The notes under the pieces: generated by a model
The model's database searches: none
Seen by the model: only the letters and a program-made list of their open reading frames with translations
What the model was told of the DNA's origin: nothing
Position numbers and translations under genes: made by a program
In this document: positions 1 through 64,000 of the stretch, piece by piece
How the letters are laid out: the number at the start of each line of letters is the position of its first letter
Numbering within the stretch: the stretch's first letter is position 1
NCBI GenBank assembly: GCA_964035545.1
Contig: OZ037770.1
Span: 6,272,729 to 6,336,728 of the forward strand
DNA length: 64,000 nucleotides
DNA from: Bugula neritina
Lineage: Eukaryota > Animalia > Bryozoa
Direction: 5' to 3'

Positions 1-1741
1 AAATTAAGTAAAAACCTAATTTTGAGATGTTTTTACGAATACCAAAAACACTTGATGACTTTATATCCTTGTCAAATTTGAAAAATGCATGTTCTTAAGC
101 ATGGTGAATGAGAAGCACTAATGACAGTGATTGGTCTAATTAGCGTTAGTGTTAATTACGTAATAAACATAATTAGCATTGTGTGATAATCACTATCACT
201 ATGATTATCATGTTCACGTAGAAATGCATTGCTATTGGATAGTTTGTAATGCTATTATAATTATATTGCTGAGTTAAACATATACTTTAGTTTAGTTTTT
301 ATGATTAGCAAACCTTCATTGTGATTATACATAATATTTGACAGTATTCTGGTTTTGGTTCATTTGTTTTTTCTAGTTCATTTGTTGCTAGAATCAATGA
401 TATTTTAACTAAGTTCTAGTTGAATTTTTAGATCTGGTATATTCATGTTTTTACTATCTCTAAGTTAATGCGGGAAAGAAATAAGATGTACTGAATCTTT
501 ATCAAAATCTTTTGCACTCATCGTTCTTATAAACTTTTTTCAGTCTATTCTTTTTTGAAATTTGATGTTTTTCGTTCAACATAATACATTTTATGTGAGC
601 CGAAAAATATCGGATTTTTTGACTGTGCTTTGAACAGTTGCTGGAAAGAAACATGAAACCTAGTAGCTTGCGAGTTTGCAAGTTTTGAAATCTTATGAAA
701 TATGATTAAATAATATTTAGTATATAAATTGTTTGCTTGAATCTCCGATTCTACTAAAGCTTTTCCTGATTTTATTATTCATCTGCCAGTTTGTATTTTA
801 AGTTTTACTTTAAAGTCAAGAGTTGTCTATTTTGTATCTTCTTGTGTCGTGTTTGTATTGCACTTGTTACTGTATTGTAGGTAGTTGGGAATTAACTGTT
901 CAATACCTGTAGTATTATAGTAACTAAGTACAGTGTTATATTCAAACAATATGTTGATTTATTGATTATCTATACACCCACAATAATACTAACTCAAATA
1001 CTAGTAACTAGTAATCATGTCTTTTATCTATGACTATTATCATTTACTGCTACAAATTTCACAAATTATATAGTTTTTATTTTGGAATTGGCTAAAAGAT
1101 TGAATGAAAAAATTGAGTTTGTAAAAGTATGTTAAATATAGTATATTTCTATTATAAGTAATTTTATATATGTAATAAAATTTTAGCTTAGTTTGATACT
1201 TTAATTCTTTGAAAAAAGAATTTAATACCAGTTAGTAATTAGCTGGGAAATATTTTAAAGTTATAAAACAAATTGAAATTAAATTTTGTTTTTATCATAT
1301 TTATGTTGATTTTGTCCGTGATTTAATGTGCTGTCATCTGGTGGTTGTACTTATTTATCAAGTTCTTCCGCTGCTAAAATTAGTGTATCCATATAATTAT
1401 TATGTACTAGTACTCTAAGTATAAACAACAGTCATAAAGTGGTTCAAGTTTTTTTTATTTCATATTAAGCAGATTAATATTCATCAGTTTGCGCATTGTT
1501 GGTAAAAAAATCTGTCTTTAATTTGATAACTTAAACACATGTCATTCATTCAGTGCGATGCAATAAGCTAGAAATTAGTTGCAGTTTTTATGAAGGCTAT
1601 GTGTCATTATATTATTTTGATTGATGTGTCTAATTCAGTGCAATTTCATCAAAGTAAGTTAGTTTATGTATAAAGTTATCTCCACCTAACAAAAGATGAA
1701 TAGGGTGAGTTTCCTAACGCAACTTTACACTATAATTTCAG

Positions 1742-4700
1742 AATCTGGTGGAGTGTTCACATTTGGTAAAAGCAAGTTTGCTGAAAACTTACCTAATAAA
1801 TTCTGGATCTGGAATGATGAAGTTACACAGGTGGCCTGTGGGGACCAACATACTGTACTCTATGCTGGTAAGTATGTATACTGTATATATAACTCCATCT
1901 GTATACAACACTCCCAAGGTTTTCTCTCTCGTCAACACACAGCAGTCATGTAATCATGTATTTGTTCACTTTTCCTATTATAAGCAATCATCTCGAATAA
2001 GCAATGTGTTTAGTATAAATATATATTTTTCTGTTCTGTCACTTATATGCTGCATATAGGCCTGTGTTCGAGTATAGAGGTGTTTTGTAGAGTCGGGCAG
2101 GGTATTTGTATTTGGAGATAGCTCATATGGTCAGCTTGGTTTAGGAAACACAAAAGCACAGACTAAACCAACTTGTGTCAAAAGTGAGATTTTATTGTTA
2201 TGAAAATTTATTCTTTTGATGTGTTATATCTATATTCATTACCCTGCCAAGTGTAATGTTATACTATAGTTTGCTATTAGATGGTATTATTTTGAGCATT
2301 TTATTTGTTCCAGGATTGGTTACTGTTACCAAATTACTTAGAAAATTTCTTCTTCTATTTTACTTTGAAATAATGAAGCCATTTTAAATTTTTAAATCAA
2401 AACCTGCCTTATCCTTCGATAGGTTTGCTGCAGCCTATTGATACGAAAGTGTATACAGGTAGTATACAGGTGTATATGGGTAGTATACAGGTGTATATAG
2501 GTGGTATACAGGTGTATATAGGTAGTATACAGGTGTATATAGGTAGTATACAGGTGTATATAAGTATTATACAAGTGTATATAAGTAGTATACAGGTATA
2601 TATAGGTAGTATACAGGTGTATATAGGTAGTATACAAGTGTATATAGGTAGTATACAGCTGTATATAGGTAGTATACAGGTGTATATATAGGTAGTATAC
2701 AGGTGTATACAGGTAATATACAGGTATATATAGGTAGTATACAGGTGTATATGTTTGCAGGTCTGAAGGGGGAGCAGGTCAGTGTGATAGGATGTGGCTC
2801 TGATCACACTCTAGTAGGCACATCCAGTGGCGTCCTCTTCACCTTTGGTAAGAATAACTACCATCAGTGTGGCTTAGACGCAGAGGGCAGCGTAGAGACC
2901 CCGACTGAAGTCTTACTTAAAAAGCCGATTGTCTTCACTCAGCTATGTGGAGGCAGCAGTCACTCTGTTGGATTAGATAGTCAGTATCATACCTTTCAGT
3001 CAGTAGTACTTTGACAGTGTTAGTTAGTCAGTAGTACTTTGACAGTGTTAGTCAGTCAGTAGTACTTTGACAGTGTTAGTTAGTTAGTAGTACTTTGACA
3101 GTATCATACCTTTCAGTCAGTAGTGTTTTGACAGTGTTAGTCAGTCAGTAGTACTTTGACAGTGTTAGTCAGTCAGTAGTACTTTGACAGTATCATACTT
3201 TTCAGTTATTATTATTTCTGAAAAATATGCTATTTTAATAGAATTACAACTAAAGGTGTTCTTTTCATAAATAACTAAATAAATTTAAGTGCCTAGCCGT
3301 CATTTATAAATTAATTTGGAAAATGGAGGCTTGGCTTAAATTAGCAATTTATTGTTTTATTTAGTTTGTCTCAAATTAATCAAATCATTACTCAAAGTGA
3401 ATTGAATTGTTTTTTTGTATTACATTTTCACTTATTTTGATTTGTGTTGCTAGTAGTTCAACCTATTAGTGTTCGTAACTATAACTAGTAGCCACAGGAC
3501 CATTTTCTCACTCTGGCATTAACTATCAATTCCTTATAGAAAATGGTTTGGTATATGTTTGGGGAGACAACTCTGAAGGTCAACTAGGACTAGGCGATGG
3601 GGTCTCTGAAGCTGAACTTCCTGAACAACTCAGACTAGACGAGAAGGCGGTTCATATTTCCTGTGGTTACTATCACACCGCAGTCGTCACAGGTTAGATG
3701 TCAATCAGTTCTAGTCACTTTTCTGGTCGTCATTGACTTCTTAATACTTAATTGTAGTGAAGTGTAAGAGTAATAGAATCATATGTTATATGTAAATCTA
3801 TTATATTACAGTAATATGTGAAACTAATGTATATAAGTAATATATATAATTAATACATGATGGTAATATATTAAAGTAGTATATGAAAAGTAATCTATAA
3901 AAAGCAATATAATATAAAAGTAATATTGTGATAGATTCTCATCCTCTACTGTTCTCAAGTAACTGCGTGTGTCAGTATTATAATTACTGTTGCGTATATT
4001 TTGAATGCTGTAATTGTAGCTAAGTTGCACTAGCTTTCTAATGTCTTATTATTGCGATTAAGCTTTCAGTATAATGTAATTTTCATTAAATACGCATTTC
4101 CAGAGTTATTTTCCCTTTTTGCTATTTCATCGTTTTGCATTAATACTGATACTGGAAATTTGTGTAGCTTTTATGAATGCCTTCAATAGGTTGTTATTAT
4201 AGCTAAATTCTTGGCCTATTGAATTATTCATTCTCCTTTGTCTATTTTTCTTTTGTTACTGTCAAGCTTAACTTTCTTTTGTCTGTTGGAACATTCTAGA
4301 TGTGAATTCTTGTGTATAAAAGCAGGCGAGTTTCCAGTGTAGATTCAGACTACTACTGGAGCTCGCTGGTAGTAGGACCACATAAGCTGTATCTGATACA
4401 ATAAAGGTTATCCTCATTTGTACTCAAATACTTGGCTTATTCTTTCTAGAGCATGTAGGCACTAGTTGCATTCAGAACCCACAAGTTTACTACAATATAT
4501 TAAAGTTATGATTTCAAATTCTGGGCACTATTTTGTAAGTGATTGTGTGTCCTAATTAACTTCTTAAGAAGAAGTCGGATAGTAATATGATGTAAAGTAA
4601 GTTACACATAAAACTAATGTATAAAAGTTATATCTTTAAAGGCGGTAAGCTTCCAGGTTATTTATTACATTTGAGCAAAAGTTTGCATGCTTTTCAACTG

Positions 4701-7700
4701 TTTTATCAGCATTTTATCCAATTTCTTATACGAAAACACTACAAAAATGTAAGTAAAAGTGGTCATATTAGGTGTCTTGGACTTGCCCAGACTTGCCCGC
4801 GAGCGTGCCCTCCGTGTCCTATTCTGACGTGGGGATGGCAAAATAGCCCTATTGTAGCGTGAGTTTATATCGCGTAAAGTTATTAAGAAGCGGGTTTGTC
4901 ACAGATTCTCGTTATTCGTAGTTCAAATCACATGAATGTTACTCTTCGGGCGGCTACTAATAACTAACGTTAGCTACGCAACATCAAGAAAGGTAACTAA
5001 TTTGACTGTTTTCAAATGGACTATTCCATTTCGCTAGTTTGTAACTTGCTGTAAATCACAAAATAATTATTTTCCCTATTTTAATTTCAATTATCATGTC
5101 GACCACACTACCAGAAAATTACTCTTAAATATGCAGTAAATGATGATTTTCAACCGTTTTGTGATGAATTATAGGTTAGTAGTTGTCTACGTAAAACCAA
5201 GTTTTAAAATTTGTAACTGAATCAGTGAAACTGAATCACAGTATCAGTATGACTATGAGTATCACTAGTCTATCACTATGTCTATGACTCTCACTCTAAC
5301 TCTAAGTCTATGACTGTCGCCTATTGGTGAACTATTATTAATAATATTCAATGGTTATATTTATTAATACTATTATCAGTCATAATGATAATCATATGAC
5401 AGTATCAGTTACGGAGCAGAATCAGTTTCGAAACTAATACTTATAATATTAGTTATAACTATAAGTATAAGTTATACCAATAGCTATATTTATATTAATA
5501 TAAATATTTATATTCATAGTAATACTAATAACAAATGTAAAATTATTATGTTAATAGTTATACTTGTAAGTTATAATATAAAACAAACGACACAAGTATT
5601 AATTTGAACTGCTGGTCTTAAAATAAAAAGTAAAATAAATAATAATATAAATAATGAAATATAAATTATAATAATTTAATTATACTAATACTAATAGCAA
5701 TACTTATACAGTAATATAATTATAATAAATTTATAAAACTTAAACAACTTTAAATTTAAGGAACAACTTTAAATACAAACAAAGATAATATTAAATAATT
5801 ATAATCATAATAATCATAACAATAAATATAATTATGATTCCAATAATTATCAATATATTATATAATATTTAAATTATTTTAATTTATAATTATAATCATA
5901 AATTTTATAGCTATAGTGAATAAATTCAATTTGACATAACTATAATATTATACAGCAGTCAGCCTATCTTTAATGCTGATTGAAATTCAGATTGTTATGA
6001 CTATATCATTATTCACTAACTCTAAGAGTAAGTGGCTACAATTATTAGTATCAATGTTGTGTTAGAGTACTATACCCATTGGAATTTTGATATATCCATT
6101 ATATTTACAACTCTGCCTGTTACAGCTATTAATAAATTGAACCAAAATACCAACAGTGCCTAATCATCGCCTTATTTATAAAATAATCACAATCATAATG
6201 CTCAAGTTAATAGATTGGAAATTATTGAAAATTATGTTGATGCCAATATAAATATGACATTGTATGCATCCAAGTAGTGATGTTGTAATATATCTTGGAA
6301 GATAATTACATTATAATAAGAGTTAAATTCCTCTAAGTAACTTTTTTGCAATTATTCCTTAGAATAACTATAACTTATACTCCTAACATTTAATAGCGCA
6401 TTAATTTTAGATTGAGCTACTAATTGTATTTATTGCATGTGAAAGTTAGTTATTCTCCGCCAGCTGCATGAATGTGACTGGTAAATTTTGTAACCTTTGG
6501 CAGTAATAACTTTGTAGCATAAATTAGACACATTTTTATGAAAATACATAATTTTAATGCTATAGCTGCTAGTAATTCTAATGGGTGTAATAATATTACT
6601 TTCACCAGCATTAATTTTTACTTTGTTCATGCTTCATAAAGCATTTTCTAAATTCTTTTTTGAATAAATATACATATAATGTGCTGAATAGATTACATAT
6701 GTTGGGGTTCTTCCTATACTGCAGCTCAGCCTACACTCCCCGCCACAAATGTTCCTAAACTACTAGCTTCATCAGGATACAGATTGATGGAGCTGTATTG
6801 ATAAAAACTTCTCTTTTTAGCAGTAGAGGCATCATGAAAAAAAAGGCAAGTATTTACTCAATAAGAATTCGGTTTTTTACTTCTACAAATTTGATAGCCT
6901 ACACGATTCTATTTAAATGGAAACTGGTCTGACATTATGTGTCTGCAATTTATTAGTTATAATATAGTAAATACTATGCAGGCCTATAGATCAAATGGCT
7001 CAAAAAAAATTAAATAAAACATTACACAATGCTGTATTTATTAGCAATGTAATACTTAGCAACTAATTTCACATTATTATTGTTTGCAAAGTTTCATACA
7101 TCTACATATGTTTGTTCAATTCAGTGTTCTGAAGTAGAAGGTTCCAACAGCAGGGAAAAGCCTTGAACAAGATATTATGTTCTACATCTCCAACTCATTT
7201 TAACTTTGCTGGTCAGTTCATTGTGTATCTGGAGCATAGTTTTGTATTTTCAAGTAGTCCATCAGATACCTTTGTAGATAGTAAAGATTAAAATGCTTGT
7301 GCAATGATGTCCATAATGTTGAACCGATTTATTGAAACTAAAACTGTTCTTAATTATAACAAAACTTGACAATCTTTACATAAAGAATAATGTCCTATAA
7401 TCTATCTTCATTGTAAACAAAATTAGAAAGTTCCACACCAGCAAATTGTTTATCATCATCTGTAGGTGGAAGACGCGTGCACTCAGTTATAAAGGCAAGC
7501 TGACAGTGGTTTTCTTTGCCTTCTATGAAGATTTGGAAAGAGCCAGAAAATTAATACTCTATAACTGCAAAACCATGTTGCAGTGTCTTGTTTTATTGAT
7601 TGAATCATCTAAAAGAAAAATTGTTGTATCATTATAATTTTACTGTTAATGAATTAGCAAATCTACTTATCTTGGTAAATATATTCAAGAACAAATACTA

Positions 7701-10700
7701 TAGTGTAACTCAGTTTTGGTTGTGTATGCTCCTTAAGCAAATTTACAGCAGATATCAAACTATATATTAGAGACTGATATAGGAATTAAATTTAAGCTAA
7801 CCATGATGATGTAAATAGCTGTTGTATGTGACTTCGAGAACTCTGCTGGCCATGTCAGTTCAAATACACCAGGGTGATCTGTTACGAATTTCATGTCATT
7901 ATTGAAATTCAGCTTTTTCAAGTGCCTCTTCACAACTCTGGCAGCATTCTGACTGCTCCTTAGCTTTCTGCGCCTGAAATTTCTTCTACTTGCACCATTC
8001 TTCTATTGGTGGAATGTTAGCCTATAACAAACAGGTGTACCAAAGCTAAAAAAATATCTAATTCACTGCACTAGGATATTATTCAACTCATTTAAATTTA
8101 ATATATAGCAGTAAAACAATCACATAATTGTTTTTATTTTATCAGCTTTACTTTACAAAGCTGAACCATATAATTTAGTAACTTGTCACCATAATAAACT
8201 TTGTACAACATACAAATTGAAAACCTGATGTGATTGCTTTTTTAATAGAATATACATCAAAAACATGTTACTTTGATAAGCGTGTTTATAATAAAAGTAT
8301 TAAACCAGTTTGAAAAAATTATTTTGTTATATAAGGGATCACAAAACTACATCATTTTAGACCTGTAGCTCAATGTTCCTCAAGCAACGGGCTGCTATGA
8401 CTAATTAATTTTCTATCATTGCATTTGATTGTTCTACTCATAGTGTATTGGCGAATTAAAATTATTGGTAATTTAATGTATATTTTAGCTACCTCTGTAC
8501 AATCAATGTCATAGTAATATCAATTAGGTTTTAAATTTCACTGAGTTTATAGTAAATTACTGCAACCGTTACATAACATTTGGCTAGTTCTCTAGTTCAT
8601 TAAATAACCATACGAACTTAAATTTACAACATGACAAAACACACAAGGCAAAATTAAAATAAGCATATTATGAACCAATGTAAACGATAAGCGATAATGC
8701 TGTTATAAAACATAAATTATCAAATTGAAATAGTTATTATTACTATTAGTATTAGTATTACTATCATTATAACAACTATAACTATTATTAGTATTACTAT
8801 TACTATTAGTATTAGCAAATTAGTAGTAAAAAATGAGTAGAGCTCAACATATACAATCTAGCTTACTATAAAAGTAGAAGTAGAACTTTTAAAACTATCA
8901 TCTGCATCATTATCAGAACTATGAGTAATACTAGTAGTTGTACTAATAGTAATACTAATTATTAATACTAATAGTATCACTATGAGTATGAGACTTGGGC
9001 TGGCATTGATCATCACTATCAGTATCAGCATCGTCATAGTCAAAAGTTACGAGAATTAGAAGCCATATTCATAGTGATAGTAATAGTCAATCATTGATTG
9101 AGTTACTGTCATAGTGATACTCATAATTAATTTATACGATACTCATACTCATAGTGATAGTGATACTTCACCGTGAATTTAATAATAATTTTAATTTAAT
9201 ATAAATATTATTATTATCATTGTTGCTAATATTATGTCTTACTCTTAGTCTAACAGCAGCTCTATGAAGAAGTTAAGCATAACTGATAACAAAACAAATT
9301 TAAAAAATAATACTGCAACAATCAATATAATGTATATCAATATGCTAGCAACCTAATTTTCAGCTCACTTCATTTAACTTTCCGTGCAGTATTGTGAATT
9401 GTGATGAAATAAATTTATTAATGGTGACCTTGACATCTTCGTCCAAATGCCTTTCACGTCAAGCCCCGAACCAATTTGTAAAAATTTTGGATTTTTTACT
9501 TTTGATTATTTTTTACGAAAAGAGCTTCAAAATAAATTTAAAAAAAAGTGGGCTGTTGTCGACATGAAAAGAAATATATGAGCTAATTTTCTAAATTCAG
9601 GAAGTTACCAGAGGGTCACAATATTTTTTTAAAAAAATCTTTATTTTCACGACAAGCTCTATTTATTGATATAGAAAAAAAGAAGACAAATCTTTTTTCA
9701 GATTTTTCATGTGCCACGGTCACGTCAATATCAGTGCTATTAACACATATATTTTAATTCATTTTTTCTGGTATATTGAGTTGAGATTTTTTGTATATAT
9801 TTTGTGAATGCTACTAAAAAAGCATGATCTTTTAATTAACAGTAATTGATTTTATCAAAATAACCTGGATGCTTACGATGTTTAAATGATTCTTAAAATT
9901 ATTATATGAAAAATAATATATTTATATAAAAACTTATATTTGAAAATAGTATATGAAAGCTAATACATAAAATAATATATACATATTGTACAGGAGCTGT
10001 TTCTTGGAACGCCAGTTGAGGCTAAATGGGTAGATGGCAATAGCTATGAGGCAGTGGTGATAGGTTTTCCACCAAACACAGAAAGAGTACGTGTGAAGTT
10101 TATTAATGATGGCATAAAATATTCAGCTCTGCCCCAGCATGTAACAACTTGCAGCAATAAAGGTACGATTATAAATATGATCATGATATTTATTATAATT
10201 ACAGTTTTCTTGAAACAAGTGGGTTGTTTTATCTGAATTGTTTTTCAATTCAATTTAAAGATAATGGAGTTTACAGTAAAATATTAATAAATAGCACTTT
10301 AAAATATTTTTTTTTGAGATATTAGGTATGACAACAGTCAATAAGGATTATACTTTTCGCAAAGGGCTTTACTATCAAAGCTAAAAAAATTCATTCGAAG
10401 TAGAAAAAAACATCTCTTTAATTTTCAACAGAATGTAATCTATTTAGTTCACAAATTATAGCTTGTTGCTAAAGTATTTCATAAACATTGCAGAGTCTCA
10501 GGGTTTCAAAGCTGGTTCCAGTTCTTCTTCCTCCATTGTTGGAAGAATGCCCGTTGCTGATGAAGAAATGCTACAACATAGAATGCAACTACCTGGTAAA
10601 TCTAAATTTTATTTATTGCATACAGCTATTAACTTTACCAAGGCTGCTTACAATGTGTTGGAATGCCGTATAGTATATGCACGCTGATAGAAATTGTGTC

Positions 10701-13700
10701 TCATGGAAGTAAAGATTTAATAATGCAGGTAATCCAAGGTAGTCTATTTTGTTCACAAGTTATAGCTTGTTGCTAAAGTATTTCATAAACATTGCAGAGT
10801 CTCAGGGTCTCAAAGCTGGTTCCAGTTCTTCTTCCTCCATTGTTGATAGAGAAATGCCAGGAATTGAGTCTGAGGGTGATTTTAATGAATCAGATGTTGA
10901 TTATAACCCAGCTGAAGAATTGTCATCAGAAAGTGATGATACAATCGACGAGGAATCAAGTAAGAAAAATCATTTTTTTAGATCTTACTGGTTTTGAAAA
11001 TATTTACTTCTTACAAGAAGGCAATAGTTGTCTATTTTCATTTTACTTTTAAATTTTATAATTAGTTCCAAATAAAATAACCTTTGAATAAAAGTGCAGT
11101 GGCAAGAGCTAGCTGTTACGTTTTTTATGACAATGGTGTATGCTTTTTTAATTGTTTACTGTTTTCAATACTTAAATTCAGCATAAAAATGTTGTGGCTA
11201 GCAGTTAATTTGCAGTGCTTATATTAGCCTGGTAAAACTTTCAAATAATAAACAGTTATTTCTACTTAACATAAATTGAGAAAATTGCCTAAAACTTGAT
11301 TTTGATAAGTGCTTTCCTCATTATTGGAAATAATTTTGTAGAAGAGTCATCTGGTTTGCAAGCACGGTCCACAGTGTCTGATGCAGATCATAGTAGGTTT
11401 AATAATTTGCATATTCCAAATTTGATGTCTTTCTGTGCAATTATGATGTTCAGCTTTTTTTGTTATACGCAACGCATTTTCAAATTAAACAATTGTCAAT
11501 TAATAAATTGATAGTTTTGGTGCACCTAGGGAGATATTGTTTTATTGGTGATAAAAATGATATTTTATTGTTGGAACATCTCAGTTATACATTTTGACTA
11601 AAAGAACTGAGCAAAAATGTAGCAAAGTACAAGAATTACTAAATTTAATAAAATTCTATTGAAATTATAATTAATAGTGCTTGATATACATGCTGGCTGC
11701 TGCAATTCACTTAATTTTTTTTTTTTTCAGTGCACACCCTAAAGACACGACTTCAAAATGGTAAGTCAGCATAAACCTATCGAAAATATTTACGGGGTGG
11801 GGATTGTAGTATAATTTGATGTCATCTAATTATGCAGATTATAGTGCCATAGATCATTAAAATGGGTTATGCCGGTTGACGTAACCTAAGTTTTAAAATT
11901 TCCCATACTTATTACTGTTCTTAACAACATAAATAACTGTGATCACGTTTTAAAATATCTGTTTTATGTAAAGTTTTGTGGCATCGTAGCATCTCAAGCT
12001 GTTGCAATGCAGAGTTACCGATGTAGTAATAATGACTTTACATAATAGTTAGTCAAATTTTGCAATAACATATTATTTTTTTTGTCATTTATAGTCGAAG
12101 TTCATTTGTACATAAAGGAGGGAAGAACAAAAGATTGCTCCAAGATTGATTATTGCTACTTTTGTAAGAAACCCATCAAGTCCAAGATATTTCGCCATTA
12201 CAAATCTATCCATTCAACTGAAGAGATGGTGAAGCAATGCCAAAGTAGTAATGACAAAAAAGAGATTAACTGAGAGTTGGAGAGGGTAAAGAACTTAGGA
12301 AATTTTGAACACAATGCAAAGGTGGGCTCATAATGTTTCACAAGTCTTCTAGATGTAGCAACTTGCAGTTATACAATTATCATAGCCACTTAAAAATGTT
12401 TTCTTGAATTTTTATTTAGGTACTAAATGATGGTCAAGGAGAGTTGGTGGTGATTCAACGCCCTTTAAAAGCTACACCAGCAGACAAGTATTTACCGTGC
12501 ACCTTTTGCTATAACTTTTATGCCAAAAAATCATTGGCTCGGCACATTGAGCGATGCACGTTCAACAAAGAAAAGGCATCAGGTAAAGCTGCAGCCAAAA
12601 CTGGCAGGGCACTGTTGTATAGCCATCTTACTACAACTACTGAGGGCGAACAAAGTTGGGCAGAGCTCGTGAGTGGGCTAAGCGAAACACACGCGAATCC
12701 AGGTAAACATTACTTACTTAATTATTAGAAATGTTTTTAAAACTGATCGTTTATTATTAGTATGTCAGACTAAAGTTGTTTTCACATTTTCAGAATTTTT
12801 CGAGTAGTAAATTAAATCTGGGAATTTTGGAAGCAAAGGTGTAATTGCCTTTTCAATTTGTTTTAAACCTTAGAAGCTAAAGAGATCGGTTTGCGCAAGT
12901 TCTTGAATTTTGTCATTGTATTAAAGCTTTGTGAGTAGGTAGCGATTAGTAGAAACTAAATGTTGAATTTCTTTTATGAATAAATGGATGCAAATATATA
13001 TAGCTCCAAATGTTTGAAATACAGCCCCTAATACTGCTAGAGTTTATTTATTGTGCAAAACTGACAATAATTGTACTATCTGGCGTCCAATCAAACTGGT
13101 GCTTCAACTTTATTTATTAATTCAAACAATCGCTGCACACACTGTGCTGCTCACACTGTGCTGCTCACACTGTGACAATTTTTTTCATTTATTGTAGGAT
13201 TGTACAAAATTATAAAAACTGATCCTCTCATGTGAGAGCTAGGAAAGGCTTGCTAATAAGAATGAGCGACAAGACATTGAGACGCCCCGGTACAGCAGAA
13301 CTCAACCTTGTCAGAGGGAAGCTTAGATTCGTGGCAAGATTATTTATCAAAGTGCAAAATCGCTGCAGAGTTAATACAGTATCAGAAATGTTAGATTGTA
13401 AGCATTTTGATCATCTACTTTGTGCCGCTAGGGAAATGTCAATGGACAATACCCAAATTGGGTTAACAATTTGAAGCAGCTCAACATCATAAAACGATCA
13501 TTTGCTATGAAAGCAAAGGATTCACAAATGAAAGAAGACTGTGATGACTTTATGTGGCACATGAAGCAAAAGTGCGCTAATTATGTGGCAGAAATTGCGT
13601 CAAAGAGGCACAAATTGAAAACATTGAATAAGCCTCAAGAACTTCCTCTAGACAGAGACTTGGACACTCTAACAAACTATTTAAAAAAGAAGTTACTGGG

Positions 13701-16700
13701 TTTTCAGAGCCTCGCACCATCTGAAATAGCAAAGCTCTGCCTCACATATCTATTTTGTTTAACAAAAGAAGACCTATGGAAGTCGCAGAGCTGACAACAA
13801 GAAACTTTTTAGAAGAGCTAAAAAAACCCAAGAGGACCATCAGCAAATTCTTGCATCATTGGATGCAACCGAAAAAATCAATGCTGCAAGGTTAGTTTCT
13901 ATTTACTTATTCTGTCAAAGCTATCATACAAATTTGTTGACTGATTTTAAATTTTTGTTAGCAATTCAATATCTGCTAACTGAAAACTTCAATTTTAGAA
14001 TTGTAATTGTTTTAGAATGAAAGCAATAGAGGTTAGAGCGAAGTCAACAGGGCCTCTATGGAAAGTATTTATTTTGATCTCTGAGTTCCTGATTAGTCCA
14101 CTTAAGCAACTATCTAGCTTAAACCGTCAATTTCTGTTTGAAAGGTAATACAATTGAAAATTATCAGCCACTTTTATATATTAAAATAAAAAGAATTTCA
14201 AATGTATCGACCTAAATGAACATTTTTGTTATAAATTTTTTTGCATTCTGTAAATGCAACAGAAGAAACGTAAGTTTATTGCTTCTAAAGTACTATATAA
14301 TTTTTTGGCTTGTTAATAAGTTATAAATCCTCAAATACACGGTGTCCACACCTTACATGATGTACCTATTTTAACATGCTATTCATTAAAAATTGTTGTG
14401 CTCATTTTATAACTTTCATAAAAAAAGTTATTTTATAGTTGTAGCCAATACTCAACTCGGCCCCCTTCTGGTACAGCATTAATAAAGGAAGTTGGGGGCA
14501 GCGCCCATACCTTTTGCATGCGCAAAAATTTAGAAAGTTCTTGGCAACAATGTGTCAGGTTGGTTATTTAGTTTCGTTTTCATTTAAATTTTTTACATTA
14601 GCAAAAACCACAAACAGATTAGCACGTTAAAGTAACAAATTATATAATACAGTCATAGCAATTTATTGTAAAGTAAATTTTTATGAGCTTGCAGCTAATT
14701 CTTATGCATCTAATTTTCTAATATACTTTGGAAATTGAACCTTTGTTGTATTGCAGCTTAATAGCCAAATATTTTAATTTCAGACCAAAAATCTTGACAA
14801 AAATGAATTAGAGATGATGGCTGATCATCTGGGCCACTCAGTGAACATACACACTTCTGTCTATAGGCTCCAATCTAATTTAATTGAATGAACAAAAGTG
14901 GCCAAAATTCTAATGGCTATTAAAAATGGAGGCATTGTGAAGACTGCGGAAGCAAGGCAGCTAGACGAAATAGAAGTTCCTGTCAATGGTAAACTAACAT
15001 ATCCTCAACATTGCAGCTACAATGCATATACTTATGATTTTAGAATTTGCTAAATGAAAAACTCAAGTGCATTTGCAAAGATTACTTTTGTGCATTATTA
15101 CCATGCGTGCATTATTTATCTAAAAATCTAGATTTTAAAAGTATTTTGAGATGCTAATTATATATAATAGTCCCCATAAACTATCAAGAGTGTTTTAAAT
15201 ATTATAGAATTGATAGAAGAGCAGCCATCTGCAGACGTGAGACTTGCCAGAAATGACGAAACAGACTGTCATATTGCAGAAGGTAAGCTTGTGCAAGTTA
15301 GTGTTGTAAGTTAAAAAGATTTTGATAACCAGACTTACAAGACAACTGCGATCATTTGCAAAAGTATACTTATCACGTCAAAAATAGGCTGGCTAATTGT
15401 AAATGTAGTTTCTTACTTATAATTTGAAAACTTTTTTAGATACATCAATACCAGATACTGAAGCAATGGCAAAGTCTAAAAGAGGTAAATATCGTTTAAT
15501 GACGGAGTTTCAAAGCCCATAAATTTAACAGGCTGCATACATAATATTGTTGTGATTTTGCGGGTTATGAGGAATAGACTAAGTAGTCTGCATGCCAATT
15601 ATTATGATGAAATAAAGAATCTTGTTAAACTGTAATTAATAGTCTTTATTGGTTCCTTCATGTATCAGCTCCAGTGTAGTACTGATTTAGATTCGAAAAA
15701 CTCGCACTTACATATGGTGGAATTCACGCCACTAATGGGGGTCCGAAACTCATACGAAGCTCGGAGTTCCACCAACCGACATCGAGGGGAACCTGTCCGA
15801 TCTCAGACAGGATCCCATCCGATTGAGCAAATCTATTACAATATGTAGTTGTGGTTGTATGATGCCTAAACCACTAACAGTGGTTTTGAGAACTTTTACT
15901 AGTAAAACAATCCATACAATAGTGTTTCATCAATAACATGTTGATGAACTTTTCAGTGAAACCATACTGGAGTGAAGCAGAAAAGCGGTTGTTTGAAAGC
16001 ATTCACACAGACCACAGTAAAAACTTGACTAAAGAGCAGTTTTCTCAGCTGAGAAGCATGTTCAAAGACAGGAGCGATGCTGTAATCAGAGCCAAGGCCA
16101 GCCACCTGAAAAAAACGCTGTCTCAGGAAAGTCGAAAATAGCTTGAACTTAAACCTCATTACACAACTAACTTAACTTGACTCCAATGTTACTGCGTGGA
16201 TTTACAGCTTTCTTACAAACAGAGTAGTAGGTAAATGGCATAACATCAAATCCTTTATAGGTATTATTTGGTTAAAATGAGGCTGTGGACTATATCTCAA
16301 AGACTAATGGTATTTTTACTAGGCTTTTATTGAGACAATTTTTTCTAACTTGCTACTTTTTTGTTGCAATCTTTTAGGTAAAACTTAATTGAGGTGTTCC
16401 AACAATAAAATACCATTTTTACTATAAATAAAACAATATCTCCTTAGATGCACTTGAACTGTCAATTTATCAATTGATAATTTTTTAATTTGAAACCGTG
16501 CTGCATATAACAAAAAAGGTCGTAAAGCTGAAAGTCATAATTGCACAGAAAGACATCAAATTAAGTATATGCAAATTAATAAACCTACTATGATCCGCAT
16601 CAGACACTGTGGACTGTGCTTGCTCATATGAGGCACTCATAGTATACATCAACTCATATGGGGCAGATATAGTATACACAGGCTTATGAGGAGGGCATAC

Positions 16701-17670
16701 AGCATATATGAGCTCATAAGGTGCACATATAGCATATATACAAGCTCATAAGGGGAAAATATAACATAGTATCTAGGCTCATAGCGGGCATATAAATAGT
16801 ATATGAGCTCACAGATGGCACATAAAATATATATAAGTTTATAGGGGGCAGATATAGAATATATAAGTTCATACACAGGATAGTTAAGGGCAACCTTTTA
16901 GCTGCAACTACCTTGCTGAGGTTCGCATTGTAATCATATAAGAATTCAGTACCAGTAAAATAAAATCTCACCTAATTGTGCTAGAGTCAAAATTTAAAAA
17001 CTATACTGTAGATCTTCTTTTTCTCCAGGGTAAGTTTTTTGGAAATTTCAATTTTCATTTTTTTTGCAAAGTTATAGACAAAAAACTGCCCAATTTTGGC
17101 CAATTTTGCCTGAAAAGCTGACTTTTCAGTACCAGTAAAATATCTCAGCAGCAAAGTATGATATCTGAATAAAAATTGCACTGCTGGAATCCTGAGATAT
17201 TTCTCCAGGGTAAGTTTTTTTCTTTTTCCAATAACTCTTCTAGATTGCCCACAAATTGGTGATTTATACATTGAAAATGCCATATTTTTTCATAGTAAAT
17301 TAGCAGCGCGCAGTGCTTCACGCTTCAATGAGCACGTAGGGATGAGAAGATATTGGCGCGTACATGCTAATTATAGGCTTGCTAGCCGACAGGCTACAAT
17401 GAATAGCTTGCGTGGTACTTTGTTTATGTAGCGCCTATAATGGAATGTTGATAGATAACACAGCCCTAATGAAGGTTGCTGCTTATTGGTTGTAGTTTGA
17501 TCTTAGGCTAAACAATTGCAAGTAGGCAACACGCATGCCACCCGCAGAGTAGTATTATTCAAGAACCTAAACTACATTTTGAGAGAAATTTATGATATTC
17601 TTAGTGAGGATGCCCTTAACTATCCTGTGTAGGGGGTAGATATAATATATATAGGCTTATGCGGGGGCAG

Positions 17671-17718
<48 letters not shown>

Positions 17719-18783
17719 TTCATAGGGGGGCACATAAAATATATATAAGTTCATAGGGGGCAGATATAAAATATATAAGTTTATAGGGGCAGATATAATA
17801 TATATAAGCTCATAGGGGGCAGATATATAATATATAAGCTCATAGGGGGCTGATATAGAATATATAATTTCATAGGGAGCAGATATATAATATAAAAGCT
17901 CATAATGGCAGATATAATATATATAAGCTCATAGGGGCAGATATAAAATTTATAAGCTCATAGGGGGCAGATATAGAATATATAATTTCATAGGGAGCAG
18001 ATATAGAATATATAAGCTCATAGGGGCAGATATAATATATATAAGCTCATAGGGGGCAGATATAGAATATATAAGCTCATAGGGGGCAGATATAATATAT
18101 ATAAACTCATAGGGGCAGATATAAAATATATAATTTCATAGGGGGCAGATATAGAATATATAAGCTCATAGGGGGCAGATATAGAATATATAATTTCATA
18201 GGGGGCAGATATAGAATATATAAGCTCATAGGGGGCAGATATAGAATATATAAGTTCACAGATGGAACATAAAATCTATATATAAGTTCATAAGGGGCAG
18301 ATATAAAATACATAAGCTCATAGGGGCAGATATAGAATACATAAGCTCATAGGGGCAGATATAATATATATAAGCTCACAACAACTCAAATATAATTTTT
18401 AGCGAAGATGCAGGCCAGAATTCTATACAAGTTCTACCTCAAGCTCTGGCACAATTATAGCAACTGAAATGATATTATTATCACTGTAATTAAATGTTTT
18501 CAACAGTGAAAAAAACTTTACATTAGTTTTGGGGAAGATAACTCCCTAATTTGATTATTTATAATACCATAGGGGGCTTTTTGTATATATTTACAGAGCC
18601 CCCTCTGGTATTGGAAAATATCAAATTGTCCTTCTGTGAGCCTATTTTTAAAATAGTGTCTATATTCCATAACAGACTGTTCTTAGTAATTTAAAACCCT
18701 CAAACATGGTGCCCCCTATGGGCATAGAGCCCCCTATGGATGTTATACATACCAAATTGACCACCTATGAACCCACATATGAA

Positions 18784-18865
<82 letters not shown>

Positions 18866-20055
18866 CGTATATATACGTATATATGTAAATATATATGTGT
18901 GTATATGTGTGTATATGTATGTATATGTATGTATATGTATATAAAAACTTATATTTAAAAATAGTATATGAAAACTAATACATATAATAATATATACAAG
19001 TAGTGATGAGGAATATATTGCCTGCAATGTGAATATATGTATCTTAGCAGTGAACTTTTGCTGCACGCATATGAGTTGACAGGATTTTATTCTGCTAGAA
19101 ACACAAGGGGCAGCATTTCTTTGTTCGTCAGCGAATTGTTTTTATGCAAAGTTGAGGCTCTCATGTCAACACATTCATAGCATAGTTACTAAAGCATCAC
19201 ATGGTACTAGAATATAGCAACCTCTGTGTAGTCTCAAGGGTGAACCAATCATGTTGCTAAGCAACGTGTAAACACCTTAATCACTTTCAACTTCCATTAT
19301 TTAACAATAAGTTATTAGTTTTGGGTGATAAGAGGTGCCCAACAAACTTTAATAACGCAAAGAAGCTGAATCATTTACATTGAACTTTAAATCTTTTTTA
19401 AATAAATGGAATATATACTTATCAGGTTGTGAAACCTTATTCTAGCAGGTGAAGTGTATTTTTAAAGTTCAATCAACCTGTGTTTGTAATTTAATTTCTT
19501 TTATAGCAAACTTGACTCTGTGATTTCAATTGATTTATGATGAATTGAAAAGTCGGTATGGCAACTGTTCTTAAATATCCAACTCCAATCTCCCAGGGAT
19601 AACTCACAAGATGGTTACACAGTTATCTTGCATTTCATTTTACTTTGGAATATTGAAAAATTATATGTCAACTCTGACAAGTATTGAACTTCGACGTCAG
19701 ATATGCGATTCAATCACCTCTTTAGTTAACTTTGATTTATGTGATTGTAGCCCTGCTCTTGCTTTCTGCCTGCTATCACAACATCTGTGTACTTAGAGCA
19801 CCTTGAGCTGATAACATCTGACAGGTTGCTATTGGAGTCCCTGGCACACCCTAGCAGGTGGCTGTCAGGTGTCTGGCCTGTATATGCAAGTGCTTTCTGT
19901 TACAGTTAGTGGAGCTCTGTATACATTTGGAGAGGAGGAAGGCAAGAAGCTAGGTCATGGGGAGGGAGTCATGGCCTCAGAACCTCTACAAGTTGACATT
20001 CCAGAAAAGGTGGTTTGGTTGTCATGCGGGGGCAGACACACTTTCGCAGTCACAG
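1742..20055 (+). CDS. RPGR: RPGR-like RCC1-repeat gene, 5' portion (exons 1742-1867, 2091-2183, 2761-2979, 3540-3692, 19906-20055); first exon not located
   Basis: Five GT-AG exons, all phase 1, splice to [37 protein letters not shown]...[12 protein letters not shown]...KPTCVK...[11 protein letters not shown]...[12 protein letters not shown]...[13 protein letters not shown]...[14 protein letters not shown]. This closely follows the RPGR N-terminus as I recall it ([63 protein letters not shown]). Confidence 0.9.
2450..2750. repeat. 21-bp minisatellite (GTATACAGGTGTATATAGGTA)n
   Basis: About 14 tandem units directly upstream of the acceptor at 2760. Confidence 0.95.
2980..3205. repeat. ~29-bp minisatellite (AGTCAGTAGTACTTTGACAGTGTT...)
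   Basis: Tandem units begin at the splice donor at 2980. Confidence 0.9.
3927..4494 (+). mobile_element. Probable solo LTR (Gypsy-like)
   Basis: TG...CA ends flanked by ATAT on both sides (3923-3926, 4495-4498). TATAAAA at ~4315, a hairpin at 4326-4366 and AATAAA at ~4400. Confidence 0.5.
4640..9881. mobile_element. Kolobok-type DNA transposon, decayed and internally deleted
   Basis: TTAA TSD (4636-4639, 9882-9885). Imperfect TIRs AGGCGGTAAGCTTCCAGGTTATTT / AAATAACCTGGATGCTTACGATGT. + strand remnant [15 protein letters not shown] at ~7215-7262 resembles the C..GH...W.S.P motif of Kolobok transposases. A convergent - strand KolX-like gene is present. Confidence 0.75.
7396..8920 (-). pseudogene. 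KolX / P2X7 cytoplasmic ballast-like (P2RX7_C) spliced gene inside the Kolobok element
   Basis: Minus-strand exons read [21 protein letters not shown]...[14 protein letters not shown] (7801-8022) and [30 protein letters not shown]...[11 protein letters not shown] (7396-7580). These fit the WC.C..C...E..CC / AYR...W....R..LP.C....R..FP pattern. Stops and frameshifts are present. Confidence 0.7.
9994..16141 (+). pseudogene. Multi-exon tyrosine recombinase: Tudor-like - acidic linker - Zn fingers - YR catalytic domain - Myb/SANT-like C-terminus
   Basis: Approximate exons: 9994-10162 ([22 protein letters not shown], Tudor-like), 10494-10595, 10798-10959, 11342-11392, 11731-11760, 12095-12321 ([21 protein letters not shown]), 12420-12702 ([11 protein letters not shown]...RHIERC), 13198-13890 (FNKRRPMEV), 14016-14144 (VRAK), 14439-14558 (MRK), 14784-14988 ([17 protein letters not shown]), 15209-15282, 15440-15484, 15957-16141 ([10 protein letters not shown]...RSDAVIRAK). 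The R..K..R..H..Y order matches YR catalytic residues. Premature TGAs at 12271, 13233 and 14889 plus frameshifts. Confidence 0.85.
15548..15840 (-). mobile_element. Solo LTR in the last intron of the YR gene
   Basis: Minus strand TGTAATAG...TCACAACA flanked by ATAT (15544-15547, 15841-15844). Ends in the same TCACAACA as the Gypsy LTR at 41880. Minus-strand AATAAA near 15645 and GC-rich hairpins at 15715-15825. Confidence 0.65.
16625..18380. repeat. 29-30-bp minisatellite (TATAAGCTCATAGGGGGCAGATATAGAATA)n, interrupted by a MITE
   Basis: More than 30 tandem units at 16625-16873 and 17630-18380. Confidence 0.95.
16874..17629. mobile_element. Non-autonomous CAC...GTG (CMC/EnSpm-Mirage-like) MITE
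   Basis: Perfect 19-bp TIR CACAGGATAGTTAAGGGCA / TGCCCTTAACTATCCTGTG. 2-bp TA TSD, which splits one minisatellite unit. Confidence 0.85.
18786..18940. repeat. (TA)n / (TATG)n microsatellite
   Basis: Read directly from the sequence. Confidence 0.95.
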
Positions 20056-20425
20056 GTAAATGATTTAAAGATTTTTGTCTAATAAAGACAAATCAGCTTC
20101 TGTTTTAGCAGCTAGTGTTTGTAGTTGTGTTCTCTCAGTTACTGGGCACACAGCTTCTCTTCATAATCTAATGTTTTAAAAAAAAGTTATGCAGTTAAAG
20201 CATATGTTCTACTTTTCTAAATATTTTACTCGGCACTAACACAATCGACACACCTAAACCTACTCAAAGATATAAGAATAAAACGTTCGTCGTGTGGGGA
20301 AAACTTCACGGCTGTAATATCAGATACGCATCATGCTAGTTATATTTGTATTCTTTTGGTAAGTGCTTCATAGTTGAACTCGCCGATAACTTTGACAGAA
20401 AGATTAAAAGTATTTCCTGTTGTAG

Positions 20426-20460
20426 AAAAGGGGCAGCTATACACGTTTAGAAATGCCACC
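20426..20460 (+). pseudogene. RPGR: Truncated next RPGR exon (breakpoint)
   Basis: Acceptor tgtag at 20421-20425, then EKGQLYTFRNAT (RCC1 xLYTFG motif with G>R). RCC1 similarity is then lost and the frame ends in a stop. No later RCC1 exons were found. Confidence 0.6.
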
Positions 20461-22762
20461 CTCTCTATGCATGTGGAGACAAAGATACGGATTAGGCTAA
20501 ACTCTTAGCTGCTTGTTTTCTTCTACTTTCATACCTTTACAGTGCTTGTAGGGAAAAAGGAATAATGAGAGAATAACTCCAAATGTTGGCTCATAAATGT
20601 ATGACTCATTCTTAGCATAGCCTAATGCTCTCTATAATATTATTGTATGTATGGGGTGGGTGTAATATGCCTTCAACTCATTTACACATGAGACTATATT
20701 AGACAGAGGCTGTTGTGTAAGATAACTCCAACCCGCACTTTCTATGTTGTGTTTATAGAGCGTTGTCATGGAAACACAAAACATTTTATCGTCTTCTATT
20801 TGGTTTGTTGCCTATTATTAGAGTTAAATTGATGAGGTGTTTATTTTGCTGTGTTTGATTGAAGCAGAAGGCCAAAGGGGCTCCTCCATTCCACGTACGT
20901 ACAGTGGAGACCTTGCTATGGCAAAAAGAAACATGAAAATCCGGCTTTATCCACCCTTCCTCCGCCCCCTGTTTATCCGGCCAAAGATGATAAAGTCTCC
21001 CAAGTCTCTAACAACTCAACTGGCAGTAGAAATGGTGAGTCATTGTGTAGTCTGCATCCCGCCACTTGCTTGTAACAAACCAAATGTTGGAGTTTTCTTC
21101 TTGTTAAGTAGCAGTTAGTTGGTATAAAGCATTTTAACTGTTATGTCGGTTAACTCTCTAGTTTTATTATAAGCTGAAATTGAGTCTTGAATTAAATGTT
21201 TTTTCATGTAAATTTTAATCTATTAGTTATTCTTGTCAGGTGAATTTTTACCAAACTTATTGGTTTTCTTCACTGTGTGTGTTTCCACCCTGTAGACTTC
21301 CCATGAACTGTCAAATATATGTTAGAATTTATAAATTGTGTCAAATGTTGATAACTTTCTAATCTTGAGAGTTAGCCTCACTTGTGACAGTGTTAGTTTG
21401 CCTTCCCACTACTAACTGATGTGTTTACATTAGGCCCGTATCACGCTCAAATCACCTCAACCAATGAGCACTCTGAAAGCCACCAATTCTTTCCCAGAAC
21501 TCCCCTCCCTTTTTCCGAGCAGACAAATATCCCGCCGCTAGTCATGAATTTGTAATAACCGTAGAAAGTGGGACTCTGCAAAGATCCAAGCTACCTCCCC
21601 CTCCTCCTCTCCGCTCATTTAGCCATGAGTCCGGGGTTATTCTAACTATGCAAGGTATATTTTCACTCGACTCCCTGTGTGTTTGTGTATAACACTTTTG
21701 TCAAACCTTTTCCTCTTTTTTGCTTCTAAACTGTTCCTGCAATATATTGAGGTTTATATACTGAAACTTGATGTGAAAGTTTAGCTGATACTATAAAATA
21801 TGTTGAAACTAAATAAATTTTTGTAAGTTATTTTAGATGCATTTTTTTCATATCACTGGTGAAAAGTTTTCACCAACTATAAACCAAAAAGTTGAAATTT
21901 CTGTGTCTTAGATCTTTTAAATTTGCTGGGATTTTGACTTACCTTTTTTCCTAAGAGTACTACGTCTATATCCTTTATAAACTATTTAGTACAATGTGCT
22001 GTGTGAGTAAGTTGTTATAATAATGAGTCATACATAGTAACGAGTTATTTATTCTGATAACATATTATGTTTTATTAGAAACAATTCAGTCTGCTGCAAC
22101 TAGAGCCTCAACGAACCAATCAAATGCTAGCAATAAACCAGCCAATCAGACGTCGGCTAACACATCCTCATTTAGTGATGCATTGAAAAGAGCTGTGGCT
22201 GAAAAAGAAGATAAATCCGCAAACAATGTAAGTATGTTTATACTTCAACAGTTTTATTTATAACAGCTTTGAGTATTATTTCAGGGGTTCTGTATATAGG
22301 TTTTATCATACATACATGTATTTCAGTAGCCTTCCACTAGTAGCTAGTTAGATATATGAGCATATGAAGCAGAGAGAATTTATGTTTTAATTTTTTTGTA
22401 AATAATTTAATTGGTCTTTGGTTGGTACAGTTTAACTTAAAAGTATGGCTTATAAATATTAAAATATCCATAAATATATGTCAACATATCAGAACAATAA
22501 AATATTAAAATGGTTTGTTTTCACCTCACAATAAAGATGGGAAGTAGGTTACAGTAATGGCATTATTAATAAAAACTAATGCCATCTCTGGGAAGTAGTA
22601 TTATACTGATTGTACTTAAATTTTATTTAATGCAGTACGACAATAAACTAATATTGTGGCCATTAATTACCATTTACTTCAACAGTAAACTCAAATTGAT
22701 TATATAGCATTGCTATTGCTATGGCAACTATTTTATTGTATTCTACTTACTTTGCCTGTTAA

Positions 22763-23097
22763 GCCTAGGGCCACACTGTGCGTATTTTCGCATGCGAAAA
22801 TTGAAATCACAAGTAGCAAAGGTGTCCACTGTAGCGTCAGTGATAAATAAAGCGTTCATTTTCAAATCGCACTCGCTTTCAATAAAACGCAATTTACTGG
22901 AATGTAGCACTAAAATAAAAAAATTGGGCTTGCTGAATAACTACCAGCTAATCAAGTGACAACGACAAAGATGATTCGCAGTTGCATTCAGAATGCTGAG
23001 CGACAAGTGCGAATGTTTTCTCAACGCGTACAGTGGACACCTTTGCTACTTGTGATTTCAATGTTCGCATGCAAAAATACGCACTGTGGCCCTAGGC
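22763..23097. mobile_element. PIF/Harbinger-like MITE
   Basis: ~70-bp TIRs GCCTAGGGCCACACTGTGCGTATTTT...AAAATACGCACTGTGGCCCTAGGC with TAA TSD (22760-22762, 23098-23100). An extra TIR fragment lies at 23111-23130. Confidence 0.85.
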
Positions 23098-23434
23098 TAA
23101 AGCTAGAGCCCCACAGTGTGGCCCTAGGCTTAGTTGTGTCAATATTAAGATTTGGTAGTAAAACCTGGGTGAGGAAAGGTTCAGCTGCTACCACTACTGC
23201 ACCAACCACTTCAGTTACATCTGGTAGGAGTTGAATGTGTTGCCACAATTCTGGTCAGACATTCTCACGTTTAAACAATCTGAAATATTTTAGAATAAAA
23301 AATTACAATAGAAAATATTTTCTGAAAAGATAACTTTTGCAATCTGTTCAACTTGTTTACTTTTATAGTCAAGCATTCTCATGTTTTTGATAAATATTGA
23401 ATTGAACAACTTGTATATATAATTGTGTCTAGTA

Positions 23435-23648
23435 AAACTGGCACATGTAGGTAATAATTACACAAATGGCAAAGTTGGTGAAAATTGCACATTTCTAATA
23501 TTAGGGTTTAGGGTAGGGTTGAGGGTATGAGTTTGAGGTCATAGAACAAGTTAACATCAGTGTGCCATTTGTTCCTGCTTTCCCATTTGTGCCCTTATTA
23601 CCAGTGCCATTATTATCTGTGCCCTTTTTGCCAGCGCCATTTTTATCT
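23435..23648. mobile_element. Fold-back-like MITE remnant with GGCAC/GTGCC subterminal repeats and a central TTAGGG-like tract
   Basis: Left arm has ggcac/ggcaa repeats, right arm has gtgcc repeats, core is ttagggtttagggtagggtt. Confidence 0.45.
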
Positions 23649-23883
23649 AAAATTTTTTTTGATATAGCTCCATTCCTGTGTTTTGTAAAGCACCTGCTTT
23701 TACATGTCACAAATGTCAAACTAGAATGTCAGGTGCTGTCATGGTGAGTGAATATCTTGATTTTTATGTTGACAGCTCCTAGTGTGGAGGACCAGCTGAG
23801 ACTAGCTGTAGCCAGAAGACAAACTCTTCTAGAGAGATAAGAACCCAGCTCTGAGAGTGAGAAGAGCAGCTCAGTGACTCCGG

Positions 23884-24108
23884 GTGAGTGACTAGTACTG
23901 TTACTCTGGTTGAGTGATTAGTACGGTGACTAGGTGTGAGTGACTAGTACTGTGACTCTGGTTGAGTGATTAGTACGGTGACTATGAGTGAGTCACTAAT
24001 ACTGTAACTACAAATGAGTGACTAATACTGTAACTACAAGTGAGTGACCAATACTGTAAGTACAAATGAATGACTAATACTGTAAGTACAAGTGAGTGAC
24101 TGTTACTA
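23884..24108. repeat. 26-27-bp minisatellite (GAGTGACTAATACTGTAACTACAAGT)n, left part
   Basis: Begins at the splice donor at 23884 and continues at 26860-27005 beyond the LINE. Confidence 0.9.
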
Positions 24109-26859
24109 CATCATCATCATCATTAGCTGTCCTTCGTGTCCGAAGATGACTTCCGGTGAATCATGGTCCTCCATTTACATCTGTTTTGCTGAGAGATTGC
24201 CAGCTGCCAATAGGGATCCTCAGGTCTTTTAGATTGCGTTTAACGGTATCTTTGAATCTCAGTTGCGGCCTGCCAACACCACGGGTGCCTTCTTTCAGTT
24301 GTGAATAGAGAATTTGTTTAGGTATTCTAGAATTATCCATTTGATGCACATGACCAGCCCATCTCAGGTTTTTTTGAATGAGTAGTTCATACATGCTGGG
24401 TAGATTTGCCTGTGCTAGAGTCTCCTCATTCGAGATGAAATCCCACCACTTCACGTTCAAGATCTGGCGTAGATGTCTCATCATATAGGTGTTGAATTTG
24501 TGAGCGACTATCCTGTATACAGGCCAGGCCTCCGCTCCATAGAGCAGAGAGGACAGGACAATGGCTCTGTACACTGTACACTTGGTCTTGAATGACAGAT
24601 CCTTATTGTACCACACTTTGGTCTTTAGTCTGCCGAATGAGATTGAAGCATTGGACATCCTTGTATAAATCTCTTCATCCATCTTGTTGTTGCACATCAC
24701 TGTAGACCCAAGATATTTAAACTTATTGACGTTGGCAAGGTCTACATTATCTATGCAGATACTGTCACCACCGTCATGGGCTCCAGGTGCCGGTTGGTAG
24801 AGCGTTTCCGTTTTCTTGATATTGATCTTCAGACCAAAAGCTTTGGACGCTCTGGCGAGTCTGTCGACTAATTCCTGTGCATCGCCATGGCTGTGTGCAA
24901 TGAAGGCAGTGTCGTCAGCAAACATGAGTTCTCTAACCAATACTTTCTGTATTCTTGTTGTTGACTTGTATTGGTTCACATTGAACAGATCAGCTCCAGG
25001 TCTACTTTGAATCCAGACGCCTTTATCACAGTTTTCAAATGCGTGCTGTAGAACAGCTGATAAGAAAATAGAGATTAGCGTTGGAGCCAACACACATCTT
25101 TGTTTCACACCATTGTTGACCTGGAACGACTCAGATAGCTCCTCCTTCAGCTTGACTGAGGCCTTCATGCCAGTATGGAGAGCGCTGATAAGATTGGTGA
25201 AGTGACTGGGAAAACCGAGTTTCTGTAAGATCTTCCACGGGGTCGCCTGATCAACAGTATCGAACGCTTTAGTGAAGTCAATGAAGACTATGTACAGGGG
25301 CATATTTTGCTCGATGCATTTTTCCTGTATCTGCTTCAGTGCAAATATCATGTCCGCTGTTCCCCTTCCACGACAGAATCCACACTGAGTCTCGGGTAGG
25401 AAGTTTTCTGCATATGATGTCAGTCTATTTAGAAGGACACGAGCAAAATCTTTGCCGGGAATTGAGAGCAGGGAGAGACCTCTGTAGTTACCGCACAGCT
25501 TCCGATCACCCTTTTTGTAGATGGTTATAAGTTGGGCATCTTTCCAATCTTGAGGGACTACAGCAGTTTTCCATGCCTCCTTTATTATCTCATGGAGAGT
25601 ACTTATTAGTTTGGGCCCTCCCCTTTTGATAACCTCAGAGTGAATACCATCAGAGCCAGGTGATTTCCCTTCACTTAGCATCGAAGTTGCCTTGATGATC
25701 TTTTCAATATCTGGGCATTCGTTCATCCAGTTCTGAATGGGAGCTTGTCTCAGGTTCTCAATGATGTTGTCATCAATATCTGGAGTCTCGTTTAGTAGCT
25801 TGCTAAAATGCTCTGACCATCTCGCTAGAAGATCTTGTTTTTCTGTCAGGAGTGTTGAGCTGTCACTGGCCAGGAGCTGGTCAGGATGACTCACTCTTGG
25901 ACCCCAAACAGTTTTCGTGCTTTGGTAAAAGCCTTTCATGTCGTTAGTGTCAGCAAACCGTTGCAGTTCAGCAGCTTTTGCCAACCACCAGTCGTTCTTG
26001 AGCTCCCTGCATCTTCCTGTGAGTTTTCTGCCAGCCATTCTAAGCTTTGACTTGTTCGAGCGAGTATTCCTGGTTAATATGTCTGCTCTGGCCTTGTTTC
26101 TCTTCTGGATGAGTTCTTGAAGCTCATCATTATTCTCGTCAAACCAGTCCTCATGCTTCCTGCTGACAGTGCCGAGGTGCACTTTTGACTCTGCATAAAC
26201 TATCTCTTTGAATGCTCTCCACTTATTCTCTACGCCCTCTGGAGCAGAGTTCAGTTTCCCAGCAAGGGACTTTTCCAGTTCTTCTCTTACTTCCTCATTC
26301 TTAAGTCGAGAAACGTCCAGCTTCTGGCAAGGTGTTCTCCCTTTCTTCATTTTTCTCCTCACTCTGAGCTTAGCTTTTGACCTTATCATGATGTGGTCAG
26401 TACTGCAATTCGCCCCTCTCATCGCCCTTGTGTCCAGAATGTCTGGTAGATCACGTTGTCGTGTGATAACAAAGTCGATGAGATGCCAGTTCTTGCTTCT
26501 CGGGTGCATCCAAGAAAACTTGTGAGCTGGTCTTTGCTTGAAGAAAGTGTTGGTAATTCACAGTTGATGTTCACTACAGACTGAGATCAGAAGTTCACCA
26601 TTGGAGTTCAGGTTTCCGCAGCCATACTTGCCTATCACAACGGGCCAGGTTGAGTGATCTTGTCCAACCCTAGTATTGAAGTCCCCCATGAGTAAGATCT
26701 TATCAGCTGCTGGGACTGATCTTAGAGCCTGATTCAGTTGGTCATAGAATCTGTTGATGTTTTCTTGGCTGTTTGTCATCGTGGGAGCATAGACAGCTAT
26801 CACAGTGCACCATCGCTCATCAGACAGAGGAACCCTGAGTGACATCAGTCTGTCACTTA
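24109..26859 (-). mobile_element. RTE-clade (BovB-like) non-LTR retrotransposon, 5'-truncated
   Basis: APE + RT reading frame 26845-24161 (WMHPRSKNWHLIDFV..RAMRGANCSTDH, NYRGLSLL, QCGF, FIDFTKAFD, ELMFADD, LRWAGHV). One in-frame TGA at 26558 and a 3' frameshift. (GAT)n 3' tail at 24109-24123. Flanks ACTGTTACTACA / ACTGTAACTACA look like a TSD. Confidence 0.95.
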
Positions 26860-27212
26860 CTGTAACTACAAGTGAGTGACTAATACTGTAAGTACAAGTG
26901 AGTGATTAATACTGTAACTACAAGTGAGTGACTAATACTGTAAGTACAAGTGAGTGACTAATACTGTAGCTACAAGTGGATGACTGATACTGTAACTACA
27001 AGTGGCTAGATAGCTCTGTGTGAGTCACCATGCACTATGATAAAGACAGTGAAGGTGACATTTGCTTGCTCTTGTAGAGCTGATAACTTCTCCCACCATC
27101 AACTCTGCTGGGAAATCAGACAACAAAAACTTTAAAGAACTTGCTGAGCAGAAAAGACTTGAGTTCTTAAAGAAGAAGTCAGATTCCAGGTAAGTCACAC
27201 GCTTCAAGAGCA

Positions 27213-27310
27213 GTCACACAGTATGACACATTATAGTCACACAGTGTGACACATTATAGGCACACAGTATGACACATTATAGTCACACAGTATGACACAT
27301 CATAGTCATA
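27213..27310. repeat. 23-bp minisatellite (GTCACACAGTATGACACATTATA)n
   Basis: About 4 units just after the donor at 27190. Confidence 0.85.
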
Positions 27311-28521
27311 CGTTGCTGCTATTTTAAAGCATCAGATTATTTGATTCCAAAATATTTGCTGCTTTTAATTTATTTTAAACAACGGAAATACTATTTTTAC
27401 AGAGAAAAATTACTTCCTCCACCTCCTGTGATTAGCCAATCAGAAAGCTTGAAAACAAATGAAAGTTTGGAAGCAAGAGACGAAGAAGATAATAGCATGA
27501 GTGAACTGCAAAAAATAATGAGTAGATTGTCGGTGGCTAAGGGTGAAGAGCCAAACAACAACGTTAAGAAGGTAAGGCTAAGAAGTATTTCCTGTTTGCC
27601 AGCTTCGCCTGAATGCTACATTTGCAATCTCCGTGAATTATGCTTGTAACAGTTGCCTTCTGCTAGTCTAAGCTTCCAAGTAATTCAACATTTTTGGAGT
27701 TGTCATCACCTTTAGGGCAATGCTTTGACTGTTTTGCCAGAAGCCTCCTCCATTAGTTACAAAGAAGCCAAGTAAAGTGCAGCAACCATAATCCACCCAG
27801 GATCACCTCTCCCCTGTTGAGGAGTTCTCTCCCCCTCCCCCACCGCATGACTTTAGTTCCACAGCTAATGACATTCTTATACCACCTCCAACCTTTGAGA
27901 TACCTCCACAGATAGCAGCCCTGTCTCCTCCCATAGCCTCAGTATCATCTAATAGTAAGAACGAGGAGTCACACAGCTACCCTTCCCAGCACGGCCTGCA
28001 TACTACCCATCAAACCATGTAAGTAGCTGATGGAATACTGGATTAACACCTATCAGTTTGCTCCACACTGCAAATGCCTTTTCAGTGTAGATTATAACTC
28101 AATAATTGTTTGATAAACACTGGTGTAAATAGAGTCCTTTGGTTTTGAAAAAAGTTATTTAGTTAACGGTTTTTTTTAAGTATTTCTAATGGGTTTCAGG
28201 CAATGACAGGAGTAGCCTTGCTGTTAGATTACTCACAATTTAAAAGAAGAATTAATGTTGGAATACTTAATAAAAGATAAATTATGTACTATATGTATAC
28301 CTTGTAATACTGACATGCTAACATATACACGTGTGTCGTATGCACTGGAAGCAAATGAGTCCTAATGACTCTGTTTTTTTTGTCAGGATGTGGACAATCA
28401 CAGTGTGACATCAAGCGTAGGAAGTGACACAATTTCCTCCGTGTCACAAGCTGGCAACCGACTGTATGTCGCTACCTCCGGATACAGCTCAGACCCATCT
28501 CGCTCTAATAAAATCTCCATA

Positions 28522-28660
28522 TCAGGTGAGTGCCTGCAAGTTTATGTCAGGGTTTCAGGTGGGCACCTGTTTTTTCCTGTTAGGGTGTCAGGTGAGCACC
28601 TGTTTTTTTCTGTCAGGGTGTCAGGTGAGCACCTGCAAGTTCCTGTTAGGGTGTCAAGGA
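28522..28660. repeat. 33-bp tandem repeat containing the splice donor TCAG/GTGAG
   Basis: About 4 units TCAGGTGAGCACCTG...AGGGTG starting at the exon end at 28525. Confidence 0.85.
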
Positions 28661-31225
28661 ACTGGATTGGTAAAACCGTCTCCTGTTCAAGTTTCGATAC
28701 AGTTTTCAATGCACCATTTTTACCACAAGATACTTTATGACTGTGTCATTTTTCAATGTCTGTTGAACTCTTTTGAAAGAAGCATAAAATTCAAACAAGG
28801 CTGTAAAAGGAAGGTATATTGGCGTATCACATGATATAGTATGTTATACATACATACTTGAAATTAGTGTACCAGATATACCCATTCTGTCCTATAGTAC
28901 TGATTGTGTATGCTGCATGTAAGAATGTTGAGTTATGGAGTACAGGAGAAGTGGGAGTGTGGCTGGATGCTATTGGACTCGGAGAATACAAAGCAGTGTT
29001 TGCTGAAAACTGCATAGAAGGGGAAACATTGATTAGCTTTAGTAAAGCAGATGTGAAAGAACTGGGGGTAGAGAAAGTAGGGCACCGGGTTAAACTCGAT
29101 AAGAAAATTGGAAAACTGATTGCTGAAAGCAATGCCTAAAGAGATTAAAACCCATAATAATTTTGAAGAAATAATATATTGAACTTTTATTCCTTTTTAA
29201 CAATAATAATTTTAGCATGCAACTCCACTGCTTATATTTTTATATTTAATGTGGAGTATTAGCATTATTCCATTTTATATACGATATTCTCTATGTATTG
29301 TAATTAGTCTATTTTGCCGGCTTTCCCAATATGATCTTATTCTAGTAATAGGGTGCAGATAGACGAGACTGCTTACTATAATATTATTATGCACTAGACC
29401 ACAGCTTATGGTACTTTGTTAAAGCTTCTCTAGAACTGCAGCATAATTTATGTTACCTAACAGAACTGAGCTGGACTAAGCTGAGAATGGAATACATTTT
29501 TGTTTGCATCAAGTTATGTTTAAATATTGATGAGGTATTTTCTACTGATTATAAGCACTATTTTCATGTTGAAACTTTCTACTATAGAATGAAATATAGT
29601 TTCATTTCTTCCATTAAGTATATAAATAAAACTTGCTTATACTTATGGTATTAATTATATTTGTTTGCAAATTAGTGAAACATTGATCAACCTTCTGCCT
29701 AAGTTTAGCTGTTTTTAATTTTTTTGATAATTTTTAAAAGCTATAGAAGACTACATATGATAGTAAAATGATATATCAGCATAGAGCTATTTAAGTGGGA
29801 TTATTGTATTTCTATTGAGTTGTTCTTATTATTGTTGCAACAGAACATGTTTTATTGAGGGTGACCAGGTTATTTTAATCAATGTACTGTGGTTAATTTG
29901 AAACACAATGCTTATAATAATTATCAGTGAGAATTAATTTGATGGTTTTTATGACAATAATAGGAACATTCTGTTCAACAATTGAATATGTAAAGCAAAA
30001 GTTTAATATTTGTGTGTCTTTCAAAACGCAGAACCTGAAAATGTCCAACAATCAAATATTAACCAAAACTTAATATTTGTGTGATATTCAGAATGCAGAT
30101 CTTGGACAAGCTATCTGTTTTTAGTGTCTTGCTGTGTGTTCAGCTAGTTTCCAGGTGAGTGACATCTTTCAACTGCCACACTATGATAATAAAAAGGAGA
30201 GAATGTAAATGCATGTTCATTAACGTCAAACAATAATTTTAATTCGTAGGGTTGTGCTCACTTGATAAAGTGGACTCTAAAAAGACAAACTCAAACCAAT
30301 ATAATGTCTCCTTTCTCTTTTAGTGTTAATTTCCCATACTTTGAGTTCTTAGACTTAAAAGTAGACAAGCTTACAGCTGACAAAGTACGGGTTGTTGCGA
30401 ACATTTCTCAAACCAACATAATGAGTTTTGTGAGTAACCAATTTTATGGTTTCTCGGCTTACATAAACTTTACCTGCAGAGATGCAGTGACAGGAGAATT
30501 TTATCACAAAATCCTTCACCCAATTTCATCACCCGATCTGATATCATTGGTTGTAGAGGTTAGTTGCATCATCTATTATAATTGTATTTTCACAACGCCT
30601 AGACTATTTTTAAAAAATGCTAAGTATATAAAGTATATTTGAATGATTAATTTATTGAGTAAGTTATTTGTCTCCTATGTAATGAGGAGAATTTATTAGT
30701 TACAGCAGAAGAAACTTATACAGCTAAAACAGTTTATTAATGCCTCTGTTATTTCATCAATTTAATAGTTCATGTGCATGCAATTTATTGCCATTCTGTA
30801 TCTGAAGGTGAACACTTTACTTGATTCAAAGATTGATATAAAACCCCATTATTTGGTTAGCAGATTACTTTAGTTTAAAAATTAGCCAACAGTACATAAA
30901 CACCAACTAATTTTCATAAATTGTGTACCTTTTCAATTCATATCCTTTGTGATCAACATGCATTTAGCTACAAGCAAAGACATTCTAAATTATGTTTAAG
31001 GAAGACATCTCGCCTCTAATACCTGGTACACTATACTTGTTTGGAGTTGTCCTTGTCAGCTACAAAGAAAGCACTTTAGCCCACGCTGAGACAGTATTCT
31101 ATTTAGGTTTGTTTTTTTTATGTACACTAAACATATACATATCTCTACAAGTTATACAGTCATTCTTTCTCAACTTTTAAACATTAGGCTTAACTTTAGC
31201 ATCAAATAGGACCAAACTTATCTTA

Positions 31226-31370
31226 TATATATATACATACATATGTATACATACATACGTACATATATATATACATACATACATACATTCATACATACGT
31301 ACATACATACGTACATACATACATACATACATACGTACATACATACGTACGTACATACATACATATATAT
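31226..31370. repeat. (TACA)n/(TA)n microsatellite
   Basis: Read directly from the sequence. Confidence 0.9.
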
Positions 31371-32497
31371 ACACTATAATATACTATAAGCTATAATATT
31401 GTGTATAGAGAAAGTAATTCTGAGAAATTTTGAAGTCCGCTCACTGGACACCAATTTGGTTGTGGAGTATCTCCCTCACTACCTCACAGGACAAACCAGC
31501 TACATTTTGAATTGTGGTTATGAAATGTTTAATGAGGAAAATTCTACGACTGACCGTCATGTTGAAGTAGAACGTGAGAGTGAGTTACCATTCCAGCATT
31601 AAACTAAAAAAATGCCTCTTTGTATTAAAATGTTTAGCTTGCAGTTGCAATACCTTTAAAATAATTTAATTGTATAGTATTATAATATTCACATTGAAAT
31701 ATTCGATTGATTTCATAAGAGTCTCACAAACACGACATAATAATCTAGTGTTTCATTGCATATAGCCTACTTTTGAAATAAATTATGTATATATATTGTA
31801 ATTCATATTATTGAATTTTGTTGAATGATGCAACTTGCATGATACATTAAATTTTAAGCATTATTTATCAATCTCTGACTTATAGCAAATTTTATATATG
31901 AATGATTATATATTATGTATAAAGTATGTATAATAGAGGAAGCAGCCCTAGTTTCTGGTTTATTAAACATGCAAGGATTTTATCACAATGAATACTATTG
32001 GTGATAAGAAATGACATTCTTGATCCTTTATCATAGAAGAAACACATTTTCAACTTTCTTGAAACATAATCTTTTCCGTCAGACGTTTTTCATAAATATG
32101 GCCACTGTAAATCTATTGTAAATAGAAAAGAGCATATGGGAAGAGTGGTGCTCTCATATAACATACTCAAACATGCAAATTTATTGCTGCTATCTCTGCG
32201 AGAAAGCTGCTGATGGAAGAGTTTTTTGTTAAATTGGGCTAATCACTTTTTCAAAAGTGTCAAAGAAAAAATTATGACCAGATGCTTCTTAGCTTCACCA
32301 ATGGACTTCGTTGGAGTTTAAACCCTTTATTTTGTGCTTAGTAGGTAGACGATGTCTGCTCTGTGTCCTGCTCTTATTTGTTGTTGTTCGATAGCGTTTC
32401 TTATTTGAGCTTTTATTATATAAGCTTTAAGAAATAAAAGCAATATGTAAAGCTTTCTTGATAAAAAGTTAATGCTTTATGTAGATCCATTTAGTAA

Positions 32498-32822
<325 letters not shown>

Positions 32823-33477
32823 GCAACTTTCTGCAACTTTCTGCTAACTTGCTCTATGCTCAATAAATCTTATTCACTTAATACTGCGAGGAAAACTTTC
32901 AGCCCATGTCAGTAATGTTGAATGCACAGCACACGGTGAGATGAAGAGTCGTTAGCCTACTAGAAAACCTTTAAATTAAGACGTTAAGATAAACTTGTTT
33001 TGTTTGCAGGAAAGCATGTAAAAAACTTTTGATTTAGAGCTAAACAAGCTTGCAACATAAAACCAAACATATCTTTTTTAGTTTATATTAAGAAACAGTC
33101 TGTTAACACCTTTGAACAATCTATTGGTAATGTCAATAACCCGCCCCTCCCTATGGCCTATTCAATCCTGTTCAAACACTATTGGTGGAGAATTGACTTG
33201 AAAGGTCTCTACAAGGTTGCTAGAATTGACATCAAACTGGCTGACTCTACTCGCACAACAGTTCTGAGAGAAAGAGATGTCACATTAATAGAACATGCAT
33301 TACAACTCAATGAAAGTACGTCATGAGGTTCACCCCGAATTGTAGGCAGTTTTCAACATGTTCTTCAGTTACAGAATCTGAACAAATTATTATGTTAAAT
33401 TCCGTTTAATTTTAGGTAGCATTGTTTTGAAACTCATGGTGATATCTAATCTGAAACCTATGCTGACACCTATACTG

Positions 33478-33548
<71 letters not shown>
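33478..33548. repeat. (TA)n microsatellite
   Basis: Read directly from the sequence. Confidence 0.95.
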
Positions 33549-33551
<3 letters not shown>

Positions 33552-33870
33552 ATTGTATCGTGAGATTTTTAAAAAACAGCGATAAAAAAGTGCTCAAATT
33601 ATTATGTGTATAATAATGAGCAATTATATTATTGAGGAAAAGAGCAATTTAATTATATAGATGTTGTTTTATTGTACTACTAATAGTTTCATGCCTCTTC
33701 GGCACTCCTCAGGCACAATATTGTTATAGATGACACATACTATTTCATTGTTAACCTCCTCTTTCTTGGATGAAACCTGTGAATGAGGTTGTTTCACTTT
33801 TTCTCTGGCTAGTAGCATGTGCTTATACTGTCCCAGTACACTAGAGCAAGACACAGCTGTCTTATTCCTC

Positions 33871-33875
<5 letters not shown>

Positions 33876-33913
<38 letters not shown>

Positions 33914-33985
33914 AATATGTAATATGCAAATATGTAATATGCAAATATGTAATATGCAAATATGTAATATGCAAATATGTAATAT
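33876..33985. repeat. (TA)n followed by a 15-bp repeat (ATGCAAATATGTAAT)x5
   Basis: Read directly from the sequence. Confidence 0.9.
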
Positions 33986-35031
33986 CAATGTATATCTATA
34001 TAATATATCTATATATCTATATATATCTGTATAATATGTGCTTGTCTTTTGCAGGAGCGCAGAATACTGAGGAAAGAGACGTTATTGATCAGTTCCCATT
34101 TGACTTACACAATCATAGCATTTCCAAAAATACTTATTCTAAGTCTTTTAAAATGAATCTCAGCATGCCTCACAGTGTTGAAAAAATTGTCTTGTATTAC
34201 ACCTTCAAAAATTGCACTGCAGAACTTGGAACTGTTAAAGGGCAGGAAATGTATTCTATTGTGTTAGTTACATGTGAGTTCATTTTACTCACTGTAAGTC
34301 ACAATGAAAACTATACACCAAACTCTGTCGTTGGAAATTTGAAAATAGGTTCAACAGTATTGATGTGTTTTGTTCAACATACATAAACCTAACTTTATTA
34401 CAAAGTGTATACTCCATTTCTAATTTTTTATAAATTTTTAGATTATAATCTTTGTATTTTCACATTTAAAACTCAAAAGTTACATTAAAATATTTCATCA
34501 ACTCAAAGTTTTATTGAGATTGAGATTTTAGCGATCACTCCATGCAATGACCTGTTGATCACATTTTCTCTACTTAAATTGTACAATGCTTGTTTGTTAA
34601 AGATGATGAACAAGGAACTCCCATTACACAACATGACTTCAAAGGCAAAATGTTTGAAGCCTGTCAGAAGCAAAACAACGGTGACATGGGGTACAAAGTG
34701 CTAGTTATGCTACATAAAGATGAAACACCTGTTTCTGCTGTCACAATGGTAATTGCCAGTGGAAAAAGTATTTTGCTGACAGAAATAGAAATATACAAAA
34801 GAGGTAACTTTATTTACTGTAAATAGCTGTAAACAAACCATATAAAAATGCTATATGGTAGCATCACCTTCTGATCACGGTATTAATTTATATCTAATAA
34901 AAGAATGTAATAAAACAATGTTTTGATACGTAACAAAGGAACACTATGTATGTTGCCCAACAGATAAGTCGATACAGAATGCTTTCATGTCCCCTATGCA
35001 CTTTAAAGCTTAAAGTGGTAGAGCTGTTTTC

Positions 35032-35260
35032 AACAAACACACACCTTCAGGAACATGTGCACACACACTTACACATACATGCACGCACATACACACACAC
35101 TCAAATATTCACACATTCACCCTCACACACAACAACACACAGAACACCCACACAAACACACACAACACACTCAAACACACACACAAACACTTGCACACAC
35201 AACACATACGCAACACACACACAACACAAACAACACACACACACATACAAACACACGCAA
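35032..35260. repeat. Degenerate (CA)n
   Basis: Read directly from the sequence. Confidence 0.9.
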
Positions 35261-35732
35261 CTGCCAACAGTGTACATAAAATGAAACAAGTTGTGGTGTA
35301 TGAAATATTATAAACTAACTTTGAATATAAATTAAAGGAATAATATTTTAGTCAAGTTAAAAAAAAAAGTTATAAGCTGTCACGACTGCAGAAGATTAAA
35401 ATATTTTTTTTCTGATAAGCCCATTACAGATGCTATCAATTGAATTGTACTGTAGATAGACTTAATGTTGCTCTGGGAAAGATTGTAAAGTCTGGGAAAC
35501 CCCAAACCATTCCTCCGTGGTGGTTGGCAAAAGTAACTGATGGTGAAACATACACATCAGACCCCAGATATTTCAATTTACAGTGGAATTTTCCTCTAGA
35601 AAGATGGGCTGTGAATTTAACAAACTATTATATTGTGAAAGAAATTTATCTTCACAATATGTGCTGTGGAGTTTCCTGTCTACCATGTGGTAATGTATGA
35701 GTAACCTATTCTTTGCCTTCCTTCCTTCCTTT

Positions 35733-35959
<227 letters not shown>

Positions 35960-36779
35960 GGAAGAATTGGATTGTTGACTTTGTAGGAGAGGTACCATTT
36001 GCAGTGGCGCCTAGGGTCGACGAAGACACAAAATTCTCTATTTCACTAGTCACTCCTGAAACTATTGGAAATGTTTCTAAACTTGTCCTTCCATATTCAA
36101 TTGGAGCTAGAGAGATGTATATATATCAACATTTTGATAGAGCCACGATCATCAGATATAGTGAAATTGAATTTTTTAAAGGTATCTAGTTTATTGGTTT
36201 GTGCATAACCATTCATTTCAAACTACTACTTACACATTATAGAATTTATTATGTTCAGAGTGCACTTTTAAGTATTCTAATGCTACATGGTACATTATTC
36301 TTGATCTACTCACAGCCTTGTGCTATATTACACCTGATAATTGTAACTTTTGGATAGAGCATATAAATTTAGCCTCACTTATTCCCACCTATATTCGCAC
36401 TACCATGTTCCCATAGTGGGAGCATATATATTTATGTGGTTTGATTTTTAAAGAAACGATGAGAAAGCCATCTTTTAGCCTTCATAGTTTAGCTTCTCGG
36501 GATTTGAGCTCCTCACCCTGCGAGCTCGGAGATAACAATTGGGATACTTTGATAAAACATCGAGTGGTGGATGAACAGCTGACGACTTTGATACTGAATG
36601 AGCCTGTTAAATCCACTCGCTATCTTCAACTCTGTTGGAGTTCAAAAGATGAAATTGAGTTGGATCAGTTGATTATACATTCTTCAGGTAAGTTTATGTA
36701 AGAGATACACACCATTCTAGTTAGTTTGGAGAGCAGGTGGCTGTCTGAAATCTAATTTACTCAGGCTTCTCTATTCAGC

Positions 36780-37560
36780 ACTGTCCTAAGCATCCTCTGT
36801 GTTATTCTCTCAACAACTGGTTTCTGATCTTGAAACCCATCACTAAGAACATGTGCTGTAGTTTTCTTTGTTCACCTAGAATTTCTTTACACCTTTGGTG
36901 TTATCAAAATCTTCTCATTGTATAAGAATTAAATCAATTACTCCATGATCTCAGATGCTAAGTTTTGTAAGGGACTTCTCATCGTTTTTGCTAAAAGGTC
37001 TTAGCCGGTACCAAATCTCTACTTTTACTCAATTTAGAATCTTCTCTTCATCATCATTATTTCTATACCTGCTGACTATCTTCTGAAGTTTTTCCGTCTA
37101 CTTACTCTATTTGAATTACTTGTTGATGTCATTTGTTCTGAGGCTAAGATTTTTGTTGAAAACCCTATCAACAGTAAACATATTTGTTGTTTCTCTCTTT
37201 CCTTTCTAACCTTGTTAGGCAGCATAAGCAGTCACCATGATGTATGTTTCTCGTTGCTTTACCAACACCACTGCCATGACTCTAACAAAAGGCTCTCTCA
37301 GTTGCTATCTATTTTGCCACTCAGCACAAACCCATATCACAACTTCATTGTTTGGTCTTCCATTTCCACCGTATTATAACTTGCAACTATTTACAAAAAT
37401 CCTTGTTATTCATCCAGTTAGTTTTTATCCAGTTTACTTTGTTACCTGTAAGCATAGAGTGGTAATATATCTCTCTCTTTTATCATATATTCTGTTATTT
37501 CAGTGCTTTTTCCTGTTAAGGTCTCTAAGAAGCTAGTTCCAAATGGTTTTTTCTCAATGT
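36780..37560 (-). mobile_element. Old RTE-type LINE fragment (APE endonuclease region)
   Basis: Decayed minus-strand reading TWN...LTGKS.EI...LQ.TKW...Y.GGNG...R.MAV.L...MVTAYA, typical of RTE APE domains, with many stops and frameshifts. Confidence 0.55.
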
Positions 37561-37839
37561 CTTTCTTTCAACATTGTCCAAAAATGGAAGCAGCTGTGCA
37601 TCATCTCAATTTTTGTCTCTTTTCTGATTATCTTTGGCATAACTGTTGTGTGACATGTTTTATCAAGAACTGGGCATTCTTTCTGCTGTCCACCATGTGT
37701 GTTTATGTAGACTTGGGAACAGCAATCTACTTTTTTGATTGCTGAGCCATCATGTTACATCATAATATTTGATCACATGCTTGACAGGTTTTGAGCAGTA
37801 TCAGAAGCATATGACAGCTATAATGTACAATTACATATT

Positions 37840-38538
37840 CAGCAGCTTTCTATAGATCGATCTCAGCTCAAACTCAGGAAGATCGATCCATGGAAAGACG
37901 TCAAAGTTTGATCTCCATCAATCTAAGCTGGTCGGTCTGTTAAGCTCAAATTCAGATTGATCTCAAGGCAATAAGACCATGGAAAGAGAAAAAGATCGAT
38001 CCGAGAAGTAGAAAAAGACTGTTCGCTAATTACAAAGCAAATTACTTAATAATTACAATAGCCACATTTTCAAAAGCCAAAACTTTGACTTTCAGTACTA
38101 AGAAAACTCAATTATATAAAATTATCGATGGTAAAAAGTGCAAAAAATAGGAGCATTTAAATTGAATTTAAATGACTAGTAAAACTTACTTTCATTAGTT
38201 ATTTTTGAGTAAATTAAAGCCTAACAATATCCTGTAAAATTATGGATAATCTGCAAGGCAGCTAATAATTTTATATAAGCTGACAAGCCAAAAGATTAAA
38301 ATTTAATATCTTAAATTTGCCAAATTATTACACACTGAAAGCTTTGCTTTGCTGCTGGTGTTAAATTTTGGACTATGAAAATCTTGTTTTTCAACTGCAG
38401 TAGTTTTGTTCACTCAGATGGGTAAACAAATTATACTATTAGAGTACCCTCCACTTAAGAGGAGGCAGCTCAGCAAGATTGATCTAACACTTTCATGGAA
38501 AAACGGTCGATCTGAGATCGATCCATGGAAAGCCCGTG
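37840..38538. mobile_element. Degenerate TIR element (MITE) with GATCGATCCATGGAAA subterminal motifs
   Basis: Inverted match GCTTTCTATAGATCGATCTCAG (~37845) / CTGAGATCGATCCATGGAAAGC (~38512). Right end is CCCGTG. Confidence 0.45.
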
Positions 38539-38545
38539 ATCATAT

Positions 38546-41500
38546 TGTAGAGATTTTGTATTATCATTATTATTATCAAAAGGACAACTCCTTGTTGCTT
38601 ATTCCCTATATGCATCATGGCACAATGTCTACAATTGCAGCAGATCAACTATCGTAATAGCTGACAACCGTCATGCGTAGCGTCTTTTCTACACTCGGCT
38701 GGACAGTAGTTACTAGCTACTAATGTACGCTGTGAACCAAGGCAAGACTAATTAATTAGAGATAATAGCTAGCTAGCTAGGATTTGTCGGGATGCCGACG
38801 ACATTTTTGATGCGTTGAGAGCCCAGTTTGGGCTTACCACTCGGGATGCTTGTGTGCAGCTCCAAGGGGTTAGGAAAAATCCTAAGACTACCTTAAAAGA
38901 GCAAGCGATCGTAGTTGAGCGGCTAGCACAAGTTGCCTATAGCGACTTGACTGCGAATGGTCGACAGAGTTCGGCACTAGATGCTTTCCTCCAGTCTATC
39001 AACAACCTAAGCTGAAGCAACATTTGCTGGTAGCCGAGGTTGAGACTATGGAGCGAGCTCTCAGGCTTGGAAATGCTTATTTCCAAGCCGACAGTACGTG
39101 TCGGCCTAAGATGACAGTACAGGCAGTTAAAGCCGACCACGACGTGTTGACGTCAGCGTCATTGGCCAAGTCAGCTATACATGTTGCCACGGCGGCAGCC
39201 GACAAGCCTACTAGCTTGACCACAAGCTTGGTTCATGAGCTGTTAGCTGAGATCAGGCATCTACGCCAACAGTCGACAGTTGAGCGACCCACCAGGTTGC
39301 CGACAGCTGTCGTCAGCAGGCGAGTCCCCGTATGTTGGGGCTGTGGTACGGAGGCACTTCGTACGAAGCTGCCCCCAGAGTAGAGGGAGGCTGTTAAACG
39401 ACGACGGCTCACGGTAGATTTCGCCAACCGTGGGCCTCGGTTTAACTTTCTGAGACCAAAGCCAAGGCACAAACCCAACCAGGTAAGGAAGCCGTCTTCG
39501 CCGGAGTGGCAAGCCCAAAAATAGTTAGCCGACCGCAAAGGCCCGCCTAAACCTCCGGTCTGGGCACTAAGAAACCGCTTTAAAGGTTTGCCTAATGAGG
39601 GTATACGACGAGTGAGAGCAAGACCGGGATTTCCCTCGATTGCCCACACGAGCGCAAGACCTAGCTGTCACTCGGCCGCCCCTGTGTGAGCAAGACCGAG
39701 ACGTCACCCGCTTGCCAACTGAACGTCGGCAACCTCCTTGCAACCGGAAAGCGCAGGCGCATCCCCAACTCCATGCACACGAGGTGTCACCTCCAGAGAT
39801 GAGCCGCTCAGTAAGCACCCAGCCATATAGAAGCGGTTATTTCTTTTCTTGTAAACTTGCCGGGAAAGCTGCCACCTTTCTATTAAATACTGGGTGTACC
39901 ACAAATCTTCTGAGCTGGTGTCTGTTTGACACACTCAGTGCTAGGAACCGAGCAAACTTGGAGCCATATGAGGGGGAACACGGCACGTTGGCGGAATGGT
40001 CGTGTATTCCTTTTTATGGCGTGATAGAGTTGACTGGTAGCGTCCGTGATCAAGTGATTAACGGGACCTTCATCATCAGTCAACTCAAGGAGGATGCCAT
40101 TTTGGGCATGTTATTTCTGAAGCGACACAGGTGCAACATTGACTTTAAAAAGTCGGCGACGGTGATGGCTGGGCGCGAGCTGGCTCGTATAAAGTGGGAG
40201 ACTGGGTTTAGCTGATCAGTCATTGCCGGCGGTACGGACAGGCAGCTAAATTGCAGCCGAAGTTCAGGAGTCCTTATTGCACGACTTAGGTGATGCAAGA
40301 TCACACGTATAAGGTGAAACGTTCTGGCCAAGTGTCAATCCAGAACAAGGCACGTTTGACGCCGTAGTGGGTGAGCCCTGATGCAGCAGGACAGGCTCCT
40401 CCACTCCTAGAGCATGCGCCGTCTGCCCATGAGAAGACGAAGCATGGCGTACAGGAAGTTAGAGGAGGTGCTGCCAGATCAGGAGGGTGCGGCTGACGCG
40501 CCGACCGACTTGCCCAAGCCGCCCCACCCCGGAAGAAGGCTGTGGACACACCGGAAGACCGGTCTGGGCCGGCCACACCATCTGTGGAGCCGGCGGACAC
40601 ACCTGTAGCCACTGATGAGATGAAAATTTCTCAAAATCATGAGGAAGGGGCTGCTAGGAGGGAATCACCCATATTGGTGGACCCTCCGCACTAGAGGCAC
40701 CATCCGTAGTGGTAGAGCCATCAGTGGCAGCAGCCCCCCCCCAGTACAGTTGGAACGTAGTCAACATACCAGGACCCCGCCATCTTATCTACTAGACTTT
40801 TTTTGTGACTTGGTTTACATGTTTAGCATATTATCACCTGTCAGCCAGTGCAAAAGTAGTATGGGGGCAATAATTTAGAGTTGTACTCCCTTAGTGACAT
40901 ATATATTAGGTCAGCTGGGGATCAGCAGAGCCGAAGTCAGCCACCGGGAGAGGGTTATTGCGTCATCTCTCTTTCTCTCACTGCGTAGAAAACCCGTTCC
41001 AATTGTAACTGTGAAAGCGTGAACACACACTTGTGACAGCTGACAACTACGGAGCCCTAAGTGGACAGTAGAGTTAGTATAGCGACTATCTTATGGGAAG
41101 TCTAATTGTGCAAATTCTTCTATTATAGTAGAATTTAGACTAGTAGCCAATTGCGGTCTTGCTCTGTCATAGGGATAGAGCTGGAGCTCTTAATGGCAGG
41201 TGATTTCACTGGCGACTTGGAGTTGAGTAATCACCCAAATGATTTATGAAAATCAGGAGATTGATTGGTTGCTCAACACTTGAACTATTCTTTATGCTGC
41301 CGCATCGGTTTAGGACTTGGGCCTGCTACCTAGTTTCACAGAAGCTTTTTGTAGGGAGTGTACCTTTCAATAGGTGTGGAGGATGTAGAGATTTTGTATA
41401 ATTATTAATATTGAAAGAACAACTCCTCATTGCTTATTCCCTATATGCATCATGGCACGATGTCTACAATTTCAGCAGGTCAGCTATTGTAATAGCTGAC

Positions 41501-41880
41501 AACCGTAATGTGTAGCGTCTCTCCTATCTTCGGCTGGACAGTAGTTACTAGCTATACTAATGTACGCTGTGAACCAATGAAGGACTAGTTAATTAGAGAT
41601 AATAGCTAGCGTGCATGAATAGCCAATCAGCTTAGTAGGAGGTGCGAATAACTTGTGCTAGTAGTTAGCGTGCTTGACTAGCTGGCAGAGAGGACTAGAA
41701 CATGTTATTGTACGGTCTTATATATTGTATCTCTTTATTATGTAACGTGTTTTTGTAGTAGTTGCACATTTATTTAGTGTCTAATTGGAATATATTAAAT
41801 TGTTAGCAATCACGAATCTGGTGAGGTGGCTTTGCATAAATAGACCCAGTAATTGCAAGTGAAGCATAAAATTCACAACA
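38546..41880 (+). mobile_element. Gypsy LTR retrotransposon, internally deleted
   Basis: Two LTRs start TGTAGAGATTTTGTA (38546, truncated at ~38780; and 41384-41880, ending CACAACA). ATAT TSD. Purine-rich PPT before 41384. Gag remnant with CWGC knuckle (38815-39383), protease FLLNTGC (D>N, ~39877) and pol C-terminal RSQHTRTPPSYLLDF. RT and integrase core are absent. Confidence 0.88.
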
Positions 41881-43904
41881 ATATTTTGTTTTTTTATTTT
41901 TGTATATTATGTAATATATTTTTACTGGCATAATACACTTTATGCTGTAATATACACTCAGAATTACATCAAATATTATAAGATGATGTGCTTTATATGC
42001 TGTGTTCAAATTGAAATGATTTACTCCCTCTATCAATACCTGTAGTTGAAACGCAAAGAGAGACACTGGAAATGGGAGAGCTGGGAATACCAAGAGGGAT
42101 CAGCCTCAGCTGTAGTCTTACAGACACAACTCCTGGAATGGTGCTACATGATAACATACAAACCATTGAACTCAGTAAATTAATCATCTCTCTCCATTAG
42201 TTCTTGCTTACAAAGTAATATAGAATAGTTGTCTAATCATTTATTATAAGCAGAGTTTCAAGTCTAAGAGTTGTCTTTTTCTCTCATCACAAAATAATAT
42301 ATCAACTATCTAGTCTAAACATATAAAAAAGAGCATGTAATTGATAATTAGATTATTATAAGTTGCAGCTTCTGTCAACACTTTTTGTTTAAAATCTTAT
42401 AATGAATCTCACTGATACTGACTGAGATGCATTATCAAATAACTATTTAACAGACATCCACTGTTTCTTTAAACAATAAAAATCCTAGGTGATATAAATT
42501 AGCAAAATGTCATAGCACAATAGTTATTTGCTAGCTTAATTAAGAGCATTCAACCCTTGCTGGTACTCTGGCTATAGAAATAATTTTTTATTTGTTCATC
42601 TCCAAAGTGAAAGCTTGTATAAAAATTTAATACCTATTCTCCACATTAGCTGGAGCTTTTAGGTGAAATGATTTTTCTGCATGGTTATTTTGTAGAGCCA
42701 ATAACACCACAGATCACAGGCTATGAGACTTTAAATGGAGTAGACCAGAGGCCCCATGTCGTGATACAGCTACGGCCATCTGTAAACTCAGTTCATACTC
42801 ATCTAGATATAAAAATGTCTGATACACAAACCAATGTGACAACACTTACCAGATATGAGACAAAACTAGATAGTGTATCTCTCCAGGTCTGTTAGCTTAC
42901 CTTGTCTTTATGTTTGTACTGATTAGCTAAGGCAACACCCACAACAACCGTTTCATTTAAAAATGAATGACTTCATTTAAGGTTAATGAGATTGTTCTTG
43001 GAAACGAATATTTGGTAGCAATAAGAGCTGTGAGCATTGATAATTCAGGAAAAGAAATTATTGGTGATTTTACAGCCACGCACCCAATCAGTACAGGTAC
43101 TCTAATTAACAGTTTGTAGTTAACTGAAACACTTACATTATAATCCATTACTTGGCTCTGAGACTCCGTAGTATAAAGCAAGTGATTATTTGTCTTGCAT
43201 GCAGCGCCGTTGCCCCCAGAAGACATTTACTTTGAGTACACAGAAGATGGATTATCTATGAAACTGAAACTTCATCCAAAAATTTACAGTCACTATAATG
43301 CTGTCTACATGCTACATGTTGCTGATGGAAAGACTGGTGTGGTGAGTCATACTTTTGGATGACTCATCAGTTTTTGTATTCGAGATTTTACCAATGCAAG
43401 AGTTAATAACCAAACAACAACGTGATATACTATACCTTTCTTGGGTTGTTGATGATGTTCAAGTTATTATTAATTGTCTATCAGAAAGTACTTCAATCAA
43501 ACCTGCGATTACATACTTATTGTCATTAATTGTCTATTGAGAAATTGAAACTAGCTTGGTTATTAAAGGCAAAAACAGTAGAGACCAAAATAACAAGTTA
43601 TTACCTGTATAAATTAAATTTTTTACCTTCACAATTTATTTCCAATAACTGAGTTATTGAGTAAGTTATTTGTATTTAATTTTATAGCCTCATCACTTTC
43701 CAGATGAAACGTTTTTACTGAAAGAGTTAATTGACAATACTGAGTACACATTCTATGCTTGGACATTCTCAAAGAAAACACAGCGTCCTTCTGAAAAATA
43801 CATAAAAGCTTTTCTTCATTCAGAAAAGAGTAAGTAAAGAATATATAATATTGCTTATCATTCACATGGAACAGCTGTTGTTATCCTGTAGGTTAAAAAA
43901 CCCT

Positions 43905-43923
43905 ATGTGTGTGTATGTGTGTG

Positions 43924-43966
<43 letters not shown>

Positions 43967-44256
43967 TGTGTGCGTGTGCGAATGCGTGTGCGTGTATGTG
44001 TGTGTGCGTGTGTGTGTGTGCGTGTCCGTGTGCGTGTGTGTGTGTATGTGTGTGTATGTGTGTGTGTTTGTGTGTGTGTTTGCGTGTGTGTGTGTGTGTG
44101 TGTGCGTGCGTGCGTGTGTGTATGTGTGTGTGTTCGTGTGTGTGTTCGTGTGTGTGTTTGTGTGTGTGTTCGTGTGTGTGTTCGTGTGTGTGTTTGTGTG
44201 TGTGTGCGTGTGCGTGCGTGTGTGTGTGTGTGTGCGTGTGTGTGTGTGTGTGCGCG
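43905..44256. repeat. (GT)n microsatellite
   Basis: Read directly from the sequence. Confidence 0.97.
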
Positions 44257-45394
44257 TGAGTGGGGTTTGGTTACTTTAAAACTAGTTTTATCATTATTGT
44301 TTGTTGTTTTGATACATGATGTACCTCAACAGCCTGCTTCATTTATTCTGACTTTAGATTGGCAAAAAACTGGGATACTTCAGTCGGACACAGTTTTTTA
44401 TGGGACTCTTTTTATTGGTTTGCCTTTCCTTCATATTGCAGGTGTGGGAGCAGCAATACAATATGTAAGTGTTTGCTCATGGTATTATTATTAATTTTAA
44501 CTTTTTAAAAATTACAATTATAAGTCACTATATATAAGTGTAAAAGATGTTAACAAACTCTCGTAATAATTATCAGTCCGTTGAGAGAATATTTTTAATC
44601 TGATCTGAAGAAACCTGCAAAGATACAGACTTCTGTCTGTAAGATCTTAAAATTTCTCATTTTCAGATAACAAGGAGAAGACAGAGAAGAGCTGCAAGAC
44701 AAGCAAGGAGAAGACTATAAAGAGAAACGCTCTAAATTAAAACTTAATTTCTTTTATTAATGTATAATGTATGTCTAAACTTTAGGCATTAAATGGTAGC
44801 ATATCATTTTGTGTTTCTAAATATTATTTCAGCTAATAGTTACTGGTAAAATATTTATCATTTAATTTATATTTTAATTCTTCTGATTTAGATATGAATT
44901 GTGATTTTAATTCTGACATAAATTTGCAAAACAACCTAAACAAAATTTCTTGGCTCTATACCTACCAGTTGCACTTTTGAGCTGGCCACTTGAATATGTG
45001 TATGAGTATATAAAGGTAATGAATAGACTTTTCATTGTTTGTCTGCCTTTTATTGGGAGATGGATTTGTTTGCCTCTCAGTATTACCTAACCTTTTTATC
45101 TTACTCGATCACTTGCATCACTACCTTATAAATATAAATGGAAGAGGCCATCCATGATGTCATTCAACCACTGTTTTGAATATTCATCATCTAATTTCCA
45201 GTTATCATTGCTGAACAGGGGCATACAAAACTAGCTTCTTTAATTTATGACGTCATAGATCGGCTAACTCTCTATAGGGCCTGCTTTTATTTTTGGCATT
45301 GGTTTTTTTCTGAGCTGATCCACATAATATGCTGTTAGGACATTGCATGAGAATGGAAAGCTAATGTTATTATATTTTTCACTATGCAATGTGT

Positions 45395-45590
45395 TAGAAA
45401 GAGTATAGATTGTATACTAGAGAGAATATAGACTATGTACTAGAGAGATTATAAACGATATATGTACTAGAGAAAAGATATAGACTATGTACCAGAGAGA
45501 ATATAGATTGTATAATAGAGATAATATAGACTATATATATATTAGACTTTATAGAAAATATAGACTATGTACTAGAGAAAAATATATAAT
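45395..45590. repeat. ~23-bp minisatellite (TAGACTATGTACTAGAGAGAATA)n
   Basis: About 8 degenerate units. Confidence 0.8.
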
Positions 45591-47399
45591 CTAATAACCA
45601 ATAATTTATTGGTGCAGACTCTTCAAAAATTGATCAAAGATTATACAAAAAAATGAACTAAACCTTTGTTACAAACACCACTGAAATGTTGAATTTTTAT
45701 CTTCGGCTTCTTAATGATGATCTTTTTAAATAATTAATTGTCAGCTGCCTATTAAGGATTATAGGTCTTAACCCGCATTTTTTAATGTCAGCTTTGAAAG
45801 GCGTTGACTGGAACCAAGATATTTTAATTTGTTAGGTCATGACACGTGTCTCATAATTAACTGACCATAACTGTTACTTATTTTACACCTGATTACTTTT
45901 TTATAATCGTCCAGGTATTTAAGGTAAGATATGAATCACAGAAAACTGTCACTTATGTAGCCTGAATTGTGACAGATAGAGTTGATATGGTGAACTTTTA
46001 CATTTTGTGGTTACTGCAAACTCACCGAACAATATAATTGTTTTGGCCTTCGGGTTAGCCCGGGTCGATATATCAAAACGGAGAGCTTGGCTTGTAAGAT
46101 GACTCCAGCTTCTGTCAGTCTGTGAGGGGGGGGGAGGAATAGTTAGGACTCTAAATTAGGGTATTTGTCTGGTGGTGCTCTTTAGTCTAGGATCCTGGAA
46201 GAGCACTCACTAACATACCCTAACACATTATAATTATGTCCACACAATTTCTCAATCACTACCCAATCAATTTCCTCAATTTCCCCAATCTCTCTTGTAC
46301 ACATTATGTTTTATATTTGCAACACTCACACAGGCTACACCCACGCTATATGTAATATCCATGTTGATCTCAGAGTTGTGCACTCTTCATACATGCAACA
46401 ATAAATGGAGACAACTACACAAATTTAAAACTCCTCCCCACTAACAATTTACATTGATATGACGTTGTATAAACGTTGGAAAAAACGTTTATTAAATGTT
46501 TAAATGTCGACACATTTTTGTACTATATACAACGATTGAAACAAACGTTTATCGCAAAACGTTTTACCAACCTTTCATAAACGTTGCGTTGCATAACGTT
46601 GTGTAGATGTTTTTCATACAACGTTGGTGAAAGGTTGCGATCCAACATTGCGTAAATGTTTAAATTTAAATGTATCTCTTTGTCTCGCACAACGTTTAGG
46701 CAACGTTTTCTGCAAACTATTTTACCAACGTTTCATAAACAAGTCATACAAACGTTGCCATAACATTGCTTCAGCAGCGTTTTTATATTGTTGCAAAACA
46801 AGCGTTATCTAGATGTTTAAATGTAGACGTTATTTAGCTTTTTTATCTAAAACGTTCTATAAACAACTTTTCATAAATGTTATTATAATGTTGTATAAAC
46901 TCTATGCAGCATTGCAAATTTAGGTTATTATAATTATTTGGCAAGGTTTACATAACCATTGCTATATTAAAGTATATATAGCAGTATAATATATACAAGT
47001 GGAAGTTTTATATTGTGTATTGATAACTTTATTGTTTAAAAGTGAAGAGCAATAATTACAAAAAAAATAATTGTTACTAAAAAAACATGTGCAACCTAAT
47101 ATAAAGACTTATTTGGCAATTTAAATGAGCTAAAATAAATTACAATTAAAAAATGTGGCTAAATAAGTAGATAAATAAATTCATATTGGAGCTAATGCAA
47201 AAATTATAAATAGCAACAGGTCATAAGAAATGCACAAAAAATTTAAGCAGCCAAAAAAGTAAAGCTAATTTACAAATGTTGATTCAAAACATAGCTATTT
47301 AGCAGTCAACAAAGAAAACATTTCTGTATATTATAAGCAAGTAAACGGAATAATACAAATTATCATTTTAGAACGCTAATCCCTTTATATCCAAAGCTG

Positions 47400-50300
47400 A
47401 ACATTAGCGATGAGCTTTATTTACGCTTTGGAGATTTAAAGTTATTTTAGCTTTCTAATTATTAAGCTTTTTCCAAAGTTGAGGTCCAGCTTAATGTTAC
47501 AGAATAGGCTTCTGAAGACTGTGAATTCAGTCTGCTCATTCTTTTCCTCAAAATATATATTTAAAGCTTCAAAGTCTTGCTGCTCTTTACAGTAAGATGG
47601 TGACCACCTACAAAGCAACAAGAATACTGACTAGAAACAAAAAAACATTCAATGTAAATGTATATATAAACTGTGGTAAAATGAAGTCGTGTTTAAGAAT
47701 ATGTTGTGAAAATGGATGGGCAAATTCAAATTTTTGTTTATTTTTCTATAAAGATGACAAAAAAATTTGATATATTCCTAAATGGGTAGGCAACTTCGAC
47801 CTTATATGCATTTCACTATAAAATGACAAACAAGGGTGATCAGAAATAGGTGACAACTTCAAGTTTATGTAAGTTTTGCTATAAAGATCGCAAACAAGAC
47901 AGTTCTTAAAATGGGCAGGCAACTTCAATTTTACTTAAATTTTATTATAAAAATGACTAACAAGAAAGTTGGAAAATGGGTGGATAACTTCAATTTTATG
48001 TACATTTCACCATAAAATAATATGACAAACAAGAAAGTTGGTAATTGACTGGCCAACTTCAATTGTATTTACATTTCACTATAAACAACTAGCAAAAAAG
48101 TTAAATGGGTGGACAATTTCAATTTCATGTACATTTTACTATGAAAATGACTAACAGAACATTGGAAAATGGGTGAGCAACTTCAAGTTTATGAACATTT
48201 TGCCATAGATGACCAGCAATAAAATTAGAAAATGGGTGGGCAACTTCAAGTTTATGTACATTTCACTATTAAAGTGACTAACAGAAAGTTGGAAAATGGG
48301 TAGGCAACTTCAATTTTATGTACATTTCACTATTCAGATGGCAAATAAGGGTGTTCAGAAATGGGTGGAAAACTTCAATTTTATGTATATTTCACTATAA
48401 AGATGGCAAGCAAGATGATTTAGATATTGGTGGGTATTTTTAATTATTTTACATTTCACTATAAATATAAAAAAGATTGTTCAGAGATTGGTGGGTACCT
48501 TCAATTTAATATAAATTTTGTGTACATTTAACTATAAAAATGACTAACAATAGTGTTTGGAATTGGGTGTGCAAGCTCGAATTTATGCTAGTTTTACTAA
48601 AAAGATGACTAACAAAATAGTTGGAACATAGGTAGGCAACTTCACCTACATTTTGCTATAATGATTATTAACAATAATGTCTGATCATAGGTGGGCGACC
48701 TCACCTTCATACATACTGTTCTATAAAGATGACTAGTAATTGGAAACTTGTGAAAATAGGTGGACAACTTCTAATTCATGCACATTTTACTATAAAAATG
48801 ACCAACAAGAAAATGGGGAAATGGGTAAGCAACTTCCAGTTCAATTCCAATAACTTACTTTAAACTGCTAAATATCACACTTTTCAAACAATTATTGATA
48901 TAATGACCTAACTTTGTAAATAATATTATCAGTGCATAACTTATTTATTTTTATTTATAAACTAAAACTTTAAACTTTTTGAAAAGTTTGGTCAATATTA
49001 TAAGGCAAGAGGTGATGTATTAAATACTACTTTCAAACATTACAAGCTTCAAATAATCAGATTTGTGCTCACCAACCTATCAATAAGTTCACATAGTGGC
49101 ACCTGTGCATTCCCTCATATACAGTGTGTAAATTACAGATAACTTCATTGGTATGACTATAAATTTACCTAAATAGCCAAGTACATGGAAATAGCTAAAC
49201 TCCTATCATTCAATGAAAGCAAGGTATAGATTGGTTCTTCTTGATGCACAGCCTGGGTAATTTTCTTATCAAGTAATCACAGGTGTGAGAATGGCTCAAG
49301 GGAAATTATTATTTTTAGCCTACAAATAATAAAATATGCACAGATTAAACTAATAATTAAAATATATTTTAACAAACTATTTTCTGGCAAAAAAGGAATA
49401 TTTTGGAAAAAAACTATAATGGTATAGGTTGAAGGAGTTAGGTGCAAAATGCATAACTATGTTCATGGAAAAATTAATTACGCGTGTGTACAGTATTCGA
49501 GCTATAAAATTGCTATATTATATAAACTACTTGCTTGGAGAAAAATCAGCAACTTGGAATAATTTGAGGAATAAAATTTATGGAGATTAAACAATTTCAA
49601 TTTGATGTAGGTTATACTGTCATTTTAATTAACCTTCTTTAAATTTTATCAGTGACTTTGGCTCCAAGTCGCAAATTTAATATTTCAGTAATTAAAAAAT
49701 AAATAGCAATTATACACACAGAGTTAAATAAATTGTGCCAAATTCATATTCAAGTTTTTTCTCTAAAATTATCTAATAACTATTAATTTGTTCACAACTA
49801 TGCTGATTGCATGTGTTAATCACTGTGTCGTGACATTCATGCATGAACGACATTCATGCATGAACGGATATAATCTACACGCACATAATGCTTGTTTTAT
49901 AATAAACACAATATGAGGTATAGTCTGAATTATTCTAGGAAAAATTAGCAGTAATTTGGAGTTATTTATCCAATAAAGCTTTATAAAGTGGGTACGAAAC
50001 TTTTAATTTATTTATGATCTACTAACCACTATGCCATAACTTGATGATTTTTGTTCAATTAAACAGAATTGCATTGTCAAAGAAAAGGTGCAACCTGCAT
50101 ATCTAGATAAAAGCATGAAAAATTGCCTTTAGTATGTATGTTCAAACAATGAATTAGTATACATAACATTTGATTAAATCAAAGACTATAACAAAGTTGT
50201 TATTTAAGGCGATTTTAAAGACTAAGTAGGCAACCTAAATTTTACTGTAATGATGACCAGCACAAATGTTGTGAAGAAGGTAAGAAACTTCAATTCAAAA

Positions 50301-52540
50301 TAGGTAATCATGCACTCTGTCTAATGAAACTGGCACAGGCTAAAAGGGCATAGGTAATAACTAATAATGGCACAAGTAATTTAATGGAAAAATGAAATAT
50401 TGCAGTCATTAAGTACCTTGATAATCAATTTAAACATACAAAATTTTCAATCGACTCAAAAATTATTTTGCAATAACCTATGAGAAAAAAGCAAAGTACT
50501 ATCTTTCAATAGTTGTTTTTAAAATTTAAAAGACTGTATTCATAATGATTATTTATAGATTGCAAGCAATCTAAGCATTGTACCTAGCTTCACCAACATT
50601 ACAAGAATAATATGGTTGGGAGTTGTGCTCACCATTTAATCAAACATGGTGGAACTTGTGCATTTCACAAGTTTACAGTATGTGCATAATTGGTACTATT
50701 ACAAATTACCTTCTTAGCCAAATTATACTTGGAAATTGCTGAAATCCTATCTATCCGCCCATGCAGTTCTAGTTGATGCCGAGACTAGATATTTTTTATT
50801 TGCTTCAAGTAGTCACAGGTGTGATAATAGCCTGAAGAAAATTCATACTTGTTTGCCTGCAAATAATATACACATTTAATAGACTGCAAAAAACGTTTTA
50901 GTGAACAAAAAGCAACAATCTTTTGAAAAGACTCTGTACTTAAATATAGTTGCTTATGGAAGAGATTCAAGATGCTTGTACAATCATAAAATTGATAAAA
51001 ATGATCACCATGTGCATTGTATTTCTGCTACGTTTATTCCACGTCATATAAAATACTTGCATAATGAATAGAATTAGCACTTTATAGTGTTTACTTAGCA
51101 TCCTTCTTTCCAACTTCAGAGTCAGATTGCTTTTCCATATTAGAGTAATCAATATAACCAAAGTAGTGAAAAGGATTATCTGAAAAGAAAAATTTGTGAA
51201 CTTACAAATATGAAATAATAAGATAATAATATATATTGATATTAACATAGACTATAAAGTTTAATTAAAACGAACTTTTTTCTGATTAAAAAACAAATTT
51301 TGCAAATAAGTTGCTTTTAAAAATTAATGTAGGAATATATACATTAGATTAGCAATAACTTGACATTACATTTATTTAAGACATAAGTTTACAAACATTT
51401 TCAATTCATCATCTATAATACAATTATTTTTTTTAATATTATTATTAACTCTAAAGTTTAAAAGTTTAAAATTAAATTTAACATGGGAGATGCGAAACCT
51501 CTAGCTTTAAATTAAAAACTACTGAGACAATGAAATTAAATATATCTATAGTTCTACTGGTCTAACTTTAAGTTACACCTCTTATAGTAGTACTAGTAGT
51601 ACTAGGATGATAAATTAACGTTTAACTTATAACTATAGTCTCACTGATCATAGTGTTAGTTAAAAGATAAACTTGAGTATATATAATATTTATTCTTCAT
51701 TAGTATTATAATTTTCTATTAAGTTGCATCTGATAACTTATTACATTTGTAAGTGATACCAAATATATGTTTAGTGGTCTAACCTGTATTTTGGCAAATC
51801 TCCATGTTTTTCAGATCTTTAAATAAACCCCTGTGGAAGGGCAGTTCGAAAGTCTTTCTACAACCAGCTATTAAAGAAAGTGTATTATTAGCTTGCATTA
51901 AAAGCCAACAATGCTCTGTATAGCCTTAAATAATGGCTTGTTGTATGTAATCCTTTCAGTAAAAGCTATTCCTTTTATGCAAAATTTGCTTTATTTGTGC
52001 ACCTTAAGTAACTTCTTACGAGTACACCATGCATTGAAATAATTTCTCTGTTCAAATACCCATTGTACACCTAGCTTATAATTTATAGCCAGTATACAGA
52101 TTATACACTGTATACACTAACGTTTAAGCTATGAGCAAGTTTCAGAATATGGTATCATATTTTCAGGATCGAATAAGTGCACGGCGCAAATTCATGGTTA
52201 TGTGCTGGTTATTTGGAGAAGTTTAGAAGAAATGTTGCCAATTAAAAATATGTTTAACTTTAATATTGCAAATTACCAGATGCCTAAAGTTTTGAAATTT
52301 TAGTATTTTGCATCAAACTTAGGCAAAAATTTTATGCTCTAACAAAATAACCACATATACCCCACTCTAACATTGCAAACACAAATGTTACTAAGTTGAT
52401 ACATGAATTGTGCCGGCAGCTTGAACCAAAATATAATATTAATATTATTTGATGGGTGTACATAAATTATGTTGATAACTAAACAATTTTTTAAAAATTG
52501 GCTCAAAACTGTTGGTTTTACACAATTTTCTATGTACACA
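47400..52540 (-). pseudogene. Decayed spliced gene of unknown function inside the CMC element
   Basis: Minus-strand exon-like blocks, most with splice signals, at ~52340-52540, 51950-52240, 51784-51868 (AGCRKTFELPFHRGLFKDLK), 50910-51180 (DNPFHYFGYIDY), 50631-50857 and 49071-49320 (paralogous HTCDYL...NAQVP exons) and 47400-47607. Many stops. Confidence 0.5.
47680..48840. repeat. ~59-bp tandem repeat (TTCAATTTTATGTACATTTCACTATAAAAATGACTAACAAGAAAGTTGGAAAATGGGTGGGCAAC-like)
   Basis: About 19 degenerate units, plus a stray unit near 50220-50295. Confidence 0.9.
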
Positions 52541-55505
52541 TAGTATGTGAATCACACCAATAGTGAGTCAAACTGATTTAATAGACTAATTATTCCAATT
52601 TGTTGGCAATTTTTGAGATAAAGTTGAAATGTAATTTTTAATGATTGGCTTGTTTATAAAGTCACAGTTTATTTTAATGATGTCAAAATATACAACTTTA
52701 TTTCATTATCTCACCGTATAAAATTCCAAAATTTCTATTGAAAACTGCATGCATCTAAAAATAGCTGAGTAACTGATTCTACTAGGGCATTATTTAAATT
52801 TACTTATTTGAATTTAAGTCTTAACCCTTCCCAGATCACAGATACATGTATTATGTCTTTTTAAACTTTTTTATTCACAGGTTAATTGAGCGAGTACGCC
52901 CAGTAAATGTACAAACGATACTGCCTATGTTAAAGTTTTAGCTTTAGACCAAATTACTCCAAGATTTATATAAGCAATGTTAAAAATGCACCTCAGTAGT
53001 TTATAGATCATTATAGACAATAAATCTGAATAAATGAAAAGCTACAAAGCCAGCTAATAACTTTTAATTCAATACCAGAATACTAAAATTAGCAGTACAT
53101 TTTGCATTGTTTTTATAACTTAAAAGAGTTAGCTATTTGGCAGCCTTGTGACAATGCAGCCTTGTAGAATAAAGCGCAATGACTCTGAAAAGTTAAAAGG
53201 TTAAATGAATCATACGTAAATTTGCTAATAATTGAAAGAAATAATGTCTGGACTGTTATTATGAACTATATAGCATTGAATGGGTTCAATAACAGGGTTG
53301 ATTTGGAGACTTTATAACACTAACATTTATAAAAGTACTCTTTGATCATTAGACCAGTCTTAATACATCAATGGATCTCTTGAAAGATTCTTCATCAAAT
53401 AATATATTTGTAATTTACCGGTATATGTTGTACAACTAAAATAATGGAAATTCATTTAAAATTGTGTTTGGTAAAATATACAGTACTTCGATTAGGTTAG
53501 CATATGATTATCACATACAATAGATACCTTTTCATGTACAGCTCACAAATATAATGCTATATAACAATGCTAGCTAAAAAACTATGATTTATCAACTTTT
53601 ATTCAGTTGTAAAGTTAGTTAGTTTTGAAATTTTTATCCTAACAACTTGTTGCGCCTAAAGTCATTCCTGAATGAACTACTTGCATTCAAGGCTGGAGTA
53701 ACTATTAAAGCTGCTTGACTAATAGGTTTTTAAGGTGCTTTAGTCAGGTTTGGGATTTGGAGTTATATAACTATATATTATAACTATTTATAGGTCAACC
53801 TAAAAGATTGTCTTTATTTAGAATAGGGTGCTGTCCAGAATTAATAAATAGAGAGTGCAGATTGTCTTCAAAGTCCAGGTCTAAAGTTAAACATAAATAT
53901 AAATAGCTAATTGCTATATTTATATTTTTGCCACTATAAATTGGTTATCTACAAGCTGCTTAGCTGCCTCACTAGAAATTGTTATATATAGTAGCTTAAC
54001 TGTTTTAGCCAAAGCCAGTAGTCTTGGAAAGTAAAGCATATAAGGTATATACCCAGTGGTCAAAATATGCATGTGTAATCATCTGGTATAGTATTATTAA
54101 ACAGGGCAACTTAGTCTAAACTTTGCTCTTTTGTTTTACTGGAACTAACAACAACTATAAGTTACTGCCGCTGAACTGAAACTATAGTTCGATAGTTACT
54201 GCTACATATTTATCTCAATCCTAAGTAAATAAGTCTTATAAATATTATGCTTTGATGCATTATTTCCATGTAATCTTAAAGTTTAAGTAGGCTCTTACAA
54301 TATTATGATGTAATAGTCCTTCATTTGAATAAGCATTAAACTCCTTGTTTATAACATTAACTTTATATTGGAGAAAAAAACGTTGCATTGAAATGTTGAA
54401 GTAACGTTCTATTGATGTTTTTTGAAAACATTTTTGAAAAAAGGTTTATACAACATTTCAAAATACATTCATGCAACCATTTTATCAAACATTTGAACAA
54501 CATTGGTATCAATCGTTTCTTTAACGTTGGGTTAAAACGTTATGTTTATGTTTGCAGAGCAACGTTGTTTGAAATGTTCTATGAATGTTGTATAAATGTT
54601 TAGTAAAACAATTTGGTTAAAACATTTATAAAACATTTTGAAAAAACATTGATCCAACCTTTTTATCAAACATTCTATTAACCTTGGTTAAAATCATTTA
54701 TTGAACGTTGAATTAAAACATTGTGGTTACGTTTGAAAGAAACGTTGTATTGAAATGTTGTATAAACGTTGTATTAATGTTTTATTGAAACAGTTTGTGC
54801 AAAACGTTGATAGAATGTTTTGAAAACAACATTAATACAACCTTTTTTTCAAACACCTAATAAACCTTTGAAAAATACATTTATTAAACGTTGGGTTATA
54901 ACGTTAATTTCATGTTTAGAACAAACGTTGCTTTGAAACATTCTACCAACGTTTAATGGATGTTTTGTTACAACGTTTGGGTCAAACGTTTAATGAACGT
55001 TGTGATATACATTTATACAACAACTTTTCTCAACATTTGTTAAATGTTTGACCAAAATGTTGACTTTAAACATTTATCAAACATTACCATAACGTTAAAC
55101 GGAAATGTTTGATTCTAATGTTGTGAACAAAACCTTCTGACAACACATCCAAAGGTTGTATAAACGTTTCTTGTTAGTTGGGAGCTGATACAACACAGTG
55201 TTTTAAGTTAAGTGACAAAATAATAATAATTAGATTTTTATAAATAGTTAGCTGTCAGGAAAATAAAGCTTTTACAATTTGAAAGAATTAATGCATGAGT
55301 GTGGAAGATTTATTGAACCATCTCTTGTATCCTAAAATAGTTTTAATGACGAGAACTTGCTCAGCATCTATTATATATATCCATAAAACAAGGCCTTACA
55401 ACCACTCATCAAAAATTCCATAAAAACTCTTTAGCACGCTGGATGCATAAATTACTAATCTAATTCTAATTATTGTACACCCAATAAAATATGTATACGT
55501 TTAGT

Positions 55506-56980
55506 TCAAAAATATTTTTCAGTCCAGTCATTTCCTCTATATTCTAGTTTGAAGCAGACTCTGAGACTTGCTGGTGCCTTTCTCTGTTGCTGTTTTCTGA
55601 CGTCTGCCAGTTTGTTGTGGCGGGGGTTTGCCTCTCTGTATGCTGCTGCATTACCATTGACTACATTAATGGGTGCTGTGCTCTTCACATGCACACTGGG
55701 GGCTGTCTGCAATGCAACAGTGGCAGATCCAGAACCCGATTTATAAGCTTTGCTGCCAGCTTTTAGCTTAGATGAAGGATCGGGGGGGGGGGGGTAGAAA
55801 AGATGCCGAGGCTTTTTAAAAACTTGTTTTACACCGGCTGATGCAAGAGACAATAAACTTTGTCTTTTCAGTGGTTTCTCAGCAGACCCATAGGATGCCT
55901 GACTTTGTTGTGTCTCATTACTCCATGTACTCAGTGACCTTTCTACTTTCTTTCTGGCTGGAGCTGTGTGTAATTTAGACTTACCATTTTTAGGTGTAGC
56001 TTTAGGTGGGGCCTTCGGGTTATCTTCTCTTTGTTTAGTTGTATCAGCCCACTTACTCTTAGACTTACTCATGCTAGATCACAGGCTTGATGGAAAGATC
56101 TAACTTTTCTTTTGTAGCGAGTGGGGGCAGTAAAACGCTCTCCCGTAGTTTTGCAAGTTTGTAAGGTTGGCTGAAAGCAGGCAGAGATTGCGTTTTGTCC
56201 AAGTTGCCACTCTTTATCTGCATTAGACTGAATTTTCTGCATTCAGCTGGAGCTTTGTTTACCCCTTTAGCAGTCACTTTAGATTCTGCCCTCTCATTTG
56301 CTGAGACAGGCCTGGAATGTGTAATAGAGGTACTACTAGTAAATTCATTCTCTATAGACATGGGCATAGAGTCATTGACTTTTAAAGATCTGTTCAAATA
56401 TTCAGAATTGGTTTGTTCTGCAGACCAAGTGACTGGGTCTCCAGGGTAGAAAGTGCTTTGTAACTGGTCCGAGTCATCAGCTGCCTCATTCATATAACAT
56501 TCAGTGACTGGAGTCTAAGATTCACCCTAATTTATAATAGCCTGAGGCCTAGTTTCTATAGTCCTAGTGACGTTGAAAGAGTTGTAGTCATCATTGCTAA
56601 GACTATATGTGGGATTTGCCGAGTTTCGATATGCTTCCAGCTCTTGATTGGTCGACTCAGGGGTAGAAGTTGAGCTCATGTTAACATCTGCATCCCGCAA
56701 GTCATTGAAGGCTAAGGAGTTGTCTCCATTTACTAACTGATCCTTTATCTGGATAAAAATTTTGCTTGAAACTAAAACTACATGTGTATCATTACTAGAT
56801 TCACCTTTTTCAACTGAGGTGTTCATATTCACATCATAACCGTCAGATCCCTGCTCCAAATAGTACACACTGTCAGTTGATACATTGCCATAGGTAGAGT
56901 TATTACTACTAAAGCTGCCACGTTTACTTTGCCTTTTACTAGATGACCTTCAGGATTTTCGCTACTCTTGTGCTGAATTT
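55506..56980 (-). pseudogene. Large decayed coding exon, S/K/P-rich, product unknown
   Basis: Three consecutive minus-strand ORFs (56868-56527, 56493-56074, 56072-55506). The first two share a frame and are separated by two TAG stops. The third follows a frameshift. Composition is coding-like. Confidence 0.5.
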
Positions 56981-57104
56981 ATTCAGCTTTTATTTTATTC
57001 ATGTTGGTATTACAATTGGTATTTGTATTAGTTTCAGCTAACTTGATGCCCCATAACACATGGTGAGTTGTTTTATTACAGACTGAACAAAAAATTTGAA
57101 AATC

Positions 57105-58390
57105 TTAACAGCGCTTAGGCTCATGGGCACTCAAGTACCTAACACATAGAGAGTTAGTTTTTATTAACTTATATTTTTCATCTACAGACAACGCCAAGGA
57201 ATTTATGCACTCAACAAGACAATGACGTTTACTGCGATGAATAAAACAGTAATTCTCACAATCAATGATTTTGTTATTATTATTAAACCTGTTACTACTA
57301 AACTTTGGGCCACTGCTTTCAGTGTGGAATACTTTCACCTTTTGTTTATGCATGCTGGAGGACTCCAATTTACACTTTCTATGCGTTGATCTGAGGGTTA
57401 TCTGCCATTCCTACTCTAGAAACTTCATGAGGTGTTGGAATGGCTTGATTCCTCGTGAGTGAGTATGTGAAAATGTCTATCCCAGTTCTGTTTAATGCTC
57501 GTAGGTAATAGGTTTGCAAGAGTATCAGCTTGTGGCAGCGTAACAGTTTGCAAAAGTCCAACTTCACCGAGTTGGCTGTACGAAATGTTTACTGTGTTGG
57601 CCATTTTGACGAGTTCTCGTGCATCTCCTTCCTTTATTGGCTTTAGTTTTTGTAAGTTGTTGAAGACTGCTTGCACATTCATGCTAGGATCATTGTAGAC
57701 CTCTTTTAATCTACACATCATTCTCTTGTAAGCTTGAAGTTAAGTTGCAAAGACTGGCTGAACCATCTCCAAAGCTTCAGCTGTAAAAAATATTTTTAAC
57801 TCACGAGCTCTATTGGCATTATCGTAAAGCATACAGTGGTATATTTTACCCATGCTGACCTAAATTCTAGCCAATGGTATCTAGTGCCTTAAATATGGCC
57901 TTGGTTGCAAATGAGTTTTTTGTATAGATGTATTGAAGTTATTTCTACCTGCATATATAGAGTCATAACTTATTTGAGTTGTTTCATTAGGGTAGCTATC
58001 ATAGGCATTGACAACAGAGGAGGTTGCTCCGCAAATCAAAATCTAGAATGAGTTGCACGATCAGTATTACCATGTAAATCACACATTGAAAATGTAGAAG
58101 AATAAATATCTCTGACACTGGCATTTGCTATGGCACCTGGGTTTGATGCCAAAGCTCTACTGGACGTATGGTCTTCACATAGTACCTGCTTGTCACTACC
58201 TCTCGCTGTAATACCTGGATTTGGTGCAAAAGTAGCCTCACGTGTGCTAGGGTGTGATCTAGGAGGAGACAACTGACTCGACGCAACCGTAGTAAGTGCA
58301 CGACCAGCGCCGCCCAAAGGTGACCCCCATCTATACCGCTCCTGCGAGACTGGACCAGAGCACAGATGGATTAGATTCACGGTGTTCAAA
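57105..58390 (-). mobile_element. BEL/Pao LTR retrotransposon gag remnant (DUF1759-like + Cys-His knuckles)
   Basis: GTRYHWLEFRSAW, RLKEVYNDPSMNVQAVFNNLQKLKPIKEGD, LLPTSIKQNW, FMKFLE, CFIHRSKRHCLVEC...LIKTNSLCVRYLSAHEPKRC. Frameshifted. Confidence 0.8.
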
Positions 58391-60989
58391 ATTCATGCTA
58401 TGGGGCTGAAGCCTTCACATAGGAGTAGGCTTAGACTTGCAATAGTTTAAAGATAGAATTACTTCGTCTATGTAGTTGTAAAAATAAAACAGAAAAAATA
58501 TATGATATTTGCCAAACTTTCTAAAAGAGCTACACATTTAATATGGCATTCAGTGAGAATAGTATTATTAGTACAATCAGTAACTAATCTATTGGCTTTT
58601 TTAATTGCTAAATTAAGGCTGTGCTTGATTTTATAGAATTTGCTATACTAAGTATTACAGTCAGAAATAGCTTTGTCATAAATAACCTTTACAGCTTCAT
58701 AGTACTCTACTGAATTTATCTTATTACAATAAGCAATGTCTTCTATAGATTTATCAAACGAAACGTATTCCGAAAAGTCATAGGCTAATGCATGGATAGT
58801 TGAAAACTTTTGAAGTTAATTCAAACAGTTTTTCCTACTTTTTACGTATAGTTGTGATTAAGTCAACATTGATGAACAACATGCATTCGATTTCGTTGGC
58901 TAGTTTTTAGCTTTGTGAGAATAGTCCAAACTTACCATGGGCTCACACAAGAATCTTCAATCTTAAGCTGTTTACATGTGCAGTTAGGTCACATGCAGCT
59001 ACCTAATAGTTATATCTGTACTAAAAGACTATATCTGTGCCAAATGTCACTTTCTTTTGAAAAACCGATATGCAAAAAAATGAAATGTATGCATCTTTGA
59101 ACTAATATTATAACTTTCATTGTTTATACTAACTATTGGAGTAGTTTAAGGAGCCTCAATACCCTAGTCATGTAACAAATCCAACTATCTCATTTTATTA
59201 GCACCACTGTGAACAACAGTGTCAATGGGGTAGAGATGCAACTTTGATATGATAATATTTTGGATTATGTCATACCTACTAATTAAAGTTTTTTTAATTG
59301 ATGTTGAAAATTGCTAAATTCTATAAAATAAATTAGTTTCTGATTAGCAATAAGATATAAATATGCTAAAATTTTGTTTGAAGGTATAGTGGGATAACTG
59401 TACAGTCTACATCCTCAGAGTAGGAAATTGCTCATTAGTTTTAGTGAGGTCTCATTTCCTGCATTATCAGACCAACTCATTTTGTTGTTGCGTGAAATGT
59501 ATTGGTTTGTGAATTGGTAACCAACAACTCTACACTGAGAGCTGCGTAAAACTATTGCATTGCCTTAAACCAATAATCTTACCTCTTAAATGTTTTAACT
59601 GGTTGAATATACAAGTATACTTTTCTTTTTTGACTACAGACATAGTGTATGGTAGAATGAATAATATTATGGCCTAGTCGACTACTTATCACACACTTTA
59701 TATTACAGTCTGTGTCAGCTGACTCAGTTAGAGAAACTAGACATAGGATGTAATACTATCAACATAGTACCAGAAATTGTGTCATTACTGATATGACTGA
59801 ATGAGTTGGATATGAAGAGATGTGAATTATCTAATCTACTTAAGAGGTTTGTATACATGTCACAACAGGTTTTTTATTGCAATAACTTGCAGAAAACTAG
59901 TTTAACCACAGCAAAAACTACATCGTAATGTTTATACATTTTCACGGTAAATCTATAATAAGATATTCACATCTTGTAAAGGCAAATAATATTGTCAAGC
60001 TGTATCCTGTTTAGCAATTTCACCAATTTAAAGGATCATTCCAGCGTAGTTCTATATTTCTGTAAAGTATCCACTCTGTTAGTTTGTCTAAGGGCTGTTC
60101 TTCAAAAATAAATTAATAATATTTTGATTACTTCTCAAAGCTATATATGAAAGTTGTAGCTACTTTTGTGCATATAATTTGTATTGTAGTTTAACGCAGT
60201 GTCTTATCATTTTTAAGTGAATTATATAATCTGCACCACTTACATTTCTGATGACTTAACTTAGCTGACTGTACTAAGCTTTCTCTATTATGAGTAACAC
60301 ACTCTGCTGTTGCTACTAGTAGATAGTCATGATATTCACTATACATTATATCATTGAGGGAATATACATGTATTTGACTAAAATAAAATGTGATTTGCTC
60401 ATTTGCTCCCCCCTCTCGCTACAGTACTCCAGCCACAGACCGAAACCATGCACCTTAGCTACAGTTCATAGAAAAAAGTCCACTCAGAATTTTGTAGTAC
60501 ATGTTACCAACGTTTTTTTTTCTGATAAAAGTTCTCCTGAAGTGTAAATAGAAAACATTTTTAGTTCTAAACAGTAATGATAATGACACCTAGAACAACC
60601 GAATGATGTGCGTTTCCTCTGCTATCCGTGGTGGCACAAACTGTACAGTTAAAACATGAGTTTTGCTTTAGATCTGAAAGAATATTTTTATTCAGTTGTA
60701 ATATTAAATAAATAAAGATCAGATGCAACAAAATCTGCAAAGTTTCAATATATTTGTTGTGTCCCACCCAGTGGCCCATTGTACCCCGGTACCAGGGCAC
60801 AATGGGCCGATTTTTTCGCCATGAAAATTTTATTATTCTGAGAGTTGTGAAAGAGATAGAAAATACAAACTGATACCTGTGATAGACAACAGATGCAGCA
60901 TTAGGACTAAATATTATTGAACTAGTAACTTGCAAAACAGACGAATGAGAACAAAAAATGCAAAATTTGGCCTGTTGTGCCCCTGTTTC

Positions 60990-63900
60990 AATGTGTTATG
61001 GTGTATTTAAATTTATTACAATATGTTTCAGTATAAAGCACTGTATTACAGTACTTTCAGTGTATAATACTGTGTTACAGTGTATTTCGATTTATCGCAG
61101 TATGTTCCAGTAGGCCTATATATTACAATGTATTACACTTCAGTAGAAGTTTTTGAAGCATATTTTTGTTTATTACAATGTTTTACATTTTATTACAGTG
61201 TATTACAGTTTATTACCATATGTTTGAGTCTTTTACAATGTATTACAGTTTTCGAAAGTCTAATGCGGTATATTACAGTGTATCACAGTTTTTGACAATG
61301 TATTGCAGTTGACTACGGCATATTACAGCTTACAACATTGTACTACAATCTATAATAGTGCGTTTATGTACTTCTCTGCGAGTAATAATAACTTACAGTA
61401 TGTTTGAGTATATTACAATGTATTAAAGTATATTTCAGTCTATTACAACATGTTAGAGTTTCTGAAAGTGTATTGCTGTTATTTCTGTATGTCACAGATA
61501 TTGTTAATATATCGGATTGTAATACAGTATATTGCACTGTACAACATCGTACTATACAGCCTACTACAGGGTATTTACGTATTTGCCAGTGTTTTTTTAG
61601 CATTTTAAAGTATGTTTCAGTACATCATAATGTTTTACAGTATATCTCAGTCTATTACAATGTGTTACAATGTATTACAGTTTATTACCATATGTTTTAG
61701 TCTATTACGTTGAATTGCAGTTTTTGAAAGTTTAACGCAGTATAATACAGTGTATCACAGTTTTTGACAATGTATATTACAGGGTATTACAGCGTGTAAA
61801 ATTGGACTACAGTCTATTACAATGCCTTTCTGTATTTTACAGTGTTATAGTATACTACAGGATGTTTCAGTATCTTAAAATGTATTATCGCATATTTCAG
61901 TCTGTTACAGTGTATTACAGTTTTTGAAAGTGTATCGCAGTATATTACAGTGTAAGTTTTGACATTTTATTACAGTTTCCTACAGCATATGACAGCATAT
62001 AACATTGCACTACTGTATTTAGCTACTTTACAGTGTGTTATTGCATTTTGCAGTATGTTTCACTCTATTATCACACTGTATTACAGTGAATATCAGAAGA
62101 GGAAAAAACTTTTTCCGGGATTGCGAATCTAAGTAAAAAATTGGTGTTTTTCTGCCAGACCAGAATGTAGGGAAGACCGTGAAGTGACGGGACGTGAGAT
62201 CTCAGCTAATCTGCTGTTTCCTTCACTAGCAGTGCTCTAAGACTGTGTTAATTGCAGATTCTGACTAATAAGTTGAAAGGTCAACAGCTGTAAATTGGAT
62301 ATGACAGCCAATATAACAAATGATTAATGGGACTTATATCATAGTTGCCAATTCAGCTTGCTCATGCAGTAACCAAAATCACAAACATGCTTTGAACTTA
62401 ATTTTTCTCAAGATTTTTGAAGCAAAAAAACTTTTAAAATTTTTCTGAAACTGCTAAACTGTGTGCTTATGCCAAAATATTAATCTCAGAAAAAATGAAA
62501 CTCGTACTAGTAATAGTCCTCACACAAACCTAAAATCTCTACTGATTTTATGTGCTTGTTCTATATGTCATGGAGACTACACCTCGCCCGTCTGGGAGGA
62601 GACAACTCCAAAATACAAATGTCCCCAGAGGGACTTGTGAAAAGCCTCTATTGCTCTCCGACCTTGTTGTCAGCATGCCAAAACACTGTCGAGCTGTGAT
62701 TTACAAGGGTTGGCCAAGAAAATATTAGTATGCATCTAATAACCCCAATGACCTTTTTTTATTTGGCCACTATTCTAATTTCAAAGAATTATGTTCAAAA
62801 AATAAGCAAAAATCATTGCAACTTTTAACAAAAATTAAGTTGTAATTTTACTAGAATTTTTAATTTCAATACTGGAATGAGTATATTGGCCAAAAATTGC
62901 ACTACAGAAAATAAAATCTGCTATTTCTTTAAAATATTCTTGTAAAAAACATATTTAGCTTTTCATTGATATGCATATTACCCTATATCACTTTATAAAT
63001 ATTGAGCAAATTATCAATTACTAATCAATAATAAGTTTATTTCAAGCGGTCCCATAATTAAAATCACCACTGTAGGTATTTTACAGTGTCCTATTGAATT
63101 TTACAATATGTTTCAGTATGTTGGAATATATTATTGTTTTTGAAAATGTAATGCAGTATTATTACAGTGTATCACAGGTTATGACATTGTATTACAGTGT
63201 ATTACAACATAGTGTGATACATTTTAGTGGTGCAATCATTATTGGTATTAATCGAAAAGGCCCACTCTATACTGTTTATTATATTGTGAGTTCGACTACA
63301 TCGACCTGTAGCTATGGACAGCAGTGGCACCACTAGTAACCACCAATCAGGACAGGCACATTAATTGATAGCAGGTGGAGCTAGCTACTCGTAGTTGTAG
63401 TGCGCTGAGTAGCTAGCCGGCAGAGCAGCTTGGGACTTCATCTAGAGTAGTTGTGTATTAAAGCTCACTAATTATGTAATCGTTTCTATTCATGTTAACA
63501 GCAAATAACCTTTTTGTATTCGTGTAAATAGTAAACTATCTTAGTGTAAACAACCTGGTGTAGTGGTTTTGTTTAAGTTGACCCACACATAATATGGTGA
63601 ATTGCGAAATTCACTACAATATTACAGGGTATAACATAATAATACAGTCCATTACAGTCTTTTTCAGTAATTTACGGTTTGGTACAGTATGTTACAGTAT
63701 GTTTCAGTATATAATAATGTATTGCAGTATATTTCAGTGTATTACATTGCATTATGGTGTATTAAAACTTATTACAGTATCTTTCAAGATAAAACAATGC
63801 ATTACAGTATATTTCAGTTTATAATAATGCACTACAGTGTATTACAGTTTATCGCAGTATGTTTCAGTATGGTAAAATGTATTACAGTGTATATCAGTCC

Positions 63901-64000
63901 ATTACAATGTCTTACGGTTTATTAGATTTTTTTCGAAGCCTACTTTTGTTTATCACAATGTTTTACATTATATTTTAGTTTATTTCGATGTATTACAGGT
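60990..64000. repeat. Degenerate ~10-bp-period satellite (GTATTACAGT-like), interrupted at ~62090-63070 and 63223-63618
   Basis: Recurrent tattacag/gtttcagt motifs. Longer blocks recur (61197-61300 resembles 61670-61775). Confidence 0.85.
63223..63618 (+). mobile_element. Possible solo LTR
   Basis: GC-richer island in the satellite, ends TTTAGTGG...CACTACA, flanks ACAT/ATAT, internal ATTAAA. Confidence 0.4.

Follow-up and report, generated by a model that had tools for sequence, protein, structure and literature searches.

A decayed, intron-bearing tyrosine-recombinase transposon copy of probable Crypton type in Bugula neritina, with a neighbouring Tudor-like exon

The window (the whole stretch of 64,000 nucleotides of Bugula neritina DNA that was analysed) contains at 10798-16141 of the + strand what is, with good probability, a decayed intron-bearing copy of a Crypton-type tyrosine-recombinase DNA transposon, with the Tudor-like exon upstream of it (E1) most likely lying outside the element. 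The encoded protein would begin with a short acidic N-terminus, followed by a C2H2 finger, a C2HC finger, a two-domain recombinase (core-binding and catalytic domains), an acidic linker and a Myb/SANT-like tail, the latter probably a single helix-turn-helix. Where relatives are intact, their fingers and Myb-like tail may bind element or target DNA, and the recombinase would cut and rejoin DNA via a 3'-phosphotyrosine intermediate; the element would be excised as a circle and then integrated at a short preferred site. In some transcripts E1 is joined by splicing to the first coding exon of the element. This reading corrects the annotation of the window from a Tudor-guided integrase to a dead copy of a transposon that has an unrelated exon as its neighbour, and documents a lineage of recombinase transposons with two fingers and a Myb-like tail across molluscs, a nemertean, a crinoid and a bryozoan.

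Exon structure and transcripts

The exon chain spans 9994-16141 on the + strand, as the first-pass annotation had it; the number of GT-AG exons, given there as about 14, turned out to be 12 plus one alternative exon, E2a (Table 1). RNA contigs cover nine junctions of the chain. The joint table holds GT..AG joints at 11760>12095 (present in four of four RNA runs), 12321>12420, 14144>14439, 14988>15208, 15282>15440 and 15484>15957, and the joints 12702>13198, 13890>14016 and 14558>14784 were deduced from adjoining pieces of one 2223-nt RNA contig. The E6-E7 junction is identical in the B. neritina annotation P0004. The RNA contigs over E6 contain bases that are missing from the window.

E2b is single-copy in the genome. 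Its acidic D-Y-x-P / SES motif is also found near the N-terminus of full-length homologues, and its in-frame ATG is probably the native N-terminus of the recombinase protein. The first ~50 nt of E2a, together with 60 nt of the preceding intron, are a copy of the start of E2b; a direct repeat with 94% identity (10432-10546 / 10736-10850) covers the starts of both exons. As read from the sequence, the phase of E3 fits both E2b and E4. Both of the Cys/His fingers that had been proposed are confirmed, in E4 and E5, and the frame of E5 is intact. From E4 to E12 the chain is collinear with an 853-residue nemertean protein, and the window exons are collinear with residues 145-705 of the homologue P0053.

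Table 1. Features of the exon chain and of the repeat in its last intron (window coordinates)
Feature	Position	Strand	Remarks
E1, 'Tudor-like' exon	9994..10162	+	56 codons, frame open
E2a, alternative exon	10494..10595	+	partial duplicate of E2b
E2b, acidic exon	10798..10959	+	in-frame ATG at 10855
E3, linker exon	11731..11760	+	30 nt
E4, zinc finger 1 (CxxC-x10-H-x4-H) and GNFEHN motif	12095..12321	+	aligns with P0053 145-209
E5, zinc finger 2 (PCxxC-x11-H-x3-C, C2HC type)	12420..12702	+	aligns with P0053 214-309, E 9e-13
E6, core-binding (N-terminal) recombinase domain and first catalytic Arg/Glu	13198..13890	+	pieces collinear with P0053 312-548
E7, beta-hairpin lysine	14016..14144	+	aligns with P0053 551-582
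E8, second catalytic Arg	14439..14558	+	aligns with P0053 621-640
E9, LGH...IH...VYR (His and nucleophile Tyr)	14784..14988	+	aligns with P0053 640-704, 61% identity, E 3e-14
E10, acidic linker	15208..15282	+	conserved in copies C5, C6b, C4
E11, linker	15440..15484	+	conserved in C5, C6b
Solo LTR in last intron, outside the element	15558..15839		absent from C4, C5, C6b and the B. neritina orthologue
E12, Myb/SANT-like tail and stop codon	15957..16141	+	aligns with family tail W..E..RS..IR.K

The recombinase family and its fold

An exhaustive search with a natural 156-aa fragment, combined with a word search, traced the family to Lottia, Crassostrea, Elysia, Aplysia, Dreissena, Lineus, Anneissia and Bugula; besides Bugula itself, these are molluscs, one nemertean and one crinoid. 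Several of its 90% clusters have 26-36 members each. The proteins share an architecture of acidic N-terminus, C2H2 and C2HC fingers, recombinase and Myb-like tail, and are listed in public databases as uncharacterised proteins only.

The fold was assigned from the predicted model of a homologue, P0047 (AlphaFold, pLDDT 82), not from the window protein. As had been expected, this model matches only tyrosine recombinases. The top Foldseek matches were all of this kind (XerA, XerH, XerD, Cre, Tn1549 Int and lambda Int), and VIA-align gave XerH with a Z of 12.5 and IntI and Cre with ~11, both domains being covered. At the fold level, therefore, the model indicates that the family encodes a two-domain Cre/Xer-like tyrosine recombinase. 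The Pfam Phage_integrase matches to the family are below threshold, with E from 3e-5 to 5e-4, and a sequence-profile search of the PDB returned no recombinase.

The family hardly varies at the residues R, E, K, R, H and Y, and the window retains them; its FNKRR, R-A-K, LGH..IH and VYR motifs, reported earlier, align to the nearly invariant columns: R (FNKRR), K (RGK/RAK), R (LRK/FRK), the GH histidine and Y (VYR). The 'MRK' motif of the first-pass annotation resulted from an incorrect reading frame, and its homologous counterpart is FRK. The family consensus around the second Arg, in E8, is IRTRLLRKYLATT. The site three residues before this Arg, aligned by motif and not by superposition, is R, T or Q in the family instead of His, and in E8 a Gln stands at the site of the classical His of HxxR. 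Since this His is not conserved, catalysis by even intact members is only putative.

The W-containing end, which had been called Myb/SANT-like, does align with the family-conserved tail, but has no Pfam Myb/SANT match. In a PDB search with a family profile, seven of the first ten matches were Myb, TRF, TBF1, Reb1 or SNAPC4 with E of 0.18-1.8 (top matches overall, 0.18-2), and an Atlas search with the E12 tail gave ten leads out of ten in the Myb clan, with scores of 0.80-0.87.

Decay of the window copy and its relatives in Bugula

The window copy is dead, as had been claimed. It has in-frame stops at 12271, 13233 and 14889 and four frameshifts, all in E6, near 13246, 13470, 13752 and 13821, as mapped against other copies. 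The stop in E4 (TGA 12271) is common to the copy at C6:6.207 Mb and is absent from the B. neritina orthologue; that in E6 (TGA 13233) is common to the window, C6a and C5 copies; and that in E9 (TGA 14889) occurs in the window copy only, with CGA, AGA or AAA standing in its place in the other copies. The window copy shares two lesions with a 97%-identical neighbour 77 kb away, so the pair arose when a copy that was dead before was duplicated as DNA. The occurrence of TGA 13233 in the window, C6a and C5 copies suggests that some of the spread postdates inactivation, through either trans-mobilisation or plain duplication. The K2P divergence of exons and introns among Bugula copies is 0.027/0.029, 0.112/0.116, 0.131/0.122, 0.208/0.169 and 0.061/0.053. 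This equality indicates neutral decay and, together with the three stops and four frameshifts, leaves the window copy incapable of recombination.

Bugula has at least 10 loci of the family, in two subfamilies with identical intron positions, and Lineus has five, in keeping with the earlier view of a multicopy element rather than a single-copy syntenic gene. Copies on four chromosomes have a sharp common 3' boundary 5-10 nt past the stop codon, and the introns, though neutral, still align among the copies that share it. Defined 5' termini and target-site duplications were not found among the Bugula copies, and the copy number is low; for this reason we infer mobility in Bugula from other phyla and from the common 3' boundary.

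An alternative is that the locus is no transposon copy but the pseudogene of a host gene family with introns, which would have been domesticated from a recombinase element in the distant past and spread in Bugula by segmental or tandem duplication. The small number of copies, the ~10 spliceosomal introns at conserved positions, and the transcription and splicing of related copies would agree with it, as would the tandem copies at C2:21.89 Mb and the window/C6a pair, a local duplication of a dead copy. However, exon divergence equals intron divergence in every pair, leaving no trace of purifying selection, and stops or frameshifts were seen in every Bugula copy examined, so that nothing here behaves as an intact syntenic single-copy gene. 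The sharp 3' boundary on four chromosomes also speaks against it, as do the catalytic residues, kept here unlike in DUF3504-type domesticates, and the fact that the family is young and multicopy in Lineus. We regard this alternative as unlikely.

The element in Lineus longissimus

The preferred reading, a decayed DNA transposon, draws further on the nemertean relatives. In Lineus, five loci on five chromosomes are 98.5-99.8% identical over 9-10 kb, and the recombinase is a single intronless frame of 853 aa in an element of ~10 kb. This frame is the one long ORF of the 9-10 kb unit; no other ORF exceeds 214 aa, and two of the shorter ones lie antisense within it. No RT, TIR or LTR was found in the Lineus element, nor inverted pairs, only internal or 5' tandem repeats. 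In four copies out of four, the 3' end adjoins (TA)4-7 or a longer TA-rich tract; the 5' junctions are off (TA)n and variable within a tandem array. In Lineus the family thus acts like a DNA element that is repeat-less, has one ORF and is present in multiple copies, and the lack of terminal repeats and the 3' end at (TA)n amount to Crypton-like behaviour. These relatives bear out the earlier description of a Crypton-like element without TIRs. L. longissimus has a representative that is young, without introns and apparently intact, and that would suit experiments on (TA)n targeting and on recombinase transposition in eukaryotes.

Tyrosine recombinases are also encoded by DIRS/Ngaro-type retrotransposons and by large DNA viruses, and the C2H2-finger recombinases of nimaviruses target repeats (PMC10871703), so the gene could in principle belong to such a retrotransposon or to an integrated virus. 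Against this, neither RT/RNase H nor any other viral gene occurs in the repeated unit; the sole RT in the window belongs to an unrelated LINE on the opposite strand, 8 kb away; and the Lineus element, with its one ORF, has terminal repeats of neither the split nor the inverted kind. We consider this origin highly improbable.

The Tudor-like exon

The first-pass annotation had proposed that a Tudor domain, spliced into the element, could steer its integration. The domain itself is at most a candidate. The Pfam Tudor_2 match of E1 is sub-threshold (E 0.003, 17.6 bits vs. a cut-off of 31.4, 20 of 35 profile positions), the language-model feature leads from the Atlas are mixed (Tudor/Agenet and KIF2A N-terminal domain), and the AlphaFold single-sequence model, with a pLDDT of 55, is unusable. 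A word search found no homologue of E1, and its sole match in the genome is itself. Tudor was not found in ~20 homologues scanned with Pfam and is absent from the paralogues, including the second-subfamily locus at C2:12.07 Mb. In the orthologous locus of another Bugula neritina assembly the whole interval 4495-11388 is missing. No ATG exon was found upstream of E1, the RCC1 exon is out of frame with it, and the ATG of the family lies downstream, in E2b. The Tudor exon is therefore not a defining module of the element, and Tudor-guided integration is without basis. E1 is specific to this locus; most likely it is a piece of some other gene, or else a chimeric 5' exon, and not a module of the element.

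As to splicing, the earlier claim stood for the step from E1 to the acidic exon. GT..AG joints from E1 to E2 are present in X1 and X2, among them 10162>10798, which joins E1 to E2b; they come from contigs of one sample with short anchors of 22-30 nt, and the first 50 nt are common to E2a and E2b. RNA contigs also cover 10492-10595 (E2a), and both of their ends continue into sequence foreign to the locus. The only exit joint shown for E2b leads to ~11342, within a dispersed repeat, where the frame closes after ~55 codons. The 2223-nt recombinase contig opens with unrelated TE sequence and contains neither E1 nor E2b, and no RNA contig shown links E1 to the recombinase exons. A local chimeric transcript joining E1 to the acidic exon is possible.

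The same joints can also be taken to mean that E1 is a genuine N-terminal reader of the recombinase, captured in frame in this lineage and tethering integration to marked chromatin. E1, E2b, E3 and E4 are phase-compatible, judged from the nucleotides themselves, and the family-typical acidic motif of E2b means that E1 is joined to a real element exon. Since the remaining Bugula copies are all 5'-truncated, their absence of E1 is uninformative. Another chromatin module, a SET domain, is N-terminal in the relative P0110 and in two chordate Atlas clusters (52 and 482 members), a hint that relatives may fuse such modules to the same recombinase. The splicing, the frames and the SET relatives make a real N-terminal chromatin module at the locus conceivable, in parallel to the molluscan and chordate SET fusions, and the family would then repeatedly gain chromatin writer or reader modules that could steer integration to marked chromatin. 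Nevertheless, the single copy of E1, its absence from the orthologous locus, the short anchors, the early closing frame and the sub-threshold assignment all weigh against a Tudor capture, to which we give little credence.

Comparison with known systems

Crypton DNA transposons (Goodwin et al. 2003; Kojima and Jurka 2011, PMC3212892) resemble the family in several respects. In both, a tyrosine recombinase is the single gene, and reverse transcriptase, terminal inverted repeats and LTRs are all lacking; both occur in animals in multiple copies and can carry introns because they move as DNA. The accessory DNA-binding domains differ among Crypton groups. In contrast to Cryptons, two N-terminal fingers and a Myb-like tail are present in the family, and the His of the R-H-R-Y tetrad, by motif alignment, appears to be missing. 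DUF3504 had no match in 20 family proteins (Pfam, E up to 0.01-0.05), so membership in CryptonA fails. CryptonV (Kapitonov and Jurka 2012, Repbase Reports, as cited in PMC8869645) comprises recombinase DNA transposons described from cnidarians, some families of which insert in microsatellites. A possible likeness is that the Lineus relatives end at (TA)n; their 5' junctions are off (TA)n, and the Bugula copies have no TA tract at the 3' boundary.

The Crypton-derived host genes (ZMYM2/3/4, QRICH1, KCTD1, KIAA1958; DUF3504) likewise bear introns and combine a recombinase-derived domain with zinc fingers, but selection maintains them as conserved single-copy genes and their catalytic residues have been lost, whereas the Bugula copies retain these residues and decay neutrally. 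XerH, XerD, Cre, IntI and lambda Int have the same two-domain fold and R..E..K..R..H..Y order; identity to these bacterial and phage recombinases is 10-16%, and the family differs in its fingers, its tail and the replaced HxxR histidine. The chromodomain integrases of Ty3/gypsy chromoviruses share the idea of a histone-mark reader fused to an integration enzyme, and the relatives with N-terminal SET domains are a parallel to them; theirs, however, is an enzyme of the DDE class, and here a Tudor-like reader in the recombinase protein is only putative.

Two further repeats occur at the locus. The solo LTR of the last intron has at least 99 genomic matches, many of them as same-orientation pairs 6.35 or 7.45 kb apart, and the inverted repeat at 11358-11587 / 16386-16623 belongs to a dispersed repeat of which there are at least 20 copies.

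Exon structure and transcripts

The feature is a dead element copy of the Crypton type. It lies in an AT-rich animal genome of 216 Mb, and its fragments are 80-97% identical to Bugula neritina proteins. The exon chain (E1 to E12, table) was read by eye from the six-frame translation and the sequence. RNA contigs from four RNA-type runs of three studies were compared with positions 9985-15984. Exactly the introns of this chain from E3 to E12 are missing from a 2223-nt contig and from shorter contigs, so the splicing model is right for the recombinase part; the exon chain of the first-pass annotation is largely right. Divergence between these contigs and the window is about 4%, and the contigs carry bases absent from it, one following 13246 and ten at 13470; their source is therefore another copy or lineage with less damage, and not the window copy.

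Exons of the window copy and loci of the Lineus longissimus element
Feature	Position or record	Strand	Remark
E1	9994-10162	+	AG/GT-bounded
E2a (alternative)	10494-10595	+	AG/GT-bounded
E2b	10798-10959	+	AG/GT-bounded
E3	11731-11760	+	AG/GT-bounded
E4	12095-12321	+	AG/GT-bounded
E5	12420-12702	+	AG/GT-bounded
E6	13198-13890	+	AG/GT-bounded
E7	14016-14144	+	AG/GT-bounded
E8	14439-14558	+	AG/GT-bounded
E9	14784-14988	+	AG/GT-bounded
E10	15208-15282	+	AG/GT-bounded
E11	15440-15484	+	AG/GT-bounded
E12	15957-16141	+	AG/GT-bounded
Lineus longissimus loci L035-L039	OU342997.1, OU343001.1, OU343006.1, OU342999.1, OU343002.1		

The 5′ end of the 2223-nt contig (run X5) consists of 130 nt of an unrelated young transposable element (TE), and the contig reflects either chimeric transcription driven by the TE or an artefactual join in assembly. 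The young TE occupies seven loci on chromosomes of the same genome, including C2:9482111, C2:13514373, C3:29776872 and C5:5975338; these four were compared and are 99.2-99.6% identical across more than 2.2 kb. Loose-end 30-mers of the RNA contigs were rejected as locus clues: one falls in this seven-locus TE, a second is absent from the genome, and a third lies in an Ig-domain gene without similarity to the window locus.

A family of two-finger recombinases

Each window exon was searched singly, and the family-level tests were made on the natural proteins found in the searches. Pfam returned nothing but a weak Tudor_2 match for 15 single-exon pieces, and a word search with an exon-6 piece found Bugula fragments only. 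An exhaustive search with a natural 156-aa fragment, 80% identical to exon 6 of the copy at C6:6.207 Mb, gave 68 proteins, and a word search with one full-length match added 39 more. Their hosts are Lottia, Crassostrea, Ruditapes, Mercenaria, Mya, Dreissena, Tegillarca, Elysia, Aplysia, the nemertean Lineus longissimus and the crinoid Anneissia. All family proteins share one architecture: an acidic N-terminus with a D-Y-x-P motif, a first finger CxxC-x10-H-x4-H followed by a GNFxHN motif, a second finger PCxxC-x11-H-x3-C, a core of about 400 residues, an acidic linker and a conserved tail, RKRW..EE..L..F......RS..IR.K.NN..LGK. In alignment, E4 to E9 are collinear with residues 145-705 of the 853-residue Lineus homologue (P0053), and E12 matches the conserved tail. 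The family is present in public protein sets but unnamed, and literature searches found no description of a two-finger recombinase with a Myb-like tail.

Sequence evidence that the core is a tyrosine recombinase is weak. Pfam Phage_integrase is matched below threshold in four family members (E 3e-5 to 5e-4), and a sequence-profile search of the PDB with the family alignment found no recombinase, only C2HC-finger look-alikes at E ~0.7. The evidence from the predicted fold is clear. An AlphaFold model of one family member (P0047), built with 32 family sequences, has a pLDDT of 82, and its top Foldseek matches are only XerA, XerH, XerD, Cre, Tn1549 integrase and lambda integrase. VIA-align placed XerH first (Z 12.5), then the integron integrase and Cre (about 11), with both domains spanned, followed by type IB topoisomerases (Z 8-9). 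Nearly invariant in the family are the R and E of FNKRRxxE, the K of VRGK, the R of LRK, the H of GH and the Y of VYR, and all these catalytic columns are kept in the window exons. The classical His of HxxR is unconserved, being replaced by R, T or Q in the family and by Q in the window. The recombinase reading of the first-pass annotation is largely borne out by the homologue model and the retained columns; its MRK motif had been taken from a wrong frame.

Copies in Bugula and their decay

The Bugula genome holds at least 10 loci in two subfamilies. The first comprises the window copy, C6:6.207 Mb, two copies at C5:11.55 Mb, C6:6.81 Mb and C4:23.41 Mb; the second, more divergent, comprises C3:22282329, tandem partial copies at C2:21893296-21898133, C1:13670170 and C3:4084765. 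A locus at C2:12.08 Mb probably also belongs to the second subfamily; this paralogue (C2:12075000-12080000) has both zinc fingers and the Myb-like tail, with no detectable recombinase exons between them. Intron positions are common to both subfamilies, and nucleotide alignments among copies run through exons and introns alike.

Every copy looked at contains stops or frameshifts. The window copy had been called dead, and it does carry three in-frame stops (12271, 13233 and 14889) and four frameshifts (near 13246, 13470, 13752 and 13821). Two of these lesions, at 12271 and 13246, recur in the copy lying 77 kb upstream, the stop at 13233 also in the chromosome-5 copy, and the remaining four lesions are private to the window copy. 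K2P distances from the window to other Bugula copies, exons/introns, are 0.027/0.029, 0.112/0.116, 0.131/0.122 and 0.208/0.169, and 0.061/0.053 to the orthologue in B. neritina assembly GCA_010799875.2. Such equality of exons and introns indicates that the Bugula copies are in neutral decay and do not represent a domesticated gene. The last intron of the window copy alone holds a solo LTR (15558-15839), which belongs to an abundant LTR retrotransposon and is missing from every other copy as well as from the orthologue; it has at least 99 genomic matches, often paired 6.35 or 7.45 kb apart.

In copies on three chromosomes, similarity is lost 5-10 nt past the stop codon while the neutral introns still align, which argues for an element boundary and against duplication of a gene together with its 3′ UTR. 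On the 5′ side, the copies reach to different points (window-equivalent 12129, 12994 and 13410), so that no 5′ terminus is definable. The inverted repeat 11358-11587/16386-16623 was considered as element termini and rejected, because it consists of two copies of a repeat dispersed at least 20 times in the genome; these inverted copies, of about 150-260 bp, occupy 11343-11600 and 16350-16623.

The Lineus element and comparison with Cryptons

The 853-aa Lineus gene is intronless and apparently intact. The surrounding 9-10 kb unit occurs at five loci, on five chromosome records, with 98.5-99.8% identity; one of the loci is inside an fn3 gene. The unit has one long ORF, neither inverted nor long terminal repeats, and a variable array of 519-bp repeats on its 5′ side; its common 3′ end reads GGTACTAGTAAG, beyond which come (TA)4-7 and then unrelated flanks. 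Because of the intronless gene, the near-identical unit at five loci, the single ORF without terminal repeats and the common 3′ end, the family appears to be a mobile element in Lineus.

The Lineus unit fits the definition of Cryptons (PMC3212892, PMC13465315). According to PMC8869645, some CryptonV families insert in microsatellites, and the (TA)n junction of the Lineus unit is reminiscent of such insertion. No DUF3504 match was found in the family proteins scanned, so that membership in CryptonA fails.

The Tudor-like exon

The first-pass annotation had placed a Tudor-like domain on the recombinase and proposed that it could guide integration. The Tudor assignment of E1 itself is weak: the Tudor_2 match is sub-threshold, language-model leads are mixed, and the single-sequence AlphaFold model is unusable (pLDDT 55). 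A word search with E1, limited by its length window, found no homologue. E1 and the entire E2 region each occur once in the genome; no Tudor domain was detected by Pfam in the family homologues scanned, nor do the exons further upstream in the paralogue at C2:12.07 Mb look like one. Both window flanks are shared with contig L034, the orthologous B. neritina locus (K2P ~0.05-0.06), but this contig jumps cleanly from window position 4494 to 11386-11389. By these distances the window comes from a Bugula near that assembly yet distinct from it. The 6.9-kb interval 4495-11388, with E1, E2a and E2b, is either an insertion in the window or a deletion in L034. Single-copy status, absence from the orthologue and the lack of Tudor in the scanned homologues all tell against membership of E1 in the element, and the targeting idea is unsupported.

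A real Tudor-recombinase fusion at this locus does draw some support from RNA contigs of one sample, in which E1 is spliced to E2 (10162>10798, GT..AG, anchors of 22-30 nt), and from the compatible phases of E1, E2b, E3 and E4. Yet the only E2b exit junction seen leads to an AG at ~11342 within the first copy of the dispersed repeat, and the frame stays open there for about 55 codons; the repeat copy at 11343-11600 is thus exonised. E2b itself has an in-frame ATG at 10855 followed by the family acidic motif, which lies 10-30 residues from the start in the homologues P0053 and P0103 and deeper inside P0104 and P0051, so the native recombinase protein most likely starts there, downstream of E1. 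The long recombinase contig, moreover, begins in the unrelated TE. The RCC1 exon ending at 3693, tried as a direct splice partner of E1, is out of frame, with a stop 8 codons on; 3695-9993 yielded no convincing coding segment.

The small probability left to the fusion owes much to an unexpected finding, other N-terminal domains in relatives. In P0110, a relative from Mya arenaria, a SET (KMT5A-like) domain stands at the N-terminus, and among the ESM-Atlas structural clusters nearest to the recombinase model are two from chordates, with 52 and 482 members, in which SET is present in 92-99% of members (TM 0.69 and 0.47 by query). N-terminal chromatin modules therefore occur in the recombinase family, and these relatives may constitute a SET-recombinase element family. 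On balance, the fusion seems improbable, and we read E1 as a local extra exon, a gene fragment or a chimeric 5′ exon.

Surroundings of the element

Upstream of the element, host-gene exons with RCC1 repeats lie at 1690-3693 on the plus strand (Pfam RCC1, E 4e-15 and 2e-11), the last one seen ending in phase 1. Downstream, a long degenerate tandem array with a period of about 30 nt covers 16615-18400; the B. neritina orthologue is followed by such an array too, and another lies near the C6:6.81 Mb copy. On the minus strand, 24161-26509 is an open ORF of 782 aa in which a reverse-transcriptase domain is recognised (RVT_1, E 2e-29); it is LINE-type and unrelated to the feature.
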